This document shows positions 1 through 28,621 of a stretch of DNA of 28,621 nt, one piece after another. The notes below the pieces were generated by a model. The model saw nothing but the letters and a program-made list of their open reading frames with translations, searched no databases and was not told the DNA's origin. Within the stretch, counting starts at the first letter, position 1, and each line of letters begins with the position of its first letter. The stretch covers positions 1 through 28,621 of the forward strand of contig CATJWA010000179.1 of NCBI GenBank assembly GCA_949744025.1, in the 5' to 3' direction. The DNA is from an uncultured Eubacteriales bacterium. Its GTDB lineage: Bacteria; Bacillota; Clostridia; Oscillospirales; Oscillospiraceae. A program made the position numbers and the translations under genes.

Positions 1-1328
1 ACATCGTACCTTTGAATAACAAGCAGCACCCTGTCGCCGGCCCTGAACGTGGAGTCATCGTAGTGGAAGGCATAGTTGCACATAACGGTTACGCCGTCGG
101 GGAGGTTGCAAAATACACCGCCGGCATATTTCCCCGCTATAACCGCGTAGCGGCGCGAGCCTGCCGGATGCCGGAAGTCCGCACCGTCGAAGGGATTAGG
201 CACCGTCTCCTTCACGGATATTGCCAAGTGGTTCTTCCTGCGCTCATACTCCTTCACGATGCAGTCCAGCCGGTCGCCGGAGTGGTATTTATCCCGCAGA
301 TCCGCTATGGCAGTGTAGCTCATCTCCCGCTGGGTCAAATCCAGGTCGTAGCCGCTGCAGGACACAAGGCAGCGGCGCGGACCTACTACCAGCACGTCAC
401 AGCTTACACGGGAGCCGGGGCGGTTCATTTCCGGCTGTGTCGAGAAGAAATAGCGGCGGGAGGGCAGAGCCATGCGTCGTGAGCCTATGGCCAGCCCGCC
501 CTCTCGGTCCACGCTTATAATCACAAAGTCGATGCTCGCGCCCGCAATGTTCCTAAGCACAAATCCGGGCCGCTCGTCTCCGTCCAGCCACATCTCGCTT
601 TCCGGTATCAGGATGCGCACACGGAACGGGATTACAATGGCGCAGTACATACGCCGCCATATCATCTCGCCCGTGTTTTTGTCCCGTGTGCGGATACGCA
701 CCCTGTCCACGCCGACTACCTGACCGCTCATAACGCTGCGGCCGCGGTAGGAGGCGTATATGGAGTTCCATTCCTGCCGCTGCTCGGGCGTGAGGCTGCG
801 GTCCAGCTCACGGAAATCCTGACCGAAAAACGCGCGCCGCTCATTCACAGGCGCGTCCTGCTCCGAGGGAGCAGCTTGTTCCGGCTCCGACTCTGGCGCC
901 GCTTCAGGCTGAGCCTCCGGTTTTACGGCAATGTCCGCCATGTAGTCAGCAGTTTCCTGCTCAGAAATACGGCCGTAGTCGTGCTCCTGTGCCTCACCGT
1001 CAGAGGGAAGCCCAGCATTATTTTCCTCACCATAGGGTACTTCCGCTTCCGGTGGTATGGCCTCGTACTCGCTGCCGGTCTCAAGCTCGACGGATACGAT
1101 GTCGGAGATTTCCCCAACGGGATAGCCGTCATCAATGGGCAAACCGTCCGCCTCCGGTTCTCCCTTGGGCGAGTCCTCTCCTGTGGACTCCGCATCGAGC
1201 CCCTGCTCCTGCTCTGTTTTGGTGGCCTCTGTTACGCTCTCAGGCAAAGCACCTATTTCCTCCGTCTGCTCTGCCGGAAGCTTAAGAGGCTCCATCGGGG
1301 TCTCGTCTAAAATCTTCTTTCTTGCCAT
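1..1328 (-). CDS. S1/OB-fold repeat protein (ribosomal protein S1-like) with acidic low-complexity N-terminus; 3' end outside window
   Basis: Not in the ORF track. Hand translation from ATG 1328 (RBS AGGAGGT upstream) is open to base 1: MARKKILDETPMEP... ~160 acidic residues, then GASIDFVIISVDREGGLAIGSRRMAL, KYHSGDRLDCIVKEYERRKNHLAISVKETVPNPF and FRAGDRVLLVIQRYD, which resemble the ends of successive S1 repeats. Confidence 0.75.
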   Translation of the reverse strand, partial: MARKKILDETPMEPLKLPAEQTEEIGALPESVTEATKTEQEQGLDAESTGEDSPKGEPEADGLPIDDGYPVGEISDIVSVELETGSEYEAIPPEAEVPYGEENNAGLPSDGEAQEHDYGRISEQETADYMADIAVKPEAQPEAAPESEPEQAAPSEQDAPVNERRAFFGQDFRELDRSLTPEQRQEWNSIYASYRGRSVMSGQVVGVDRVRIRTRDKNTGEMIWRRMYCAIVIPFRVRILIPESEMWLDGDERPGFVLRNIAGASIDFVIISVDREGGLAIGSRRMALPSRRYFFSTQPEMNRPGSRVSCDVLVVGPRRCLVSCSGYDLDLTQREMSYTAIADLRDKYHSGDRLDCIVKEYERRKNHLAISVKETVPNPFDGADFRHPAGSRRYAVIAGKYAGGVFCNLPDGVTVMCNYAFHYDDSTFRAGDRVLLVIQRYD

Positions 1329-1351
1329 GTTCTTTTACCTCCTGAATTTTG

Positions 1352-1879
1352 TTATTTGCCGTTCAGAGCGAAGAAGCGGTATAATCCACCATCCTGCCTG
1401 ACGGCTATGAATTGCTTATTTGAAACGGGCAGGGCCTGCGGTTGGCTCTGCCCGTCAAATAAAAGAATGATACGCTCGTGTGACGGAAATGCAGCGGTGA
1501 ACACATCCGGCCCATAGCTTGCAACGGAAAAGGCGCGCACCTTCTGTGCCTGTACACAGAAGCGCAGCAGCACAGGAGCGTTTCCTTTCCAGTAGTCCGT
1601 AAGCTCAGCTCCGCCGAGCTGGAGCATCACGTCCACGGCGTCCAGCAGCTTCAAATCAGGCCGCTGGGTACCGTGCAGATAAATAACTGCACCGTCATCG
1701 CACAGCCTGACGTTGCAGTTGGAGAGCTGGCGCAGCGCCGCGGCCGCAATCTTCGGCGCCGCCTCCGGCTTTTCCGCGCAGAACGCTGGACGGAGAAGGG
1801 TAACTATTTGATCTTTTCTGAGACCACCCACCCGTTCCAGAGCGTCAAGGATAAAACGCTGCTGCTTCGTTATAAGCAT
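1352..1879 (-). CDS. Conserved ICE hypothetical protein (DUF5697-like by recollection)
   Basis: 175-aa ORF overlapping the repA stop; motifs PDLKLLDAVDVML, PVLLRF and RIILLFD resemble DUF5697-type proteins. Family call is from memory. Confidence 0.6.
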   Translation of the reverse strand: MLITKQQRFILDALERVGGLRKDQIVTLLRPAFCAEKPEAAPKIAAAALRQLSNCNVRLCDDGAVIYLHGTQRPDLKLLDAVDVMLQLGGAELTDYWKGNAPVLLRFCVQAQKVRAFSVASYGPDVFTAAFPSHERIILLFDGQSQPQALPVSNKQFIAVRQDGGLYRFFALNGK

Positions 1880-2898
1880 CTCTGCGCCTCCCCTGGCGGC
1901 TCAGGCACCCGCAGGCTGTTGAGGTATGGGTCCAACATCAGGTCGCTCTCGCTCTCCGTGATGCAGTTGAAGATGACCGCCATAGTGTAGGCCGTGGAGT
2001 TTTTTATCTTCCTCTCCAAGTTCGCCGCCAGCTTGCTTTCCGCCTCGCGGAGTATCATGTTGTCCAAAAGACGCAGCTTCGCGCGTACACGGCCCTGGGG
2101 CAGTACGGCTTTCCCGATACGGTAGCTGTCCGAGTAGTACAGCCGCTCAATGGCGTTTTCAAATACCCTCGCCGTATCCGGCGGGAAAAAGTCAAGCTCA
2201 CAGGCTTCCAAAATTCCCATGAGCTCTTTTTCCGCTTCTTCGTCCGCCCGTCCGTCCGCGTTATTGCTTCCAACAGATTGACTGACATCAGGATAACTTG
2301 TTTTGTTATTATTTATATCTTTCTTACTTGCCAGCGGATCTCGCGGTTCTTGAGTCTCATAATCCACGGTTCTTGAGCCTCCGTTTTCGTGGTTCATGAA
2401 GAGCGTATCATGCGGTTCTTGTACGGATCTGCCGCTGTTAAGACTCTCAAAATCCGTGGTTCTTGATCCGCAATCCTCGTACTCCTCCGAATTGAATGGT
2501 ACGCATTCGTACTGCGGGTCGTACTGCGGGTCGACACAGGCGAGGTAGATCTGATTGGCGTCGCCACGGCCGCAGCGCTTCTCCCAGATAAGCCGGCTGG
2601 CGGCCAGCGCCCTGAACGCGGAGGTAACGCGCTGCTCGCATATGCGCAGCTCCCTGGCCAGAGCCTGTCTGGGGAAGATAACAAACACCTCGCCACGCTC
2701 GTTTACCCAGCCCCTCCTGCGGGAGAGCTGGAAACGGTTCAGAAGGAATGTATACGTGACCTTCGCCTCAAGGCTCAGCTCAGCGTAACGCGGGTCGCAG
2801 AACAGCCAGCGCGGCATCTGCATATAATATATATTCTGTATGTCCGTCTGCTTCATCAGGGAAAACTCAGGGCGTTCTTTCATTTGTGCTGCTTTCAT
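1870..2898 (-). CDS. repA: Replication initiator, RepA_N family
   Basis: N-terminal MPRWLFCDPRYAELSLEAKVTYTFLLNRFQLSRRRGWVNERGEVFVIF is the RepA_N winged-helix signature; low-complexity central linker; helical C-terminal domain. Confidence 0.9.
   Translation of the reverse strand: MKAAQMKERPEFSLMKQTDIQNIYYMQMPRWLFCDPRYAELSLEAKVTYTFLLNRFQLSRRRGWVNERGEVFVIFPRQALARELRICEQRVTSAFRALAASRLIWEKRCGRGDANQIYLACVDPQYDPQYECVPFNSEEYEDCGSRTTDFESLNSGRSVQEPHDTLFMNHENGGSRTVDYETQEPRDPLASKKDINNNKTSYPDVSQSVGSNNADGRADEEAEKELMGILEACELDFFPPDTARVFENAIERLYYSDSYRIGKAVLPQGRVRAKLRLLDNMILREAESKLAANLERKIKNSTAYTMAVIFNCITESESDLMLDPYLNSLRVPEPPGEAQRCL
2345..2466. repeat. Iteron-like direct repeats inside repA (candidate oriV)
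   Basis: GGTTC(T/A)TG(A/T) at 2345, 2368, 2391, 2414 (23-bp spacing) and 2458; AT-rich tract at about 2295-2330. Confidence 0.7.
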
Positions 2899-2927
2899 GG
2901 GATGTCCCCCCTTTTTAGAGATATCAC

Positions 2928-2956
2928 TTGACTGTATAAAGAAATTCGGTTATAAT
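2928..2956 (+). promoter_or_regulatory. Sigma70/SigA promoter of the Phd-RelE operon
   Basis: TTGACT (2928-2933), 17-nt spacer, TATAAT (2951-2956); inverted repeat TTATA-N7-TATAA (2950-2966) overlaps the -10. Confidence 0.8.
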
Positions 2957-2986
2957 TTTTGTATAACGCAAAGTGAGGTGAATCAA

Positions 2987-3250
2987 ATGCCTAACATTCG
3001 ATCCAGCGCGGACCTGAGGAACAGCTACAACGAAATCTCAACCTTTTGCCATAAATATTCCGAGCCGGTATTTATAACCAAAAACGGCAAAGGCGATCTC
3101 GCTGTTATGAGCATTGAGGCATATGAGGCTATGGCAGAGCGCTTTGAGCTCTACAGCGCGATACGAGAGGGGCTGGACGATGTGCACGCCGGTCGAACAA
3201 AACCCTTTTCCGAGGCCATCACCGAAATCCGGAGGAAAAGGGGAAAATGA
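2987..3250 (+). CDS. Type II antitoxin, Phd/YefM family
   Basis: Start moved to ATG 2987 after RBS GAGGTG; 87 aa MPNIRSSADLRNSYNEISTFCHKYSEPVFITKNGKGDLAVMSIEAYE is a typical Phd N-terminus. Confidence 0.9.
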   Translation: MPNIRSSADLRNSYNEISTFCHKYSEPVFITKNGKGDLAVMSIEAYEAMAERFELYSAIREGLDDVHAGRTKPFSEAITEIRRKRGK

Positions 3251-3582
3251 CTTTTCAAATCCGTATTACCTCCAGGGCGCAGGCGGACATCGAAAAGGCC
3301 GTTGAGCATATCGAGGTTGTTTTGAAAAATCCTCAGGCTGCCGACGCGCTTATTGACGCCGTCGAAGCGGAAATTACGAGTCTGTCAGCCATGCCCGAGA
3401 GATACGCGCTTGTAGACGACGATGTTCTCTCCTCTTGGGGTATACGTTTTGTACAAATCAAAAACTATCTTGCTTTTTACAGAATAGATAACACTGCCGG
3501 AATAGTCTATATCATCCGTTTTCTGTATAAGAAAAGCAACTGGGCCTCAATTCTGCGGCATGATACTCCTGTAATTTCATAA
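3247..3582 (+). CDS. Type II toxin, RelE/ParE family
   Basis: ATGA overlap with the antitoxin; 111 aa with ITSRAQADIE...LSAMPERY...IRFVQIKNYLAFYRID...VYIIRFLY. Confidence 0.9.
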   Translation: MTFQIRITSRAQADIEKAVEHIEVVLKNPQAADALIDAVEAEITSLSAMPERYALVDDDVLSSWGIRFVQIKNYLAFYRIDNTAGIVYIIRFLYKKSNWASILRHDTPVIS

Positions 3583-3619
3583 CCCAAATCGAGGCGCCCG
3601 TCCGATGTGATGGGTGCCT

Positions 3620-5782
3620 TTATATATCCTCCTCATCGTCGTCCTCCATGCCCAAAACGGCGCTGTCGGATTGCTCGCTGAACTCGGACATGCCGAGCTG
3701 CACGTTTTCATCCTCATCCGATCTTTGCGTGAGTCTGGAAGCTTTTTTCTCCTGTTCCGGTGACCCGAGCTTGTATTCAAAAGCGGGTTCCATCGAGGCA
3801 GTAACCGCAGTCACAGGCCGGCGGGATGCCTGCGTCGCCGGTGGTTTTGTATCATGCTTCTGTTCTGACGGATGTGGCCGTTGAGCAGCCTTTGGCTCCG
3901 GCTTTCTTTCCGCGGTGGGCGACTGTTTCTCCCGCTGCTTCCACTCCGGCACATAGTCCGCCACGCGGCAGGGCTTGAGTCCGGCGTAAGCGGGAAACTC
4001 CTCCGGCGTGAGCTTATACAGCAGCGCGGGCTTGTGGCCCTGAAACAATGCGATGCACTTCCGGTAATCCAGTCGCAGGACCTCATCCGGCTGCATCAGA
4101 GCGCGCTGGGTGTTGCTGCGCGTCTGCGAATACGGCCGCGTACTGGTGTAGACAGGGGAGAACAGCGGCATGAGCGGCATCTGGTTATTCGTGACCGCGA
4201 TGGTGACGTTTCCGCACTTCTCCGAGATGTACTTTGCCGAGGTCATGTCGTTGCAGCCCATGTACAATGTTTGGTTGAATGTGCCGAGCTGGTTCTCCCA
4301 CTCCTTGCCCGGATACTTTTCCTGCCACTGGGACAGGCTCTGCACGACAATCTGGCAGCTCATATTGAAGCCGCGGATGCTGTTGAGCGCGTCGGCCATG
4401 CCCTCCATGTAGCCGATGTTGCAGTATTCGTCAAGGCAGAAGTTCACCAGCACAGGGAGCCTCCCTCCGGGGCCGTGCAGTCTCGCGTAGTCGGATAGCT
4501 GCGGGATAGCCAGAGAGAAGAACAGGGAGCTAAGGAAGCGGTAGGCGCTGTCCTGCGCGGAGATTATGACGAAATACGCGCATTTCCTCTTGCCCGGCAG
4601 AGTCAGGTCCACATCGTGATTGCTGGTGATCGCATCCACCAGCGGATTCTGGTAAATCGACAGGCGGTTGCCAAGACCGGTAATTACGCTGCCCCACAGG
4701 TTCTCCTTCGCTTTCAGAAACAGCCCATGATGCCCCTTCGCCGGGTGGTCTGGGGGTAAGGCTGCCAGCTTGCGGTTTATCTCGTTGATGCTCTCATTGG
4801 CTATCATGCGGTAGGCCGCGCCGATGCTTCGCTGCTCTATAGGCAGCAGGCTGCCGTTGGCATCCTTCAGATTGGCGACATAGTGCAGCAGGGCCATGAG
4901 CAGGTTGAGCTCCGCGCGGCTCCAGAAGTCGTCGGCTTCCCTCGGTCCGGAGGTGTTCTGGATAATGGTGTTTGCCACCGTCTGTACCAGCTGGCGCTCC
5001 TGATCCAGCCCGTTCAGGCAGTTCCAACCGTCCGAGTGCTCCATGTCAAGGAAGTTGACCGCCTTGACGTAGTAGCCCTTTTCCGTGAAGTACGAGGACA
5101 TTTTTTCAAAAAGCTCCGACTTGGGATCTGTCACAAAAACTGACTCCCCACGCTCGGCGCAGCCGAGGAGGAACGGGATAATAAAGCCGCGGGTTTTACC
5201 GCTGCCCGGCGCGCCGATGCACAGCAGATTGTTGTTGTCTCCCGCTTTCATTCTGTGAGCGACATACAGAGCGTATTTGTCGGGGTCGTCCTCATGCTTC
5301 TTGCTCTTGCCCAGCATCATCCCCTTGACGTCATTAACGCTTCCCATCTCTAAAAACGTGCGCATCTCCTTTTCCGTCAGAAAGCCGGAGGTGCCGTGCG
5401 TGCCGTCGGGGAGAATATCGAAGCCGCGCTTGTCATGGGTGTACTTGTAGCCCGAAAACCATATGTAGCCCTTCTTCGTAATAAGGCAGATCAGCAGGAC
5501 AATAACCGCCGTTGCCGCCAGACCAAAGGGCGTGAATACGGCAAGCAAATTCTTAAACGGGTTCGCCACCCAGATGCTCGCTGGCTTATCCCCGCCGGCG
5601 CTGAACGTGGACGCTATGCCCAGCCGCAGGGAGTTTATGAACATACCGTAGAAGTACCATCCCGCGATTGCCGCCGGTATGCAGAGCCTGAACTTAGATT
5701 TGTTCCGCTCGTACCAGCTTCCGAGCTTACTATGTACTTTATCCTCCGCCTTTTCTATGAGCCTGGATAAGCGGGGCATCAA
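3620..5782 (-). CDS. virD4: Type IV coupling protein VirD4/TraG-like
   Basis: Two N-terminal TM segments, Walker A GAPGSGKT, VTDPKSEL, Walker B LDEYCN, QIVVQSLSQ; acidic tail. Start is TTG 5782 or ATG 5779 after RBS GGAGGAG. Confidence 0.93.
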   Translation of the reverse strand: MMPRLSRLIEKAEDKVHSKLGSWYERNKSKFRLCIPAAIAGWYFYGMFINSLRLGIASTFSAGGDKPASIWVANPFKNLLAVFTPFGLAATAVIVLLICLITKKGYIWFSGYKYTHDKRGFDILPDGTHGTSGFLTEKEMRTFLEMGSVNDVKGMMLGKSKKHEDDPDKYALYVAHRMKAGDNNNLLCIGAPGSGKTRGFIIPFLLGCAERGESVFVTDPKSELFEKMSSYFTEKGYYVKAVNFLDMEHSDGWNCLNGLDQERQLVQTVANTIIQNTSGPREADDFWSRAELNLLMALLHYVANLKDANGSLLPIEQRSIGAAYRMIANESINEINRKLAALPPDHPAKGHHGLFLKAKENLWGSVITGLGNRLSIYQNPLVDAITSNHDVDLTLPGKRKCAYFVIISAQDSAYRFLSSLFFSLAIPQLSDYARLHGPGGRLPVLVNFCLDEYCNIGYMEGMADALNSIRGFNMSCQIVVQSLSQWQEKYPGKEWENQLGTFNQTLYMGCNDMTSAKYISEKCGNVTIAVTNNQMPLMPLFSPVYTSTRPYSQTRSNTQRALMQPDEVLRLDYRKCIALFQGHKPALLYKLTPEEFPAYAGLKPCRVADYVPEWKQREKQSPTAERKPEPKAAQRPHPSEQKHDTKPPATQASRRPVTAVTASMEPAFEYKLGSPEQEKKASRLTQRSDEDENVQLGMSEFSEQSDSAVLGMEDDDEEDI

Positions 5783-6842
5783 TGACTCCTCCTTCCGGTG
5801 TCGTAAATTGTTTATGCGAGGGCGTGTGAAGCGTAAGGTCGCCGAGCGCGCCGAGCGCGTCGGGTGAGAGCGTGAATACCCTCGCCATACCCGTTTCGCG
5901 GTATCGCCTGCTCAGCACTGTTCGCGCCTGCTCCTTCAGCGCCGCCATAGAGACCTGCCCCAGCCCTTCCGCTCTCGCGCTCTCAATGGCGGTGTCGATC
6001 CTCCGCAGGTCCATATCCACGGCCATCACGAAGGGCGCGCCCTGAAATATCGCGTCCCACTCGGGATGCTCTCCTGGGGCGGGCTGAAACTGGTTTTTCA
6101 GCGCCGCCATTGTAAGACGGCGGCGGTAATCCGGCTGCGCCATGATGCGCAGCTGCAACGCTCCCGTACCGTCACAGGAAAGCAGATGCACGGGAAGAGC
6201 ACATACACGGTAAGCGTCCGCGTAGCTGATAAGCCGCCCCTCCATACTGGGTGCGTGCTGAAGCTCACGCAGCACACTCTGGTAGCTCTCACCGGCAAAT
6301 ATCATCACATGGCGCACTTTTGGAATTGCAGCGGTGTTGTTGGTGAAGCTGTTGAGCTCATCTGTCAGAAGAATGTTCCCGATGTCAGGACAAACATAAT
6401 GTACAGCGGCCAACAGCCCGTCGAGGCGCAGCAGCAAAGCAATGCGTGAATTGCTCCACGGATTTGCTCCCCGCCCCCGCATCACGGAAGGAATAAAGGC
6501 GGCGTTTGCTTCAAGCGAGTCTATCCCTGTTGTAAAAACGGGCAGTCCGGCGCGATAAGCAGTCAGGGTGAGCTTTGCAACCCGTATGCGCCTAAGGGTA
6601 TCGGCGGTCTTGTACGCAAGTGGGATGTTTTCCGGAAGGCCGTTGAAGTGAGCTTCGAGAAATCTGTTTCCTTTAGCTGTCAGCATCAGGGCGCGGCTTG
6701 CTTTATGTGTGCGAATAAGCTTTATGCTTATAAGGTTTGCCAGTGTTGTATCGTCAACTGTGCCCGCAAGGTCGGCAGGGTCTATACAGCGGCACCAGCG
6801 TAGCAGGCGCAGCAGGTCAATATCCTGTTCGCTGAAAAGCAC
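5739..6842 (-). CDS. Hypothetical protein with N-terminal winged-helix-like region
   Basis: Start moved to GTG 6842 (RBS GGAAGGAGG upstream); 367 aa; overlaps the virD4 start. Confidence 0.7.
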   Translation of the reverse strand: MLFSEQDIDLLRLLRWCRCIDPADLAGTVDDTTLANLISIKLIRTHKASRALMLTAKGNRFLEAHFNGLPENIPLAYKTADTLRRIRVAKLTLTAYRAGLPVFTTGIDSLEANAAFIPSVMRGRGANPWSNSRIALLLRLDGLLAAVHYVCPDIGNILLTDELNSFTNNTAAIPKVRHVMIFAGESYQSVLRELQHAPSMEGRLISYADAYRVCALPVHLLSCDGTGALQLRIMAQPDYRRRLTMAALKNQFQPAPGEHPEWDAIFQGAPFVMAVDMDLRRIDTAIESARAEGLGQVSMAALKEQARTVLSRRYRETGMARVFTLSPDALGALGDLTLHTPSHKQFTTPEGGVIDAPLIQAHRKGGG

Positions 6843-7121
6843 GGTTTGGCGCCTCCTTCCCGTTCCTGCGAAGCGCCGAAACCGCCCTTGCGCCGCTGCC
6901 GGCGCAAGGACAATTTCGGCGCTCCCTCCGGAACTGCTTTTCGCATTTTTCCGACGGCCCCCCGTAGATGTCGGGAAAATTCCCGATTGCACGGCAAAGC
7001 GCGGTTAAAAACAGTCCTGATTTCATGCTGTTCCGCACTCGGGAGGCCACCGGGTTTTTGCGTTTTTAACTGAAAGAAAATATAGAACACTTTTTGCATT
7101 TCTCTGATGGGGGTATGCCGG

Positions 7122-7787
7122 TTAAAATGCCGCAAAGCCGCCGCCATTCGAGCCAATACAGGAAAAGAAATCCGCGGCGTCAGCCCTGTCCAGCAGCGTA
7201 ATATGGCAGGTGTTCTCGCCGCTGCGTGTGGACAGCAGGGCAATGCCCAAAGTGTACTGGTCATCGTCGGGAATAAGCCTGCCCTTGACGGCGTTTGAGA
7301 TCGCCTTCCAGCCCTTGTTGTCCTGGTCGTATACCCCGCGCTTCGGGACATCCGAGTGCTCGTCAATCACCATGAGCGCCTGCCTGTAATATGGAAGCAC
7401 GCTCCCGCCGCTCTCATAATCGTCCAGCAGCCGTATGATCGTGTCAGAAAACCAGACCGGCGCAAGATACCGGCAGCTCGGCAGCAGAGTGTTCACACAT
7501 ATATGAAGCCAGCCATAATTTAGGCTTTCCACATATCCCGTAACCTCTCTTTTGGGCAGCACCGGCCTTCGGCTTGTCCCCGCATTGGGCAGGCGGTTCC
7601 TTTCACATAGCGTTCTCAGCGTCATTGTGGCACGCTCAAATTCCTCCATCGTTTGCTCAAGTACCCGCTGGATCTTCTCCGTGTTTTCCTGCCCACTGTT
7701 TGCCAGCGCGACAAGTCCGCCCGTCTTGGAAAAGGCATCGCCAATGAGCTTCTGCATCTGCGCCGCGCATGTCTTCAAATCACTCAT
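7122..7787 (-). CDS. RusA-like (Holliday junction resolvase fold) protein
   Basis: 221 aa; DQDNKGWKAISNAVKGRLIPDDD resembles the RusA DxDNxxKxxxD...DD motif; overlaps the virB4 stop. Confidence 0.55.
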   Translation of the reverse strand: MSDLKTCAAQMQKLIGDAFSKTGGLVALANSGQENTEKIQRVLEQTMEEFERATMTLRTLCERNRLPNAGTSRRPVLPKREVTGYVESLNYGWLHICVNTLLPSCRYLAPVWFSDTIIRLLDDYESGGSVLPYYRQALMVIDEHSDVPKRGVYDQDNKGWKAISNAVKGRLIPDDDQYTLGIALLSTRSGENTCHITLLDRADAADFFSCIGSNGGGFAAF

Positions 7788-15439: not shown

Positions 15440-18400
15440 TTAAAAACCTGTTTTCGGGAGCACCGTTGTGTTTGTCGGGTTCAGGTTTCTTACAATCGTC
15501 ACCCAGCCGGCGTTGCCCGTCTCCCATGTGCCGCCGTACCTGCCTCCGGCGTCGGCCCTGTTTGTCACCTGGTAGCCGTTGGCCGCCGTGGGACTGACCT
15601 GCACGGTAAGTGTAGGCTGCGTCGTGGACTTGAAGCCCGCGGGGACGGTACCGAAGTCAAAGTAGATATCCGTTATGACCTCACCGGACGAGAGCGTCAG
15701 AGCGTTAAGCCTGAAGGAGTAGCTGTTCGTGGTCAGCAGATTGCTCGCCAGCACCCTGTAATCGTTGTAGTTTGTCCTGTACAGTATGCGGTAGTTCAGG
15801 CGCTGGTTATATGTGCCTGTTGTAAGAGCCGTGGCGCTGGTGATGTCGTAGGGGAGCTTGTCGTGCCAGAAGAAGCTCTCAAGATCCACATTGGACGTGT
15901 TGGCAATCTTAAAGCGGTAGGTCATCTGGTCCCCCGCCAGCACTTCCTTCACTCCGGTTTTCGTTATGGTCACGCCCAGAGACGAGGGCCTGTCATAATC
16001 CGCGACCTTTATTATCTGCCCTGCGTACTCCAGCGTCACATCAAAGGTCTGGCCTGAAAGCTGCCAGTAGGCGGGGGCGGAAACCTCCCGTATCAGGTAG
16101 CGCCCCAGCGGCAGCGTGACAGCCGCGACGCCCCGCGCGTCTGTGACGATCTGGCCGACGACGGCGCCGCTGCGCTCCCTGACCACCTCGTACACCGCGC
16201 CCTGAAGCGTGCTGCCCTTAGCCTGCCCCGTGACGGGGTTATCCTCCGCGGCATACTTGATGATCTGTACCTGCGCCATTATAGGCGTGTTCTGCCATTC
16301 CACCGTGGTATTTCTTCCTGCCCTGACCGTGACCGTCTTGTACTGGGTATCGAGGATATAGCCCTCGGCCGCCTCAAGCTCGCGCAGCAGATATTTTCCC
16401 GCCGTAAGCTCTTTGGAGGTATAGGCATAGCCGTACTGGTCCGTGACAATCTGCTCAACGGGGTTCTTGTCCGTGTCATAGAGCATGAAGGTCACGCCGT
16501 AAATCCCCGCGCCGCTGGCGCTGTCGGTCTTATGAATTGTTATTCCGCTGAAGGGCTTGTTGGTTATGGTCTTGGACGTTGTTTTGCCGTCCTTGACTTC
16601 AAAATACACGGGCGTCGGGTCGCATTTATATCCCTCTGCCGCGGCGATTTCAATCGCGTAGTAGCTGCCGCTCTCCAGAGCATGGAAGGCGCGGCCATTC
16701 TTATCCGTCGTGACTGTTGCAACCAGAGCGTCGTCCATCCTGCGTATCTCGAAGGTGGTGTTGGGTATGCGCTTCGAGCGGTCCGCCTCGCTGACCTTTA
16801 TGAGCTCCACGCCGCCGGTGGGCGTATTGTAGAAGGTCAGTACCTGCCCGTCGTCGGCATTAACCGTGACGGTCTGCGTTTTTGTACCTTCGTCGATGGT
16901 GTAGCCCTCAATGGTCTGCTCCTCCGTCACCACCAGCGTGCCTGTTATACCGCTTATGACGATCTCTCCGTTCTTGTCCGTATAATACAGGCCGTTGCTG
17001 GATACTTTGCCGCCGGTGTTATCCACAAATCTACCGTCGGCGTAGGTGATCTTGAAGGTGACGCCGGTGAGAGGCTGATTTGTCACGCTGTCCAACTTGC
17101 GGATAGTGAGGGAGCCTGTCCTGCGATTCCAGAAGGTCAGGTGCTGCACCTCACCGCTTTTTATCTGAATGCTCTGGGGCGTACCGTCAAACACAAAGCC
17201 GTCCACCGTGGATATCTCACGCGCGGTCACGTCCGTGCCCGGCTCAAGGCCGGAGATAACGATCTCGCCGGAGGCGTCCGTATAATAAATACCCGCATCG
17301 GGCCCCACGACGGCGCCGCTGCCGTCCGTGACCTTGAAGCACACGCCGGCAAGGGGCTCATAGTCGCTGCCGCTTATGTACTTGCGGATAATCAGAGTTG
17401 TGGTAGGTTCATTGTCGAAGGTCAGGCTGTTGGCGGCGCCGCTGCGCACAACTATGGTCTTGGCCTCACTGTCCCTGAGGTAGCCTGCCGGCGCTTTTTC
17501 CTCCGTTACGATCAGCGTCGCATTTGGCTTAAGGCCGGAAACGGTCACGGTGCCGTCGCTGCCGGTGGTATAGCGCCCGTTGTTCGGCCCCACGACCGTG
17601 CCGTCGCTGTACTTCACATGGAACTCAGCCCCGCACAGGGGCTCCTTTGTGGCAGCGTCCCGCTTCAGGAGCGTGAGCGTACAGAGCGGGTCGTCGGCCA
17701 CTGTTACCGTCTGAGTATCCGCGCCGCGTACGACGATTGCATGGGACGAGGCGGCAAGGCGGTAATTCTCCGGTGCTTTTGTTTCGGTAATTATGTATGT
17801 AGCGGGCGTCAGATTGGTCAGATAAATCTGACCGTTGGCGTCGGTCACATACAGGCCACTGCTGCTGGTAAGGCCCTCGTTGCCGTCGGCCAGCGTACCG
17901 TCCGAGGTCGTGATACGAAACTCCGCGCCGGCCAGAGGCTCCTTCGTTATGCTGTCGATCTTCTGTACCACAAGCGAGCCTTTCGGGGTATTTGTAATAT
18001 TCAGGGTCTGTGTATCGTTGGTATTGACAACGATGCTGTGAGCGGTGGTGTCCAGGATATAGCCCGAAATTGTTGCTGTTTCCGTCACGATATAAGTGTC
18101 CGGCTTGAGTCCGGTCAGTATGATCTGACCGTTGGCGTCGGTCACGTACTCCCCGTTGGAGGATATGCTCCCGCCCTTGTTCGCCACATACTCACCCGAG
18201 GAGGTTTTCACCGTGAAGGTCACGCCCTTCAGGGGCGCCCCTGTTACGGAGTCTCGCTTCTGGATTATAAGGCTGCCGTGGGGCGCGTTGCGAAACTCAA
18301 GGCTTACGGTGTGTCCCGCGCGCACCTTGACTGTCTGCGGCGTATCGTCCAGCACATAGCCGTCCCTGGCGCGTGTCTCCTTAACTATTAGCGTTGTGGA

Positions 18401-21400
18401 CGGGTCAAGGCTGTCTATGAGGACAGTGCCCGCGGAGTCGGTGACGAATTTGCCGTTGGCGTTTCCGATCAGCGTACCCTCGCTGTCGGTTACCAGAAAC
18501 TCAACGTCAGACAGGGGCTCATGGGTAACGGCGTCTATTTTCTTTATGAGGACGCTGCCCTTGGGGGTGTTGCCAAAATAGAGCTCCACTACGTCTGTCT
18601 GCTTTCCGCTGATGTAAGCGGTCTGCGGCGCGGAGTCTATCACATGGCCGCTGTCGCTGGACAGCTCCTCCACGATATATGCGCCCTCGGAAAGTCCGGT
18701 CACGGTAAAGCTGCCGTTGGGTCCGGTCGTGTAGGTGCCTATTACCGTGCCTCCGGTGCCGCTGGTGTCCGTGAGCTTCTTCACCTGAAAGCGCGCTCCT
18801 GTTACCGCCGTGCCGTCCACGCTGTCATACTTGTACACCACAAGGGCGCTCAGGGGTATATTCTCGAAAGTCAGGACGCGGTCCTCGCCGCCCTTTATAT
18901 ACACCTCCTGTGTGGCCTCTTTTATGGAGTAGCCCTCCACCGCTTCCAGCTCGGTTATGGTGTACCAGCCGTCGCTCAGGTCAGTAAGCCTGAACTGGCC
19001 GTTGCCGTCGGAGAGAAAATTACCGAGGTTCCTCATGGCTCCGCTTTCGGTGTTATTACTGCGGTAGGTCACCTGGAACTTTGCTCCCTTTAGCGGTTCG
19101 CCGCTGACGGAGGAAACCTTACTTACCGTCAGCGAGGGCTTCGCGTGGTTTGTAAAGATTACGGTACCCAGCTTGTTGGCCGTGAGGGTAATAAGCTGCG
19201 AGGACTGCCGCGCCGGAAGATAGCCCACGGGCGGTGTCTGCTCAATGACCTCGTAAACGCCGGGGGCCATGTTTTTCAGAATGATCTCGCCCTTGCCGTT
19301 TGTCTCCTCGGCGGTCAGGGTGGCCCCGTCCGCTTTCTTCACCTTGAATACCGCGCCGGGCAGATACTCTCCGGTGTCCGCGTCCTTCTTGACAATTCTC
19401 AGGTCGGGCTTTACGTCGTTGCTGACCACAAGCTGCGAGGTCTGGCCCGCGAACAGCTCGACATGGTACTCGGTTTTGTCCAGCACATAGTTGTCCGGCG
19501 CTGCCATCTCCTGAACCGAGTAAACGCCCTGCTCTAAGTCGCTGATGTTTATTTCTCCGTTTATATCCGTCACGCGGTCAAGATAATGTGTGCCGTCCTC
19601 AATTCCGGCGATGCGGAATGTGGCCCCCGCAATGCGCTCTCCGCTCAGGCTGTCTATCTTCACCAGCTTGAAGGACGGTTTCAGCGTATTGGTAAAGACG
19701 AACTCGGCGTTGTCGCCGCCCTCTATGCGAATAATCCGCTGCGCGTCGTCTATGAGGTAATGCTCCGGCGCGGACAATTCAACCACGGTATAGCTGCCGG
19801 GCTCCATCCCCGTCAGGTCTATCTCACCGTTTGCGTCGGTGGTGTATTCCTGGCTGAAGGTCCCGCCAACCTGAGTGACGCGAAACTTCGCGTTGGCCAG
19901 CGGCTGCATGGTCTGAGCGTCCACCTTGCGGAGATGTATGCCGGGCTTCAAGTAGTTGAAGAAAATAAGGTTATACATTTCCGTCGCGCCCTCGACGAGC
20001 TCGATGGACTGGGGCGTGGAGTTTATAACATGGGAATCCGGCGCGGCGATTTCCTGCGCGGTATAAGTGCCGGGCTCAAGGTCATAGAGATAGATCTCGC
20101 CGCCGCGGTCGGTGGTGTACTCGCCGATCAGCTCGGTGTCCTTGTACACCGCAAAGGTCACGTCCGCCAGCGGCTTCATGGTCTGGGCGTCGTATTTAAC
20201 TATCCGCAGCGCGGGCATGAGCTTGTTTGTAATTCTGAGAACAGGGTCCTCGCCCGTGGCGGGGTCAAGGGCGTCGATGTGCATGCCGTGGCGCGACGTG
20301 TCCAGCACGTATCCGTAGGGCGCGACACGCTCCACCGCCTCGTAATAGCCCTCGCTGACGCCGCTGACGGTGGCGATGCCCTGCTCGTTGGTACGGACCG
20401 AGTCGATCAATTCGCCGTCCTTGTAGATGTCGAAGTAGGCGCCGGACAGGGGGATATTGGTATTCGCATCCACCTTCAGGATTTTGAAGCCCGGCTTCCG
20501 GACGTTGGTGAAGTACAGGTCTACATCAGCCTTACCGTCCCAGTTGACGGTCTTTACGGCATTGTCCTTTTCGTAGCCCTCGGGAGCGGACAGCTCGGAA
20601 ACGCGGTAGGAGCCGTAGGGCAGCCTGTCGGGAGTAAACTCAATAAGCCCGTCGGCTCCCGTGCGTCCCTCGGTTATGAAGTCACCGTCTACCTGCTCGA
20701 AGCGGAAGAGCGCGCCCTCTAAAGAATAGCCGCTCTGTTTGTCCTGCTTGTGGATACGTAAGGTATTCTCGGAGGAGTCGCTCACGGTGACATATACCGT
20801 CTGTCCGGCTTTCGCGGTGATGGTGACGGGCTCCGTGAGCCGGTAGCCCTCCGGCGCCAGGGTCTCGGTAATTGTATAGCCCTGATCCGTGGGAAGTCCG
20901 GTCCAGGTGATGGAGCCGTCGCTGCCGGTTGTGCCGCTGTCGTGGTAGCCGCCGCTGCCATCTATGTCGAACTCGGCATCGGCCAGGGCGGCGCCGTTTT
21001 CATCGGTTTTCAGCAGGCGTATGCTGCCCGTCTCCGGAACATCCGTGCCGCTCTCGCCCCATTTCAGGTAGCCCGCCGCGCTGCTTGTGGCGCTGTTGGG
21101 GTCGGCGATGATGAAGTCCTGCTCGTAGGCGTGACTGTTTTCCACCTTGTAGAAGGTGCAGGAGGCAACGGCCGCCGCGGCCTGCACGGTCACGCTTCCC
21201 GCCGTTTCCGCTTCGGCGGCGGCCGCGGGGACGCAGATCTTGAAGATGCCGGAATACTCTGAGCCGCCGGCGGTCAGGGTAACAGCGCCGCCGCTCAGGA
21301 TACGGTTGGAGGCGTCAGCCAATACCGTTCCCGCGGGTGCTCCGGTGGTCTGGAGCTTTACGCTGCCGCTGTCGGGCATGGCCGTGCAGGTCAGGACAAA

Positions 21401-22117
21401 CTCGCGGGTGTAATATTTCTTTCCTCCGATGGTTTCGGTTTTGATCCCGCCGTAGTTTTCCATTGCAGCTCTGGAAAGTGAGGTGTCAGTTCCCAAATCG
21501 ACAGTATCGTTGTCGGAGTCCGCGTTTGCGCGAATACGCATTCCTACGTTTGCGGCGCCGCCGGAGCTGTTGAGTATGGCCAGCACAGCGTTATACACGC
21601 GGAGCTTGGCCGCATCCGTGGGGCGGAACACAGTCTCCGAGCCGGCGGTGTAGGAGGTGCCATCCACGGCCACCTGGCCCAGCGTCGCCCAGACCGCAAC
21701 CTGCGTCGCGTAGCCGTACTCGTCCTGAGTTATGCCGTTTGTCTCAGGATGCAGTGAAGTGAAAGTCGCAAGAGGCACCAGCGGGTAGCCGCTTGAGAAC
21801 GCCGCCGTCATTTTCGGGTTCCCGGTATAGGGCGTGGTGTTCACGGCGATATAGCCGTTAGGATAACCGCTGCCGTGGTTAGTGCAGTATGCCGGACCGT
21901 TAATCTTGCCGTCCGCGGTGACGTAACTCCATATACGGCCGGAAAGGGGCCAGGTGTATTCTCCGCTTTTTACGTCAAGATAGGTGTGCGGTATTTCGCT
22001 GCGTATCATCACGTTGACCCCGTTGGGATAGCTGTCTATGGAGTCCGCGAATACCTGCGGAGTCAGGGACAGCACCATCACCATGACGAGGAGCAATGCT
22101 GTAAGTCGTTTTTTCAT
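15440..22117 (-). CDS. Large surface adhesin: thioester (TQxA) domain + many SpaA/CnaB-type Ig-like repeats + terminal LPKTG
   Basis: Signal peptide; AYC78TNHG, ATQVAVW and EQ333DFII; over a dozen L-x-I-x-K-x-D...E-x-x-AP-x-GY...F-x-N repeats; DUF11-like final domain; ends VLPKTGF-stop. Confidence 0.9.
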   Translation of the reverse strand: MKKRLTALLLVMVMVLSLTPQVFADSIDSYPNGVNVMIRSEIPHTYLDVKSGEYTWPLSGRIWSYVTADGKINGPAYCTNHGSGYPNGYIAVNTTPYTGNPKMTAAFSSGYPLVPLATFTSLHPETNGITQDEYGYATQVAVWATLGQVAVDGTSYTAGSETVFRPTDAAKLRVYNAVLAILNSSGGAANVGMRIRANADSDNDTVDLGTDTSLSRAAMENYGGIKTETIGGKKYYTREFVLTCTAMPDSGSVKLQTTGAPAGTVLADASNRILSGGAVTLTAGGSEYSGIFKICVPAAAAEAETAGSVTVQAAAAVASCTFYKVENSHAYEQDFIIADPNSATSSAAGYLKWGESGTDVPETGSIRLLKTDENGAALADAEFDIDGSGGYHDSGTTGSDGSITWTGLPTDQGYTITETLAPEGYRLTEPVTITAKAGQTVYVTVSDSSENTLRIHKQDKQSGYSLEGALFRFEQVDGDFITEGRTGADGLIEFTPDRLPYGSYRVSELSAPEGYEKDNAVKTVNWDGKADVDLYFTNVRKPGFKILKVDANTNIPLSGAYFDIYKDGELIDSVRTNEQGIATVSGVSEGYYEAVERVAPYGYVLDTSRHGMHIDALDPATGEDPVLRITNKLMPALRIVKYDAQTMKPLADVTFAVYKDTELIGEYTTDRGGEIYLYDLEPGTYTAQEIAAPDSHVINSTPQSIELVEGATEMYNLIFFNYLKPGIHLRKVDAQTMQPLANAKFRVTQVGGTFSQEYTTDANGEIDLTGMEPGSYTVVELSAPEHYLIDDAQRIIRIEGGDNAEFVFTNTLKPSFKLVKIDSLSGERIAGATFRIAGIEDGTHYLDRVTDINGEINISDLEQGVYSVQEMAAPDNYVLDKTEYHVELFAGQTSQLVVSNDVKPDLRIVKKDADTGEYLPGAVFKVKKADGATLTAEETNGKGEIILKNMAPGVYEVIEQTPPVGYLPARQSSQLITLTANKLGTVIFTNHAKPSLTVSKVSSVSGEPLKGAKFQVTYRSNNTESGAMRNLGNFLSDGNGQFRLTDLSDGWYTITELEAVEGYSIKEATQEVYIKGGEDRVLTFENIPLSALVVYKYDSVDGTAVTGARFQVKKLTDTSGTGGTVIGTYTTGPNGSFTVTGLSEGAYIVEELSSDSGHVIDSAPQTAYISGKQTDVVELYFGNTPKGSVLIKKIDAVTHEPLSDVEFLVTDSEGTLIGNANGKFVTDSAGTVLIDSLDPSTTLIVKETRARDGYVLDDTPQTVKVRAGHTVSLEFRNAPHGSLIIQKRDSVTGAPLKGVTFTVKTSSGEYVANKGGSISSNGEYVTDANGQIILTGLKPDTYIVTETATISGYILDTTAHSIVVNTNDTQTLNITNTPKGSLVVQKIDSITKEPLAGAEFRITTSDGTLADGNEGLTSSSGLYVTDANGQIYLTNLTPATYIITETKAPENYRLAASSHAIVVRGADTQTVTVADDPLCTLTLLKRDAATKEPLCGAEFHVKYSDGTVVGPNNGRYTTGSDGTVTVSGLKPNATLIVTEEKAPAGYLRDSEAKTIVVRSGAANSLTFDNEPTTTLIIRKYISGSDYEPLAGVCFKVTDGSGAVVGPDAGIYYTDASGEIVISGLEPGTDVTAREISTVDGFVFDGTPQSIQIKSGEVQHLTFWNRRTGSLTIRKLDSVTNQPLTGVTFKITYADGRFVDNTGGKVSSNGLYYTDKNGEIVISGITGTLVVTEEQTIEGYTIDEGTKTQTVTVNADDGQVLTFYNTPTGGVELIKVSEADRSKRIPNTTFEIRRMDDALVATVTTDKNGRAFHALESGSYYAIEIAAAEGYKCDPTPVYFEVKDGKTTSKTITNKPFSGITIHKTDSASGAGIYGVTFMLYDTDKNPVEQIVTDQYGYAYTSKELTAGKYLLRELEAAEGYILDTQYKTVTVRAGRNTTVEWQNTPIMAQVQIIKYAAEDNPVTGQAKGSTLQGAVYEVVRERSGAVVGQIVTDARGVAAVTLPLGRYLIREVSAPAYWQLSGQTFDVTLEYAGQIIKVADYDRPSSLGVTITKTGVKEVLAGDQMTYRFKIANTSNVDLESFFWHDKLPYDITSATALTTGTYNQRLNYRILYRTNYNDYRVLASNLLTTNSYSFRLNALTLSSGEVITDIYFDFGTVPAGFKSTTQPTLTVQVSPTAANGYQVTNRADAGGRYGGTWETGNAGWVTIVRNLNPTNTTVLPKTGF

Positions 22118-22151
22118 AGAGTTCTCCTTATAAGTTTGGATTTTTGAGTAT

Positions 22152-22188
22152 GAAAAAGAGCCAGACCTCTGCGGTCTGACTCTTTTTC
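22152..22188 (-). terminator. Intrinsic terminator downstream of the transglutaminase-like gene
   Basis: GAAAAAGAG-C-CAGACC-TCTGC-GGTCTG-A-CTCTTTTTC; the mismatch becomes a U-G pair on the minus transcript and is followed by a U5 tract. Confidence 0.8.
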
Positions 22189-22212
22189 CTTATGACGCGA
22201 GTATTATCGCCT

Positions 22213-23214
22213 TTACTTTGTGGAGCCGGGTACCAGAAGCTCCATCAGGAATTTGTTTCCCTCCGGATTATTTGGCTGCTTGTGAGGTGTATCGCTGAAC
22301 AGCAGGTAATCATGGCCGTAGACCTGGTCGTTCAAACTGACGTCTGTGTAGCTCCACTCACCGTCCACATAGATCATGTTCCAGCTGTGAGACTCTCCAG
22401 AAACTACAATACAGGGGATACCGACCCGAGCACACAGATAGTTCATCAGTCCGGCATAACTGGTACAGTTTCCCTCTACCGGCTCATGGGCTTCGGTGAT
22501 CTCATTCGGACCCACGACTATCTTGGGATTGTAAATCATGTGCTCGCAGATCCACTCGTTTAGGCGCGTTACTTTCTCCCTGTCGGTGCTCATTTGACCG
22601 ACCTCGCGGATCAGCTCCGCCGTGGCCATGTCTGCTGTATTGCGATCTACTTTGATAGAATAGATTTCATACATATCACCTCCACGGTCATTTACTGAAA
22701 GAGTTGTACCATTCGCAAGATTCACCAGTAAATGCTCAAACTTCTGACGGTTGCTATAGCTTGAAAAGTAGACCGGAGCCCGTTTGGAGAAATCCCCAGC
22801 ACGGGCTGCTTCCAGCACCTCATAGGCGGCGTTATACGCCTCGCGTGAATAGAATCCGGTGAATATCTCCGGATTTGCCGCCGCGCTGTGATCCGTTGCG
22901 GATAGAGTCTCATTTGTGGGCTCCGGTGCCGCTGTAATTATGTCGGGGGCCTGCCCCGTGTAGGACGCGCCGCTTTCGATATGCACCGCGCCGTCCCAGT
23001 ACACATTAAAGTTTGCCGCCTGTCCGATGTCACGCAGCTTCACATAGTTGGCCCCGTCGATCAGGTAGGCTTCCAGCTTCACGCGCTGCCCGTCCACATA
23101 GACAACCTGCGCGCTGCGCTCGGCGAGGATACCGGACGCCGCGTAAGCTATGCCGCCGCCGAAAAACACCGCGCCTGCCAGCACGCCTGTTATAAACGAA
23201 ATAGTCCTTTTCAT
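22213..23214 (-). CDS. Secreted transglutaminase-like cysteine protease-fold protein with N-terminal copper-amine-oxidase-N/stalk-like domain
   Basis: Signal peptide; LEAYLIDGANYVKLRDIG stalk-like motif; GNCTSYA...HSWNMI...YTDVS Cys-His-Asp triad. Confidence 0.82.
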   Translation of the reverse strand: MKRTISFITGVLAGAVFFGGGIAYAASGILAERSAQVVYVDGQRVKLEAYLIDGANYVKLRDIGQAANFNVYWDGAVHIESGASYTGQAPDIITAAPEPTNETLSATDHSAAANPEIFTGFYSREAYNAAYEVLEAARAGDFSKRAPVYFSSYSNRQKFEHLLVNLANGTTLSVNDRGGDMYEIYSIKVDRNTADMATAELIREVGQMSTDREKVTRLNEWICEHMIYNPKIVVGPNEITEAHEPVEGNCTSYAGLMNYLCARVGIPCIVVSGESHSWNMIYVDGEWSYTDVSLNDQVYGHDYLLFSDTPHKQPNNPEGNKFLMELLVPGSTK

Positions 23215-23231
23215 TCCCGCTCAAATCCTTT

Positions 23232-23279
23232 CTGTATTATCTTGCTTCAAACATAATACAGGCCGAGAAGGTTTGTCAA
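23232..23279 (-). promoter_or_regulatory. Candidate promoter/operator of the transglutaminase-like gene
   Basis: TTGACA (23279-23274) and TATTAT (23258-23253) with only a 15-nt spacer; 9-bp inverted repeat CTGTATTAT-N12-ATAATACAG (23232-23261) overlaps the -10. Confidence 0.5.
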
Positions 23280-23352
23280 AGGTTTTTCTTAAATACCTAT
23301 GCCGCCAAAACGAAAAGCCAGTGTTTTCAATGCTTTGCGGCGCTTAGGGTCC

Positions 23353-24192
23353 TTAAATTTTTTCTGTCGCCTGCACACAGACGCGGCTTTCCGGATGCCC
23401 GGCGAGGCAGGTCGTAATGGTGAGCATGTTGTCCGCCGAGGGCTGCAAACGGCTCCAGTCGGTGTTGGAAATTACGCCCACATAGGACACGGCGTATGTG
23501 CGCGTGCCGTACACCGTCTCGTAGGTGATCGTGTCGCCGATGCTCAGGTCCTTGATGGCCCCGATCACATATCTCGCGCCGCGGTTATGCCCGCACAGAC
23601 ACACGTTTCCGTCCCAGCCGGAGGTAGATGAGTAATGGGCCATGCCCTTTGCCATGCTCTCGTTCGTCTCTCCCTCCCAGACCTTCATGCAGATATCCAG
23701 AGAGGGTATGCTTACCGCGCCTATACTTCCGTCGCCGCGCACCATACCGGATGCACTGGTATACGCGGTCTGCTTGTACACCGCCTGCGCGCCGAGTGCG
23801 GCTCCCGCGGCGGCTCCGGACGCCTCGTAGATGACCGTGCCCCCTGTGCTTGAAACGCCGTAGCTCACAGCCGCGTTATTGCCGCCGTAGGTCAGCTTAT
23901 TCCCATAAAGCGGGGCTTTTTCCATCGAGCCGCTCAGTGTATTGCTCTCCGTTCCGTAGGGCAGGTCCGGAATCTTGAAGTCCGAGACATTGCTACCGCC
24001 GTAATTGTACGCGGCGCCGTAGACATCCTCGTAGCTCTGGGAGGGATAGAACTCCGCCGCGGCAGCGCCGGAAAAGCTGTATTCATCCGCGCTGGCTCCC
24101 ATGCTCAGCGCGGCGCACAGGCAGGCCGCGGCTATTGAGCTGGTAAAAATGTTTTTAAGTCTGGTTTTCGTATCTGTCGTCCTCCGTTTCAT
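23353..24192 (-). CDS. Sortase (class D-like)
   Basis: LCGHNRG, TITTC and ESRVCV give the His/Cys/Arg triad; N-terminal signal peptide-like segment; exact start uncertain. Confidence 0.88.
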   Translation of the reverse strand: MKRRTTDTKTRLKNIFTSSIAAACLCAALSMGASADEYSFSGAAAAEFYPSQSYEDVYGAAYNYGGSNVSDFKIPDLPYGTESNTLSGSMEKAPLYGNKLTYGGNNAAVSYGVSSTGGTVIYEASGAAAGAALGAQAVYKQTAYTSASGMVRGDGSIGAVSIPSLDICMKVWEGETNESMAKGMAHYSSTSGWDGNVCLCGHNRGARYVIGAIKDLSIGDTITYETVYGTRTYAVSYVGVISNTDWSRLQPSADNMLTITTCLAGHPESRVCVQATEKI

Positions 24193-25126
24193 AATAATTT
24201 GCTTCGTGCGCTCCGCGCTTCCTTATAACGATGATGAGAATGATGACAAACGCCAGCACCAGCAGAAGCAGGGCGCCTCCGGCAATCCAGAGCCAGTTAA
24301 AGCTGGACATGGAATGCTCACTGCCGTTTTCTGTATCCGTGGCCGGTGTAACAGTTGGCTCCTGCTCGGGTATTGGCTCCGGCTCCGTTGCCGCGGCCGG
24401 CGTTCCGGTGTAGGTGAGAGTATAGGTGACGCTCTCGATTCCCGCGCTTACCACCTCGCCCACATACTCCGCCGTGCTGACGTAAGCCGTGGGCGCGCTG
24501 TACCAGCCCGTGCCCGAATAGGTCGCTACGGCCACATACGAGGCCGGCACCAGCACATCGTCTACCAGGTCGGTGCTCTGCACCTGCCAGTCCACGCTTT
24601 GAAGCTGGACCGTTATCCCGTTCTTGACGGTGGTGGCAGGCACAAAGGACATGTCGTTGCTGTTCAGGTTGTTGATATGCCTGACCTCCGTGACCGCGAA
24701 GGAACGTGTCTCATGGCCCGCGGCCTCCGTCGTGATCGTGGTATGGTCCAGGTTCAGGACTCCGCGCCATTCCCCGTCGTCGTACACTACGGACGGCTCC
24801 AGAGCCGCCAGTATGGAGTCCAGGTCATCCTCCTCCGTTTCCACGCTGACGCTTTCCGTGTGCGTTTTCGTTTCTGAATAGCTATTTTCCTCCTTGACGA
24901 TCCCGGCATAAGTGTATGTATAGCCGTTGTAGTCAAAGTCCGGCTCAATAAGGTCCTCCGCGTTTGTCTCGGGGGACACTGTATATACCTTGATGTACTC
25001 CTGAACGCCGTCCAGATTGCGCACGACGGTTTCCACAGGCACCTCCAACGCGAATGTGTTAAGCGTGCAGCAGAGTGTCAGGGCCAGAGCTGCGCAGCCG
25101 GTCAAAATGTGTTTCGTCCCTCTCAT
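24155..25126 (-). CDS. Membrane-anchored surface protein (signal peptide, Pro/Glu/Thr linker, C-terminal TM + basic tail)
   Basis: Start moved to ATG 25126 (MRGTKHILTGCAALALTLCCTLNTFA-LE); 323 aa; WLWIAGGALLLLVLAFVIILIIVIRKRG anchor; no LPxTG before the TM. Confidence 0.8.
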   Translation of the reverse strand: MRGTKHILTGCAALALTLCCTLNTFALEVPVETVVRNLDGVQEYIKVYTVSPETNAEDLIEPDFDYNGYTYTYAGIVKEENSYSETKTHTESVSVETEEDDLDSILAALEPSVVYDDGEWRGVLNLDHTTITTEAAGHETRSFAVTEVRHINNLNSNDMSFVPATTVKNGITVQLQSVDWQVQSTDLVDDVLVPASYVAVATYSGTGWYSAPTAYVSTAEYVGEVVSAGIESVTYTLTYTGTPAAATEPEPIPEQEPTVTPATDTENGSEHSMSSFNWLWIAGGALLLLVLAFVIILIIVIRKRGAHEANYYETEDDRYENQT

Positions 25127-25209
25127 ACGCAGTACAGCTCCCGCCTGATGTACGCTGCGGCTGCACCGGCAGCGGCTATTGCTGTGAAGATGATGATTGC
25201 TTTTTTCAT
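25123..25209 (-). CDS. Unannotated 28-aa hydrophobic peptide MKKAIIIFTAIAAAGAAAAYIRRELYCV
   Basis: Strong RBS GGAGGAGG 8 nt upstream; ATGA overlap with the upstream gene's stop (25206-25209) and with the downstream gene's start (25123-25126). Confidence 0.72.
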   Translation of the reverse strand: MKKAIIIFTAIAAAGAAAAYIRRELYCV

Positions 25210-25610
25210 GCAGAGTTTCCTCCTCCGTTTTGAATTTGGTGAAGTATTGCTTTAAGGCTGTCCACGAATGCCCCAACGAACAGGGAAACGAGCTCCATGT
25301 TTCCGGAGATCCACCATATAAGGTCGGGCAGGGGAAGGCGCATTTCGTCATAGGCAATGCAGATTGTGATAAACACCTGCCAGGGCTGCGCGGTTTCCCG
25401 CATCTTGGACAGTCTGGTAATTGTCAGCAGCACACCCCCTTCGCTGTCACTGTGCTCGCAGAGCTCATCAAAGAACATTCCGGCGTGAGCACGGGCAATA
25501 ATTTTTATGGCTTGTACATTGGCCTTGCCGTCGCCGTCAACAAGTCCCATGCGGCGGTGGCGCTCGGCAGCGGCAGCGTCAAACGGGCTCGTGGCTTTGC
25601 GGGCTGTCAT
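25206..25610 (-). CDS. Hypothetical protein, first gene of the surface/transfer cluster
   Basis: Open frame 25206-25682; ATG 25610 (MTARKATSP..., 134 aa) preferred, but the start is uncertain. Confidence 0.6.
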   Translation of the reverse strand: MTARKATSPFDAAAAERHRRMGLVDGDGKANVQAIKIIARAHAGMFFDELCEHSDSEGGVLLTITRLSKMRETAQPWQVFITICIAYDEMRLPLPDLIWWISGNMELVSLFVGAFVDSLKAILHQIQNGGGNSA

Positions 25611-25757
25611 GGCTGCTGTTTTTCCTTTTCTGGTTTGTCGTAGGCATTTCCTCCTTTTCGTGTTTTGTGGTCTTGAGCGCAAGTCACCACTAAGGCGGGA
25701 CCACCAGCCTGTGCAGTAATTTATTCAGCGTAATATTCTCCCTTCTGGGCATAAATT

Positions 25758-25796
25758 AAGGCCCGACACCTGAATTGACTTCAGGTGTCGAGCCTT
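25758..25796. terminator. Strong stem-loop upstream of the transfer cluster (terminator/attenuator candidate)
   Basis: AAGGC-C-CGACACCTGAA-TTGAC-TTCAGGTGTCG-A-GCCTT; fully paired with one U-G on the minus strand; only a weak AAUUUAU tail. Confidence 0.5.
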
Positions 25797-25860
25797 GGCC
25801 TATTTAGTTATAAAACTCACTGCCATCGCAGTGACAGAACATGGCAGATAAAACTTTAAG

Positions 25861-25908
25861 TTGATTTTTATCATATCTTCGCGTATAATACAGGTAAGAA
25901 TATCTTAC
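25861..25908 (+). promoter_or_regulatory. SigA promoter and palindromic operator of the AbrB-PIN operon
   Basis: TTGATT (25861-25866), 17 nt, TATAAT (25884-25889); perfect palindrome GTAAGA-ATA-TCTTAC (25894-25908) over the expected +1; RBS GAGGAGG. Confidence 0.8.
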
Positions 25909-25922
25909 GAGGAGGTCTTGCT

Positions 25923-26195
25923 ATGAACACACAGGTTTTAACAGTATCTTCCAAGGGGCAGATCTCGCTTCCTATTGAAATGCGGCGGAAGATGTCGATA
26001 GAAACAGGTGATAAGCTGGTTGCATATGCAAATGGGGACACGATAATTCTTAAAACTATATCCGTTCCGTCCGTGGAGGACTGTAAAGCGGCATGGGCTG
26101 AGGCACAGACATGGGCCGCTTCTGTTGGCTACAAAGAGGAAGATATAAACGATATTATCAAGGATTATCGCAAGAAGAAGCGTGAACAGGCATGA
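25923..26195 (+). CDS. AbrB/MazE/SpoVT-family antitoxin
   Basis: TVSSKGQISLPIEMRRKMSIETGDKL swapped-hairpin signature; 90 aa. Confidence 0.9.
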   Translation: MNTQVLTVSSKGQISLPIEMRRKMSIETGDKLVAYANGDTIILKTISVPSVEDCKAAWAEAQTWAASVGYKEEDINDIIKDYRKKKREQA

Positions 26196-26590
26196 AAATC
26201 GTCATTGATACTAATGTGGTGATCTCAGGTGTCTTTTTTGGCGGGTATCCCCGCCGTGTGCTTGACGCCGTTTTAGATGGGAAGACCTCTGCTTCTGTCA
26301 CAGCTGAAATTGCAGCTTAATATGTGGAAATTGCCCAGGAGATGATAGAGCGCAAACAGGGGCATTTCCGAAGAGAATTGTTTGCCGTTTTGCTTAGTAA
26401 AATGGAATTGATAGAGTCACATTCTGAAGTTCATTTGAGCCGTGACCCCGATGATGACAAATTCATCGCCTGTGCCAGCGACGCGAAGGCACTCTATATT
26501 GTGAGCGGCGATAAAGATTTGTTGGTCCTGAAACGGTACCAAGACATTGAAATAATTACAGCCAAGGAGTTTTGCGAGCGATATATGTGA
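26192..26590 (+). pseudogene. PIN-domain toxin interrupted by an in-frame TAA at codon 43
   Basis: MKIVIDTNVVISG...EIAA*YVEI...RDPDDDKF...IVSGDKDLL; ATGA overlap with abrB; TAA at 26318-26320; frame continues to 26590. Confidence 0.85.
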
Positions 26591-26611
26591 AAGCTGAATG
26601 AGGTATCCTAT

Positions 26612-26797
26612 ATGACGATTGCACAGAAAATGCGGGACGAGCGCAGAATTGGCTTTAGGGAAGGGCGCGCCGAGGGACGTACGGAAGGTATCAATGAGGC
26701 GATTGCCGCTTTGAGTGGGATTCTGGAGCCTTCCGTTCTTGCCGAGAGATTTAACGTGCCGATAGAACATGTTTTGAAAATTTTCGAGAAAATGTGA
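26612..26797 (+). CDS. Stand-alone small protein resembling the C-terminal (RpnS, antitoxin) domain of Rpn/PD-(D/E)XK_2 nucleases
   Basis: RBS GAGGT; 61 aa MTIAQKMRDERRIGFREGRAEGRTEG... with the MTIA start and EGxxEG repeats, then a short helical domain. Confidence 0.65.
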   Translation: MTIAQKMRDERRIGFREGRAEGRTEGINEAIAALSGILEPSVLAERFNVPIEHVLKIFEKM

Positions 26798-26817
26798 ATT
26801 TAATATAGTTACATGTC

Positions 26818-26847
26818 AATGGAGACAGTCCACAGACTGTCTCCATT
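26818..26847. terminator. Terminator between the convergent TA cassette and parB
   Basis: AATGGAGACAGTC-CACA-GACTGTCTCCATT, 13-bp perfect stem, followed by TATTTT on the plus strand. Confidence 0.8.
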
Positions 26848-26851
26848 TATT

Positions 26852-27835
26852 TTAAGCTTTCTCTGCCCTTTCCTTCAGAAACTCCAAAAACAGAGCCTCA
26901 AGCTCCGCGTCATCACCGATACCGGACAAGTACGGCTCAAATTTCTTACGACTGAAGCTAATCTTCTTCGGCGGGGCAGACTGCCGCTGTACCGCTGCTG
27001 CCTTTGCCTCGCGCCACGCCGTAAAGATTGCCTGCCGCTCCGCAGTCGGGGGAGGGCAGCTTCTGACAATATACTGCATTGTTGCTTTGTTGATCTGATA
27101 GCCTTCAATGGAACACATCTCCACAAATACTTCCTGCGAGTTGGCGTCATAGTCTGCAATCAGGTCGGCACAGGCCAGATTGAGCTGTTTGGGTGTTCTC
27201 TCAATAATGTCAATCAGTTCTGGAATAAGAGAGGTCAGCTTTACCAGCTTGCGAATCTCGTACTCCGTCACACCAAAAAACTCCGCGACGAGAGCACGGG
27301 CCGAGTACTTCTGGCGATTCTCGCCAGAAGTTGCTTCGTCTATATCGCTGCGGCGCCCCTGACGATTCTTCGCATCCAGCAAAGCCTTATACGCTTTCCC
27401 ACGCTCCACTATGGAAAGGCCCTGACGCTGAATGAGATTAGTAGATGTTGCTATTACGATGGCGCGGGCATTGTCGGCCTCCACGATCTCCGCGCTGATT
27501 TTTTTCCATCCCGCCGCTTTTGCCGCGCTTACTCTGTTATGACCTGCAAGGATTTCATAATCTCCGCTATCTGCAATCGGGCGGACAATGATTCTTACCA
27601 GCAGGCCTTCCTCCTTTAGCTGCTCTGCAAAGGCCAGTATCTTCTGCTGAGAATAGGGCCTAAAGCCTATGTCTGCCGTGAAGAAAGGAACCAGCCGTTG
27701 AATATCCACGTCTTGAATCCTTGATGCTGACGGTGGAGGAGTTTCCTGGAAAATCTTCTTATACGCTTCGTCACTGGCCTCAAGCTCCGATGCCTGACGC
27801 GATGCTTCCATGCGGTTTTTCAGCAGGTCGTTCAT
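26852..27835 (-). CDS. parB: ParB/RepB/Spo0J-family partition protein
   Basis: IIVRP...YEILAGHNRV CTPase motif, NLIQRQGLSIVERGKAY, HTH; start moved to ATG 27835 just after the parA stop. Confidence 0.9.
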   Translation of the reverse strand: MNDLLKNRMEASRQASELEASDEAYKKIFQETPPPSASRIQDVDIQRLVPFFTADIGFRPYSQQKILAFAEQLKEEGLLVRIIVRPIADSGDYEILAGHNRVSAAKAAGWKKISAEIVEADNARAIVIATSTNLIQRQGLSIVERGKAYKALLDAKNRQGRRSDIDEATSGENRQKYSARALVAEFFGVTEYEIRKLVKLTSLIPELIDIIERTPKQLNLACADLIADYDANSQEVFVEMCSIEGYQINKATMQYIVRSCPPPTAERQAIFTAWREAKAAAVQRQSAPPKKISFSRKKFEPYLSGIGDDAELEALFLEFLKERAEKA

Positions 27836-27842
27836 ATTTCCT

Positions 27843-28621
27843 TTAGCCAAGCTCAAGCACCTCCCTCGCCAGGCTGAGATAGGATTCTGCGGCCGGATTT
27901 TTCGGGGCGTACTCAAGTATGCTTTTCCCGACCGCCGGGCATTCCGCGATTTTTATGGTCTGCTCAATGGGTCGCTCAAAAACATGGATCTCGTCGCCAT
28001 AAATCTCACTCACACCGGAGCGCACACTCTGGCAGAGCTGTGGCCGTGACTGATACATTGTCAGCAGGATACCCGCAATCTTCAGCCGCGGATTGAAACG
28101 GGCCTGCACTGATTTCACAAGCTTCAGCACGTCGGGAATGCCCTCGCTGGCGAGAAAGTGGGCTTGTACCGGTATTATGCAGTAGTCTGATGCAGCCAAG
28201 GCGTTGACTGTCAGCAGCTCATGCTTCAGCCCGCAGTCTATGATGATATAATCATAGCTGTTGCGCAAGGGCTCCACCACACTGTCCATCATCTTTTCAC
28301 AGGGCTTGTCCGCATCGCCCACTGCGTTATACTGCGACAGCTGCATGACCTGCAAACGCGCTGCGACATCGGAAAGGCGCTTGTTGGCAGGGATCAAATC
28401 AATACCGCTGGCTGTATGTATAACGGTGCGAGGAAGATGCAGCTCCAGATCCTCTGGGGTGTCAACGGCGGCAAGCAGGAGTTTTGCAAGGGTGTTTTTA
28501 AGCTCGGTCGGCGTATAGCCCAGCGATGCTGTTAAGTTACCCTGCACGTCGTTATCTATAAGAATGGCTCGTTTGCCGGAAGCCGTGAGCGCGGCCCCAA
28601 GATTCAGCGCGGTTGAGCTCT
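27843..28621 (-). CDS. parA: ParA/Soj-family ATPase, 5' end outside window
   Basis: Frame is open to the window edge (…SSTALNLGAALTASGKRAILIDNDVQGNLT); also DLIPAN, YDYIIIDCG and IIPVQAHF. Confidence 0.92.
   Translation of the reverse strand, partial: SSTALNLGAALTASGKRAILIDNDVQGNLTASLGYTPTELKNTLAKLLLAAVDTPEDLELHLPRTVIHTASGIDLIPANKRLSDVAARLQVMQLSQYNAVGDADKPCEKMMDSVVEPLRNSYDYIIIDCGLKHELLTVNALAASDYCIIPVQAHFLASEGIPDVLKLVKSVQARFNPRLKIAGILLTMYQSRPQLCQSVRSGVSEIYGDEIHVFERPIEQTIKIAECPAVGKSILEYAPKNPAAESYLSLAREVLELG

Follow-up and report, generated by a model that had tools for sequence, protein, structure and literature searches.

A tail-less LPxTG adhesin, its linked sortase and an orphan-fold membrane partner in a putative conjugative element of Clostridia

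Organization of the locus

The window (the whole stretch of DNA analyzed, 28,621 nucleotides) carries a group of predicted surface protein genes together with putative transfer genes, as listed below.

3620-5782: T4SS-DNA_transf match (E 1.4e-59)
7784-9763: TraG P-loop match
10450-10761: PrgI, weak match
12527-14977: TrbL_4, weak match
15014..15370, minus strand: 118-aa protein, from translation, directly downstream of the adhesin gene; its topology, with two TM helices besides a signal peptide, is VirB2/TrbC-pilin-like
15399..15424, minus strand: 26-nt hairpin, read directly, positioned between the adhesin stop and the ribosome-binding site (RBS) of the next gene, with no U-run after it
15440..22117, minus strand: adhesin gene, 2225 aa, from translation
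15440..15460, minus strand: minimal sorting signal, LPKTG plus Phe and a TAA stop, without hydrophobic segment or basic tail
15443..16000, minus strand: conserved C-terminal domain of the adhesin, residues 2040-2225; the domain itself ends about 10 residues before LPKTG
21647..21895, minus strand: thioester domain (TED) of the adhesin, the presumed covalent adhesive head, residues 75-157 (Pfam PF08341)
22213..23214, minus strand: secreted transglutaminase-core protein of the Cys-His-Asp type, between sortase and adhesin (PF01841, E 3.6e-12)
23353..24192, minus strand: sortase, 279 aa (PF04203)
23908-24087, minus strand: conserved Tyr-rich N-module of the sortase, residues 36-95
24088-24192, minus strand: signal-peptide-like part of the sortase, residues 1-35
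24155..25126, minus strand: partner protein, 323 aa, overlapping the start of the sortase gene by 38 nt

Genes for RepA_N, ParA and ParB are also present on the element, and no relaxase was identified in the window. By its gene content the window is predicted to be a Gram-positive conjugative T4SS element. The sortase gene lies 1.2 kb upstream of the adhesin gene on the same strand.

The predicted adhesin consists of a signal peptide, the thioester domain, 18 SpaA/CnaB-type repeats, the conserved C-terminal domain and finally LPKTGF and the stop. The TED scores 28.2 bits against PF08341 (cut-off 22), and the Pfam SpaA model PF17802 matches 18 stretches (E 2.6e-280). The last CnaB region is matched by the BaTIE structure 6FWV (E 3.5e-15). 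Judged by these domains, the protein is a TED on a CnaB/SpaA-type stalk, which is the makeup of a TIE class II TED adhesin. Across homologues the C-terminal domain is 65-81% identical, and the number of repeats varies widely.

The adhesin terminus and its occurrence among relatives

A canonical sorting signal consists of LPXTG, a hydrophobic segment and a basic tail, the last two of which retain the precursor in the membrane, where a membrane-bound sortase acts on it. In the adhesin the pentapeptide is present near the C-terminus (residues 2220-2224), and the translation of 15440-22117 ends with NTTVLPKTGF and the stop. The codons, on the minus strand, are L 15458-15460, P 15455-15457, K 15452-15454, T 15449-15451, G 15446-15448, F 15443-15445 and the stop TAA 15440-15442. 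The initial annotation had stated that the protein stops one residue after LPKTG with neither helix nor basic tail, and translation and codons agree with this. No hydrophobic membrane-spanning segment follows LPKTG, there being just Phe and the stop, and none appears on read-through, which would add 13 non-hydrophobic residues (the in-frame continuation is F-Y-I-T-Y-Q-A-G-S-C-E-P-A-stop) before a TGA. A tail hidden behind a read-through or a frameshift was considered and rejected, as the next hydrophobic stretch is a signal peptide and belongs to another gene, one that has an RBS of its own. Apart from that of the adhesin, there is no real LPxTG in the window.

The same ending, LPxTG plus exactly one residue, is found in 241 of 268 collected homologues, all 241 of which, like the adhesin itself, have no positively charged C-terminal tail. 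The final residue in this group is Tyr in 217 (90%), Phe in 10 and Trp in 5, the latter two together making up about 6%. All of the closest homologues (120/120) end in this way. At E<=1e-30, 481 clusters (50% identity) were matched by the C-terminal region; among the best 150 of them, 121 representatives have the ending, as do 19 of 19 adhesins cut from related genomes. From these counts, the tail-less ending is far beyond chance. The initial annotation had proposed that homologues with a full TM tail would speak against its reading; for the family this objection fails, and the non-canonical sortase system that it had described is borne out as genuine and conserved, a truncated copy being ruled out by the last three counts. 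A more general artefact, in which mutation, assembly or sequencing error had cut short a real protein with a TM tail, could be suspected in a host genome that is a fragmented MAG (370 contigs, 71% complete). However, the 241 homologues are independent and come from many assemblies, including the closed chromosome CP060490, and downstream of the stop the sequence is occupied by the hairpin, the RBS and the next gene; the chance of such an artefact is next to negligible.

Representatives that match the adhesin through its repeats only carry canonical TM tails, and a relative on a Clostridium perfringens plasmid, 32% identical, ends with LPHTG, a TM segment and KKR. Since such canonical relatives exist, the tail appears to have been lost. 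The conserved C-terminal domain is, by these comparisons, the hallmark that accompanies the tail-less ending. Judged from sequence, then, this family can do without the membrane-anchor part of the textbook sorting signal, and annotation pipelines that demand a TM tail would miss its members as sortase substrates. Tail-less signals are not a habit of the organism as a whole: contig C184 of the same MAG encodes two canonical substrates of the pilus type (LPxTG, TM and basic tail), and genome-wide the adhesin alone ends after one residue.

The sortase, its membrane partner and their linkage to the adhesin

The sortase assignment is supported by PF04203 (65.9 bits, cut-off 26.6, E 3.7e-18) and TIGR01076 (51.2, cut-off 39.35). 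In an alignment of 68 family members, H202 (in GHNRG), C262 (in TTC) and R270 do not vary. The AF2 model has a pLDDT above 90 over residues 145-279; over residues 36-140 the pLDDT is 38-58. A Foldseek search with the catalytic domain (residues 146-279) gave 137 PDB matches at E<=1e-3, and the best 50 of the 137 are all sortases. An eight-stranded beta-barrel sortase fold with an intact His-Cys-Arg triad is thus predicted. The best structural neighbors are class C enzymes (E 2e-12, rmsd 1.7 Å over 136 residues), with a small lead over classes A, D and E (E about 1e-12 versus 1e-10 to 1e-9). No class was assigned, as NCBIfam scores are far too low, all below cut-off (SrtD-type NF058671, 56.2 against 140; class D, 53.6/165; class E, 48.3/160; class C, 42.7/160), and PDB sequence neighbors are a mixture of A, C and D. 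Class B sortases are absent from the PDB sequence and fold neighbors listed.

At the N-terminus of the sortase, a basic n-region precedes about 15 hydrophobic residues and an AxA motif (GASA/DEY, the slash marking the presumed cleavage site), after which comes a conserved D/E-D/E-Y. This N-terminus resembles a cleavable signal, unlike the N-termini of the other sortases of the host MAG, which have classical anchors (sortases and substrates of contigs C184 and C236 are canonical). No further hydrophobic helix, internal or C-terminal, was found beyond residue 60 in 121 homologues by Kyte-Doolittle analysis in 19-aa windows, where the maximum was 1.55 and the threshold 1.6. The enzyme looks secreted rather than membrane-anchored; if the signal stays uncleaved, it would be an ordinary N-anchored sortase. 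The initial annotation had described a cleavable-looking signal peptide followed by a linker of about 110 residues. The first part stands, with the signal-like AxA/DEY and no other helix; the second needs revision, as there is no plain linker. Residues 36-145 have a high content of Ala (16%), Gly (14%), Tyr and Ser (12% each), but the first 55 or so form a conserved module (residues 36-95), and the variable linker is confined to residues 96-145. The module is conserved yet predicted by AF2 to be disordered, which is expected of a docking motif.

Class C sortases have a cleavable N-terminal signal peptide. Unlike them, the sortase of the element has no C-terminal TM helix and no recognizable lid, and the TM helix is found here on a separate, co-translated protein, the partner. 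That the overlapping gene encodes a protein with a TM segment and a basic tail and without LPxTG had been noted before and was confirmed. The partner has a signal peptide and an ectodomain of about 250 aa, beta-rich over about 220 aa. A Pro/Thr/Glu linker, predicted to be disordered, leads to the TM helix, and the protein closes with a short RKR-acidic tail. Its 833 homologues are, without exception, annotated as hypothetical and have no Pfam match. The structure of residues 30-245 is predicted with a pLDDT of about 97. Foldseek against the PDB gave E>=9e-3 and TM<=0.12, the best Z in a VIA wide search was 6.5 (below the noise level of 7-8), AFDB clusters and the ESM Atlas returned unnamed relatives only, and a comparison with PDB sequences gave no match. 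The modeled ectodomain therefore has no recognizable fold and is treated here as an orphan fold.

Among about 16 loci with sufficient flanking sequence, 13 have the partner and sortase genes adjacent or overlapping and close to the adhesin. A related-locus search from the single sortase sequence gave 3 loci only, and a genome search was used instead. The adhesin C-terminal domain was found in 17 of 301 genomes of the order. Among 300 genomes, 16 were positive for this domain and 18 for the partner, with 14 carrying both. Their co-occurrence is partly a matter of carriage on the same mobile element. More than 10 related loci have a transglutaminase-core homologue in the corresponding place, and a gene of the VirB2-like kind is found in its position in L001, L034, L039 and L041-L043. 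Partner, sortase and adhesin, usually with the transglutaminase-like protein, thus form by their gene order a conserved surface module heading the transfer genes of this Clostridia element. Four genomes have the partner-sortase pair with the adhesin C-terminal domain undetected, and in two of these the contig ends where the adhesin would lie.

The leading idea of the initial annotation was that the partner is the acceptor of the adhesin; its proposals of ligation in trans to the partner, to the pilin-like protein or to the recipient wall are conjectural. Sortase could join the adhesin Thr to an amine of the partner, for example that of Lys46, and a membrane protein rather than peptidoglycan would then hold the adhesin. 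The partner gene is translationally coupled to that of the sortase and directly follows the adhesin stop in the related loci L035, L044 and L045; K46, in a conserved K-x-Y hairpin, is Lys in 97% of 77 partners; and the catalytic domain is marginally closest to the pilin-polymerizing class C. However, none of the lysines is invariant in the 77 partners, K46 being Arg in two and the Lys of an 'IPK' motif being missing from the subgroup of the window itself. The mature N-terminus is conserved in neither sequence nor length, a pilin motif is lacking, and the class C margin is the small one given above. With no invariant Lys and a variable N-terminus, the partner looks like a scaffold rather than an obligatory covalent acceptor, and we consider ligation to it unlikely.

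Possible anchoring of the adhesin

The reading that we consider most likely from the sequences, with about an even chance of being right, is that the sortase of the element would cleave between Thr and Gly, release Gly-Phe and fix the adhesin to the donor envelope. The adhesin would be exported by Sec, and its C-terminal domain and the Tyr-rich N-module of the sortase would dock on the ectodomain of the partner, which would supply in trans the membrane tether absent from both enzyme and substrate. The sortase would attack the Thr-Gly bond and free the dipeptide (Gly-Tyr in most relatives), and the Thr carboxyl would be transferred to an envelope amine, most likely that of the donor's peptidoglycan cross-bridge or lipid II. 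The CnaB stalk of about 2000 residues would present the thioester head, by which recipient cells could be caught covalently during mating.

The closest experimental precedent, and the sole short-tail signal studied by experiment, comes from the AbpA-SrtB pair in oral streptococci (S. parasanguinis / S. gordonii). Its signal, LPKTS-AVK, has no hydrophobic tail; cleavage was shown to occur after Thr, and the protein was anchored to the wall, formed ladders and was partly released (Liang et al. 2016, PMC4974636). AbpA is anchored by the adjacent SrtB. In the reading given above, LPKTGF-COOH would be a functional minimal sorting signal that evolved from a canonical one through loss of the hydrophobic segment and the basic tail. 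Further, a passage in PMC4723074 describes incorporation of exogenous LPETG-amide peptides without an anchor by S. aureus SrtA. The adhesin and AbpA both have an LPxT-small motif with three residues or fewer after it and no hydrophobic domain (LPKTG+F and LPKTS+AVK), and both substrates have a dedicated accessory sortase encoded close by. They differ in that the tail here is a single aromatic residue rather than three and the canonical Gly is kept. By their described domains, a 2225-aa TED/CnaB protein stands against a 20-kDa one with a coiled coil and a small alpha/beta part. Unlike SrtB, the sortase here combines a signal-peptide-like N-terminus with a conserved module predicted to be disordered, and is not class B by the neighbors listed. 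A coupled membrane partner gene and location on a conjugative element of gut Clostridia also set the system apart from AbpA-SrtB.

The ladders of AbpA-SrtB, observed in vitro and in vivo (PMC4974636), suggest another outcome, in which the sortase links adhesins to one another or to the downstream VirB2-like protein and forms a short pilus-like fiber. The class-C-like structural neighbors of the sortase and the conserved pilin-like gene just downstream of the adhesin would fit this. Nevertheless, neither a pilin motif (YPK) nor a conserved acceptor Lys was identified in the adhesin, the 2225-aa stalk already has the dimensions of a fiber, and the VirB2-like protein is integral, with two TM helices and no evident exposed acceptor. 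Polymerization is distinctly improbable.

A different variant is that sorting is split, with sortase and substrate both outside the membrane and the orphan-fold single-pass protein recruiting both and perhaps serving as acceptor. We offer this tentatively, as possible rather than probable. If true, a sortase pathway would be built around a third, previously unknown component, and anchoring of the mating adhesin would be independent of the lipid II route of the host and portable between hosts.

Proteins with canonical signals, such as PrgB of pCF10 and BaTIE/SaTIE, share with the adhesin the LPxTG pentapeptide, an N-terminal Sec signal and a conjugation or surface adhesin role, and the TIE adhesins share its TED and CnaB architecture; unlike them, the present family lacks the hydrophobic segment and the charged tail throughout, and its sortase is without a classical anchor. 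TIEpLS20 (p34) of the Bacillus subtilis plasmid pLS20, an adhesin required for mating to be efficient in liquid (Gago-Cordoba et al. 2021, PMC8092201), is similarly of the class II TED type; it has CnaB domains, and its gene belongs to the transfer operon of a Gram-positive conjugative element. However, it has no LPXTG, pLS20 has no sortase gene and the host sortases are dispensable (PMC8092201), whereas here LPxTG and sortase are conserved. TIEpLS20, as a conjugation adhesin that needs no sortase, is one argument that the motif here might go unused in transpeptidation. The secreted adhesin would be held non-covalently through its C-terminal domain, with LPxTG-Tyr either a relic or an epitope for binding, and the sortase would have a different substrate or be no more than a protease. 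Along the same line, in an O. hominis ICE an intact LPKTGY adhesin adjoins a broken sortase gene without the Cys strand, and some family members have no sortase nearby (two short ones, of 402 and 705 aa, have neither sortase nor partner within about 15 kb). Against this, L, P, T and G are strictly conserved, with an aromatic residue after Gly and the stop exactly one residue on (121/150 representatives), a pattern that points to selection on a sortase site. Moreover, the window holds no other LPxTG protein, and hence no other evident substrate, and the triad of the sortase is invariant. We regard both non-covalent retention and a different task for the sortase as very unlikely.

For Gram-positive mating adhesins, a 2025 T4SS nomenclature review describes no anchoring other than the canonical LPxTG kind, and our literature search found no paper on the tail-less family or on LPKTGY, LPKTGF, LPRTGY or LPQTGY as such sorting signals. 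The family described here is large and natural, lacks hydrophobic segment and basic tail, and comes with a secreted-looking sortase and an orphan-fold membrane partner. It raises the testable question of how substrate and enzyme are kept and brought into place in sortase pathways, and it concerns the way in which donors are attached to recipients by conjugative elements of Oscillospiraceae and related Clostridia that are abundant in the gut. To our knowledge, genetics is scarce in these bacteria, and no mating adhesin of theirs has been studied. A sortase that accepts a one-residue leaving group, and is perhaps membrane-free, could also serve as a ligation tool.

The adhesin ending and its homologues

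The initial annotation had the adhesin stop one residue after LPKTG with no membrane helix, and both translation of the ORF and read-through of the stop, which adds 13 non-hydrophobic residues before TGA, agree with this. The protein starts with a Sec signal peptide (MKKRLTALLLVMVMVLSLTPQVFA, next residue D), carries a thioester domain (PF08341, 28.2 bits; Pfam cut-off 22) and 18 SpaA/CnaB-type repeats (PF17802, Pfam E 2.6e-280), and has an extra C-terminal domain that terminates ...WVTIVRNLNPTNTTVLPKTGF. No second credible LPxTG protein is encoded anywhere in the 28.6-kb window.

Features of the adhesin gene and its 3' side
15440-22117, minus strand: adhesin ORF, 2225 aa by translation
15460-15443, minus strand: LPKTGF codons
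15442-15440, minus strand: adhesin stop, TAA
15399-15424: 26-nt hairpin 3' of the stop, then a ribosome-binding site (GGAGG) and a separate gene of 118 aa

With the last 296 residues of the adhesin as query, all 120 homologues among the matches listed end in [LH]P[KRQ]TG[YF]-stop (65-81% identity over the query region, total lengths 1374-3750 aa). When about 15 billion proteins, reduced to a single representative for each 50%-identity cluster, were searched, 3480 clusters matched at E<=1e-3 and 481 at E<=1e-30. Of the best 150 representatives, 121 have exactly one residue after LPxTG, as do 241 of the 268 adhesin sequences collected; the final residue of those 241 is Tyr (217), Phe (10), Trp (5) or another (9), and x is Lys or Arg in 96%. 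Representatives with a normal TM segment and basic tail match through the CnaB repeats only, not through the C-terminal domain. All 19 adhesin genes cut from related genomes terminate LP[KRQ]TG[YF], one of them on the closed chromosome of Oscillibacter hominis (CP060490). Since the homologues are themselves tail-less, the possibility raised in the initial annotation, that relatives carry a full membrane tail, falls away. The tail-less ending is a trait of the family, which is widespread on Clostridia conjugative elements, and not a lesion.

The surface module and its element

The window is an entire contig (28.6 kb) and belongs to a conjugative plasmid or ICE, with replication/partition genes (ParA, ParB, RepA_N) and Phd/ParE and MazE-type genes. 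Genes at 3-1328 and 27843-28619 (both minus strand) exit the contig at its two ends, which do not fit together, and the element is therefore incomplete; the window ORFs scanned with Pfam showed no identifiable relaxase. The surface module forms the head of the transfer genes, in the order partner, sortase, transglutaminase-like protein, adhesin, VirB2-like small protein, VirB6-like protein.

Transfer and surface genes in the window
3620-5782: VirD4-type coupling protein
7784-9763: VirB4-like ATPase
10450-10761: PrgI/VirB3-like gene
12527-14977: TrbL/VirB6-like gene
15014-15370, minus strand: 118-aa protein of VirB2/TrbC-pilin-like topology (signal peptide, two TM helices), directly after the adhesin
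22213-23214, minus strand: secreted transglutaminase-core protein, between sortase and adhesin
24989-24991, minus strand: partner K46 codon (K-x-Y motif, first beta-hairpin)

About 16 related loci have sufficient flanking sequence, and in 13 of them adjacent homologues of partner and sortase occur close to the adhesin, ordered partner-sortase-(transglutaminase)-adhesin or adhesin-partner-sortase; the partner and sortase genes overlap by 1-4 nt there and by 38 nt in the window. A survey of 300 genomes from the same order found 16 with the adhesin C-domain and 18 with the partner; 14 have both, where about one genome would be expected by chance, the observed number being inflated by linkage on the same element. 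All four partner-positive genomes without a detected adhesin domain have the partner-sortase pair, and in two of them the contig ends at the expected adhesin site. Two short members of the adhesin family (402 and 705 aa) have no sortase nearby. Beside the intact LPKTGY adhesin of the O. hominis ICE (CP060490), the sortase copy (L001:7068-7796 of the extracted locus, ending ...STDWSCRQPPTTESH-stop) is without the TLxTC Cys strand and the Arg strand, and is therefore apparently frameshifted or broken.

Homologues of the transglutaminase-core protein are found at this position in more than 10 related loci; its role may be wall hydrolysis, cross-linking or proteolysis. By eye, the N-terminal region of the O. 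hominis homologue is SLH-like. The VirB2-like gene type recurs before the VirB6-like gene in four related loci (L039, L041-L043). The hairpin at 15399-15424, in the gap from the adhesin stop to the next ribosome-binding site, has a perfect 10-bp stem (CAGGCTGGCT...AGCCAGCCTG) and no U-run; it may set the ratio of adhesin to T4SS gene expression.

Sortase, partner and a minimal sorting signal

The sortase matches PF04203 (E 3.7e-18), stays well short of the cut-offs of all NCBIfam class models, and has at least 1075 homologues of 260-290 aa. H202, C262 and R270 are invariant in 68 aligned family members. Its catalytic domain (AF2, pLDDT above 90) superposes on solved sortases with an rmsd of about 1.7 A, class C enzymes coming first, marginally. 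The homologues all start with basic residues, then have about 15 hydrophobic ones and a small-x-small site, after which acidic-acidic-Tyr or Ala-Asp-Tyr is conserved; hydropathy across 121 homologues reveals no other TM-like segment. Secreted proteins encoded alongside have signal peptides of this architecture, whereas the host sortase anchors differ from it, which suggests a cleavable signal peptide. The linker of the initial annotation thus has two parts. The putative cleavage site is followed by a well-conserved, Tyr-rich module of about 55 residues (...YNYGG...PDLPYG...MEK...), and only downstream of it comes a variable Gly/Ser/Thr/Pro linker. AF2 predicts residues 36-140 to be entirely disordered, as would be typical of a motif that folds on a partner.

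The partner has 833 homologues, all 'hypothetical' and none with a Pfam family. AF2 models its ectodomain (residues 30-245, pLDDT about 97) with unusually long beta-strands. C-terminal to it are a Pro/Thr/Glu linker modelled as disordered, a TM helix and a short tail; the ectodomain fold has no match among solved or annotated folds.

Most likely, LPxTG-aromatic functions as a minimal sorting signal that the sortase of the element recognises. In sortase ligation chemistry the Gly of the motif generally has to be in amide linkage, and the single residue after it keeps it so; on cutting after Thr, Gly-Tyr or Gly-Phe would leave as a dipeptide. With less confidence, the acceptor would be donor peptidoglycan, and the partner would be a tether and scaffold standing in for the anchors that both sortase and adhesin lack. 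A three-way complex would fit the translational coupling, the conservation of the disordered sortase module and the strong conservation of the adhesin C-domain, although none of these proves it. A rival reading is covalent ligation of the adhesin to the partner. No Lys is invariant among the partner homologues, K46 being the only near-universal one (Lys in 97% and Arg in 3% of 77), and the mature N-terminus is variable.

An anchor-less signal is feasible, because S. aureus SrtA puts anchor-less LPETG-amide peptides into the wall (PMC4723074) and because AbpA of oral streptococci, which has LPKTS-AVK and no hydrophobic domain, is cut after Thr and attached to the wall by the adjacent SrtB (PMC4974636). 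Some AbpA is released and some runs in ladders (PMC4974636); polymerisation of the adhesin is a second rival. As a third, the motif may be unused and the adhesin held non-covalently, by analogy with TIEpLS20, the pLS20 conjugation adhesin without LPXTG (PMC8092201).

Known systems, canonical relatives and the host

AbpA-SrtB is the one known experimental system with a short-tail sorting signal and dedicated sortase, and pLS20 had already provided a TED adhesin promoting Gram-positive conjugation. The present family differs from these in its one-residue aromatic tail, its unclassified, apparently secreted sortase and its orphan-fold membrane partner. Our literature search found no paper on a one-residue-tail adhesin family with sortase and partner, and the 2025 T4SS nomenclature review still gives Gram-positive mating adhesins canonical LPxTG anchoring only. 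The analysis adds the sortase N-terminus, the conserved orphan-fold partner gene, a canonical distant relative and the contrast with the host's canonical machinery.

The sorting signal appears to have had a canonical ancestor: a protein from a C. perfringens plasmid, whose C-terminal domain shows 32% identity, continues LPHTG-GLSNIYLLLAGTVLVGASIMLKKRN. Its ORF has no entry in the PLSDB gene table.

Canonical sorting genes outside the window
L058:3-3650 (plasmid pSXP-169_2, NZ_CP143494.1, record about 44.2-47.85 kb): large C. perfringens adhesin ORF, LPHTG, TM and KKR tail
C184, about 10.5-15.1 kb: host pilus-type locus, two LPxTG substrates with TM and basic tail, class-C-like sortase with C-terminal TM helix, second sortase
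C236:12896-13240: third host sortase, N-anchored

In the host MAG (2.04 Mb, 370 contigs, 71% complete), contig C184 encodes two ordinary substrates, LPETG and LPQTG, both continuing into a TM segment and an Arg/Lys tail. The MAG also has three sortases of ordinary type: a C-terminal TM helix and KKKRKK are present in one, and long N-terminal anchors that look uncleavable in the other two. With substrates and sortases of the host both ordinary, the tail-less signal is therefore specific to the mobile-element adhesin.
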